A stretch of DNA of 41,698 nt from Patescibacteria group bacterium (GCA_019428825.1 JAHYJU010000001.1:1-41698), one strand, 5' to 3'; positions 1 through 41,698 are shown, counted from the first letter of the stretch. Translations and numbers: made by a program. The notes: generated from the sequence alone by a model not told the origin.

Positions 1-898
1 TATCGTAGCATTCGATTCTTTTTGGTAATTTCTTTAAAAAAGGCAAATTTTCTTTTATTTCTTCCAAGGATTTTTTATTTAGGTCATCTATTAAATAAGG
101 GTTATCCATATATTCTTCAGCATCTCTAAAAGTCTTTTGAACATAATAAAATTTTTGTAATAAATCTCTGCATTTACCCGCTTCTTCAAAATTCTCATTA
201 TCCGAATAATTTTTCATATCTTTTTCAATTCCGGACACCAACTTGGAAACATCCCCTGATAGAAGTTTTTTTAGTCCTGATATATTTTTCTTATACGTTA
301 GAATTTCTTGTGCACTATTGTGAACGCACGGAGAGTAGCATATCCCCATATGTCCATACAAACATGGAGATTTAATTTTCATATATTTTGAAAACTTAGG
401 AAAATTACAATCTCTAAAAGGAAAAATTTTTCTGGCAGTTCGCAATATATTTTTTGCGACTACATTGTTGGGAAAGGGCCCGTAAACAGAATCATTTTTT
501 AATAAATCAGGCTTTCTTGCGGTAATCACTTTAGGTATATGAACTTCTTTTCCTGAAATTTTTACAATCTCATCTCTAATTACGATATAAATTTTTGAAC
601 GATCGTCTTTTAAAACAATGTTGTATTTAGGTTTGTATTTTTTAATTAATTCTGCTTCTAATATTATTGCCTCAAACTCTGATTCTACTTTTATAAAATC
701 GAGGTCGTTAATCCTTTTGACCAGCTCTGAAGTCTTGAAATCGGCAGGGGCTTTTACTGAAAAGTAGGATTTTACACGGGCTTTTAAATTCTTTGCTTTT
801 CCGACATATATAACCTTCCCAGTTTTATCTATGAAAATGTAGGATCCGGGACTTTGAGGTAAACTTTCTAACTTTTCTTTTAAATTTGAGGTTTTCAC
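1..898 (-). CDS. uvrC: Excinuclease ABC subunit C (UvrC), N-terminal part; the 3' end runs off the window
   Basis: Not in the ORF track. The reverse frame is open from GTG at 898 to the window edge. I checked the first 180 nt triplet by triplet for stops and translated the rest by eye. Translation starts VKTSNLKEKLESLPQSPGSYIFIDKTGKVIYVGKAKNLKARVKSYF, the GIY-YIG nuclease signature of UvrC. It continues EFEAIILEAELIKKYKPKYNIVLKDD ... YGPFPN ... FPFRDC. Confidence 0.85.
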   Translation of the reverse strand, partial: MKTSNLKEKLESLPQSPGSYIFIDKTGKVIYVGKAKNLKARVKSYFSVKAPADFKTSELVKRINDLDFIKVESEFEAIILEAELIKKYKPKYNIVLKDDRSKIYIVIRDEIVKISGKEVHIPKVITARKPDLLKNDSVYGPFPNNVVAKNILRTARKIFPFRDCNFPKFSKYMKIKSPCLYGHMGICYSPCVHNSAQEILTYKKNISGLKKLLSGDVSKLVSGIEKDMKNYSDNENFEEAGKCRDLLQKFYYVQKTFRDAEEYMDNPYLIDDLNKKSLEEIKENLPFLKKLPKRIECYD

Positions 899-914
899 AC
901 ACTTATTGTAGCAT
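886..914 (+). promoter_or_regulatory. Candidate promoter of the 922 gene: TTGAGG-17-TAGCAT, with the ATG 7 nt after the -10
   Basis: TTGAGG at 886-891, a 17-nt spacer, TAGCAT at 909-914, then ttgaaag and the ATG at 922. No Shine-Dalgarno sequence. The promoter lies inside the uvrC 5' end. Confidence 0.35.
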
Positions 915-921
915 TTGAAAG

Positions 922-2649
922 ATGAGGCATAGATTTACGAAAACAAAACTTAAATATTTTTTTGTGTTGTTGATGATTTCGATTACACCTCTGAATATCT
1001 CTTACGCTCAAGAAGAAAAATTCTCAATTGATTATAACCTCGAATATGCAGTCGATGAATATGGAGTTACCTTAATAACACATGAAGCTATCATAACTAA
1101 CCTGCAAAACGATGCTATCCCTACTACTTATACATTTTCAGCAAAAAATTTGAAAATATTCGATGTGTCAGCAGAAACAAACGGAAGAGAAGCAAAACCA
1201 AAAATTGACCAGAAAGATGATGATACATTTATATCGGTAGTCATAGAGAATTATGCTATAGGTGAAGGAAGACAAAACAAAGTCAGTTTATCCTACAAAA
1301 CCCGAAGTATTGCAAGTAAATCAGGAAAGATATGGAATATTTATATACCAAGGATACAAATACCCGATACAACTACTCTCTATAATGTAAAACTTATAAT
1401 TCCCGAAGCTTTTGGACCAAAAATATACCTCTCCCCTACCCCGGTCATAGAAAAAAAGGAAGAAGAGCATTGGGCCTATTATTTTACAAAAGAAACTTTT
1501 AAATCAACAGGCATAGCCGCCGCATTCGGTGAATTTCAGCCGGTAAATTATAAACTTAAGTATCAGCTGAAAAATAACTCCATATTACCCTCAATTAAAG
1601 AGATAGCACTACCTCCCGATATACATGAATATCAAAATGTCAGTTACCAGAGCATAGAACCAAAACCTAACAGAACAAAAATTGATGGGGACGGTAACGT
1701 AATTGCTTCCTATATCTTAAGCCCTAAGAAAAGTATAGACATTGAAGTAACGGGGACTGCAAGACTGTATGGAAAACAAATAAACCCCGACTTTGGTAGA
1801 GATTTCTCAGGTATACCGCAGGATTTAATAAAAAAGTATACTGCCTCTAAAAAATATTGGGAAGTTAATTCTCCATACATAGAAGAGATATCTAAGGAAA
1901 TTAAAAACGAAAATATAAATGTAACGAGAAATGCTGAAAAAATTTATAACTTTATTTCAAATAATCTAACTTATGATTTTGATGCCGTAGAAAATGGTCT
2001 GGCTCAAAGGATGGGGGCTGAAATTGCCCTTTCACAGGAAGGAAGTTGGACATGTATGGAATTTACTGATGTATTTATTTCTATCGCCCGAGCTATGGGT
2101 ATACCTTCCAGAGAAATAAACGGATATGCCTTTACTTTTGATGATAATGATAAACCTATATCAATAAATCTTGATAGCGGAGATTACCTCCACTCGTGGG
2201 CGGAATTTTACGACCCTTTCTATGGGTGGGTACAGGTGGATCCTACTTGGGGAACAACATCAGGAATTGATTATTTTTCAAAGCTTGATACAAATCATTT
2301 TGCTTTTGTTGTTAAGGGATTAAATTCGGAATATCCTTACTCAGCGGGAACTTATAGATTATCTGAAAATGAAAAGTTAATAGAGGTAGCATTATCACAA
2401 ACTTCCACAGAAGAAGATTTTATTCCGGATTTGGAATTTAAAAAAACTTTTAATTTTAACTTAATTGAGTTGATAAGAGGAAATATTAGGGTCAAAGTAA
2501 CTAACTCCGGTAAAGTATCAGCTTATATTGTAGATGGAAAAACTATACCTGTAAGAGGAGTGACCAATATTTATGTTAAAAAGGGAACTCAAGAAATATT
2601 CTTCAAAGATCTGAATGGAAATAAATACTCTTCTTCTATAACGGAGTAG
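922..2649 (+). CDS. Secreted or membrane-anchored transglutaminase-like domain protein
   Basis: N-terminal hydrophobic signal-like segment (KYFFVLLMISITPLNISYA). C-terminal transglutaminase-core Cys/His/Asp pattern: GSWTCMEFTDVFISIARAMGIPSR, YLHSWAEFY, GWVQVDPTWG. Confidence 0.7.
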   Translation: MRHRFTKTKLKYFFVLLMISITPLNISYAQEEKFSIDYNLEYAVDEYGVTLITHEAIITNLQNDAIPTTYTFSAKNLKIFDVSAETNGREAKPKIDQKDDDTFISVVIENYAIGEGRQNKVSLSYKTRSIASKSGKIWNIYIPRIQIPDTTTLYNVKLIIPEAFGPKIYLSPTPVIEKKEEEHWAYYFTKETFKSTGIAAAFGEFQPVNYKLKYQLKNNSILPSIKEIALPPDIHEYQNVSYQSIEPKPNRTKIDGDGNVIASYILSPKKSIDIEVTGTARLYGKQINPDFGRDFSGIPQDLIKKYTASKKYWEVNSPYIEEISKEIKNENINVTRNAEKIYNFISNNLTYDFDAVENGLAQRMGAEIALSQEGSWTCMEFTDVFISIARAMGIPSREINGYAFTFDDNDKPISINLDSGDYLHSWAEFYDPFYGWVQVDPTWGTTSGIDYFSKLDTNHFAFVVKGLNSEYPYSAGTYRLSENEKLIEVALSQTSTEEDFIPDLEFKKTFNFNLIELIRGNIRVKVTNSGKVSAYIVDGKTIPVRGVTNIYVKKGTQEIFFKDLNGNKYSSSITE

Positions 2650-2663
2650 TAGGATTTTGTAGT

Positions 2664-5660
2664 TTATTTTTTATCAAAATTCTTGTCAATTAGATTCAAA
2701 ACATCAGCTGTAAAAGATTTTTTACATTTTTTAAGATCTTCAAGAGATCCTTCAAAAAGAATTTCCCCGCCCTCATCTCCGCCCTCGGGGCCAAGATCAA
2801 TAACCCAATCACAATTTTTAACCACATCTAAATTATGTTCTATCATAAGAACTGTATTCCCTCGGGCGGTAAGTCTTTTGCAAATAGAAATTAAGTTTTC
2901 CAAATCAGCGAAGTGTAAACCTGTTGTAGGTTCGTCTAAAATATATAATGTACTCCCGGTGGATCTTTTTGATAACTCAAGTCCTAATTTAACCCTCTGG
3001 GCTTCCCCACCCGATAAGGTCGGCGCAGGCTGACCTAGTTTTATGTAACCCAAACCAACGTCATACAGAGTTTCCATCTTTCTTCTTATCTGAGGAATAT
3101 TTTCAAAAAAACCTAAGGCTTCTTCTACGGTCATGCTTAAAACATCAGCGATATTTTTACCTTTGTATTCTATCTCTAAAGCTTCAGAGTTGTATCTTTT
3201 ACCTTTACAAACCTCACACTTTACATAAACGTCGGGCATAAACTGCATCTCTATCTTTATCTGACCTTCCCCGCTACAAGCTTCACATCTACCACCCTTT
3301 ACATTAAAACTAAAACGCCCGGGCTTATATCCTCTTATCCTTGCTTCTTGTGTTTGAGAAAAAAGATCTCTTATATGATCAAACACTTTTGTATATGTTG
3401 CAGGATTGGATTTTGGGGTTCTCCCTATCGGACTTTGGTCTATGGCAATAACATTAGAAATGTTCTCCACACCCTCAATAGAGCTGAATGGTTCAGGTTT
3501 TTCCTCGATTTTCAGACCGTATTCTTGCCTTAAAGCCTGATAAAGAGTGTCCATTATCAAAGTAGATTTTCCTGAACCCGATACACCCGTAACACAAACA
3601 AATTTACCAAGCGGAACTGTAAGATCAACTTTTTTTAAATTCCTTCCCGTTGCTTTTTTCAAAACTAAACTCTGACCTCCAACTTTTTTCTGAACTTTAT
3701 GATTAGTTTCCTCTATCAAAACATCCTCCAAAGCTCTTTTTCCTTTGACTAAATTTCTACCAACTATTAAATCTCCGGATAAATATCTACCTGTCAAAGA
3801 ATTTTTATCTTTTTTAATTTGGTCGGGAGTTCCTTCTGAAACCACCTCTCCGCCATGCTCACCGGCGCCCGGTCCAAAATCAAAAACATAATCGCTTTCG
3901 AGAATAGTTTCTCCGTCATGCTCAACCACTAAAACCGTATTTCCCAGATCCCTAAGCTGATGAAGTGTTTTTATAAGTTTTTTCTGGTCAACTTGGTGTA
4001 ATCCTAAAGAAGGTTCATCCAAAACGTACAAAACTCCGCTTAAGCCGGAACCTATTTGAGAAGCAAGTCTTATTCTTTGAGCTTCTCCTCCGGATAACTC
4101 GCCTGAAGCCCTGGCCAGAGTTAAATAACCAAGACCTACATCTACCAAAAATTTAACTCTGTAATTAATTTCTTTTAAAATAGTTGAGGCAATACTGTTC
4201 TCTCTGGAATTTAATTTTTCCGGTAATTTTTCAAACCACATTTGAACTTTATTTACAGGCATTTGAGTAACGTCATTTATATTTTTCCCATCAAGAGAAA
4301 CGGAAAGAGATTCTTTTTTTAACCTAGCTCCATCACAAACGTGGCACTGCTCTTTTATCATGTATTTTTCTATTTCTCCTTTTATATAATCGGACTCGGT
4401 TTCCCTGTACCTTCTCATTAAATTAGGAATGATACCTTCAAAATTTGCGTCAAAAAATCTTTTTGAGCCTTCCTGACTTTTGTATGAAACTTTAAATTTT
4501 TTATCTACTCCATATAAAAGAATTTTTCTAGCTTCTTCACTTAACTCTCCAATAGGTTCATCCAGAGAAAATCCGTAGTGATCTGAAACTGATTTAACAA
4601 CTCTTGATGTCCATGTAATGTGTTCAAATAACCTGGTCCAAGGTAATACTCCGCCTTCAGAAACCGAAAGCCGAGGATTTATGACCATATCTGCATCAAC
4701 TCTTAATTGATTTCCAATACCGTCACAAGCGAGACATGCTCCATGAGGTGAGTTAAAAGAAAATGTTCTTGGCTCTATTTCGGGAAGTGATATGTTGCAA
4801 ACAGGACATGCAAAATTTTCCGAAAAAAGATAATCTTCAAAGTCTTTTGGATTTTGGGAAAAATCAAATGTTTTATCTCTAACAATTGTTACGATTGCAT
4901 TACCTACGCTCATCCTGAGAGCAGTTTCTACTGATTGATATATTTGGCTTTCTATTTCTTTTTTATCTATTTCTTTTTTTATTTTCTTTTGACTTACAGT
5001 GTGTCTTGAAATTAGAGCGTCTATAGTGTGTTTGTTCGTTTTTATTAAATTAAAATCTTCCGATAACTCACGGGTATCTCCATCTACTCTGGCTCTAACT
5101 ATTCCTTGTTTTTTAAGATTTTCAAATAAAGATGAAAATTCTCCTTTTCTGTCTTTTATTACCGGAGAAAAAATTATGAACCTAACTCCTTTTTCACTTT
5201 TAAAGTCGGGGTCTTGGGAAATTATTTCGAATATATTTTCAACAATTTCCTGAGTCGATTGTCGCTCAATTTCTCTACCGCACTCCGGGCAATGGGGATG
5301 ACCTATTCTCGCATATAATAGACGCAAGAAATCATACACTTCCGTGATTGTACCTACTGTAGATCGAGGATTTTTGCTTGTTGTTTTTTGGTCTATTGCA
5401 ATTGCAGGAGATAACCCCTCTATTTTTTCAACATCAGGTTTGTCCATTACTCCTAAAAACTGTCGGGCATAAGCGGAAAGACTTTCTACATACCTTCTCT
5501 GACCTTCAGCATATATTGTATCCATTGCTAAAGAAGATTTTCCGGATCCCGATACTCCTGTAAAAATTACCATTTTGTTTTTTGGAATATCCAAGTCTAT
5601 GTTTTTTAAATTGTGCTGTCTTGCACCTCTTATTAAAATGTGTGAAATTGAGTCTTTCAT
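2664..5660 (-). CDS. uvrA: Excinuclease ABC subunit A (UvrA)
   Basis: 998 aa. Two ABC modules with Walker A (GVSGSGKSS and GVSGSGKST) and two LSGGEAQR signatures. Zn-finger Cys pairs are present (CPECG, CPVCN...CLACDG, CEAC...CEVCKG). Confidence 0.95.
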   Translation of the reverse strand: MKDSISHILIRGARQHNLKNIDLDIPKNKMVIFTGVSGSGKSSLAMDTIYAEGQRRYVESLSAYARQFLGVMDKPDVEKIEGLSPAIAIDQKTTSKNPRSTVGTITEVYDFLRLLYARIGHPHCPECGREIERQSTQEIVENIFEIISQDPDFKSEKGVRFIIFSPVIKDRKGEFSSLFENLKKQGIVRARVDGDTRELSEDFNLIKTNKHTIDALISRHTVSQKKIKKEIDKKEIESQIYQSVETALRMSVGNAIVTIVRDKTFDFSQNPKDFEDYLFSENFACPVCNISLPEIEPRTFSFNSPHGACLACDGIGNQLRVDADMVINPRLSVSEGGVLPWTRLFEHITWTSRVVKSVSDHYGFSLDEPIGELSEEARKILLYGVDKKFKVSYKSQEGSKRFFDANFEGIIPNLMRRYRETESDYIKGEIEKYMIKEQCHVCDGARLKKESLSVSLDGKNINDVTQMPVNKVQMWFEKLPEKLNSRENSIASTILKEINYRVKFLVDVGLGYLTLARASGELSGGEAQRIRLASQIGSGLSGVLYVLDEPSLGLHQVDQKKLIKTLHQLRDLGNTVLVVEHDGETILESDYVFDFGPGAGEHGGEVVSEGTPDQIKKDKNSLTGRYLSGDLIVGRNLVKGKRALEDVLIEETNHKVQKKVGGQSLVLKKATGRNLKKVDLTVPLGKFVCVTGVSGSGKSTLIMDTLYQALRQEYGLKIEEKPEPFSSIEGVENISNVIAIDQSPIGRTPKSNPATYTKVFDHIRDLFSQTQEARIRGYKPGRFSFNVKGGRCEACSGEGQIKIEMQFMPDVYVKCEVCKGKRYNSEALEIEYKGKNIADVLSMTVEEALGFFENIPQIRRKMETLYDVGLGYIKLGQPAPTLSGGEAQRVKLGLELSKRSTGSTLYILDEPTTGLHFADLENLISICKRLTARGNTVLMIEHNLDVVKNCDWVIDLGPEGGDEGGEILFEGSLEDLKKCKKSFTADVLNLIDKNFDKK

Positions 5661-5669
5661 AACTTAAAC

Positions 5670-5699
5670 ATTGTACAAGATAAAGTGAGTTTGTGTCTA
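5670..5699 (-). promoter_or_regulatory. Candidate uvrA promoter TAGACA-18-TACAAT, with the ATG 9 nt after the -10 (leaderless-type)
   Basis: Minus strand: TAGACA (5699-5694), an 18-nt spacer, TACAAT (5675-5670), then gtttaagtt and the ATG at 5660. No SD. The -10 sits inside the 8-bp palindrome TTGTACAA. Confidence 0.45.
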
Positions 5700-5726
5700 C
5701 GGGTTTTATTTGGGTGTTTGATAGGC

Positions 5727-5769
5727 AAAAAAATAGCCAAGTTGTTTTTATAAAAAGCGACTTGGCTAT
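5727..5769 (-). terminator. Rho-independent terminator after the 114-aa membrane ORF
   Basis: Perfect 10-bp inverted repeat atagccaagt (5733-5742) / acttggctat (5760-5769) with a 17-nt loop. On the minus strand it is followed by a run of 6-7 T. Confidence 0.7.
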
Positions 5770-5773
5770 TAAT

Positions 5774-6118
5774 CTATTTTTTCCCTAGTTTAAAACTTAC
5801 TTGGTAAATAATTGTGAAAAATACAACTATTATAGTTAATCCTATAATCAAAATCTCCTCTAATAATACGACAAAGAAACCAATACATATGGCTAGGGCG
5901 TAGAGTAGAAAACCAATTGGGCCTAGAAAACACATAGCATTGTATCCACAATCATTCTCAAATGGGTATTTGTACATGAGATGGTATCTCTCAACAAAAG
6001 TACGTGTTTTATATTCCTTTTTTCTAAGTTGCCAGAATCTTATGACCAAAGCCCAAAGAACAATATACAAAATAACTGCCGGCCAGAACCACGAACTCAT
6101 TACAATTGTTGTAATCAT
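5774..6118 (-). CDS. Small integral membrane protein, no family recognised
   Basis: 114-aa ORF with several hydrophobic stretches (AVILYIVLWALVIRFW, FLGPIGFLLYALAICIGFFVVLL, IIGLTIIVVFFTIIY). AAGGAG lies 4 nt upstream of the ATG. It has its own terminator. Confidence 0.5.
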   Translation of the reverse strand: MITTIVMSSWFWPAVILYIVLWALVIRFWQLRKKEYKTRTFVERYHLMYKYPFENDCGYNAMCFLGPIGFLLYALAICIGFFVVLLEEILIIGLTIIVVFFTIIYQVSFKLGKK

Positions 6119-6156
6119 TTTTCTCCTTATCTATTTTAGTTTTGAAATTTTAACGA

Positions 6157-6185
6157 ATTATAACTTACCAAAAGGATTTTTTAAA
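6157..6185 (-). promoter_or_regulatory. Candidate promoter TTTAAA-17-TATAAT for the small membrane ORF
   Basis: Minus strand: TTTAAA (6185-6180), a 17-nt spacer, TATAAT (6162-6157), then a roughly 38-nt leader ending in AAGGAG. Confidence 0.4.
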
Positions 6186-6209
6186 ATATCTAAATGCCAG
6201 TATTTAAAA

Positions 6210-8405
6210 TCATTTTTCCTTGTCTTCCTTATCGCGACACAAAGACTTGGGAACATTAGAATCCTCAATAAAAACCTCCGAAAATCCACATTTTTCATCT
6301 TTTTTAACAAAAACATTCTCGGGCATAATAAAAACCTCATTCGGTTTATCCTGTAACATTTCCGACATTATCCTATTCCATATGGGCGCTGCTCCGGTCA
6401 AACCAGAAGCCAACCCCCTTCTCATTGGCTGCCCATCATTATTCCCAACCCAAACCCCGACCACATAAGACGGGGTGTATCCCATGGTCCAGTTATCTTT
6501 AATATTATCCGTAGTCCCGGTTTTTACCGCTACTTTGTGACCTGGTATAGAAAGAAAATTATTTACACCAAAAGCTGGAAGTCTTGCCCTATTGTCCGAA
6601 AGAATATCCCACAAAAGATAAGAAACTTCGTTGGAAATAACCTGATTTTCAATTCTATTATCGAAATAAACATCATGTCCCTTTGAATCTTTTATACTTA
6701 AATAAATTTTAGGTTCTTTGTAAACTCCGCCCCGTGCTAAAGTTGCATATAAATTTGTGTGATCCAAAAGCCTAACTTCCTTACCCCCGAGCGTTATAGA
6801 AAGTCCATAAGAACCACCTGCATCCCAATTTGTTAAACCCATCTCCTTACCTTTCAAAGCAATATTATCCACGCCAACCTCACGGGCAATCTTGACTGCT
6901 GGGATATTATAGGAATTTGCTAAAGCTTGTCTTAAAGTCACCTTACCGTGAAACCTACCATCGTAATTTACAGGAGTATAGTCAGGAGAGCCTTTGGTTC
7001 TATAAGTCACAGGAGAGTCATTGATAATAGAAGCCGGAGTAAATTTTCCAGACAAAGCTAAGCCATAAGTAACAGGCTTTATGGAAGAACCCGGCTGTCT
7101 AAGGGCCGTAACAACATCATATGCCCCCCAAACCTCTTTGAAATAATCTATCGAACCGACATAAGCTAAAATTTCACCACTTTTTACATCCATTACCACA
7201 GAAGCCCCGTTACTAAAACCAAGATAAGAATTCTTTTCAACTTCCTCTGCAACTATTTTTTGAACCTTGTCATAAAGTCCAATATCAAGCGTTGTTGTAA
7301 CAGTTAAACCCCCCAGTTCCACAAATCTTTTACCATATCTTTCTTCCAAATCTTTTCTTATAAAATTTACAAAATGAGGAGCCCGAATATAACCCTTTTG
7401 TTCAATAAAGTTCAGTTCCTCGGAATAAGCAACTTCTAACTCTTCCTTGCTAATAAAACCTAGAAAAACCATTCTATCCAAAACATATTTCTGTCTATTT
7501 TTTGCATAATTAATATCAGTCAAAGGAGAGTAAAGAGTAGGAGCTGTCGGTAATCCTGCCAATAAAGAAGCCTCTGCAAGTGAGAGATCCCAAACGTTTT
7601 TTCCGAAATATTTTTCTGAAGCAGATTGAATTCCCCAGGAAGTCCCTCCGTAGGGAATGTTATTAAGGTACATTTCCAAAATTTCTTCTTTTGAATACTT
7701 TGCCTCAACCATCAGAGCCAAAACGCCTTCCTTTAGTTTTCTGGAAAAAGTTCTTTCAGGAGTTAGAAGAACGTTTTTTACTAATTGCTGTGTAACCGTA
7801 GATCCTCCCTGTAAAGTATCCTCAAAGATTATCTTTTTAGTAGCCCTAATTATGCTATCCAACCTCACACCGTTGTGTTCATAAAACTTATCATCCTCAA
7901 CTGCCAACGTCGCCTGAATAACAAAATTTGGAATTTGTTCAATTTCTACCGGATTATAATTCCTATCTACGTATATCTCATATAATAATTCACCGTTTCT
8001 ATCTAAAATTCGAGTGGACTTTCTGTTTGCTTCAACAATCAAAAGATCGGGTGATGGTAATTCCCTAAACCATGTAAAAACCACAAAGGGTACGAAAATG
8101 AAGATGATTGAAAAAATAGCTCCGAAAACAAATGCTGTAGTCTTGGGTGCTATTGTAAAAATTTTGAATATACTGAAAAGCTTTTTTATTATAAATACAA
8201 CGAATTTAACTAAAAATTTTCCGATATTTAATAATAAATGAAATAGTTTTTCTGTGATATTTATTCTTTTCTTCTTGGATAACTCAGATTTCTTCGGCCT
8301 CGAAAATAGAACTGATATTAATAGTTGAAAGAAGCCTTTACAAAGGGATATTATTACAAAACCTATAAGACTGATAAATTCTAGTGTTTTGTTTATTAAA
8401 AACAT
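6210..8405 (-). CDS. Class A penicillin-binding protein (bifunctional glycosyltransferase/transpeptidase, PBP1A-like)
   Basis: GT51 motifs EDDKFYEHNGV and GGSTVTQQLVKN. Transpeptidase motifs SxxK (GSSIKP), SxN (NSYN) and KTG (KTGTT). Unusually long hydrophobic N-terminal region of about 100 aa. Confidence 0.9.
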   Translation of the reverse strand: MFLINKTLEFISLIGFVIISLCKGFFQLLISVLFSRPKKSELSKKKRINITEKLFHLLLNIGKFLVKFVVFIIKKLFSIFKIFTIAPKTTAFVFGAIFSIIFIFVPFVVFTWFRELPSPDLLIVEANRKSTRILDRNGELLYEIYVDRNYNPVEIEQIPNFVIQATLAVEDDKFYEHNGVRLDSIIRATKKIIFEDTLQGGSTVTQQLVKNVLLTPERTFSRKLKEGVLALMVEAKYSKEEILEMYLNNIPYGGTSWGIQSASEKYFGKNVWDLSLAEASLLAGLPTAPTLYSPLTDINYAKNRQKYVLDRMVFLGFISKEELEVAYSEELNFIEQKGYIRAPHFVNFIRKDLEERYGKRFVELGGLTVTTTLDIGLYDKVQKIVAEEVEKNSYLGFSNGASVVMDVKSGEILAYVGSIDYFKEVWGAYDVVTALRQPGSSIKPVTYGLALSGKFTPASIINDSPVTYRTKGSPDYTPVNYDGRFHGKVTLRQALANSYNIPAVKIAREVGVDNIALKGKEMGLTNWDAGGSYGLSITLGGKEVRLLDHTNLYATLARGGVYKEPKIYLSIKDSKGHDVYFDNRIENQVISNEVSYLLWDILSDNRARLPAFGVNNFLSIPGHKVAVKTGTTDNIKDNWTMGYTPSYVVGVWVGNNDGQPMRRGLASGLTGAAPIWNRIMSEMLQDKPNEVFIMPENVFVKKDEKCGFSEVFIEDSNVPKSLCRDKEDKEK

Positions 8406-8431
8406 AAGGGAAAAACGATTATCCTATATAC

Positions 8432-8459
8432 AATATATATTAAAATTTTCGAGAGTCAA
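8432..8459 (-). promoter_or_regulatory. Candidate promoter TTGACT-16-TATATT upstream of the class A PBP
   Basis: Minus strand: TTGACT (8459-8454), a 16-nt spacer, TATATT (8437-8432). Confidence 0.45.
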
Positions 8460-8476
8460 TTTTAATATTAATCAGG

Positions 8477-8519
8477 AAACAAAAAAGAGCCTTTTTGATA
8501 TTTAGTCAAATTGGCTCTT
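8477..8519 (-). terminator. Rho-independent terminator after the 123-aa orphan
   Basis: 7-bp inverted repeat aagagcc (8485-8491) / ggctctt (8513-8519) with a 21-nt loop. On the minus strand it is followed by TTTTGTTT. Confidence 0.55.
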
Positions 8520-8566
8520 AATACGCACGCTCTCAAATGAAGGTGGGTCTCATTGAGAAATGTTTA

Positions 8567-8938
8567 CTAGCTCAGGTCAAAATGCTCAAGGATTTCGTCT
8601 GCTGAAGTTCTAAAGAGCAACTCTGCTTCTACATAATCACTATCACCAGACCATTGGTTTCCATTGCTGAACGGAACCCAAATATTTCCCAGCTCAGTCT
8701 TAGCATCCCCTAATAACAGGCGCATTGCTTTTTTTGATCCAGTGACAAAACCCTTAAGAGCTGGGTGGTCACTAAACGTAAAAACTGGCCTCGCAGGAGG
8801 TAAGTTAATAACTTCTCTCCCAATGTCACGTGCTTCTTGAGCAATGTTTCGCCTATTTTGAATTTCTTGATAAACAGACTCCGGAACGACAGCTGTCACC
8901 CCGTTATTACTATTAACATAAAATACTTTGCGGTCCAT
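8567..8938 (-). CDS. Hypothetical 123-aa soluble protein (orphan), standalone transcription unit
   Basis: Intact ORF preceded by AAGGAAAGGGA 5 nt upstream of the ATG. It has its own consensus promoter and terminator. It looks visibly more GC-rich than its neighbours. No family recognised. Confidence 0.55.
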   Translation of the reverse strand: MDRKVFYVNSNNGVTAVVPESVYQEIQNRRNIAQEARDIGREVINLPPARPVFTFSDHPALKGFVTGSKKAMRLLLGDAKTELGNIWVPFSNGNQWSGDSDYVEAELLFRTSADEILEHFDLS

Positions 8939-9056
8939 TTTGGTCCCTTTCCTTTACTATTGTATTATTTTTTGGATTATAGAGATTGAAGGTCATTTGT
9001 CCCTCTTTCTCCTTTGATTATTTGTCCTTTTGTGCCCACCACACTAGAACTAAGGA

Positions 9057-9085
9057 ATTATATATTTAAATAATAATTTTGTCAA
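9057..9085 (-). promoter_or_regulatory. Perfect sigma-70 consensus promoter TTGACA-17-TATAAT for the 123-aa orphan
   Basis: Minus strand: TTGACA (9085-9080), an exact 17-nt spacer (aaattattatttaaata), TATAAT (9062-9057). It is followed by a leader of about 110 nt before the ATG at 8938. Confidence 0.7.
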
Positions 9086-9117
9086 ATACTACAGGATATA
9101 TTACTACCCAGCAAGAC

Positions 9118-11181
9118 TTATAAACCCTTTTTAATCTCCCTAATCCTATCTCTCAAAACCGCAGCTTTTTCAAAATTCAAAACTTCAGCCTCATACTTCA
9201 TCAACTCTTCCAGTTTTTTAATTTCCTTCTTTAACTCCGCCGGTGGAAGTTGTCTATAATCAATATCCTGCCACGTTTCTTTTTTACCGCTTATCTGCTC
9301 CTCAATTTCCTGGTCAATAAGCTTTTCCCTAATGGGTTTAACTATCTGCTGGGGTGAAATCCCATGTTTTTCATTGTATTCAATCTGAATATTCCTTCTT
9401 CGCTCAACTTCCAAAATTGCACGCTTCATACTCCCGGTCACATTATCGGCATACATAACCACTTCTCCCTGAATATGCCTCGCAGCTCTCCCCATGGTTT
9501 GTATCAAAGAAGTCTCTGATCTTAAAAACCCTTCTTTATCAGCGTCCAAAATTGCAACCAAACTAACCTCCGGTAGATCCAATCCCTCTCTAAGTAAATT
9601 AATTCCAACCAAAACATCATATTCACCTTTTCTAAGATCATCTAAAATATCAGTTCTCTCTAAAGTATCCACATCTGAATGTAAATAAGTTACCTTCACA
9701 TTCTTTTCAGCTAAATAAGAAGATAACTCTTCTGCCATTCTTTTTGTCAAAGTTGTAACTAAAACTCTTTGACCCTCCGAAACTTTTTTCTGAATTCTTG
9801 AAAGTAAATCCTCAACCTGTCCTTTTGTAGGCAAGATAGTAATTTCGGGATCGGTTATTCCCGTAGGTCTTAAAAGAAGCTCGACTATTTTTTTATCCGA
9901 TTGTTCTAGCTCCCACTCATTGGGTGTCGCACTAACATAAACAGTGTTGCCTCTTCTCTTCATAAACTCTTCAAAATTTAGGGGTCTGTTATCCAAAGCA
10001 GAGGGTAATCTAAAACCATAGTCTATTAATGTTTGTTTTCTTGACCTATCACCGTTGTACATACCCCTAATCTGAGGAACGGTCATGTGAGACTCATCAA
10101 TTATTGTTATATAATCTTTCGGGAAATATTCCATTAGAGAGTAGGGTGCATCCCCGGGATTTCTACCGTCAAAATATCTCGAATAATTTTCAATTCCTTT
10201 GCAGTAACCAATTTCCCTAATCATTTCTAAGTCGTATCTTGTTCGTTGTTCTAATCTATAAGCAGCCACAGGTTTATTCTCTTTTTTTAACTCGTGTAAA
10301 CGTATCTCAAAGTCATGCTCAATCTGCTTAAAAGCATCTTCCCTAGTCTCCTCAGCTGTAACATAGTGTTTTGCGGGATAAATAATTGCAAAATCTTCGC
10401 GAAGGTCTCGCTCTTTTATATACTCTTCAACATCTTCCTTTATAGTTTCGGAAGTTTCGTCTAGCTTCTCACGGGGTAAATCCTTTAAAATTTCATTTCC
10501 TGTGAGAGGATCGAAATGAGAAATATTCATTAAAACATCATCGAAAATTTCCAACCGAAGACCGTTGTCCTGATAAGCAGGATAAACATCTATCACGTCT
10601 CCGACGACTCTATAAGTGCCTCTCTTAAAATCATAATCAGATCTTTCGTAATAAGTCTGACCTAATCTTTTTAAAAGGTCGGTTTTTCTTAACTTCATTC
10701 CGGTCCTAAGTTCTATTGCAACTTTGCTGTACTCAACAGGGGAACCTAAGTTGTAAATACAAGAAACCGAAGCCACAACTATTACATCTTTTCTTGTCAT
10801 CAATGACGTAGTTGCAGAAAGTCTGAGCTTATCTATTTTTTCATTTATAGCTGAGTCTTTTTCTATGTAAGTGTCAGTGGAGGGAATATAACTTTCCGGT
10901 TGATAGTAATCGTAGTAACTTACAAAATACTCAACTGCATTTTCAGGAAAAAAGTCTCGAAGCTCTTGATAAAGCTGGGCTGCTAATGTTTTATTGTGAG
11001 AGATAACCAAAGCAGGCTTTTTCAATTCTTCTATTACATTTGCCATTACAAATGTTTTACCGGAACCGGTTACACCTAAAAGAACCTGATCCTTCAGCCC
11101 GGATTTAATATTCTTAGTTAATTTTTTTATTGCCTGAGGCTGGTCACCTGTAGGTTTAAAAGATGATTTTAGTTTGAACAC
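9118..11181 (-). CDS. uvrB: Excinuclease ABC subunit B (UvrB)
   Basis: 687 aa with a GTG start. Walker A GVTGSGKT, DExH-type IIDESHMT, helicase C-terminal motifs, and a C-terminal UVR domain (NFEKAAVLRDRIREIKK). Confidence 0.95.
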   Translation of the reverse strand: MFKLKSSFKPTGDQPQAIKKLTKNIKSGLKDQVLLGVTGSGKTFVMANVIEELKKPALVISHNKTLAAQLYQELRDFFPENAVEYFVSYYDYYQPESYIPSTDTYIEKDSAINEKIDKLRLSATTSLMTRKDVIVVASVSCIYNLGSPVEYSKVAIELRTGMKLRKTDLLKRLGQTYYERSDYDFKRGTYRVVGDVIDVYPAYQDNGLRLEIFDDVLMNISHFDPLTGNEILKDLPREKLDETSETIKEDVEEYIKERDLREDFAIIYPAKHYVTAEETREDAFKQIEHDFEIRLHELKKENKPVAAYRLEQRTRYDLEMIREIGYCKGIENYSRYFDGRNPGDAPYSLMEYFPKDYITIIDESHMTVPQIRGMYNGDRSRKQTLIDYGFRLPSALDNRPLNFEEFMKRRGNTVYVSATPNEWELEQSDKKIVELLLRPTGITDPEITILPTKGQVEDLLSRIQKKVSEGQRVLVTTLTKRMAEELSSYLAEKNVKVTYLHSDVDTLERTDILDDLRKGEYDVLVGINLLREGLDLPEVSLVAILDADKEGFLRSETSLIQTMGRAARHIQGEVVMYADNVTGSMKRAILEVERRRNIQIEYNEKHGISPQQIVKPIREKLIDQEIEEQISGKKETWQDIDYRQLPPAELKKEIKKLEELMKYEAEVLNFEKAAVLRDRIREIKKGL

Positions 11182-11206
11182 GTAAAAATAATATCATAAA
11201 AACCTC

Positions 11207-11236
11207 TTGACATCTTCGGTTAATTTTCGGTAGTAT
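11207..11236 (+). promoter_or_regulatory. Candidate lexA promoter TTGACA-18-TAGTAT
   Basis: TTGACA at 11207-11212, an 18-nt spacer, TAGTAT at 11231-11236. AAGGAG lies 5 nt upstream of the lexA ATG. Confidence 0.55.
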
Positions 11237-11273
11237 AAAAATACGAAGAAAATACGTAAGTAAATTCTTTACT
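11233..11273. promoter_or_regulatory. Two palindromes at the lexA promoter; candidate LexA operators (unproven)
   Basis: GTAT-AAAA-ATAC (11233-11244) overlaps the -10 box. AGTAAA-TTC-TTTACT (11259-11273) lies between the promoter and the SD. Neither a GAAC-N4-GTTC nor a CTGT-N8-ACAG motif is present. Confidence 0.25.
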
Positions 11274-11294
11274 ATTTATTTTTAAGGAGAAAAA

Positions 11295-11927
11295 ATGAGC
11301 CCCGTAACGCTTTATAAAAAACAAAAACAAATTTTAGATTATATCTCTCAGTATATACAAACTAATGGTTACTCCCCTACTCTTCAGGAAATTGCTGACG
11401 CCATGGGACTTTCCTCACTTTCTACGGTGCATGAGCATCTACAAGCTTTAGAAAGAAAAGATATTATAAAAAGATACGAAGGTGCTGTCAGAGGAATAGA
11501 GATAGTTGATAACACAGTAAATGCAAATATTAGCGCTATAGAGTTACCACTTATCGGATACATTGCAGCCGGAGAACCTATAGAAGCAATTGAAAATGAT
11601 CTTGAAACCGTACTTGTTTCTTCTGACATGGTATCAAAATCAAAAAGATGTTTTGTTCTCCAAGTAAAAGGTTCCTCGATGATAAACGAAGGGATTGTAG
11701 ACGGGGATTATGTGGTTTTAAAACAACAGGAAACTGCCAACAACGGGGATATTGTAGTTGCATTAATTGATGAGGGTTTTGCTACACTTAAAAAATTCTT
11801 TAGAGAAAAAGACGGGATGATAAGACTTCAACCGGCAAACGACGAGATGGATCCAATATTCGTGAAATCAACTCAAATTAAAATTCAGGGTGTAGTAACG
11901 GGTATTGTAAGAAGGTACCAAAACTAA
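11295..11927 (+). CDS. lexA: LexA repressor (S24 peptidase)
   Basis: N-terminal winged-HTH (PTLQEIADAMGLSSLSTVHEHLQALERKDIIKR), cleavage-site region IAAGEPIEA, catalytic Ser (VKGSSM) and Lys (ATLKKF). Confidence 0.9.
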   Translation: MSPVTLYKKQKQILDYISQYIQTNGYSPTLQEIADAMGLSSLSTVHEHLQALERKDIIKRYEGAVRGIEIVDNTVNANISAIELPLIGYIAAGEPIEAIENDLETVLVSSDMVSKSKRCFVLQVKGSSMINEGIVDGDYVVLKQQETANNGDIVVALIDEGFATLKKFFREKDGMIRLQPANDEMDPIFVKSTQIKIQGVVTGIVRRYQN

Positions 11928-11985
11928 ACCCTGGCCGTAACTTATTGTCATTTAAAATCCCCTAATGTAAACTAAATAAGTTATT

Positions 11986-13371
11986 ATGACAAACTTAGTT
12001 CAACCGATAATTTCATATTTAGAAGGTTTGGCTCAACATGTTCCACTGGAATTGTTTACGCTCATAGGGACCTTTATTGAAGAATTTATAGCACCAATAC
12101 CTTCTCCTTTTGTTTTAGCAACCGCAGGTTCTATAACAAAAGCTCAGAATAACCCACTTATTTACTTAGTTTTTATTGCATTCATAGGCTCAATAGGAAA
12201 AACCTTTGGCGGATGGCTTTTATATCTCATTACAGATAAGATGGAGGATATTTTTACTTCAAAATTTGGTAAATTTATCGGAATAACAAGCGGAGATATT
12301 GAAAAAATTGGCTCATATTTCAACGGAACAAAAAGAGATTGGTTAATTTTATTTTTAATAAGATCCTTTCCCCCTGCTCCGAGCTCTCCTGTATCAATTA
12401 CCTGCGGTTTAATAAAAATAAAGATGAGAACATTCTTAACTGCTTCATTTTTGGGAAATATAATCAGAAACTTAGCTTACTTATATATAGGGTATGCAGG
12501 CCTAGCTGCGTCAGAAGAGTTTATGAGAGGTATGGAAAAAACTGAATCTGTAACACAAATTATTGTAGTGGGGTTACTATTGGCAGTACTGATTTGGGGG
12601 TATAAACAAAGAAAGAAGTTTTTTTCAAATGGAAATGGGAAAACAACTGAAAAAGAAGATTTATTATTCAAATATAAACACGCCATTCCCGGTGATTTTA
12701 TTGAAAAGCATGGAAAGGAAAAAATCATCGAGGGACTAAAGGTTCTAACCTACAAAAACATAGACCCACTCCCTAAAACTAAAGAACAAGGTCACTCTAC
12801 TCTCTATATATTTAGACATGGGGAGTCGGAAGACAACCTCAACTTAATTTTCAGCGGTTGGAGAGATGTGGGAATAACTGAAAATGGAAAGGCACAAGCT
12901 AAAATACTGGCTCCAAAGTTAAAGGATATAAAATTTGAAAAACTGTACGCTTCCACTCAAATCCGAGCTATTGATACAATGAAAATTGCTATCTCTCAAA
13001 ACAAGAGTGTAAAAAATCTCGAAATAATCAAAGATGAAAGAATAAGAGAAAGATCCTACGGAGACTTGGAGGGAACAAGCAAACTGGAATATTATCTAAA
13101 AGACTCCGAAGGTTTAGAAACACTAAGAAGGGATTTCTATAATATCCCACCCAATGGAGAAAGTTTGGAAATTGTGTGCAAAAGAGTTGCTGAATTTTGT
13201 GATGAACTAGTTGAGGAAATTAAGGAAAAAAACATAAATGTTGCAATCTCCTGCCATGGAAACTCTATTAGGGGTTTTAGGAAATATTTTGAAAACCTTG
13301 ATAATGAAACTGTAGCAAAAGTAGAGACACCTTTAGCTCAGGACTACGCCTCGTACACTATAAAAGATTAA
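11986..13371 (+). CDS. Fusion protein: N-terminal DedA/VTT-family membrane domain plus C-terminal histidine phosphatase (phosphoglycerate-mutase family) domain
   Basis: DedA-type motifs FIEEFIAPIPSPFVLATAG and FLIRSFPPAPSSPVSITCG, with several TM segments, cover about aa 1-205. After a linker comes the RHG motif LYIFRHGESEDN (R at aa 277), then GWRDVGITENGKAQA and a distal His in AISCHGNSIRGF. Confidence 0.75.
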   Translation: MTNLVQPIISYLEGLAQHVPLELFTLIGTFIEEFIAPIPSPFVLATAGSITKAQNNPLIYLVFIAFIGSIGKTFGGWLLYLITDKMEDIFTSKFGKFIGITSGDIEKIGSYFNGTKRDWLILFLIRSFPPAPSSPVSITCGLIKIKMRTFLTASFLGNIIRNLAYLYIGYAGLAASEEFMRGMEKTESVTQIIVVGLLLAVLIWGYKQRKKFFSNGNGKTTEKEDLLFKYKHAIPGDFIEKHGKEKIIEGLKVLTYKNIDPLPKTKEQGHSTLYIFRHGESEDNLNLIFSGWRDVGITENGKAQAKILAPKLKDIKFEKLYASTQIRAIDTMKIAISQNKSVKNLEIIKDERIRERSYGDLEGTSKLEYYLKDSEGLETLRRDFYNIPPNGESLEIVCKRVAEFCDELVEEIKEKNINVAISCHGNSIRGFRKYFENLDNETVAKVETPLAQDYASYTIKD

Positions 13372-14591
13372 AATCCGTAAAAAATCTCAAGCAATCGATT
13401 ATATTTAGCCACCCTCTCACCTCTTGCAGGTGCGCCTGACTTCATAAAATCAGCATCAACTGCAATTGCAAGGTCTGAGATGAAAGAATCGGGGTTGTCC
13501 CCGCTCCTGTGAGATATAACAATATTCATTTTTGATTTTTTAGCCAATTTAACAAAATCAAAAGTCTCAGTTAACGTTCCTATTTGATTTGGTTTAACAA
13601 TAACGGCGTTAGCCATTTTCTCTTTTGACACTCTTTCTAATATTTTTGCGTTTGTAACAACAAGGTCATCAGCAACTATCATGTATTTATCTTTATTTAA
13701 TTTGTAGAACTTTGACCAACCAAACTCATCTCTCTCAAACAAAGGGTCTTCTAGATAAATTATTTTGTAACCGGAGAAAAGGTCTATGTAATAATCGATG
13801 ACTTCATCCGAGCTCATATTTAAGTTCTCTTCATTTATGCAGTACTGACCATTTTCATAAAAAGACCCGGCCGCTATATCAAGCCCAAAGAAAACATCAT
13901 TTCCGGGCTCATATTTAACTGCCGCCGCTTCTTCCAAAAAATCCAAAGCCGTTCTACTCGATAAACCTTGAGGTTCAAAACCACCCTCATCTCCTACCCC
14001 TGTCTCAAAACCTTCTTGAATAAGAATGTTTTTTAAATCTTTATAAATATTTACACCCATCTCAAGAGCTTTATTAAATGGAGTATTTAGAGCAGGAATA
14101 ACCATAAACTCCTGAAAGGATAGTTTGTTTTTTGCGTGCGCTCCTCCATTTATAACATTGAAAATTGGTGTGGGGAATTTCAAATCACCATTCATTTTTT
14201 CCTTTCCTGAGTATAAAACACTTAAATGCTGATAAAGTTCTAAACCTAATGAATTAGCCGCCGCTCGGGAGCATGCTAAAGACACCGAAAGGATACTGTT
14301 AGCTCCTATCCTTCCCTTATTGTCAGTTCCGTCCATTTCTATTAATGTTTTATCTATCATTGCCTGATCACTTGGATCTTTTCCAATAAGAACATCATTT
14401 ATGGATGTGGAAACAAAATCAGAAGCCTTATCAACGTCAATGTATACAGCCTCATTTTCCCCCACCGAAGCCCCGGAAGGTACCGCCTGAACTCCAACTG
14501 AGCCATCGTCCAAAGTCACCTTTGTTTCAATAGTCCAGTTACCTCTGGAATCAATAATTTTTTGACTTCTAATGTTTTCTATTTTACCCAT
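13368..14591 (-). CDS. eno: Enolase (divergent)
   Basis: Motifs SRGNWTIE, VPSGASVGENEA, DEGGFEP, LEDPL, VADDL, VKPNQIGT, SHRSG and KSGAPARGERVAKYNRLLEI. The usual SHRSGETED is replaced by SHRSGDNPD. Confidence 0.88.
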   Translation of the reverse strand: MGKIENIRSQKIIDSRGNWTIETKVTLDDGSVGVQAVPSGASVGENEAVYIDVDKASDFVSTSINDVLIGKDPSDQAMIDKTLIEMDGTDNKGRIGANSILSVSLACSRAAANSLGLELYQHLSVLYSGKEKMNGDLKFPTPIFNVINGGAHAKNKLSFQEFMVIPALNTPFNKALEMGVNIYKDLKNILIQEGFETGVGDEGGFEPQGLSSRTALDFLEEAAAVKYEPGNDVFFGLDIAAGSFYENGQYCINEENLNMSSDEVIDYYIDLFSGYKIIYLEDPLFERDEFGWSKFYKLNKDKYMIVADDLVVTNAKILERVSKEKMANAVIVKPNQIGTLTETFDFVKLAKKSKMNIVISHRSGDNPDSFISDLAIAVDADFMKSGAPARGERVAKYNRLLEIFYGF

Positions 14592-14594
14592 ACC

Positions 14595-16955
14595 TTATTT
14601 TTTCTTTTTTGACTTAGAACTTGAGGTCTTTTTGATAGCTTTCTTTTTAACTGCAGACGTCTTTTTACTTGAACTGCTTTTTTTACCTGAACCCTCTTTT
14701 TTCCTATTCAAGACCTTTTTCTCAGCTTCGTAAACTATCTCTCTTGTTTTTTCTATAACATCAGGGCTGATAGAAACGGATGTCATACCCCAGTCAACCA
14801 TCATTTCCACAAGTTCGGGAAAGACGGACGGTGCCTGACCGCAAACCGAACAAGTAACATCTCTTTTTTTACAAGTTGTAACAATTTTTTCTAGAGAAGC
14901 TAATACTGCGGGATTCATCTCGCTATAAATATCTGCAACTTTTTCGTTGTCTCTGTCAACACCCAGCGTAAGCATTGTTAAATCATTAGTACCTATTGAA
15001 ACCCCATCTATACCCACATCTATAAAGTCGTCCAGTAAAATTACGTTTGAAGGAATTTCTACCATCATCCAAAACTTAAATGTCCCGCTTCTTCTTAAAC
15101 CTGAAGCAGAAACTATTTTTTTGACTTCTTCCAGCTCTTTTACGGTTCTCACAAAAGGCATCATAACCCAAAGGTTTTTTAATCCTTTTTTATTTCTAAC
15201 AATTTTTATAGCCTCAAGCTCCATTTCAAAGACATCAATATCTTTTATGTATCTTGAAACACCTCTATAACCAATCATTGGGTTTGGTTCATCGCTCTCA
15301 AACTCTGCCCCACCTTTCAAATTAGCGTATTCGTTACTCTTAAAATCTGTAAATCTGTAAACAACAGGTCTTGGATTAAAAGCATCGGCGAATTTCTCTA
15401 AACCTTCGGCTAATTTATTGATAAATTCTTTCTTTTTACCGTCCTTGATAAACTTCTTGGGGTGAGTTCCGATGTTTGCAATTATAAACTCCGCCCTCAA
15501 AAGGCCTATACCATCAGTATTTCTGGCAGCCATTTCAGAAGCAAGTTCCGGTTCAGCTAAATTCACATATATTTTTGTTGCTGTTTTGATTTTACTCAAA
15601 TCAATCTTTGATCTTTTTGTTTCCTCAACTACAACAGTAATATCACCTTCATAAACCTTACCGGAAGCTCCGTCTACAGTTATTATTTCTCCGCTTGAAA
15701 GCATTTTTGTAGCATTTAGAGTTCCGACAATAGCGGGAACTCCCAACTCCCTACTTACAATTGCCGCATGGCTAGTTCTTCCTCCAAGGTCAGTAACTAT
15801 GGCTCCGGCTCTTTTCATTGCGGGAACATAATCAGGATTGGTCATTTCCGCAACTAAAATATCATCTTCTTTTACTTTTGATATCTCTTTAGGACTCTTA
15901 ACTATTTGAACTTTACCTGAAAAAACTCCAGGTGAAGCAGCCAGACCCTCAAAAAGAACTTTGGAACCCTTTCCCTCTTCTACAGCTAAGTTTTTTGTTT
16001 TTTGAATCAATGTAGTGACAGGTCGGGATTGAACAATCTTAATCTTACCTTTCTCTACACCATATTCTATGTCCTGAGGACGTCCGTAGTGTTTTTCTAT
16101 CTGCATACCAATTTTAGCCAGCTCGACGATCTGTTTGTTAGTCATTTTTTGAGCTTTTTTATATTTCTTGGAAATCGGAGTTTTTCCTTCCATGGTAAGT
16201 TGCCAATCTTGAGGAACAATCGTTCTTGATGTAATTTTCCCCGTTTTTTTACTCACAACATACTGGTCAGGTGTTATTTCACCTGAAACAACCGGTTGAC
16301 CTAAACCAAAAGCAGCTTCAATTGAAATCTCCTCATCATTATTTGTAACCGGATTAACAGTAAACATAATTCCTGAGGCATCAGATTGACACATGAGTTG
16401 TACAGGAACGGCTATACCAACTTTTAAATGTGAGAATTTATTTTCATTTCTATAAAATATGGCACGGGCAGTAAAAAGAGATGCCCAACATTTTTGTACG
16501 TGGGTTGCTACGCTTTTCCAACCCTTTATTTCCAAATAGGACTCTTGTTGACCTGCAAAAGAAGCCTCGGGTAAATCCTCAGCCGTAGCTGACGATCTAA
16601 CAGCGACATATTTATCGCTCTCACCGCTTAATTCATTGTAGTAAGTTTTTATCTCCTCTATAAGCTCCTTAGGCATTTCTGCTTGGAGAATTGCGAGTCT
16701 TACCCTCTCAGCGGCTTTAACTAGCTTATCAGAATCCTCAACATCCAAACCGGACATTTCAGTCATTATTTTCTTCTTGATAGATGTTGAATTTATGAAA
16801 TCGTAATAGGCTTTGGCGGTTACGACAAAACCATCGGGGACGGGTATTCCGGCTTTTACCATCTCACCTAAATTTGCACCCTTCCCTCCAACTAACGGAA
16901 TATCATTTTTATTAATTTCTTTGAACCAAAGAATGTGGGCAGTTTTTTTATTCAT
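14595..16955 (-). CDS. ppsA: Phosphoenolpyruvate synthase (pyruvate, water dikinase) with a Lys/Ser-rich C-terminal tail
   Basis: 786 aa. N-terminal LVGGKGANLGEM, phosphohistidine swivel motif GGRTSHAAIVSRELGVPAIVG, C-terminal PEP-utilising barrel (GVSIGTNDLTML, CGQAP). The last roughly 35 aa read KKEGSGKKSSSSKKTSAVKKKAIKKTSSSKSKKKK. Confidence 0.85.
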   Translation of the reverse strand: MNKKTAHILWFKEINKNDIPLVGGKGANLGEMVKAGIPVPDGFVVTAKAYYDFINSTSIKKKIMTEMSGLDVEDSDKLVKAAERVRLAILQAEMPKELIEEIKTYYNELSGESDKYVAVRSSATAEDLPEASFAGQQESYLEIKGWKSVATHVQKCWASLFTARAIFYRNENKFSHLKVGIAVPVQLMCQSDASGIMFTVNPVTNNDEEISIEAAFGLGQPVVSGEITPDQYVVSKKTGKITSRTIVPQDWQLTMEGKTPISKKYKKAQKMTNKQIVELAKIGMQIEKHYGRPQDIEYGVEKGKIKIVQSRPVTTLIQKTKNLAVEEGKGSKVLFEGLAASPGVFSGKVQIVKSPKEISKVKEDDILVAEMTNPDYVPAMKRAGAIVTDLGGRTSHAAIVSRELGVPAIVGTLNATKMLSSGEIITVDGASGKVYEGDITVVVEETKRSKIDLSKIKTATKIYVNLAEPELASEMAARNTDGIGLLRAEFIIANIGTHPKKFIKDGKKKEFINKLAEGLEKFADAFNPRPVVYRFTDFKSNEYANLKGGAEFESDEPNPMIGYRGVSRYIKDIDVFEMELEAIKIVRNKKGLKNLWVMMPFVRTVKELEEVKKIVSASGLRRSGTFKFWMMVEIPSNVILLDDFIDVGIDGVSIGTNDLTMLTLGVDRDNEKVADIYSEMNPAVLASLEKIVTTCKKRDVTCSVCGQAPSVFPELVEMMVDWGMTSVSISPDVIEKTREIVYEAEKKVLNRKKEGSGKKSSSSKKTSAVKKKAIKKTSSSKSKKKK

Positions 16956-16961
16956 ATGAAA

Positions 16962-16990
16962 ATACTAGCATTGAAAATGGAACGGAACAA
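16962..16990 (-). promoter_or_regulatory. Candidate ppsA promoter TTGTTC-17-TAGTAT, with the ATG 6 nt after the -10 (leaderless-type)
   Basis: Minus strand: TTGTTC (16990-16985), a 17-nt spacer, TAGTAT (16967-16962), then tttcat and the ATG at 16955. No SD. Confidence 0.4.
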
Positions 16991-17017
16991 TATTTTTAAA
17001 TTAAAAAAAATAATATT

Positions 17018-17848
17018 CTACTTCGTAGGAATCACAAAAATGAATTTGGTCCCTTTTGGCTTATTATCTTCTACCCATATCTTACCGCCGTGTGCTTCGA
17101 CAATTCCCTTTGATATAACCAAACCGAGACCGGTGCCTTTTTGCACACCATCCTGGTTTGAGGCCTGGAAAAATTTCTGAAATAAAAAGGGTTTTTCTTT
17201 ATCGGAAATACCTACACCTGTATCACAAATCTCAACTCTGCATGCACCATCAACTTTTTTTGAAATAATTGATATAGAACCACCCGAAGTATTGAACTTG
17301 ATAGCATTGGAAATAAGATTATTTAAAACCTGTTTAATTCTTTCGGGGTCGAAATTGAAGCTTGGGAGATGCTCATCAGTCTGACAATCTAGTGCAATTT
17401 CCTTAATCTTAGCTAGTGAATCAAAATATGAACACTCATCTCTAAGAACAGGGTTTATATCAGAAAAAGTCTTATTTATTTCAAATCTACCGCTTTCCAT
17501 TTTTGATACATCTAAAATACTTCCGACCATCCCGAGAAGTGTTGAGGAAGATGTCTTAATTTGATTCAAAAGTGTGTGTATCTGCTCAGAAGAAAGGTCA
17601 TCAGTACTTTTTATCAAAAGGTCAGCTGCCCCCTGAATAACAGAAAGTGGGGACCTTAGTTCATGTACAAGCATCGGCAAAAAATCATCCTGAGTAGCTT
17701 GTTTTTTTGCTTGGGATTTAATAAATTCCTCTTCGTATTGTTTTAATTTAGTTAAATTCTTTGTTTTAGAAAAAAGTAGAATCGAAATAACCAGAAGGAC
17801 GATTGATTCTAGTATTACTAGAATATTTAATAAATATATTTGATTCAT
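17018..17848 (-). CDS. Sensor histidine kinase with a single N-terminal TM and no recognisable sensor domain
   Basis: H-box LVHELRSPL, N-box LNNLISNAIKF, G1 DTGVGI, G2 GTGLGL. One hydrophobic segment is followed directly by the DHp domain. Confidence 0.85.
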   Translation of the reverse strand: MNQIYLLNILVILESIVLLVISILLFSKTKNLTKLKQYEEEFIKSQAKKQATQDDFLPMLVHELRSPLSVIQGAADLLIKSTDDLSSEQIHTLLNQIKTSSSTLLGMVGSILDVSKMESGRFEINKTFSDINPVLRDECSYFDSLAKIKEIALDCQTDEHLPSFNFDPERIKQVLNNLISNAIKFNTSGGSISIISKKVDGACRVEICDTGVGISDKEKPFLFQKFFQASNQDGVQKGTGLGLVISKGIVEAHGGKIWVEDNKPKGTKFIFVIPTK

Positions 17849-17859
17849 ATAGGCAGTTT

Positions 17860-18264
17860 CTAAGACTCCATCATCTTAACACCAAATTCTGCGTCTTCTC
17901 CAAGTAAGGAAGCAATTTTATCGGGAAGCTCGGAGGGTACTATATTGTATTTCATTAGATAATCATCAGAACCGTAGTCCATAGCTTTGGCAACATTATC
18001 GTCGTTTCCAAAATTGGTTAACATAATTATTTTAACAACGCTTGTTTCTTCTCTTTCTCGAAGTTCCTTTAGTATATCTAAACCACTCATGCCGGGAAGG
18101 ACAATGTCCAGTAAAACCAAGTCCGGTTTTTCAGTTATAACCTTTTCAACCGCGGCAGAACCATCAGGAACGTGGACAACGTCGTATCCTTTCATCTTCA
18201 AAGGAACTGAAAAGATATTAAAAAAACCTTCGTCATCTTCGACAAACAATATTTTCTTGGGCAT
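17860..18264 (-). CDS. Response regulator, receiver domain only (CheY-like)
   Basis: 134 aa. Acidic pocket FVEDDE and phospho-acceptor context LVLLDIVLPGMSG. No output domain. Confidence 0.85.
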   Translation of the reverse strand: MPKKILFVEDDEGFFNIFSVPLKMKGYDVVHVPDGSAAVEKVITEKPDLVLLDIVLPGMSGLDILKELREREETSVVKIIMLTNFGNDDNVAKAMDYGSDDYLMKYNIVPSELPDKIASLLGEDAEFGVKMMES

Positions 18265-18270
18265 AAAATA

Positions 18271-18299
18271 ATATTACATAATGATTTATAACAAGTAAA
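18271..18299 (-). promoter_or_regulatory. Candidate promoter TTTACT-17-TAATAT, with the ATG 6 nt after the -10 (leaderless-type)
   Basis: Minus strand: TTTACT (18299-18294), a 17-nt spacer, TAATAT (18276-18271), then tatttt and the ATG at 18264. Confidence 0.35.
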
Positions 18300-18333
18300 C
18301 AGTGTAAGTTTTTTTTGAGTAAAACTGTGTTTA

Positions 18334-18687
18334 CTATATGGTATTAGGATAATGCTCAAATCTAATGCGGCTCCCATATTTAGAAACGCAAATAAGATCT
18401 AATTGCCATTCGGGAAAATATTCAAGGTTGGAGTAGGTATCAGATAAAAATTTTTGAATGGTTCTAAGAAGATTTTTCTTTTTACGATAATTAAACATTT
18501 CGCAGGGGCTACAAAATCCGCTAAAAGCGGATTTGACCTCAACAAAGATCAATCTTTCTTTGTAAGCTACAATGTCTATCTCACCTGCGTAGCACGTCCA
18601 ATTGGTGTGTAATATTTTGTAGCCCCTGCTTTTGAGATATATAACGGCGCTTCGTTCCGCTAACCTGCCCACATCCCTCTTGTTCAC
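18334..18687 (-). CDS. yraN: YraN-family (UPF0102) endonuclease-like protein
   Basis: 117 aa with a GTG start. Pattern GRLAERSAVIYLKSRGYKIL ... GEIDIVAYKERLIFVEVKS is typical of the YraN/UPF0102 family. Confidence 0.75.
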   Translation of the reverse strand: MNKRDVGRLAERSAVIYLKSRGYKILHTNWTCYAGEIDIVAYKERLIFVEVKSAFSGFCSPCEMFNYRKKKNLLRTIQKFLSDTYSNLEYFPEWQLDLICVSKYGSRIRFEHYPNTI

Positions 18688-18812
18688 CTCTATACTTTAC
18701 CTCTCACCGAGATAATTTCAATAACTCAAACTCTATTAAAAATAGATAATGCTAATAGAACGGGTTTAATAGGCACGTAGGAGGGGAAGGGGAACTTGGT
18801 GTCAAAAATTTT

Positions 18813-20681
18813 TTAGTTTTCAATTTCCGAAACTTCTTTTTCTACAGTATTATCCGGTGCTATTCCATAGAATTTTACTAACTCTGATGCAATTTCCATC
18901 CATATGGGTGCAGATGTTTCAGCTGCATATGGCGATTCCTTTGGTTCCACCAGTCTAACAATTAAAGAAAATTCTCTTGAACCGGTTAAAAAACCAACGA
19001 AAGTTGCATTAGTTCTGTTTGAAGAATATTTTCCCTCCTCGGGTATTTCTGCTGTTCCCGTTTTACCTGATATTCTATAATCTTTTAAAACAAAAAACTT
19101 AGCCTCCCCACCCTCAGCGGCCTTCTCCAAAACATCGATCATTACATCCGATGTTTCTTGAGAAAGTACTCTTCTAATAGTTTTCGAGGGTATTTCTGTC
19201 TCACCCCTATCATCTACAATTTTTGAAATTATTTTGGGCTGCATTAAATAACCGCCGTTTGCAATGGTATTAAAAGCGTTCAAAACTTGTAGGGACGTTG
19301 CAGAAACCCCTTGACCGAAGGATATATTGGCCAACCCAATGTCAGTCCACTGGTCTTTGTTTGTTAGAATACCTGCCTCCTCGCCTTCCAGATCCACTCC
19401 GGATTTAGAACCTAGACCGAAATTTGAAAAATATTCATGAATCTTGTTTCCACCTACCTGATGACCTACCCACGCCGCCCCAATATTGTTTGATTTTTGA
19501 AGTAACTCAACAATTGTCTGAACACCATGATGATTGCGATCCCAGTTATCAATGATGTAGTCAGAGTACTTAACGGGTCCGCTATCCACGAAAGTTGTAT
19601 TGGGACTAACAATTTTCAGGTCTATAGCTGAAGATATTGTAAGAGGCTTCATAACAGAACCGGGCTCATAAATATCTGAGATAGCTAGGTTTCTTCTTTC
19701 AATATTTTTTCTTCCGGATTTTTCACTGATTTTTTCAAGTTCATTAAAATTAGCCGGGCTATAATCAGGATAATTGGCCAAAGCAATTATTTCCCCGGTA
19801 AAAGGATCCATAACTATAACTGTACCCGAATAAGCATTATACTTTTCAACTCCCTCTTTCAATTTATTTTCAACCATATACTGAATAGCTCTATTTATTG
19901 TTAAAACAACATCTCTACCTTGAACAGGAGATATTTTCTTGTAGCTCCCCATGAGTATAGGACTACCCAAAGCATCTCTCTCTTCGAATATTTTGCCGGG
20001 CTTACCTTTTAAATCCTCATTTAAACCACCCTCGATTCCAAAATAACCAATTTTCTCGCCTTTTTCATCACTACCGACAAAACCAAGTACGTGGCTGGCA
20101 AGATTACCTTCCGGATAATATCTAACAGGATAGTCTTCAAAACCAAATCCCACTAAACCACTTTCCTCAATAATATCCTTCTCCTCTTGAGTTATATTTT
20201 TTAAAACAGGAACCCACATTAAATTTTGACTTATGGCGTTGTGAATTTCCTTAAAATATCTATCGAATAATTCCTTTTTTGTAGAAAATTCAATTGAATC
20301 TTCTAACTCCCCTACAACATCTTGATCAACACTGCCCCCGTCATCACTATGCTCATATCTTTGAGAAACAATTATCTCTGCAAGTTCCTCGGCTGTTTGA
20401 TTAGGATCCTCAATTTTTTGAGGTTCTGCGAATAAAAGGTAGTTATTTATTGCTCCGGCTAAAAGATAGCCATCGGAAGTTAAAATATCACCTCTCTTGG
20501 CGGGAATTTCTATTTGATTAGAATACTGCTCTTCCGCAAGAGCTCTGTAGCTATCGTGTTTTAAAACCTGTACCTGGAAGAGTCTTAATATTACAAAAAC
20601 AAACGCTCCGATAAAAGCTATGAAAACAGCATCGGTACGCCACTCTTGTAATAATTTTCGTCTTTTTCTATTAGGACTCAT
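18813..20681 (-). CDS. ftsI: Class B penicillin-binding protein (FtsI/PBP2-type transpeptidase) of the dcw cluster
   Basis: N-terminal TM. Motifs SxxK (GSVMKP), SxN (KSNNIG) and KTG (GKTGTAE). Position immediately after ftsL. Confidence 0.8.
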   Translation of the reverse strand: MSPNRKRRKLLQEWRTDAVFIAFIGAFVFVILRLFQVQVLKHDSYRALAEEQYSNQIEIPAKRGDILTSDGYLLAGAINNYLLFAEPQKIEDPNQTAEELAEIIVSQRYEHSDDGGSVDQDVVGELEDSIEFSTKKELFDRYFKEIHNAISQNLMWVPVLKNITQEEKDIIEESGLVGFGFEDYPVRYYPEGNLASHVLGFVGSDEKGEKIGYFGIEGGLNEDLKGKPGKIFEERDALGSPILMGSYKKISPVQGRDVVLTINRAIQYMVENKLKEGVEKYNAYSGTVIVMDPFTGEIIALANYPDYSPANFNELEKISEKSGRKNIERRNLAISDIYEPGSVMKPLTISSAIDLKIVSPNTTFVDSGPVKYSDYIIDNWDRNHHGVQTIVELLQKSNNIGAAWVGHQVGGNKIHEYFSNFGLGSKSGVDLEGEEAGILTNKDQWTDIGLANISFGQGVSATSLQVLNAFNTIANGGYLMQPKIISKIVDDRGETEIPSKTIRRVLSQETSDVMIDVLEKAAEGGEAKFFVLKDYRISGKTGTAEIPEEGKYSSNRTNATFVGFLTGSREFSLIVRLVEPKESPYAAETSAPIWMEIASELVKFYGIAPDNTVEKEVSEIEN

Positions 20682-20753
20682 GATTCAAATATTCTACATG
20701 TGCAAATCGACTATTTGCAAACAAATAAACATCATATTTAATTTTTTAAAATT

Positions 20754-21071
20754 TTATCTGGAATTTATTAAAGCAACCTGAACAGGCGCGTCTAAATCTA
20801 TCGACATTAATCTATCACTCATTGGTGTAAAACCCAATTCCTTTGATCTTTCTTCCAAAGAGGTAATAGATGAAATGTCTGAATTTTGAACTTTTAGTCT
20901 TTCTAAATCTTCTTCAACCTCAGCCTTTCTAACAAAAGCCTCTTCCAACTCAGAGTTTTTAATAGTCATACTGTTACAGAGATAGAATTTCATACCTACG
21001 CTGGAGACAAAAAATATGACTGAGAGTGTAAAAATTATTTTAAATATTTTTTCAGATCTTGTTTTTCTCAT
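20754..21071 (-). CDS. ftsL: FtsL-like cell division protein
   Basis: 105 aa. A single TM (IFKIIFTLSVIFFVSSV) is followed by a coiled-coil-like segment. Position between rsmH and ftsI, with a 4-nt ATGA overlap with rsmH. Confidence 0.5.
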   Translation of the reverse strand: MRKTRSEKIFKIIFTLSVIFFVSSVGMKFYLCNSMTIKNSELEEAFVRKAEVEEDLERLKVQNSDISSITSLEERSKELGFTPMSDRLMSIDLDAPVQVALINSR

Positions 21072-21946
21072 CTTTTTTCAAAAATCCTTAACTTCGCACT
21101 CCTACTACGAGGGTTGTGCTGTACCTCTTCTTCAGAAGGTACAATCGGTTTTTTATAGACCTCTTCTACACTAGGCCGCGCGCGGTGGCCAAATTCCTTA
21201 GCCACCTTATCTTCCAATGAATGGAAGGTGATCAGAGCGATCACACTACCAGGCAGCAATAGGCGCGCGGCCTGAGGCAGTGACTTTTTCAGGTTCTCTA
21301 TCTCATCATTTACGATGATTCTCAGAGCCTGAAAGGTTCTTGTGGCAGGATTAATCCTACCTCGTTCATAACCTGGAGAAGATACAGAGTTTATTATTTC
21401 CACGAGATCTCCCGTAGTCTGTATTTTCTTCAAGTCACGAGCTTTTACGATAGCTTTTGCAATTTTTCTGGCTAACCTCTCATCTGAGTAGTTAAATATT
21501 AAATTTGCAATGTCCTTCTCATTAAGAGAATTTACCAAGTCGCCCGCTGTCACCCCAAGTGATTTATCTAATCTCATATCCAATGGTTCATCTAGCTGAA
21601 AACTTAACCCGAGCCCACCCTCCTCTAACTGGTAAGAGCTGTAACCGAGGTCAAAATTGATTCCATTAACTTTTTTAAAACCATTTTCCTCAGCTATTTT
21701 CTCTATATTTTTAAAGTTCCCTAAAAATCCTTTAAAACCTTTACTCAAACCTTCTTTCTCGATCCTTTCTTCAGCTCTTTTTAGAGCATTCTCGTCTATT
21801 TCAATCCCTAAAACTTCCCCGCCTTTTTTTAATATCTCTAAAGTGTGTCCCGCATCACCTAATGTCGCATCGATATACTTGTTACCTTGTTCAACTTTTA
21901 GGTTTTCTATTGTTTCTTTTAAAAGTACCGGCTTATGGTATTCCAT
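21068..21946 (-). CDS. rsmH: 16S rRNA (cytosine1402-N4)-methyltransferase RsmH
   Basis: N-terminus HKPVLLKETIENL and SAM motif DATLGDAGHT, ...FHSLEDK..., C-terminal NPRSRSAKLR. Position after mraZ. Confidence 0.9.
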   Translation of the reverse strand: MEYHKPVLLKETIENLKVEQGNKYIDATLGDAGHTLEILKKGGEVLGIEIDENALKRAEERIEKEGLSKGFKGFLGNFKNIEKIAEENGFKKVNGINFDLGYSSYQLEEGGLGLSFQLDEPLDMRLDKSLGVTAGDLVNSLNEKDIANLIFNYSDERLARKIAKAIVKARDLKKIQTTGDLVEIINSVSSPGYERGRINPATRTFQALRIIVNDEIENLKKSLPQAARLLLPGSVIALITFHSLEDKVAKEFGHRARPSVEEVYKKPIVPSEEEVQHNPRSRSAKLRIFEKR

Positions 21947-21955
21947 TTGTCTTTT

Positions 21956-22366
21956 CTAGGCAGACAAATTAAATGAAATTTTTTCCGAATGTTCCGACCA
22001 ATTATCTAAATCCCAAATTTCAACATGATCTCCTGCTCCTATGACTATTGTTTTCTTATTTATCTGTGCGTATTCTTTTAAATTATTGGGTATTACCACT
22101 CTCCCTTGTGAATCTATTGTGGTTTCTGAAGCTCCGGAGTACATATATCTCTTTAGGTCCCTTGTTCTTGAATCAGTTATAGGGTTTTCAATCTGCTTTT
22201 GGGCCTCCGTGACCCAGTCTTCCTTATCATATACAAATATGCATTTTTCAAAGCCTTTCGAGAGAATTATTTCATCTCCCGAGATTTGTTCCCGAAGTTT
22301 CTTGGGCAGAGCTATTCTTGATCCTTCGGTGATATTTGGTTGGTATTCCCCAAGAAACATTTTCAT
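21956..22366 (-). CDS. mraZ: Transcriptional regulator MraZ
   Basis: 136 aa. MFLGEY N-terminus (from Met3) and two SpoVT/AbrB-like repeats (EGSRIALPKKLR and DSQGRVVIPNNLKEYA). First gene of the dcw cluster. Confidence 0.85.
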   Translation of the reverse strand: MKMFLGEYQPNITEGSRIALPKKLREQISGDEIILSKGFEKCIFVYDKEDWVTEAQKQIENPITDSRTRDLKRYMYSGASETTIDSQGRVVIPNNLKEYAQINKKTIVIGAGDHVEIWDLDNWSEHSEKISFNLSA

Positions 22367-22400
22367 ATTTTTTACCTGAGAACTAAAACTTACTTTTTAC

Positions 22401-22440
22401 TTTCACCATTTGTCACCAGGTTATATCCAATATCCACCAT
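22401..22440 (-). promoter_or_regulatory. Candidate MraZ operator: phased GGTGR direct repeats
   Basis: The minus strand reads caaatGGTGGatattGGATAtaacctGGTGAcaaatGGTGAaag. GGTGG (22438-22434), GGTGA (22417-22413) and GGTGA (22407-22403) lie at 21- and 10-nt offsets, with a degenerate box between them. The boxes overlap and follow the candidate mraZ promoter. Confidence 0.5.
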
Positions 22441-22457
22441 TTGATATCCGTTGTCAA
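22429..22457 (-). promoter_or_regulatory. Candidate mraZ (dcw) promoter TTGACA-17-GATATT
   Basis: Minus strand: TTGACA (22457-22452), a 17-nt spacer, GATATT (22434-22429). Confidence 0.45.
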
Positions 22458-22477
22458 TACAAAGAAAACCCGAAGTC

Positions 22478-22505
22478 TTGAAAAAATGTGAAAATAAGGT
22501 ATATT
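22478..22505 (+). promoter_or_regulatory. Candidate promoter TTGAAA-16-TATATT for the orphan ORF divergent from mraZ
   Basis: TTGAAA at 22478-22483, a 16-nt spacer, TATATT at 22500-22505. This lies downstream of the TTG (22451) that the ORF track uses as the start. Confidence 0.45.
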
Positions 22506-22537
22506 GGTTCAGCCAAAAACAGAGAAAGGATAGAATT

Positions 22538-22849
22538 GTGAGTAAAATAAAAAAAGGAAGTGATGAGATATTAGAAATGGGGAAATTTTTTTATTTCATA
22601 GAATTAACATGTGAAAACGATGTTACAGCGGCTTTTGATTTGCAATCAATTAATCGCGTCTTAGATTATGAAATCATCAATAACACATCCGATAAGGATA
22701 TTTGGTATATAGGTCCTTTTGGCACTAAAAAGGAAGCGTGCCAAACTCAAAAAATTTTGAATGCTAGGTCCAATCAAATTAAGAGTTACAGAGAGAGAAA
22801 TGAGCTCCCACCTAGATTGTGGAAATTTCTTTCGGAAAGGAGAGACTAA
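22538..22849 (+). CDS. Hypothetical soluble protein (orphan); start moved to GTG 22538 (the ORF track starts it at TTG 22451)
   Basis: The TTG at 22451 overlaps the mraZ -35 box and lies upstream of the candidate promoter. In-frame GTG 22538 has GAAAGGA 7 nt upstream. ATG 22577 is an alternative start. A strong terminator follows. No family recognised. Confidence 0.45.
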   Translation: MSKIKKGSDEILEMGKFFYFIELTCENDVTAAFDLQSINRVLDYEIINNTSDKDIWYIGPFGTKKEACQTQKILNARSNQIKSYRERNELPPRLWKFLSERRD

Positions 22850-22863
22850 AAAAATTTATCTAA

Positions 22864-22904
22864 AGTGAGGGTTGTAACGAAAATCACCAACCCTCACTTT
22901 TTTA
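22864..22904 (+). terminator. Strong rho-independent terminator shared by convergent genes
   Basis: Perfect 11-bp inverted repeat agtgagggttg (22864-22874) / caaccctcact (22888-22898) with a 13-nt loop, followed by TTTTTT. The T tract overlaps the glyQS stop codon. Confidence 0.8.
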
Positions 22905-24278
22905 TATTCTTGAGTAAATATCTTCTATCCTTACTCTCTCTTGCTCCATGGTATCTCTATCTCTAATAGTTACAGTACCATCCTCTAATGTTTGGTAATC
23001 AACTGTCACACAGTAAGGGGTTCCAATCTCATCCTGTGCAAAATACCTTTTACCTATATTTCCCCTGTCATCCCAATTAGCAGAGAATCCTTGGATTAAT
23101 AAATTCTCATAAATCTCTTTTGCTTTTTTAACAAGTTCTTCCTTATTTTTCACTAAAGGGAAAACAGCCACACGATAAGGTGCAACTTTTTTATCTAATT
23201 TTAAAACTACCCTACCCTCTTCTTCCACATAACCGTTTGTCAGAAGGGCTAAAAATATTCTTGATGAACCAAACGTAGGTTCTACAACATGAGGAATGTA
23301 TTTTTCATTAGTTTCAGGTTCAATATATCTAAGATCAACCCCGGACTTTTCGGTGTGATTTCTAAGATCAAAATCAGTTCTATAGGCCAAACCGAACATT
23401 TCCTTGAATCCAACTGCAAATTCAAAATCCAAATCCTCAGTCCTACTGGAATAATGTGACCTCTCCTCGTCAGAATGGGTTCTCCATCTCAATTTACTTT
23501 CAGATATTCCCAAAGACACTATCCAATCCTTCATTTCTTTTTTCCAATATTCAAATAGTTCTTCCCAGCTTTGTTGATTTGGGTTGAAAAAATATTCGAA
23601 TTCCATGAGTGTGAACTCCAAAGTTCTGAATATAAAATTCCCTTTAGTAATTTCGTTTCTAAAAACTTTTCCTATCTGGGCTAATCCAAAAGGTATTTTT
23701 AATCTTTGAGAGTCCACAACATTTTTAAAGTTTACAAACATTCCCTGCGCTAACTCCCCTCGAAGATAATTTAGAGACCTATTCTCAGGGACAATTCCGA
23801 TATGGGTTTCAAAAAGATTATTGAACTTTCGTGGTTTGGTCCAATTAAATTTTCCACACTCAGGACAGGGTATTTTATTCTCACTCATAATTTTCTCAAG
23901 GTCTTCCTCACTTCTACCTTCAACCATTTCAGCTTTCCCAATACTTTCAAAATAGGCCTCTATTAACTTCTCGGCTCCTGTTCTTTGTTTACAATCCTTA
24001 CAATCAACTAATACCTCATTGAAATTCGCTGTGTGCCCGGATGCAATCCAAACCTCAGGTGACATAAATACTGCTGTGTCAAGACCAAAAATATCAGGTC
24101 TTTTAGTAACAAAATTCTCCCACCATAAATTTTGGATATTTCTCATCATCAAAGCACCTAAAGGTCCATAATCATACGTGTTAGCTAAACCCCCGTATAT
24201 TTCGGATCCCGGGAAAACAAATCCCCTTCTTTTGCATAAAGATACAATCTTTTGTTGTAAGTTATCGGTTTCTTTCAT
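22902..24278 (-). CDS. glyQS: Glycine--tRNA ligase (dimeric class II GlyRS)
   Basis: 458 aa. The N-terminal signature KRRGFVFPGSEIYGGLANTYDYGPLG and the overall length are typical of alpha2-type GlyRS. Confidence 0.9.
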   Translation of the reverse strand: MKETDNLQQKIVSLCKRRGFVFPGSEIYGGLANTYDYGPLGALMMRNIQNLWWENFVTKRPDIFGLDTAVFMSPEVWIASGHTANFNEVLVDCKDCKQRTGAEKLIEAYFESIGKAEMVEGRSEEDLEKIMSENKIPCPECGKFNWTKPRKFNNLFETHIGIVPENRSLNYLRGELAQGMFVNFKNVVDSQRLKIPFGLAQIGKVFRNEITKGNFIFRTLEFTLMEFEYFFNPNQQSWEELFEYWKKEMKDWIVSLGISESKLRWRTHSDEERSHYSSRTEDLDFEFAVGFKEMFGLAYRTDFDLRNHTEKSGVDLRYIEPETNEKYIPHVVEPTFGSSRIFLALLTNGYVEEEGRVVLKLDKKVAPYRVAVFPLVKNKEELVKKAKEIYENLLIQGFSANWDDRGNIGKRYFAQDEIGTPYCVTVDYQTLEDGTVTIRDRDTMEQERVRIEDIYSRI

Positions 24279-24295
24279 AGATGAAGTATATCAAA

Positions 24296-25021
24296 TCATT
24301 TAGTATCTATCTCTAAGCTTTTAAATTTACTTTCAATTTTTCTTCCGATGTACATTTTCATTATTTTATCTATTTCAGAAACATGTTTGTGAAAATCTTT
24401 ATTAAATTTTCCATTAGAAATAGGGTCAAGTGCTAAAGCCATATTCTTGGGAATTTCTATACCTAAATTGGAGCATTTCTCACATTCAATACTTCCATTT
24501 TCAATATTAAACCTATACTCTTTCCAATTATCATCTAAATTTATTCCACATTTACCGCATTTATCTAAAGTTAGTTGATAACCTAAGATTTTCATTAACC
24601 TAATTTCAAAATACGTTACGAAAAGATCTCCTGAGTAACCATTTTTATCCAGTGCCTTTAAACACTTAACCAGAAGTTCAAAAATACCTGAAAATTGATT
24701 ATCTTCCTCTGTAGCTCTGTAAACTAGTTCGGATATATAGTAGGCCTTTAATGACTTATCGAGATTTTTTTTAATACTTTTAAAAGATTCTATTGTCCTA
24801 ACCTCCTCGATATTTTTAAACCCTGAGCTGTCTTCGTGTATTTTTACTAAAACTAAATTTAAAGTATCTAAGTTACCGCTTCTTCTGGAACTAATTTTTC
24901 TCACACCCCGGGCAATGGCGGAAATTTTTCCTTGTTCTTTGGTCAAAAGGGTAAAAATTTTATCAGAGTCCTTGTATTTTACACTTTTCAATACTACAGC
25001 TCTGATGTTATATTTTTTCAT
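24296..25021 (-). CDS. recO: DNA repair protein RecO
   Basis: 241 aa. N-terminal OB-fold-like region (AVVLKSVKYKDSDKIFTLLTKEQGKISAIARGVRK) and C-terminal Cys4 pattern (CGKCG ... CEKC). Confidence 0.8.
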   Translation of the reverse strand: MKKYNIRAVVLKSVKYKDSDKIFTLLTKEQGKISAIARGVRKISSRRSGNLDTLNLVLVKIHEDSSGFKNIEEVRTIESFKSIKKNLDKSLKAYYISELVYRATEEDNQFSGIFELLVKCLKALDKNGYSGDLFVTYFEIRLMKILGYQLTLDKCGKCGINLDDNWKEYRFNIENGSIECEKCSNLGIEIPKNMALALDPISNGKFNKDFHKHVSEIDKIMKMYIGRKIESKFKSLEIDTK

Positions 25022-25029
25022 TACTCAAC

Positions 25030-26979
25030 TCACTTTTTTATCTTAACGATAGTATCTTTGAAAAGGTCTATCTCTTTGGTATCACCCTCAAATATAACAG
25101 TGTGTTTTTCTCTTTCTATTCCTGATTGCTTTTGAATGTTCAAAATGTAATTTGACGGGTCAACAAACTCATCCGGCAAATAGTACTTAAAAGTAATCTC
25201 CTTAGACTCACCGGGACCGAGTTCCAGATAACCGCTATACCAAACCTTATTTCTTTCCTCATCGGTAAGATTCAACGAATCATTCTCAGAACCTTCTACT
25301 GAAATAAGTTCCGTGCCTAGAGGTGTATATACTCTTACCCAATCCCTGAATCTTTTCACTAAAGCACCGTATTCAGGCGAAGGCTCAGTGTATTGATATT
25401 TAATGTTTATAGTCTTTAACCACCTATCACCTTCTCTAGCGAGGTTGTGAGTTACTTCTTTTGTAGTAAACCAATTGGTTTTATCTCCACCAAGATTTGT
25501 TGAAACTATCATAGAATAATCTCCCTCAACCTCTTCTTTTATCCTCCCGCCTATACCGTACTCATCTACCAATACCTGGGCTTCTTCATCAAAAACATAA
25601 ACCGAAATATGTTTCCTGGTAGCAAGATCAATACCTTTTTCAATTAATTTTGGCCACAGGTTACTGTCGGATTCAAAAACATTTACTAACATTCCCTGCA
25701 TCAAATCCCCAAGAACTCTTTTTCTATTGGCTTGTTCAGCTAAAGCCAGGGAGGCAATCTTTTCCAGCTCTAAAACAACATTATCTTGAGTATATGTAAT
25801 TCCGTTTACAGTCACCGGACCTGTTACTTCCAACAACTCTTTAATTACAAAGGTATCAATAGCAAAAATTCCATCTACCGGTTTTATCTCGTAAGGATTT
25901 ATTCTTCCGGCCATATTATAGAAAATCATAAATTGATCCATGGAGGTTATGAAATCAGGTGAATAATTCATGTCTCTCGCATACCATCTCTCTACTTTTA
26001 AAAGAATCTCATATGCAAGAGGGGCATCGGGAAAATCGTAATAAGCGTCTATCTCATCTAGGGTTAAATCCACACTATACATGTCTCTTGAAGTAAAATC
26101 AGAGTCCAGTAACCCGTTGTTTATTTTAAAAGTAGCGTAATTGGTCATAAAACCACCCGTAGGTCTTATTTCTTTATCATTCTGCATAACTATCATGTAT
26201 CTTTTTGTTGGTGTACCTACAGCAAGTACTCCCGGAATTATTTGAAGTGCGTTTTTTATATCCGGAGCATACTCATCGGCTTTTGATAATGTGTTTTTCA
26301 TAAACTCTATATTGGATCTTATCTCTATCTTTCCAATTTTCTGTGGATATTTATCAACATTAACATCTTGAAGCTCCTCTCCTACTTTACTAACTCTCTC
26401 TATAACCCCGTCCATTTGGTCAGCAACTTCAGGCATAACTGATATCCATCCTTGAAAAGCCTCCATTAAACCCTCTGCTTTGGGTAGTTCCTGATCAGGA
26501 GAAACCTTCAAACCCGCTGCTTCAGAAAACGGAGTGATTATTCTTGAAGTTTCTCTCAAAGCATCTACTGCATAAACTCCTGCGTTAACGAATTTATCAA
26601 AATCAGAGTAATATTCGTTGGCCTTAAATAATTTTAAATTTCTTGCCCATCCATATCTTTTATCTTTCTCCTTTTTAAGTTTTATCAAGTCTTCCTCAGT
26701 TCTATCCAAAACCTCATTCAATTCAACCAAATCTCTATTTTGCAAAGCTTCTCCTATTGCTGAGGCATCTTTTTTTATAACATTAAATCCTGAATAAAGT
26801 GCTAAAGCCGGTCTGATTAAGATTAAATAAAATACTGTTCCAACTAAAAGTAGTACCCCTCCAACTATCATAAGCTGTTTTTTATATTTTACAAAAAACT
26901 TTTTACCATTGCTTTTATCAGTTTTATTATTTTTTTTCATAACAGGAGTTTTTGAACCCCAAAATCTAGAATTTGCCAT
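25030..26979 (-). CDS. DUF4012-like membrane-anchored protein of polysaccharide loci
   Basis: 649 aa. A basic N-terminus is followed by one TM (LMIVGGVLLLVGTVFYLILI) and a large extracytoplasmic domain containing EIRPTGGFMTNYA, which I recall as typical of DUF4012. TAATG overlap with the upstream phosphoglycosyl transferase. Confidence 0.55.
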   Translation of the reverse strand: MANSRFWGSKTPVMKKNNKTDKSNGKKFFVKYKKQLMIVGGVLLLVGTVFYLILIRPALALYSGFNVIKKDASAIGEALQNRDLVELNEVLDRTEEDLIKLKKEKDKRYGWARNLKLFKANEYYSDFDKFVNAGVYAVDALRETSRIITPFSEAAGLKVSPDQELPKAEGLMEAFQGWISVMPEVADQMDGVIERVSKVGEELQDVNVDKYPQKIGKIEIRSNIEFMKNTLSKADEYAPDIKNALQIIPGVLAVGTPTKRYMIVMQNDKEIRPTGGFMTNYATFKINNGLLDSDFTSRDMYSVDLTLDEIDAYYDFPDAPLAYEILLKVERWYARDMNYSPDFITSMDQFMIFYNMAGRINPYEIKPVDGIFAIDTFVIKELLEVTGPVTVNGITYTQDNVVLELEKIASLALAEQANRKRVLGDLMQGMLVNVFESDSNLWPKLIEKGIDLATRKHISVYVFDEEAQVLVDEYGIGGRIKEEVEGDYSMIVSTNLGGDKTNWFTTKEVTHNLAREGDRWLKTINIKYQYTEPSPEYGALVKRFRDWVRVYTPLGTELISVEGSENDSLNLTDEERNKVWYSGYLELGPGESKEITFKYYLPDEFVDPSNYILNIQKQSGIEREKHTVIFEGDTKEIDLFKDTIVKIKK

Positions 26980-27620
26980 TAAATCGAGCCTTTCCCCATT
27001 AAAACTACATACGGAGTCTTGAGGACTATCCGTATATCATACAGCAAAGATACATTTTCTGCATATTTGGAATCTAACTTAACTCTATCCACAAAACCTA
27101 TATCGGACCTACCACTTACCTGCCATAATCCCGTAATACCGGGCTTAACCTCCATAACTTTATCTAAATATTTTCCTGCTTCGGGAAATCTTTTAACCTG
27201 ATCCTTTATCTCATCATAATAATAGGCCCTCGGGCCCACTAAACTCATCTCCCCCTTTAGGACATTAAAAAATTGGGGAAACTCATCTATACTGGATTTT
27301 CGCAAAAACTTACCTCCTTTAATAATCCTAGGATCATCTTCTGCGTTTAATTTATAGTTGTTTTTAATATATTTTGCGTAAAGTTCTTTGTCCTCTTTTA
27401 GCAGGTTATGAGCATTAGGATACATGGACCTAAATTTAAAGAATCTAAAAGGTTTTCTGTCTTTCCCTACTCTATCGGGAATATCGGCTAAGATGGGGCC
27501 TTCCGAAGATACAATTTTTATCCAAATTGAAACAACTACCATTACGGGAAAGAAAATCACTATACAAATTAGACAACCAATTATATCTAGCAGTCTTTTT
27601 AGGTATTTTTTATAAAACAT
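26979..27620 (-). CDS. Small monotopic polyprenyl-phosphate phosphoglycosyl transferase (bacterial sugar transferase, PglC/WbaP C-terminal type)
   Basis: 213 aa. N-terminal re-entrant helix, then FRFFKFRSM, SIDEFPQFFNVLKGEMSLVGPR and PGITGLWQVSGRS. Confidence 0.9.
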   Translation of the reverse strand: MFYKKYLKRLLDIIGCLICIVIFFPVMVVVSIWIKIVSSEGPILADIPDRVGKDRKPFRFFKFRSMYPNAHNLLKEDKELYAKYIKNNYKLNAEDDPRIIKGGKFLRKSSIDEFPQFFNVLKGEMSLVGPRAYYYDEIKDQVKRFPEAGKYLDKVMEVKPGITGLWQVSGRSDIGFVDRVKLDSKYAENVSLLYDIRIVLKTPYVVLMGKGSI

Positions 27621-27644
27621 AATTCGGGCTTTAGTTATCTTTCA

Positions 27645-28748
27645 TTATACTATAATTAACTCCCTAATCTTTTTTTCAAAAATATCAATATCAAATTCCT
27701 TGGCTCTTGATTTACAATCTTCCACAGAAAATTTCTTAAGGTCAAAATTTTTAATAACTTTTTCTAACGAGGAAGAATTTTGGATATCAAAAAATTCGCC
27801 TGTTTTTCCGGGTAAAACGGTCTCAACAACACCACCCTCTCCGAATGCAATAACGGGCTTCCCGCAAGCCATTGCCTCCAAAGGAACTATACCGAAATCT
27901 TCTTTTTGAGTAATTATCACTGCTTTGCATTTTCTTATAACCTCTTTTTTTTCATCCTCACTTACATAACCAAGAAAATCTGTTGAATATTTTGATATAT
28001 TTTTTAATCTCGTCATATCAGGACCTTCACCGATAATTTTTAACTTTTCCTGTATATTCTCGCAGGCGTTAATTGCAATATCAACTTTTTTCCATGCGGA
28101 AAGTCTGGTAATTACTAAAAAATAATCACCGTCCTCAGACTCAACATTCTTAAATTTATTCGTTTCTACAAATGGGTAAATTATCTCAGCATCCCTTCCG
28201 TAATATTTCTTAATTCTCTTTTGAGAAGTTCGGGAATTAGCAAAAAAACAATCCACTTTTTTTGAAGCATTAAAATCAACCATTCGAATATATGAAAGGG
28301 GTAGTTTTAAAAATTTTCTTGCTAATAATTTAAAAGGTCGTAAAAACCCATAACTTTCATTTTCAAAATAATCAAAAGGTTCCCAAAACATTCTTCCCGG
28401 TGAATTCATGTAGCAAATATGTTTAGTCCCCGGCTTTGTAATTACAAAATGAGAAAATCTTGAAGAATAAGATAAAACTAAATCATAATCAGCTAGGTCA
28501 AAACTTTCAAAAGCAAGAACGTGTAAAAGAAAAGGCGAATAATATCTATTTAACTTAACTGCCAAAGGAAATTTTTGCAAAAATGAAGTTATTACAGTTC
28601 TATTTTTATTTTTAAACTTATCTAACCACTCTTTAGAAGCTACGCTAGTATAAATAGGGGCATCAGGAAAAATATCGGAAAGAGCCTCTAAAACTTTCTC
28701 CGCACCTCCGTGTTGTATAAGGTCATCGTATACTATGGCTAATTTCAT
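27645..28748 (-). CDS. GT-B glycosyltransferase (GT4-like)
   Basis: 367 aa. C-terminal E-x7-E region EDFGIVPLEAMACGKPVIAFGEGGVVETV. Confidence 0.8.
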   Translation of the reverse strand: MKLAIVYDDLIQHGGAEKVLEALSDIFPDAPIYTSVASKEWLDKFKNKNRTVITSFLQKFPLAVKLNRYYSPFLLHVLAFESFDLADYDLVLSYSSRFSHFVITKPGTKHICYMNSPGRMFWEPFDYFENESYGFLRPFKLLARKFLKLPLSYIRMVDFNASKKVDCFFANSRTSQKRIKKYYGRDAEIIYPFVETNKFKNVESEDGDYFLVITRLSAWKKVDIAINACENIQEKLKIIGEGPDMTRLKNISKYSTDFLGYVSEDEKKEVIRKCKAVIITQKEDFGIVPLEAMACGKPVIAFGEGGVVETVLPGKTGEFFDIQNSSSLEKVIKNFDLKKFSVEDCKSRAKEFDIDIFEKKIRELIIV

Positions 28749-28755
28749 TATTTAC

Positions 28756-28771
28756 ATTATACCTATATAAT
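28756..28771. promoter_or_regulatory. Back-to-back TATAAT boxes in a 32-bp divergent intergenic region (leaderless-type)
   Basis: Minus-strand TATAAT (28761-28756) lies 7 nt before the ATG at 28748. Plus-strand TATAAT (28766-28771) lies 9 nt before the ATG at 28781. Neither gene has an SD. Confidence 0.4.
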
Positions 28772-28780
28772 GGCTATAAA

Positions 28781-29911
28781 ATGAAAATAGGATTAAACGG
28801 TCAAAGAATTTTAACACAAAATCCTGCAGGCCCCGAGCTTTATACAATTAATCTTTTCAAGTCATTGGCAAAAATTGATTCGGAAAATGATTACCTAGTT
28901 TATCTGGATAGAGAACCTGATAAAGATTTTTTTGAAGAATTGAGAGCAGGTAATACAAAATTTAATTATAAAGTTGTGAGTTGTGAAAGAATGTGGACAC
29001 AATACGGATTGGCAAGAGAGATAATAAAAAATCCTGTTGATGTTTTTTTTACAGCTGTTCACACAATACCCATGATAAAAAGTTCCAGAACAAAATTTGT
29101 GGCAATGATTCACGGTTTGGAATATAGGTATTCAAAAAATTATAAAAATCCTATAAACAGATTTAAAATTGAAAGACCGATTAAATATGCCGTTAAAAAT
29201 TCAGATAAAATTATTGCTCCCAGCCAAGCTACAAAAGATGAAATTTTAAAAAGAGACTGGGGTGTAAGTGAAGAAAATATTGATGTTGTTTATGAGGGGG
29301 TATCGGATTTTTTTTATAAAAGAGATGAAAATGAAATTGAAAAAGTTAGAGAAAAGTATGAAATTGGAAATGATTTTTATTTATTTTTTATTTCAACTAT
29401 TCAACCAAGAAAAAATCTTCCGAACCTTATAAGAGCTTTTAGTCAGTTTTTAAGGGAAAATCCTGAACATAAAAATACTAAGTTGTTGGTAGCAGGTAAA
29501 AAAGGTTGGGATTGTGAGGAATCTTTGGAAGCACCAATTAAGTACGGAATCGAGGAAAATGTAAAGTTTTTGGGAAGAGTTCCGACAGAAGATTTGCCGG
29601 GACTTTTTTCGGGATCAAGAGGGTATACAAATGTTTCTTTTGAAGAGGGGTTTGGGTTACCTTTGTTGGAGTCAATGGCCTGCGGAGTTCCGAGCGTGGT
29701 GTCAGACATTCCTGCACATCGGGAAGTGGGAGGAAACCTCCCAATTTATGCAGACCCGAATAATATTGAAAATATTAAAGACGGAATTTTTGAAATTATG
29801 AATAACACTTATAACCCGAATGATTTTATTGAGAGGTCAAAACTTTTTTCATGGGAGAAAACTGCACAATATACTTTAGATGTTCTTAAAAAAGCTATTG
29901 AAAAAATTTAG
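28781..29911 (+). CDS. GT-B glycosyltransferase (GT4-like)
   Basis: 376 aa. EEGFGLPLLESMACGVPSVVSDIPAHREVGG. Confidence 0.8.
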   Translation: MKIGLNGQRILTQNPAGPELYTINLFKSLAKIDSENDYLVYLDREPDKDFFEELRAGNTKFNYKVVSCERMWTQYGLAREIIKNPVDVFFTAVHTIPMIKSSRTKFVAMIHGLEYRYSKNYKNPINRFKIERPIKYAVKNSDKIIAPSQATKDEILKRDWGVSEENIDVVYEGVSDFFYKRDENEIEKVREKYEIGNDFYLFFISTIQPRKNLPNLIRAFSQFLRENPEHKNTKLLVAGKKGWDCEESLEAPIKYGIEENVKFLGRVPTEDLPGLFSGSRGYTNVSFEEGFGLPLLESMACGVPSVVSDIPAHREVGGNLPIYADPNNIENIKDGIFEIMNNTYNPNDFIERSKLFSWEKTAQYTLDVLKKAIEKI

Positions 29912-29945
29912 TTAAATCCTTTAAGTAAAACACTCAAATCCTGTT

Positions 29946-29974
29946 TTGACACATGACCTATTAGCTCTTATAAT
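29946..29974 (+). promoter_or_regulatory. Perfect sigma-70 consensus promoter TTGACA-17-TATAAT for the UbiA-family gene
   Basis: TTGACA at 29946-29951, an exact 17-nt spacer (catgacctattagctct), TATAAT at 29969-29974. GAAAGGG lies ahead of the ATG at 30008. Confidence 0.7.
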
Positions 29975-30007
29975 CGATAAAATCTTATCTTAATAGAAAG
30001 GGTAGAA

Positions 30008-30772
30008 ATGTACAAAAAAACTTTGGCTTGGATAAAAGCAGGGAGACCTCTATCAGTGGCTTTGGGAGTTATCCTAACTCTAGTTAGCGCTAAAATAGCC
30101 CAAATACATCTGACACCTTGGATTCCTATTTTTATTGCAGTGGCTGGAATAGCTATAATGTTCCAAAACGACTGGCGGGATCGCCACCATGATTATAGGA
30201 AAGGTAAAACTTTCGTCGTGGATAATGAGAAGAATTTCCTTTGGACAACTGTATCGTTGTGGGTTATTTCTATAGCACTAATCTGTATTATATGGATTAA
30301 AGACCCTCAATGGGGAATATTATCTCTATGTCTAACGCTCATAGGACTAGTGTATTCTGAAGCAAGGAAAATACCTCTTGCACCAGGTTTGCTTGTGAGC
30401 ATAGCAGCGGCGGGTTCAGTAGTTTTTTCTCTAATCAAAGCTCCGCAGGGGCCTTTAGTTGTTCTTTTCCTAGCGACATTATTTTTTATTTGGGGAAGAG
30501 AAACACTAAAAGATATCGATGACATGAGAATAGACTTTGGCTATAAGTGGACATTCCCTGTATTTTTGGGTGCTAAAAAAGCTAGAATGATAGTGGTTTT
30601 TATGGACATTACCGCGGTAATTCTTATGTTGGCCGTGTCTTCAAACACATTGATTGGGATTCCTTTCCTTATTGCTTCCATAGCAATGATGTTTATGACA
30701 AAGAGTCATAAATTGACGAAGCGCGTGGGAGATCTCGGAATCGCTATAGTGCTGTTTTCTCTGCTCCTGTAA
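30008..30772 (+). CDS. UbiA-superfamily polyprenyl-(phospho)transferase-like membrane protein
   Basis: 254 aa and polytopic. First Asp-rich motif NDxxDxxxD = QNDWRDRHHD, second Asp-rich motif KDIDDMRID. Confidence 0.7.
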   Translation: MYKKTLAWIKAGRPLSVALGVILTLVSAKIAQIHLTPWIPIFIAVAGIAIMFQNDWRDRHHDYRKGKTFVVDNEKNFLWTTVSLWVISIALICIIWIKDPQWGILSLCLTLIGLVYSEARKIPLAPGLLVSIAAAGSVVFSLIKAPQGPLVVLFLATLFFIWGRETLKDIDDMRIDFGYKWTFPVFLGAKKARMIVVFMDITAVILMLAVSSNTLIGIPFLIASIAMMFMTKSHKLTKRVGDLGIAIVLFSLLL

Positions 30773-30790
30773 TCCAAGCAAATAATTTCA

Positions 30791-30835
30791 AAGGTCCCTG
30801 TTTAAAGATAAATTCTTGCAGGGACTTTCTGTTCT
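30791..30835 (+). terminator. Hairpin terminator between convergent genes
   Basis: gtccctg (30794-30800) / cagggac (30819-30825), extendable to about 10 bp with one G-T pair, and an 18-nt loop. It is followed by tttctgttct. Confidence 0.5.
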
Positions 30836-30886
30836 CAGTCAATAGATATTAAAAGCAAGAAGCAATAGGGTAATGTAAATGCACTA

Positions 30887-31855
30887 TTACTGATTATTTC
30901 TTCCAACATGCTCTAATGCTAGATTGTATAAGGAAACTACAAACTCTTTATCAATTTTCTTTCCTGACGTTACATACTCCTCTAATAAATCTGAAGATAA
31001 GACTCCTCTAAAACTGTACGGGGACACTTTTATTTCCCCCTCTTTTGCCCCTCCCATAGACTCGTCCACAAGTTCCCTATTCTTATTATCAATAGGTTTA
31101 TTTAGTACTCTTCCTGCAAAATCTCTGTAACCACTCCTCAAATTAGCATAAGGACCTTTAGTTGTAGGTGAATCAGGATAATCTATATCCTGATGGTGCA
31201 TTGCAGAAAAAAGTATATCAAAGGAAGTTTCTTCATCTATTACAAATTTAATTGCAGTATCAGATAAATCTTCATCGAATGGTGCTAAATCATATAAATC
31301 TTCAACATAAATAGTTACTAACTCGCATGTAGGTTCAAGGTAACCTGAATAATCACCAAATAACTCGTGTTTTAGTGATACTATCTCAGGATCTTTTTCT
31401 ATTTCTTCTATAAATGAGTCAAAACCCTCGGGGTGGTTTGTACCATACTTTCCCTGGAAAAACCTGTTTTCTGCTTCGTGCAATAAAGCCTTGACATAAT
31501 AACTATCAAAATCTCTATCAGGCTCGGGAACCCAGTAAACAACATCTGCTATTTTCTCAAGATAGGGATTTATCTCACTAAAATTATAAATCGACTCCCC
31601 TTTGATGTTACCTTCATTTGGATTAAAAATTAATGCTACTTTCATATCACTCGGTCTATCCGCCCCATAAAGTATTGATGCTTTTTCAAAAAACCAGTTT
31701 ATTTTTGGCTGATTTTCTCCAATATAGTTTTCAAATCTACTTTCCCATTCCTTTACAACAGGCTCCCCAGCTTTAAAAATCTGAGAGTATTCGTTTTTTG
31801 TAACGTACAATGTCTCTAGATTATCGTGAAGGTTTATTTTTTCGATATTATCCAT
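30887..31855 (-). CDS. Hypothetical acidic 322-aa soluble protein (orphan), 44 nt downstream of a GT4 gene
   Basis: Intact ORF with no TM or signal segment and no recognised family. His/acid-rich patches are present (LLHEAENRF, NHPEGFDSF, AMHHQDIDYPD). Confidence 0.55.
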   Translation of the reverse strand: MDNIEKINLHDNLETLYVTKNEYSQIFKAGEPVVKEWESRFENYIGENQPKINWFFEKASILYGADRPSDMKVALIFNPNEGNIKGESIYNFSEINPYLEKIADVVYWVPEPDRDFDSYYVKALLHEAENRFFQGKYGTNHPEGFDSFIEEIEKDPEIVSLKHELFGDYSGYLEPTCELVTIYVEDLYDLAPFDEDLSDTAIKFVIDEETSFDILFSAMHHQDIDYPDSPTTKGPYANLRSGYRDFAGRVLNKPIDNKNRELVDESMGGAKEGEIKVSPYSFRGVLSSDLLEEYVTSGKKIDKEFVVSLYNLALEHVGRNNQ

Positions 31856-31899
31856 AATAAAATTCTAACACTACTTAGACAGAGAAAATAAATACAGTT

Positions 31900-33060
31900 C
31901 TACTTTTCTATCCCCAAAGCACTCTCAAAAACTTCTAAAGTCTTCTCTGCTGTATGAGTCCAATTATAAATCTTAGTTCTTTCATATCCTTTTTTAATGA
32001 TTACTTTTTTTAGATTAGAGTCGGTCAATATTTTATTTATTTTATTCACCATATCTTCAACATTGTACGGGTCAAAAAATAAGACCGAATCACCATAAAC
32101 TTCCTTATGACATGGGATATCTGAAATAACACATGGTAATCCATAATACTGAGCTTCAAGAGGTGTTAAACTAAAACCTTCTTTTAGAGCAGGAAAAACA
32201 TATGCTTCAGCTTCTTTTCTTAAAGCAACGGTTTCCTCATCAGTAATAAATGTATCCATCCCGGGCATAAGAACCCTATCCCCAAGTTCCATTTCCTGAG
32301 CTAGCTTTTCAACTCTCTCTGAGAACTTATCTCTTTTCCCAACTAAAACCAAAAACCCATCAAAAAGTTTTCTTTCAAGAAGAATTTTAAAGGCTTCTAG
32401 TAAACGAGGCACGTTCTTATGCTCATACATACTGCTTAAATACAAAAGATACGGTTTTTTAATATTATATTTTTTCAAAATCTGATGAGTATCTTCTACT
32501 TTTACATCAGCTAAGTCAGGGTCTATACCTTCAGTAGCTACAACAAACTTTTTATCCGAAATATTTGGGTAAACTGATTTAAAATCTTTAAAAACCTCAT
32601 TAGTAGGTACAATTACTCTGTATGACCTTATCACTGACCATTTGAAAACTAATTTATAGACAAATTTTTTAAACTTAAAATATGGTTTCCAAAGAGTGGT
32701 TCCCTTTTCCGTGCTAAAAGTGTGCATTATTAAATCAGGAATTGCCGTAACTATCTTTTTAGGATAAAGAACGGGAATATTAAAATGAGGAACGTAGTAA
32801 AGATCTAGGTTTAAACTTAAAACTTTAAAAAGAAAAGGTATCTGCTCTTGCCATGAATACCAAGGATAATCTGCAAGAACTTTCTCAAAGTTGGGATTTG
32901 AAGGAACATAATCTTCAAAATTATCTTTTTTTAAAAGCACGTAGTACTTATTTTTCTGATCTACTTTTTCAAGATGTTTGATTATGTTTTTGGTATAACG
33001 CCCGGGACCTGCTTTCCCATAGAATCTTGCATCAATTCCTATCTTTTTAGGTTTTTCCAT
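31900..33060 (-). CDS. GT-B glycosyltransferase (GT4-like)
   Basis: 386 aa. KEGFSLTPLEAQYYGLPCVISDIPCHKEVYG. Confidence 0.8.
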   Translation of the reverse strand: MEKPKKIGIDARFYGKAGPGRYTKNIIKHLEKVDQKNKYYVLLKKDNFEDYVPSNPNFEKVLADYPWYSWQEQIPFLFKVLSLNLDLYYVPHFNIPVLYPKKIVTAIPDLIMHTFSTEKGTTLWKPYFKFKKFVYKLVFKWSVIRSYRVIVPTNEVFKDFKSVYPNISDKKFVVATEGIDPDLADVKVEDTHQILKKYNIKKPYLLYLSSMYEHKNVPRLLEAFKILLERKLFDGFLVLVGKRDKFSERVEKLAQEMELGDRVLMPGMDTFITDEETVALRKEAEAYVFPALKEGFSLTPLEAQYYGLPCVISDIPCHKEVYGDSVLFFDPYNVEDMVNKINKILTDSNLKKVIIKKGYERTKIYNWTHTAEKTLEVFESALGIEK

Positions 33061-33066
33061 GTGCTT

Positions 33067-33075
33067 ATTTTATCA
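33067..33075 (-). promoter_or_regulatory. Extended -10 element TGaTAAAAT, with the ATG 6 nt downstream (leaderless-type)
   Basis: The minus strand reads TGATAAAAT (33075-33067), then aagcac and the ATG at 33060. No SD. Confidence 0.35.
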
Positions 33076-33092
33076 AAGTATTTGAACTAAAG

Positions 33093-33135
33093 ATAAAAAA
33101 AGAGTCGCACCTTTTTAGATATAAAGAGGTGCGAC
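33093..33135 (-). terminator. Rho-independent terminator after the 142-aa orphan
   Basis: Perfect 8-bp inverted repeat gtcgcacc (33104-33111) / ggtgcgac (33128-33135) with a 16-nt loop. On the minus strand it is followed by tcTTTTTTTat. Confidence 0.7.
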
Positions 33136-33152
33136 AAATAAAACGGATAAAG

Positions 33153-33581
33153 TCAACTTCCTAAGATAGTCAAAATCATCTTTTGGCCTGTCAACTTTTT
33201 GTATTGAGTTAAAATACTACCCAAAGGTTCGAGAAATTTTTGAATCAATGTTTCATTTTTCACATCTCTGAATACAATGACCCTGTTTCCCCGAATCTCC
33301 CCTAGATATATCTTCTTACGAGGATCAATATCCCCCATCTCAGGATCAAATCTATCAGTATAAATCTCCCAAAAATAACAAATAAAAAATCTCTCTTTGG
33401 GAAAATTTAGTAGGTGGGAACGTTTAACGCCTTCGCCTCTGACCATAATATTTGGATACTTTTCAAATGGGAAATTTTGGCAAAAATAACAATAAAATGT
33501 CATCTGCCCGTCGTTCTGATCTTCATTATCCTCATCTGGACAACCGCAGTGCAATACCTGATCCCTACTCAATTCATTCAT
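33153..33581 (-). CDS. Hypothetical 142-aa protein with an N-terminal Cys cluster (orphan)
   Basis: Intact ORF with AAGGAGAG 6 nt upstream of the ATG. N-terminal HCGCP ... FYCYFC suggests a small metal-binding knuckle. It has its own promoter and terminator. No family recognised. Confidence 0.55.
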   Translation of the reverse strand: MNELSRDQVLHCGCPDEDNEDQNDGQMTFYCYFCQNFPFEKYPNIMVRGEGVKRSHLLNFPKERFFICYFWEIYTDRFDPEMGDIDPRKKIYLGEIRGNRVIVFRDVKNETLIQKFLEPLGSILTQYKKLTGQKMILTILGS

Positions 33582-33619
33582 TTTAGTCTCTCCTTTTTTT
33601 TAATAGTGAAAAGAAGAAT

Positions 33620-33648
33620 ATTCTATCAAAAACCCTAGATTTTGGGAA
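33620..33648 (-). promoter_or_regulatory. Candidate promoter TTCCCA-17-(TGa)TAGAAT for the 142-aa orphan
   Basis: Minus strand: TTCCCA (33648-33643), a 17-nt spacer ending in TGA, TAGAAT (33625-33620). Confidence 0.45.
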
Positions 33649-33739
33649 ATCTTAACAAGTAACATTTTCTTATTTGTATAAAGCCAGAAAACACTGCGAT
33701 AACCCTCAAGACTAGCTTCAATCTGATAACATATACCTA

Positions 33740-34948
33740 ATGAAAAAATCACTTGGAAAAATCATTCTTGTCGGATCGGGAAATGTCATAAATGCGTTGT
33801 TGGGATTTGCGTTTCTTTCAGTAGTTGCAAAAACTCTAGATCTGGAATCTTTTGGTAAATACGCTCTCATTACTACCCTACTTGTAGCTATTTCAAAATT
33901 AATAGATTTTGGAACTAATTCAGTTTATGTTGCAGAATCAATATCAAAAGAAAACGAATCGTTAACAAATCTTTTTTATACTCTAAAAACAATACTTCTT
34001 GGCATATCCATACCAATATCTTTTATCATACTCACTCTTTTAAAACTAAACTATGGAAATTTAGTTCTCTACTTCATTCTGGGTCTATTTGCTTATACAA
34101 TTAACTACACTTTAAATGCGTTTTTTCAAAAAGATGAAAAATTTATACATCTAGTCTCCCTTAACACTATCCCGGCTATTATTAAAGGCATATTTGCCTA
34201 TTTAATCTTTTCAGGAAATATAAAAATGGATATGGAAAAAGCATTTATGGTTTTCTCGTTGTCAATTTTTTCAAGCGTATTGCTAGTATTTTTTCTTTCC
34301 CCGAAATATAAAAAATTTAAACTTGATTTTTCTCATGTGAAAAAATATCTAACTAAATCAACTCCTGCCGGAATATCTCAACTAATATATGAAGGCTGGC
34401 CGTCAATAGCAAATTCAATCGCTAAAATAGCCAAAGATTTTTCGAATGTTGGAATATTCTCTATCGCAGAAAAAATCTCGAATGTGCTTTTGCTGGGATC
34501 AATATCTATATTCACAGTTCTTCTGCCAAAAAACGCCTATGCAAAAAAACGCCACGAGAAATATAATTTTAAAGAAGTTTTTTATATCTCAATTTTAATA
34601 TTAATAGTAGCGTTTTTTGGCATATTCATATCCAGGTTCTTCATATCGGGCTTTTTTGGAGAAAAATTTAATGAATCACTACCGCTCTTAGGATTTTTAA
34701 TATTCGCCAGTGCTTTCACTTCCATACACACCTTCATGGAGCACTATTTCTTTATTGAGGAAAAGACAAACTACATTATGTACATAAATGCCGGGAAATT
34801 ATTTTTATTCCTAGTACTTTCTTACATATTAGTCCCAACTCTATCATTAAAAGGACTGTCTCTTTCAAGCCTTGTATCGTCCATATCGGCTTTAATGTTC
34901 ACTGTATTTTTTATTAGAAAAAATCAAAACCTATCAAAATCAGTCTAA
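33740..34948 (+). CDS. Wzx-like oligo/polysaccharide flippase (MOP superfamily)
   Basis: 402 aa and polytopic throughout. The N-terminus LVGSGNVINALLGFAFLSVVAKTLDLESFGKYALI is typical of polysaccharide biosynthesis/flippase proteins. Confidence 0.7.
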   Translation: MKKSLGKIILVGSGNVINALLGFAFLSVVAKTLDLESFGKYALITTLLVAISKLIDFGTNSVYVAESISKENESLTNLFYTLKTILLGISIPISFIILTLLKLNYGNLVLYFILGLFAYTINYTLNAFFQKDEKFIHLVSLNTIPAIIKGIFAYLIFSGNIKMDMEKAFMVFSLSIFSSVLLVFFLSPKYKKFKLDFSHVKKYLTKSTPAGISQLIYEGWPSIANSIAKIAKDFSNVGIFSIAEKISNVLLLGSISIFTVLLPKNAYAKKRHEKYNFKEVFYISILILIVAFFGIFISRFFISGFFGEKFNESLPLLGFLIFASAFTSIHTFMEHYFFIEEKTNYIMYINAGKLFLFLVLSYILVPTLSLKGLSLSSLVSSISALMFTVFFIRKNQNLSKSV

Positions 34949-37788
34949 AGATTCTCAAGGTCAAAAACACCATCCTCGGGAGGTACGTACCATAATAACC
35001 AAGGATCATATTCCTTAACTTGTTTTGAAGGATTGCTGTATCCGGGCACATTTTCCCTAAATCTGCTTTTTTTACTAATAAATATTAATGGTTCAGTTTT
35101 ACTTACTCGAGGAACTCTTTCCGGATTAACAACATTCACATCTGTCGCCACAAAAGGACCATCAGAATAAAAGAGCGGTGTTGGCATTTCCATTCTGTCC
35201 AAGTAAACCTCTCTTTCTATTCCAAAAAACTCGTCTTTTAGCATCAATAATTTTGCCTGAGGACCATTCAAGTCAGGTGTGTACACTAAACTCTTGTTTA
35301 AAAATAAGTAAAATAATGAAAATGAAAGTAAAAGATATAAGCTAAGGAATTTAAACGATGCAGAGTTTAAAAACTTTATTTTAGTCACAATAAAATCCAA
35401 AACTCTTTCTGAAAAATTACCCACAATTAAACAAAGTACGGGGTATACGGGAATTATGTACCAAACTAGCTTTGATTTGGCTATTGAGAAGAATAAAAAG
35501 ATGCTTATAGCCCATATTGATAGAAATACATGTTTTCTATCTTTTTTAAATGCGTGAAATACAGAAAAAGGTAAGGCTCCCAAAAGTGCTACAAACCAAA
35601 TTCTCATACTTACCTTTATAACTATCACATACCAAAAGAAGGGATTACCCTTATCCTCTATCACTGATGTTGCTCTATCCCAAACATGATAAAAAAAGTA
35701 CTTATCTAAAAACGATTTTCCAAATAACTGATACATTGTGAGGTGCCAGGGTAAAGCCACTAGTAGAAAAGGTAAAAACATAAAAAGATATTTGTAAATT
35801 AATCTTCGATTGACTTTCTGTTTGTAAAAAATGAAAAGATAGATTTCATATAATCCAATAACTAAAAATGGAAGAAGTCCTACAAAGCCTTTTGTCATAA
35901 CAGCCAAACCCACAGAAGCTCCCGATAATATCCATAAAATATTTTTTTCGTTTTGTTTTGCAAGCCAATAAAGATATAAAGACAAAGTGATGAAAAATGT
36001 AGCGGTAACGTCCAGCATGGAAGCCCGAGAGTAATATAAAAAATGAACTGTTGTTGTAAGAGCAAGTGCTGATATAAAAGCTGTAGTTTTATTGAAAAGT
36101 TTTTTCCCCATAAAATAAACTAAAAGAACAGTCAAAAATCCGAATATCGCGCTGGGAAGCCTCGCAGACCAAGAATTAAAACCTAAAATATTCATAAATC
36201 CTGACATCATCCACATATATAGAGGAGGTTTTTCGAACCATCCGGTTATAAAATTGTCCCAATATGGAATTATGTACTCATTTCTTACCACCATGTTTTT
36301 AGCCACTTTTGCGTATATTGCCTCATCCCATGGAATAAGATGGTTTTTCCCTAAACTTATAAATAAAAGACCAAGAGACAATAAAATAATTAAGGATAGA
36401 AGTATTTTGCTATTTTTAAAGAAATATCCGGAAACTTCTTTAAACCACTCCTTACCTACATTTCCTATCCCCCAAATGAAAAAAGAAAACATCATAATCC
36501 AAAAAAACTCTGCGTTGTAAGAATAAAATATTCCCGCCATATACCACCCAAAAACAACTGATGAAAAAACCCCGCCAATGAATCTATTATTTTTGTCCTT
36601 ACCTTTAAAAAATACGTACAGAGGGGTGATGAGTACAAAAAGTGAAAAAAGTACGTAAGGAACAGTACCGATTATTCCGGTTTCGGATAGAGACTCTCCC
36701 CAAATTGTGTGTGCCGGCACGCGATTGCTAAGGGCTGCGGTATCTCGTGTGAAAAATTCAGGGGCTATTTTTGTTTTACTGAAATGTTCAAAAAAAGAAC
36801 CATAACCACCACCCAAATAAGGATATTTTTCAAATATCTGGTATGTACCTGTCAAAAGCATAAAGTGAGAATCAAAAGAATCGATTCTATAATGGAAAGC
36901 GTCTCTCACGTATCGCCTGAAATTGCTTTTTTTCTTGTTGTATTCTATTAAAAAAGGGGTTGAGACCAAAACTATTGCTAGAAAAATATATACTAGACCT
37001 TTTGACCCAAACTTTTTTATCATTAAAATTGTAGCGAAAAAAAGAACCGCAAAAGCCATAACCATCCATGCGGTCCTGGAATTGGTCAAAAGCAACGAAG
37101 CACTTGATGAAAGAATCATAAAAACATTTAAAACCTTTGACTTCAAATTTTTATCAGTGAAAAGGAAGATTCCCATTATGGGAATGGTTGCCGCCAACAA
37201 AGCTCCGTAGTGATTTACATCCCAAAAAAGTGATCCTACCCTGGGAATTCTTCCTGGCACAGGCCACATGGCCCCTATAACCCTTTGGGTTTGATAAAAA
37301 TATACTAATTGAATAAAACCGAACAAAGAGAGTCCGAAAACAACGTAGGTAAAAAATCTCAGGTACTTAATAAGTTCATCGGGTGTATCTTTAAAAGTCA
37401 AATACAAATAAATTCCTAAAGCTACAACGGTGGTAAAAAATCCAAATAAAAGTAAGCTGGCTTGAATATTTTTTGAAAATATTATTGATAAACCTCTGGT
37501 GAACCAGATTACCAGCAGAAAAAGTATGTAGGGGTCTTTGAAGTAAGATAGGAGGGATTTGATGCCTCTCTCTTTAACAACATAGAAATAGATTTTAGTT
37601 ATACCCGAACACAATAAAGCCAACATAAATACTCTGACAGGCATCAAATCCCATCTGTAAAAACTGAAAAGTTCCTTGTGCAAAAGCACGGATAAAACTA
37701 TCAAAATATACAAGGAAAGTTTAAAATCCTTTAATATTAGAATATATGAAGCTAAAAATATTAAACCTATTGATACCAAATAAAGCAT
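34945..37788 (-). CDS. Fusion membrane protein: N-terminal O-antigen ligase/polymerase-like (Wzy_C) domain plus C-terminal GT-C glycosyltransferase (ArnT/PMT_2-like)
   Basis: 947 aa. The N-terminal half carries LLLTNSRTAWMVMAFAVL ... YPYLGGGYGSFFEHF ... PAHTIWGESLSETGIIG (Wzy_C pattern). The C-terminal half starts with IPWDEAIYAKVAKNM ... EKPPLYMWMM ... ARLPSAIFGFLTVLLVY (GT39/83-type first-loop DE motif). The boundary falls near nt 36400. Confidence 0.7.
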   Translation of the reverse strand: MLYLVSIGLIFLASYILILKDFKLSLYILIVLSVLLHKELFSFYRWDLMPVRVFMLALLCSGITKIYFYVVKERGIKSLLSYFKDPYILFLLVIWFTRGLSIIFSKNIQASLLLFGFFTTVVALGIYLYLTFKDTPDELIKYLRFFTYVVFGLSLFGFIQLVYFYQTQRVIGAMWPVPGRIPRVGSLFWDVNHYGALLAATIPIMGIFLFTDKNLKSKVLNVFMILSSSASLLLTNSRTAWMVMAFAVLFFATILMIKKFGSKGLVYIFLAIVLVSTPFLIEYNKKKSNFRRYVRDAFHYRIDSFDSHFMLLTGTYQIFEKYPYLGGGYGSFFEHFSKTKIAPEFFTRDTAALSNRVPAHTIWGESLSETGIIGTVPYVLFSLFVLITPLYVFFKGKDKNNRFIGGVFSSVVFGWYMAGIFYSYNAEFFWIMMFSFFIWGIGNVGKEWFKEVSGYFFKNSKILLSLIILLSLGLLFISLGKNHLIPWDEAIYAKVAKNMVVRNEYIIPYWDNFITGWFEKPPLYMWMMSGFMNILGFNSWSARLPSAIFGFLTVLLVYFMGKKLFNKTTAFISALALTTTVHFLYYSRASMLDVTATFFITLSLYLYWLAKQNEKNILWILSGASVGLAVMTKGFVGLLPFLVIGLYEIYLFIFYKQKVNRRLIYKYLFMFLPFLLVALPWHLTMYQLFGKSFLDKYFFYHVWDRATSVIEDKGNPFFWYVIVIKVSMRIWFVALLGALPFSVFHAFKKDRKHVFLSIWAISIFLFFSIAKSKLVWYIIPVYPVLCLIVGNFSERVLDFIVTKIKFLNSASFKFLSLYLLLSFSLFYLFLNKSLVYTPDLNGPQAKLLMLKDEFFGIEREVYLDRMEMPTPLFYSDGPFVATDVNVVNPERVPRVSKTEPLIFISKKSRFRENVPGYSNPSKQVKEYDPWLLWYVPPEDGVFDLENL

Positions 37789-37792
37789 TTTA

Positions 37793-38983
37793 CTATTTTA
37801 CACTAACTTTTTTCGAAGATTTTTTCTTATTATCTACCAAAAGAGATTCCGATATATTTTTTAAAACATTATTATAAACATCTAGAGTTTTTTCAGCAGC
37901 GTTTTTCCAAGTATAATCCTTTCTCGTTTTTTCGTTTAAAACAGGTCTTTGAGCAAAATATTCTTTTTTTAACGCTTCTTTTATGGAGTTTATATCATCG
38001 GGATTACAAAATGAAGCATAACTTCCCAAATACTCTTTGGCTCGCATTCCTGCCGCCACTGTGTTTGTACCGCAATATAATGCCTCTAAACTGGTAAGTC
38101 CCGTGGTCTCAAACCAACTGGCTGAAACACACACTTTAGCAAAATGATAGTAAGACGGTAAATTGGCGTATGTAATTCCTGCATCCAATTGATGAATCCA
38201 CTTATTTTTTTTCAATAACTTATCTATTAGTAAATTATATTCAAAATGCTTCGTAGGACTAACCTTACCTATAAGAACAAGTTGGACATCTACATTTTCC
38301 TCGTCTCTAAATTTCTCTACGGCTTTAATAATACTAAGCTGATTTTTTCTGGGTTCAATCCTTCCCACACACATAATATAATTTTCAAAATCAAATGGAT
38401 TTTTAAAAGGTTTGGGATCAATAAAAGGCTTCCCTACGCCATTTAGAACCTTATACCATTTAAAATCCACATCAAAGGTTCTTTTTAAATCCTCTGCCTC
38501 TTTTACAGTCTGAACTAAAACTGCATCAACTTTTTTTAATGTTTCCCTCTGCATTTTTTTGAAACCGTAAAATACACTGTAAAATGTTGGCTTTATCATC
38601 CTGGGTTCAAATATACATCTGTAAAGATTTTTAAAAGTATCTCTTTTGAACTGATCTCTAAAAAGAATTTTGGAGAATCTTCTGAAATCAAAGGCAAATT
38701 CATCATCAAATTTCTTAACTTCTCTAACATCGTGATGAATTGGAGATAAAACTACGGGAATGTTATATTTTTTTGCTTTTTTTACATAAAAATATGTCTC
38801 CGGAACCCAGTCTAATTGAAAAACATGGATAATATCGTATTCCCAAGGCTTAAAATTCATATCCGTTCTTATATCAACCTTGGCACCAATTTTTCTAAGC
38901 TCAGCAGCTGTGTTTTCAACCTGAATCCTATCACCCCCTCGGGCTTCCAGTAATCCAATCCTGCCTAACATTAAAACCTTCAT
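37793..38983 (-). CDS. GT-B glycosyltransferase (GT4/GT1-like)
   Basis: 396 aa. FETTGLTSLEALYCGTNTVAAG, with a basic C-terminal tail. Confidence 0.7.
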   Translation of the reverse strand: MKVLMLGRIGLLEARGGDRIQVENTAAELRKIGAKVDIRTDMNFKPWEYDIIHVFQLDWVPETYFYVKKAKKYNIPVVLSPIHHDVREVKKFDDEFAFDFRRFSKILFRDQFKRDTFKNLYRCIFEPRMIKPTFYSVFYGFKKMQRETLKKVDAVLVQTVKEAEDLKRTFDVDFKWYKVLNGVGKPFIDPKPFKNPFDFENYIMCVGRIEPRKNQLSIIKAVEKFRDEENVDVQLVLIGKVSPTKHFEYNLLIDKLLKKNKWIHQLDAGITYANLPSYYHFAKVCVSASWFETTGLTSLEALYCGTNTVAAGMRAKEYLGSYASFCNPDDINSIKEALKKEYFAQRPVLNEKTRKDYTWKNAAEKTLDVYNNVLKNISESLLVDNKKKSSKKVSVK

Positions 38984-40131
38984 TTAGTTTCTCCTAAAAG
39001 TTTTTTGTATAAATTTTCGTAACTTTCAATAAATTTTTCCATGGAATAATTTTTCTCTACAAACTCCTTTGCCCCCTCAATAATAAATTTATTTTCACCA
39101 CCTGTTTTATTGTACTCATCTTCCATATTGTCAGACAAATCGTTAAAATCCCCAACCTTGAAAAAATCAACAAAGCCTCCGCCTACTTCTTTTAATACTT
39201 CCAGGTCCGAGCATATGGTGGGTATCCCCATCGAAAGTGCTTCAATTAAGACTATACCAAAACCCTCGGCAAATGTCGGAAAAACAAAAACGTCAAAAGT
39301 AGAGAGATATTTTATCTTTTCACTATCTTCAAATCTTCCGGTTATTACAACATTTTCTTCAATACCTAATTCTTTAGTTAAATTTTTTATTTTGTCTTCT
39401 AAAGCCCCTCCCCCAACTAACATTAAGTAAAAATTCTCTCGACGGAATAGATGGGATTCTAAAAATTTTGCAAATGCTCTAACTAAAATCTCGTGACCTT
39501 TTTCCACAGTAATTCTCCCCAGATTTCCAAAAACAAAAGCTCCTTCAGGTATGTTATACCTTGATTTTATTTCTTTTTCATATTCGTATCTTTGAATTGA
39601 TGAAACTAATAATTTAGAAGTATCTAAACCATTGGGAATTATTGTTAATTTATCGCCCCTCATACCTTCCTTCATTTTTATATTTTTTCTTGATTGTGTT
39701 AGAGCAATTTCAGTAGTTGTAAAAAAATTGATTAAAAAACTGTAACCAAGAGTTGTAAAAAACCTGATTATTTTATTAATTCTCCATTCAGATATTGGGG
39801 TGTGAGTGTGGGAAACCCTTACCTTAACGCCGGCGAAAAATCCTGCTAAAAGAGCGTTTGTAACAGCCTTTAGCTCGTGGGCATGAATAATATCGATAGA
39901 ATTATTTTTTAAAAATTTTGTAAGTTTAAAGATGTAAACCGGGTCTATATCGAATTTTATCTTTTGTTCAATTCCCATTGCCCCGTCACTTTTATAGATT
40001 TCCATCATCTCGCCTTCCGGACACCACACAAATATTTCATGATCTTTTTTCTTCATACCACGAACTAAATCAGCAACATGCACTTCCATCCCCCCAAATT
40101 TTGATGAGTTTAATACGTAGAGTATTTTCAT
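38980..40131 (-). CDS. GT-B glycosyltransferase (GT4-like)
   Basis: 383 aa. N-terminal GGMEVHV and C-terminal AEGFGIVLIEALSMGIPTICSDLEVLKEVGGG. 4-nt overlaps with both neighbours. Confidence 0.8.
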   Translation of the reverse strand: MKILYVLNSSKFGGMEVHVADLVRGMKKKDHEIFVWCPEGEMMEIYKSDGAMGIEQKIKFDIDPVYIFKLTKFLKNNSIDIIHAHELKAVTNALLAGFFAGVKVRVSHTHTPISEWRINKIIRFFTTLGYSFLINFFTTTEIALTQSRKNIKMKEGMRGDKLTIIPNGLDTSKLLVSSIQRYEYEKEIKSRYNIPEGAFVFGNLGRITVEKGHEILVRAFAKFLESHLFRRENFYLMLVGGGALEDKIKNLTKELGIEENVVITGRFEDSEKIKYLSTFDVFVFPTFAEGFGIVLIEALSMGIPTICSDLEVLKEVGGGFVDFFKVGDFNDLSDNMEDEYNKTGGENKFIIEGAKEFVEKNYSMEKFIESYENLYKKLLGETK

Positions 40132-41333
40132 TCTATATTTTCGGAAATTAATTTCAGCATATTTTTAACTTTGCCATCCCAAGTATGAACTTTGGAAACT
40201 TCATGCCTCTGGTTAATCTTTGGTGGGTTATTTTCTTCCAGGGCAATCCTGATATTTTGTGAGAACTCATTGGGGTTTTTTGAAACATAGCTCACGTCTT
40301 CAAAAGGAGCATATGTTGGAAGATCTGTTACAACGGTAGGTAACCCTGAAGCTAAATAATCTAAAAACTTCACAGGGAAACACCCACCAATAGTGTAATT
40401 ATTCAGTTGATAGGGAATTACCATAGCATCGAATTGGGATAAATATTTTGGCAGTTCGTTATAATCTTTTGTTCCTAAAAGATAAACATTTGGAAGATTT
40501 TCAAAACCTAGTTCTTTTTTTGATGTTGATCTGTCTTTTAAAGCCATAGGTCCAATCAAAACGAAAGAATATGAAGGGTAATCTTCTGCGATTTTTTTGT
40601 AAAGTTCTTTATCAAATTTATACTCATCAACAGCTCCCGTAAAACCTATGATCGGATGGGGAATGTCTTTTAGGTCCTCAGGAATTTCAAATCCCTTATT
40701 TTTTATATCAAAAAATCTTTCGTAATCCCCAACATTAGGTGTGAAATATGTTTTTGGATTTAATTTCCTAAGTTTTTCGGCTAAACCCGGCGTTGTCGAA
40801 AAAACAATGTTTGCTCGTGATGCCAAAAGCCTCTCCTGTTCAACAATCCACTTTTTCTTTTCAGGAGTATCGTACTTTGGAAAACCTTCGTAGTTATCCA
40901 CGCAATCATAAACCAAAAAATCGTGTTTAATATTTTTTAAGTAGTTTTCCAGCCCTTTTATCTCCACATGGTAAATCCACAAAATAGTTTTTCGAGATTT
41001 GTCTTTTTGGAAAATTTCTCGGGCTACTTCATCAATTTTTTTAGCGTGTTTTATGGAATATTTTTGACTTAGGGGATGGGTGTTTAAGGGTGAATAAACG
41101 ATAACTCCTTCGTCTGTTTTAGTTTTTTTAGTGATAATTCTTCCCAATGACCACTTTCCCCGAAAAAGATGTCTGAAAAAAAGTCTTCCCATGTTTATAG
41201 GTGGGTCAACAAATAAAACATTGTGACCGAGTTTTGGGAGTCGACCCATAACATGTCTTTTATTAGTCCATAGAGGGAAATCCCACAGCTGGTTGGAAAG
41301 GCATATCACATTGTATTTTTGATCGTTTTTCAT
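40128..41333 (-). CDS. Glycosyltransferase (GT-B fold, TuaH-like); first gene of the minus-strand glycan operon
   Basis: 401 aa. The N-terminus VICLSNQLWDFPLWTNKRHVMGRLPKLGHNVLFVDPP resembles teichuronic-acid-type GT1 proteins. Confidence 0.6.
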   Translation of the reverse strand: MKNDQKYNVICLSNQLWDFPLWTNKRHVMGRLPKLGHNVLFVDPPINMGRLFFRHLFRGKWSLGRIITKKTKTDEGVIVYSPLNTHPLSQKYSIKHAKKIDEVAREIFQKDKSRKTILWIYHVEIKGLENYLKNIKHDFLVYDCVDNYEGFPKYDTPEKKKWIVEQERLLASRANIVFSTTPGLAEKLRKLNPKTYFTPNVGDYERFFDIKNKGFEIPEDLKDIPHPIIGFTGAVDEYKFDKELYKKIAEDYPSYSFVLIGPMALKDRSTSKKELGFENLPNVYLLGTKDYNELPKYLSQFDAMVIPYQLNNYTIGGCFPVKFLDYLASGLPTVVTDLPTYAPFEDVSYVSKNPNEFSQNIRIALEENNPPKINQRHEVSKVHTWDGKVKNMLKLISENIE

Positions 41334-41338
41334 ATTTT

Positions 41339-41500
41339 TTCCGGACTGAGTCTGGCACAGGGCCTAGCACAGGGCTCAGCCCTAGGCTGAGCCCTAGGCC
41401 GGGCCCTAGGCTGAGCCTAGCATAATAATATTATACATTGAAAGGGTTATTAGATAAGGTGGAAATTCCGGACTGAGTCCGGCGCTAGACTCAGTCTAGC
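41339..41500. repeat. GC/CTAG-rich 12-bp-periodic array of interrupted palindromes, flanked by 14-nt direct repeats and a 10-bp inverted repeat
   Basis: Exact 12-nt units [cag/cta]+GGC-NNN-GCC lie at 41370-41381, 41382-41393, 41394-41405 and 41406-41417, with a degenerate unit at 41358-41369. The related 9-mer GACTSAGTC occurs at 41344-41352, 41471-41479 and 41488-41496. The direct repeat ttccggactgagtc occurs at 41339-41352 and 41466-41479. There are seven CTAG between 41364 and 41499. Confidence 0.8.
41430..41435 (-). promoter_or_regulatory. Perfect TATAAT (-10) on the minus strand inside the repeat element, pointing at the glycan operon
   Basis: The minus strand reads aaTGTATAATatt. Only a weak -35 is present. 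The GC-rich array would form the roughly 90-nt leader, and there is no SD before the ATG at 41333. Confidence 0.35.
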
Positions 41501-41698
41501 GGAAGACATTGGGGGCAAGCTCTTTCTAACATCTTAAACTTCACCATCATCCTTCGAATATTGAACGCAAGCTCGGAGTCCTTAATAGACCACAACCACG
41601 AAGTGTCTCTAAAACCGGTATCATATGCGGCATGCCAAATACTATCAAAAAATACAATGCCCATAACTTGCATAAATATCGAAAAATAAATTGATAAC
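41491..41698 (-). CDS. Possible 3' end of a gene that continues beyond the window (unknown product)
   Basis: The reverse frame is open from the window edge to a TGA at 41493-41491. The track lists it from an internal ATG at 41673. The stop codon sits in the loop of the 41484-41500 hairpin. No family recognised. Confidence 0.3.
   Translation of the reverse strand, partial: LSIYFSIFMQVMGIVFFDSIWHAAYDTGFRDTSWLWSIKDSELAFNIRRMMVKFKMLERACPQCLPLD

Follow-up and report, generated by a model that had tools for sequence, protein, structure and literature searches.

The GC-rich palindromic block at positions 41339-41502 of the window, a 41,698-nt contig analyzed at its full length, very probably consists of two BIME-like clusters of REP units of the kind copied by RAYT transposases, and not of a switch dedicated to the glycan operon. 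The block belongs to a family of palindromic repeats dispersed in Patescibacteria, and members of this family border RAYT-type genes in related genomes. An earlier note on this DNA had put forward four possible origins for the block, the last of which, a small REP/MITE-like element, agrees with this dispersed family flanking RAYT-type genes.

The contig comes from a WWE3-related Patescibacteria MAG. The named relatives of its UvrB belong to candidate division WWE3 (72-75%), and it carries ordinary chromosomal genes (uvrA, uvrB, lexA, genes for PBPs, enolase, and PPDK, mraW, and recO) in addition to a glycan cluster. The earlier note had placed the block on the promoter and leader of the glycan operon. 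It is indeed located upstream of that operon, but it is not merely upstream of a glycosyltransferase gene since it fills the entire spacer between two minus-strand genes. Downstream of the block, positions 40128-41333 of the minus strand encode the first glycosyltransferase of the operon (GT4 family; Pfam Glycos_transf_1 and Glyco_trans_1_4), which is 55-79% identical to its homologues in WWE3 and Patescibacteria and is surrounded by a conserved gene order. Upstream, positions 41491-41698 of the minus strand hold the 3' end of a gene that is truncated by the contig edge and is, by synteny, the homologue of a gene of 462-466 codons in the relatives. The hairpin gctagacTGAgtctagc has as its loop the TGA stop codon of this gene (41493-41491, minus strand), and comparison of the C-termini with those of relatives showed that both the last codons and the stop come from the REP hairpin. 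Between the two genes, the motif AATGTATAAT (41439-41430, minus strand) points toward the glycosyltransferase operon and contains the -10-like TATAAT (41435-41430) that had been noticed previously. It is conserved at the orthologous spacer of L092/93, L094/95, L096/97, L108, L111, and L109/110 (loci of related genomes are designated by L numbers) and is the putative promoter of the operon. Scanning for sigma-70 promoters and terminators revealed neither a full -35/-10 pair in the AT-rich core nor an intrinsic terminator, and no U-tract followed the hairpins of the block.

The individual sequence features listed in the earlier note were all recovered. The GC content is 0.68-0.70 in the block versus 0.30-0.39 across the contig. 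Positions 41370-41417 contain four exact 12-nt units in which cag or cta is followed by GGCTCAGCC, GGCTGAGCC, GGCCGGGCC, and GGCTGAGCC; Tandem Repeats Finder reported this array at 41373-41417 (period of 12, 3.8 copies) with a score of 69, the highest of the contig. The 9-mer GACTGAGTC is present at 41344 and 41471 and its inverse, GACTCAGTC, at 41488. All six GRCTSAGYC 9-mers of the contig fall inside 41344-41496. The direct repeat TTCCGGACTGAGTC occurs twice, for 0.09 copies expected, and none of 100 shuffles reached two. Seven CTAG copies lie within 136 nt (41364-41499), for about 0.23 expected, the entire contig containing 70 copies in 41,698 nt, or about one per 600 nt. The exact 10-nt inverted repeat formed by 41344-41353 and 41487-41496 was also found. 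Paired units form stems of 10-11 bp, the short palindromes of REPs and BIMEs, as exemplified by the 11-bp hairpin 41371-41381/41385-41395; the remaining hairpins are located at 41341-41355, 41468-41482, and 41484-41500. The fold of the entire region was more stable than those of shuffled sequences (z = -6.4 to -7.9). Comparison with Rfam, which had been proposed as a check, identified no family at gathering or permissive thresholds, the only matches being meaningless microRNA-hairpin families.

The block can be divided into five parts, of which only the core is assigned to a strand. The gene-proximal cluster begins, closest to the ATG, with the unit TTCCGGACTGAGTCTGG of the GGACTSAGTCC subtype (41339-41355), which folds into a hairpin of 6 bp, one of them a G-T pair. 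Degenerate units follow (CACAGGGCCTAGCA, 41356-41369), which the predicted fold pairs with 41397-41407; an inverted repeat found here, I1, has 23-nt arms that are 83% complementary. The cluster ends with the four-unit REP/BIME-like array (41370-41421), which has a 12-nt pitch, CTAG joints, and the central triplets TCA, TGA, CGG, and TGA, in this order, and which matched the family profile with an nhmmer E value of 9e-20. The AT-rich intergenic core (41422-41465, minus strand) carries AATGTATAAT. The second REP cluster (41466-41502), which extends into the 3' end of the upstream gene, comprises two adjacent perfect hairpins, ccggacTGAgtccgg (41468-41482) and gctagacTCAgtctagc (41484-41500). Its predicted folding energy is about -21 kcal/mol as single-stranded RNA (z = -4.4) and -13.4 kcal/mol as single-stranded DNA (z = -5.2).

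Pattern searches found copies of the array in other Patescibacteria contigs, and zero copies outside the block were detected in the 41.7-kb source contig with the family profile (nhmmer) and relaxed patterns. The scan for two adjacent units covered 185,579 species genomes, one per species, and returned 39 loci, comprising 34 chance matches in GC-rich DNA and five loci in AT-rich Patescibacteria. In four of these five loci (contigs with 31-37% GC), the array of the window recurs between genes; the fifth, in a Woesebacteria contig (L031), is array-free and appears to be coding sequence. One of the contigs, L019, harbors three array copies in 4.2 kb, including a pair that flanks a RAYT gene. Scanning metagenomes identified two true family members, L083 and L089, the remaining matches being mostly unrelated eukaryote-like CCCTAG minisatellites. 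No family member was found in the viral scan, in which the single match was an unrelated 12-nt tandem repeat. Alignment of 41370-41421 with the arrays of L005, L019 (three copies), L030, L025, L083, and L101 led to a consensus of about 48 nt, GAGGGCTCAGCCCTAGGCTGAGCCCTAGGCCCGGCCCTAGGCTGAGCCC, with 23 invariant columns among the nine copies and a largely conserved unit order, TCA-TGA-CSG-TGA.

Units were also counted with the 9-mer core G[GA]C[TC][CG][AG]G[CT]C as the query. They were 10- to 200-fold more abundant than expected from shuffled sequences and always clustered, with 2-6 units per cluster and a pitch of either 12 or 16 nt, depending on the genome. The TCA/TGA polarity mostly alternates between neighbors, which therefore pair into hairpins, L083 being an exception with runs of like polarity. 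The cluster density reached 7 in 20.7 kb (L104), 3 in 4.2 kb (L019), and at least 3 in the L096/L025 contig. The source genome displayed a single unit-bearing locus in its 41.7-kb contig, a density far below that of L104 or L019, and its cluster could be a relic. Repeats are also present within genes, since a copy in frame accounts for a 19-aa insert in UvrD of L104 and L107 and others are found at the C-terminus of RAYT.

The gene located between two arrays of L019 (3239-3820, minus strand) encodes a protein of 193 residues that matched Pfam Y1_Tnp (38 bits for a cut-off of 23). Its sole NCBIfam match was REP_Tyr_transpos (NF047646), with a score of 40.6 bits, below the equivalog cut-off of 80; judged by these scores, the enzyme is a member of a divergent lineage and not an equivalog of the proteobacterial transposases. 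The search for homologues returned 540 proteins, several of which are named 'REP element-mobilizing transposase RayT' by the JGI pipeline. Residues H75 and H77 of the HUH motif and Y135, in the YIHxN motif, are invariant across 52 aligned homologues. The AF2 model of the protein (pLDDT of 90.3) had as its top Foldseek match 4ER8, the E. coli TnpA-REP in complex with a REP hairpin (E = 8e-6), which outranked the ISDra2, IS608, and IS200 transposases. The superposition comprised 162 aligned columns for a 165-residue target, with an rmsd of 3.2 Å, a target-normalized TM score of 0.64, and 15% identity between the two enzymes. The L019-type transposase is predicted, from its sequence and model, to combine the HUH motif, the catalytic tyrosine, and the fold of the RAYT clade. 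Sequence-only searches of the PDB with RAYT were weak for the profile (E = 0.03-0.18) and returned nothing for the single sequence.

Three additional homologues (53-74% identity) were analyzed in nine contigs, and REP units were present at both ends of the gene in all of them. The REPtron arrangement was observed in the relatives L019, L098/99/100, L101/102/103, and L104/105/106/107, with units located within approximately 200 nt upstream of the RAYT gene and at or over its 3' end. In L098 and L099, RAYT is flanked by CCGGACTGAGTCC units (GGACTGAGTCC and GGACTCAGTCC) of the GGACTSAGTCC subtype also found at 41344, 41471, and 41488 of the window. In L098, the loop of a unit supplies the TGA with which RAYT ends, as happens in the gene ending at 41493-41491. 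A DGR is present upstream of RAYT in L098, L101, and L104, and an ORF of about 190 codons followed by the UvrD gene is present downstream in L019, L098-L100, and L104-L107. L101-L103 have a convergent gene downstream of RAYT, L102 and L103 having neither DGR nor UvrD. The neighborhood shared by most of the fetched contigs is consistent with RAYT being a single-copy gene. The contigs carrying RAYT homologues were mostly short, as would fit repeats that break assemblies. No RAYT gene was found by tblastn on the 41.7 kb of the source contig, which is WWE3-related; the RAYT-bearing contigs are Saccharibacteria according to the labels of the submitters. For the source genome, the link between the units and RAYT is the identity of the repeat sequences and not co-residence.

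The orthologous spacer was compared across lineages. It is 41-42 nt long in L092-L095 and 226 nt long in L109/L110, in both cases without any unit. In L108/L111, the closest relatives, which form one lineage, the spacer of 84 nt contains no repeat other than the hairpin TCCGGATTAAACTCCGGA, which may be a decayed unit. AATGTATAAT was retained in all of these loci. In L096/L097, the spacer of 120 nt contains differently built hairpins, two before and one after the conserved AATGTATAAT. In the alignment, the 41422-41465 core was the counterpart of the short native spacer and both GC-rich blocks appeared as flanking additions. Since the core is homologous to the spacer of relatives, it is likely to be native promoter DNA around which two REP/BIME-like clusters were added. 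The earlier note had treated 41339-41500 as one unit, a view that does not hold for a native core with a separate repeat cluster on each side. The gene-proximal block starts with TGCTAGGCTSAGCC, about 9 nt past TATAAT, in both the window and L096. Units were also present in the next spacer, upstream of the 463-aa gene, in L096, L109/L110, and L111. Over the seven lineages, this orthologous spacer has no unit, a possible relic, or clusters that differ in size. Such variable presence at an orthologous site, as read from the alignments, is REP/BIME-like and the opposite of what is expected for a dedicated regulatory element.

The comparison bears directly on the first origin proposed in the earlier note, a structured leader RNA or attenuator dedicated to regulation of the glycan operon. 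If AATGTATAAT is the promoter, the array is within a 5' leader that folds with -49 kcal/mol (z = -3.8), and L096/L097 have a hairpin at the matching place with the same TGCTAGGCTSAGCC start. However, L092-L095 and L109/L110 have orthologous leaders without the array in operons that are otherwise syntenic, and the array sequence neighbors unrelated genes elsewhere, including those for Pth, UvrD, RAYT, and others. Its orientation relative to transcription also varies: array and genes lie on opposite strands in the window, L005, and L019 but share a strand in L025 and L030. The results with Rfam and the missing U-tract also argue against an attenuator. We therefore consider it improbable that the block originated as a leader RNA, as close relatives have spacers without the block and copies are found next to unrelated genes, although a side effect of the array on the leader RNA is possible.

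The second proposal, an operator array in which a dimeric DNA-binding regulator would recognize palindromic GGCNNNGCC sites spaced by 12 bp and overlapping the promoter, has less to recommend it than the leader RNA. The units are palindromic, evenly spaced, and adjacent to the -10-like motif, but arrays are also found at the 3' ends of genes, within coding regions, and around the transposase gene. Moreover, the pitch depends on the genome (12 versus 16 nt), orthologous promoters lack arrays, and there is no neighboring regulator gene. The array-free orthologous spacers and the copies next to unrelated genes make this origin improbable as well. We assign the same low likelihood to a single composite MITE extending from 41339 to 41502 and inserted by a DDE-type transposase. 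The terminal repeats of such an element would be provided by TTCCGGACTGAGTC, which is directly repeated at both ends, and the ends are also alike in inverted orientation. However, the interior (41422-41465), including AATGTATAAT, aligns with the native spacer of relatives, indicating that the two ends are separate insertions around resident DNA. In addition, clusters stand singly elsewhere and the associated enzyme is of the Y1/HUH and not of the DDE type.

Even less likely is the third proposal of the earlier note, a phase-variable promoter inverting between 41344-41353 and 41487-41496. A 133-nt segment containing TATAAT does lie between exact inverted copies of 10 nt (83% over 18 nt), and the downstream genes are devoted to synthesis of a surface glycan, but palindromic units located on both sides generate inverted repeats automatically. 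The promoter motif had the same orientation in the seven lineages examined, and no tyrosine or serine recombinase was found among the 28 ORFs scanned with Pfam, a set comprising all ORFs of more than 100 codons except a few, mostly overlapping larger ones. Finally, an array of guide RNAs like those of TIGR or CRISPR systems, suggested by the short tandem period and by the occurrence of TIGR-Tas systems in the lineage (PMC12045711), and an assembly artefact are the least credible explanations: TIGR arrays neighbor a gene encoding a Nop-domain Tas protein, and each of their units (about 36 nt) contains two alternating repeats of 8-12 nt as well as variable spacers of 9 nt (PMC12045711), whereas only 3 nt per 12 vary here, with the same values across genomes and no Tas or Cas gene nearby, and the sequence recurs in independent NCBI, ENA, JGI, and Logan assemblies.

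Two REP clusters of the RAYT-copied kind thus remain the preferred reading of the block, and the following mechanism may be proposed. The unit is an almost self-complementary 9-11-mer, GGGCTSAGCCC or GGGCCSGGCCC, or the variant GGACTSAGTCC. Neighboring units, usually of opposite polarity, form hairpins of 10-11 bp, and CTAG joints link them at a 12-nt pitch. A Y1/HUH enzyme of the RAYT (TnpA-REP) type most probably cuts and rejoins the single-stranded hairpin units in trans, after which units would be amplified locally into arrays; the mobilization step is proposed by analogy with the biochemistry of the E. coli TnpA-REP (PMC3333891, PMC3479197). One cluster would have inserted where the upstream gene ends, ahead of AATGTATAAT, providing that gene with its last codons and stop, and the other between AATGTATAAT and the glycosyltransferase start codon.

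REPs affect mRNA stability, read-through, and translation termination. With AATGTATAAT as the promoter, transcription of the operon would start near position 41423, and the mRNA would have a GC-rich hairpin leader of about 90 nt (-49 kcal/mol), the A-rich start region remaining unpaired. The upstream message would carry the hairpins of 41466-41502 at its 3' end, its stop codon lying within a stem-loop. Any effects on expression would probably be by-products of insertion and not the action of a purpose-built switch. By analogy with known REPs, the candidate effects include mRNA stabilization by the 5' stem-loop, partial termination or 3' protection of the upstream gene, and stalling of ribosomes at the stop codon buried in the hairpin. 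The block alone is no evidence for special regulation of the glycan operon.

The family was compared with the REPtrons and REPINs of E. coli, Pseudomonas, and Stenotrophomonas (PMC3333891, PMC3116915, PMC3733652, PMC3479197). In a REPtron, dispersed palindromes border a transposase gene whose locus is conserved, as defined for E. coli (PMC3333891) and other bacteria (PMC3733652). REPs and BIMEs form inverted pairs and tandem clusters, and their copy number differs between strains (PMC3333891). Similarly, the repeats described here are short, GC-rich, imperfect intergenic palindromes, organized as pairs of opposite orientation and as tandem clusters whose size at a given locus varies between lineages, and the Y1/HUH transposase gene has repeats on both sides and, in most of the fetched contigs, a shared neighborhood. 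The provision of stop codons, location between co-directional genes, and copies within genes are typical of REPs (PMC3733652, PMC3333891); the Patescibacteria repeats also provide stop codons and are found in frame in genes, including that of a repair helicase. Characterized REPs have a conserved GTAG or GTGG located 5' of the hairpin foot (PMC3333891, PMC6006769). This tetranucleotide is replaced here by another four-base tag at the hairpin foot, CTAG, which differs from GTAG by one base and precedes GCTCAGCCC in L104, L101, and L096, recurrently but not at every unit. The CC|TAG joints may be compared to the CC|T cleavage consensus of E. coli TnpA-REP, a similarity of sequence that is a resemblance only.

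Several features depart from those of classical REPs. The hosts are Patescibacteria, members of the candidate phyla radiation with reduced AT-rich genomes. The module is 9-11 nt long and nearly palindromic by itself, in comparison to 20-40 nt for classical REP units, the pitch is strictly 12 or 16 nt, and the CTAG tag is self-complementary. Several species-level genomes share a near-identical core of the repeat, in contrast to the usual description of REPs as species-specific (PMC6006769). With respect to the IS200/IS605 elements (TnpA Y1, subterminal hairpins), the enzyme is predicted to have the same fold and catalytic motifs and hairpin ends would likewise be recognized in single-stranded form. 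In contrast to these elements, the RAYT gene is not found at many sites but keeps a similar neighborhood across genomes, tnpB is absent, the hairpins are dispersed alone and far from the gene, and the top structural match is the RAYT 4ER8.

Small palindromic repeats are also found in other reduced AT-rich genomes, in which they are tolerated in frame. These are the Rickettsia palindromic elements (RPEs), which are about 100-150 nt long, and the GC clusters of yeast mitochondria. The sequences of both are unrelated to the Patescibacteria units, and neither is known to have an associated transposase. Work on REPs and RAYTs has been almost confined to Proteobacteria, and the view under discussion there is of replicators that persist for long periods by vertical inheritance and also influence mRNA stability, termination, and nucleoid structure. 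Genomes of the candidate phyla radiation are usually regarded as streamlined and repeat-poor. In the literature searched, neither REP nor RAYT elements had been described for Patescibacteria, Saccharibacteria, or the candidate phyla radiation. The REP/RAYT kind of system is known already, and automated annotation names some of these proteins RayT; the unusual features are the near-self-complementary 11-nt module, the strict pitch, the CTAG joints, the core shared across species, and the in-frame copies in UvrD and RAYT. The presence of a REPtron arrangement in the ultra-small genomes of the candidate phyla radiation extends the known host range and accounts for a class of GC-rich islands that can be mistaken for regulatory RNAs, operators, or phase-variation switches.

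The repeat core (GGGCTSAGCCC or GGACTSAGTCC) and the CTAG joints are present both in WWE3-related genomes and in Saccharibacteria-labeled contigs. This distribution raises the possibility, which we regard as speculative and rather unlikely, that Patescibacteria hold an old REP-RAYT partnership of their own, in which the core of the repeat has been kept near-unchanged and the transposase has diverged to about 50% identity. Should this be the case, either the host would select hairpins, for example as terminators, mRNA ends, or modifiers of surface-glycan expression, or the pair would move between hosts. Such selection would act in genomes with very little regulatory DNA; the alternative would be repeated transfer of repeat and transposase among these episymbionts. 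The 193-aa transposase and the 11-nt module provide a compact enzyme-hairpin pair for biochemistry, and GGGCTCAGCCCTAGGCTGAGCCC and CCGGACTGAGTCCCGGACTCAGTCCGG are, by analogy, putative single-stranded substrates of the transposase of the family.

The motif AATGTATAAT (window positions 41430-41439, minus strand), located upstream from the first glycosyltransferase gene of the glycan operon, was retained 5' of this gene in seven of the seven lineages compared (the window and relatives L092-L097 and L108-L111), independently of the length of the spacer. The motif is probably the -10 region of the glycan operon. It differs from the canonical TGnTATAAT in that the TG is joined directly to the hexamer.

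The nearest relatives of the window, L108 and L111 (79% and 78% identity for the glycosyltransferase, respectively), harbored TCCGGATTAAACTCCGGA in the spacer (L108:2917-3000; L111:2869-2952), at the place occupied in the window by the gene-proximal cluster of REP units, which are short GC-rich palindromes. This sequence could be a REP unit that has decayed towards AT. REP units were also detected in three related lineages in the next spacer upstream, which precedes the 463-aa gene (L096:8402-8488; L109/L110:8337-8357; L111:1423-1443), and included the hybrid unit CCGGACTCAGCCTGGGGCTGAGTCCGG. The window's counterpart of this spacer would fall approximately 1.2 kb past the end of the contig.

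REP units were additionally found within coding sequences. An in-frame REP doublet in the UvrD gene of two contigs (L104:11645-11730; L107:2164-2239) results in a 19-aa insert (..PGRTRARLSPARAEPG..), which is absent from the orthologues of L098 and L019. At the 3' end of the gene encoding the REP-associated transposase (RAYT) P0134 (L104:10566-10754), REP units encode a 58-aa C-terminal tail of the protein.

An AT-rich conserved motif, CTCTCTATTTT..[CA]TAGAATTTAC, was present 5' of every RAYT gene (L019, L098, L101, and L104), between two REP clusters (about 3886-3945 in L019). This motif may be the RAYT promoter or the boundary of an adjacent diversity-generating retroelement (DGR). Such a retroelement was observed immediately 5' of the RAYT gene in three Saccharibacteria-labelled contigs (DGR and RAYT neighbourhoods at L098:1285-3772, L101:3225-6983, and L104:6177-9800), each of which therefore carries two different DNA-diversifying systems side by side. 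The DGRs comprised bAvd and target genes with an Lcl_C domain, together with an RVT_1 reverse transcriptase in L101 and L104. Downstream from the RAYT gene, L098 and L104 harbored an ORF of approximately 190 aa and UvrD.

In the window, a single 947-aa ORF (34945-37788, minus strand) fuses an O-antigen-ligase-like Wzy_C domain to a PMT/PMT_2 glycosyltransferase domain, a fusion conserved in all relatives (948-949 aa). An AbiEii-family toxin gene and a small partner ORF were inserted near the glycan cluster in some relatives (L096:4905-5582; L109:4739-5416) and were absent in L092 and L094.

A long tandem array with a 12-nt period, (GGCTCTGCCCTA)n, unrelated to the REP family, was found in a 75-kb viral contig of approximately 45% GC (IMG/VR contig IMGVR_UViG_3300022555_000043; loci L063, L081, L090, and L091).
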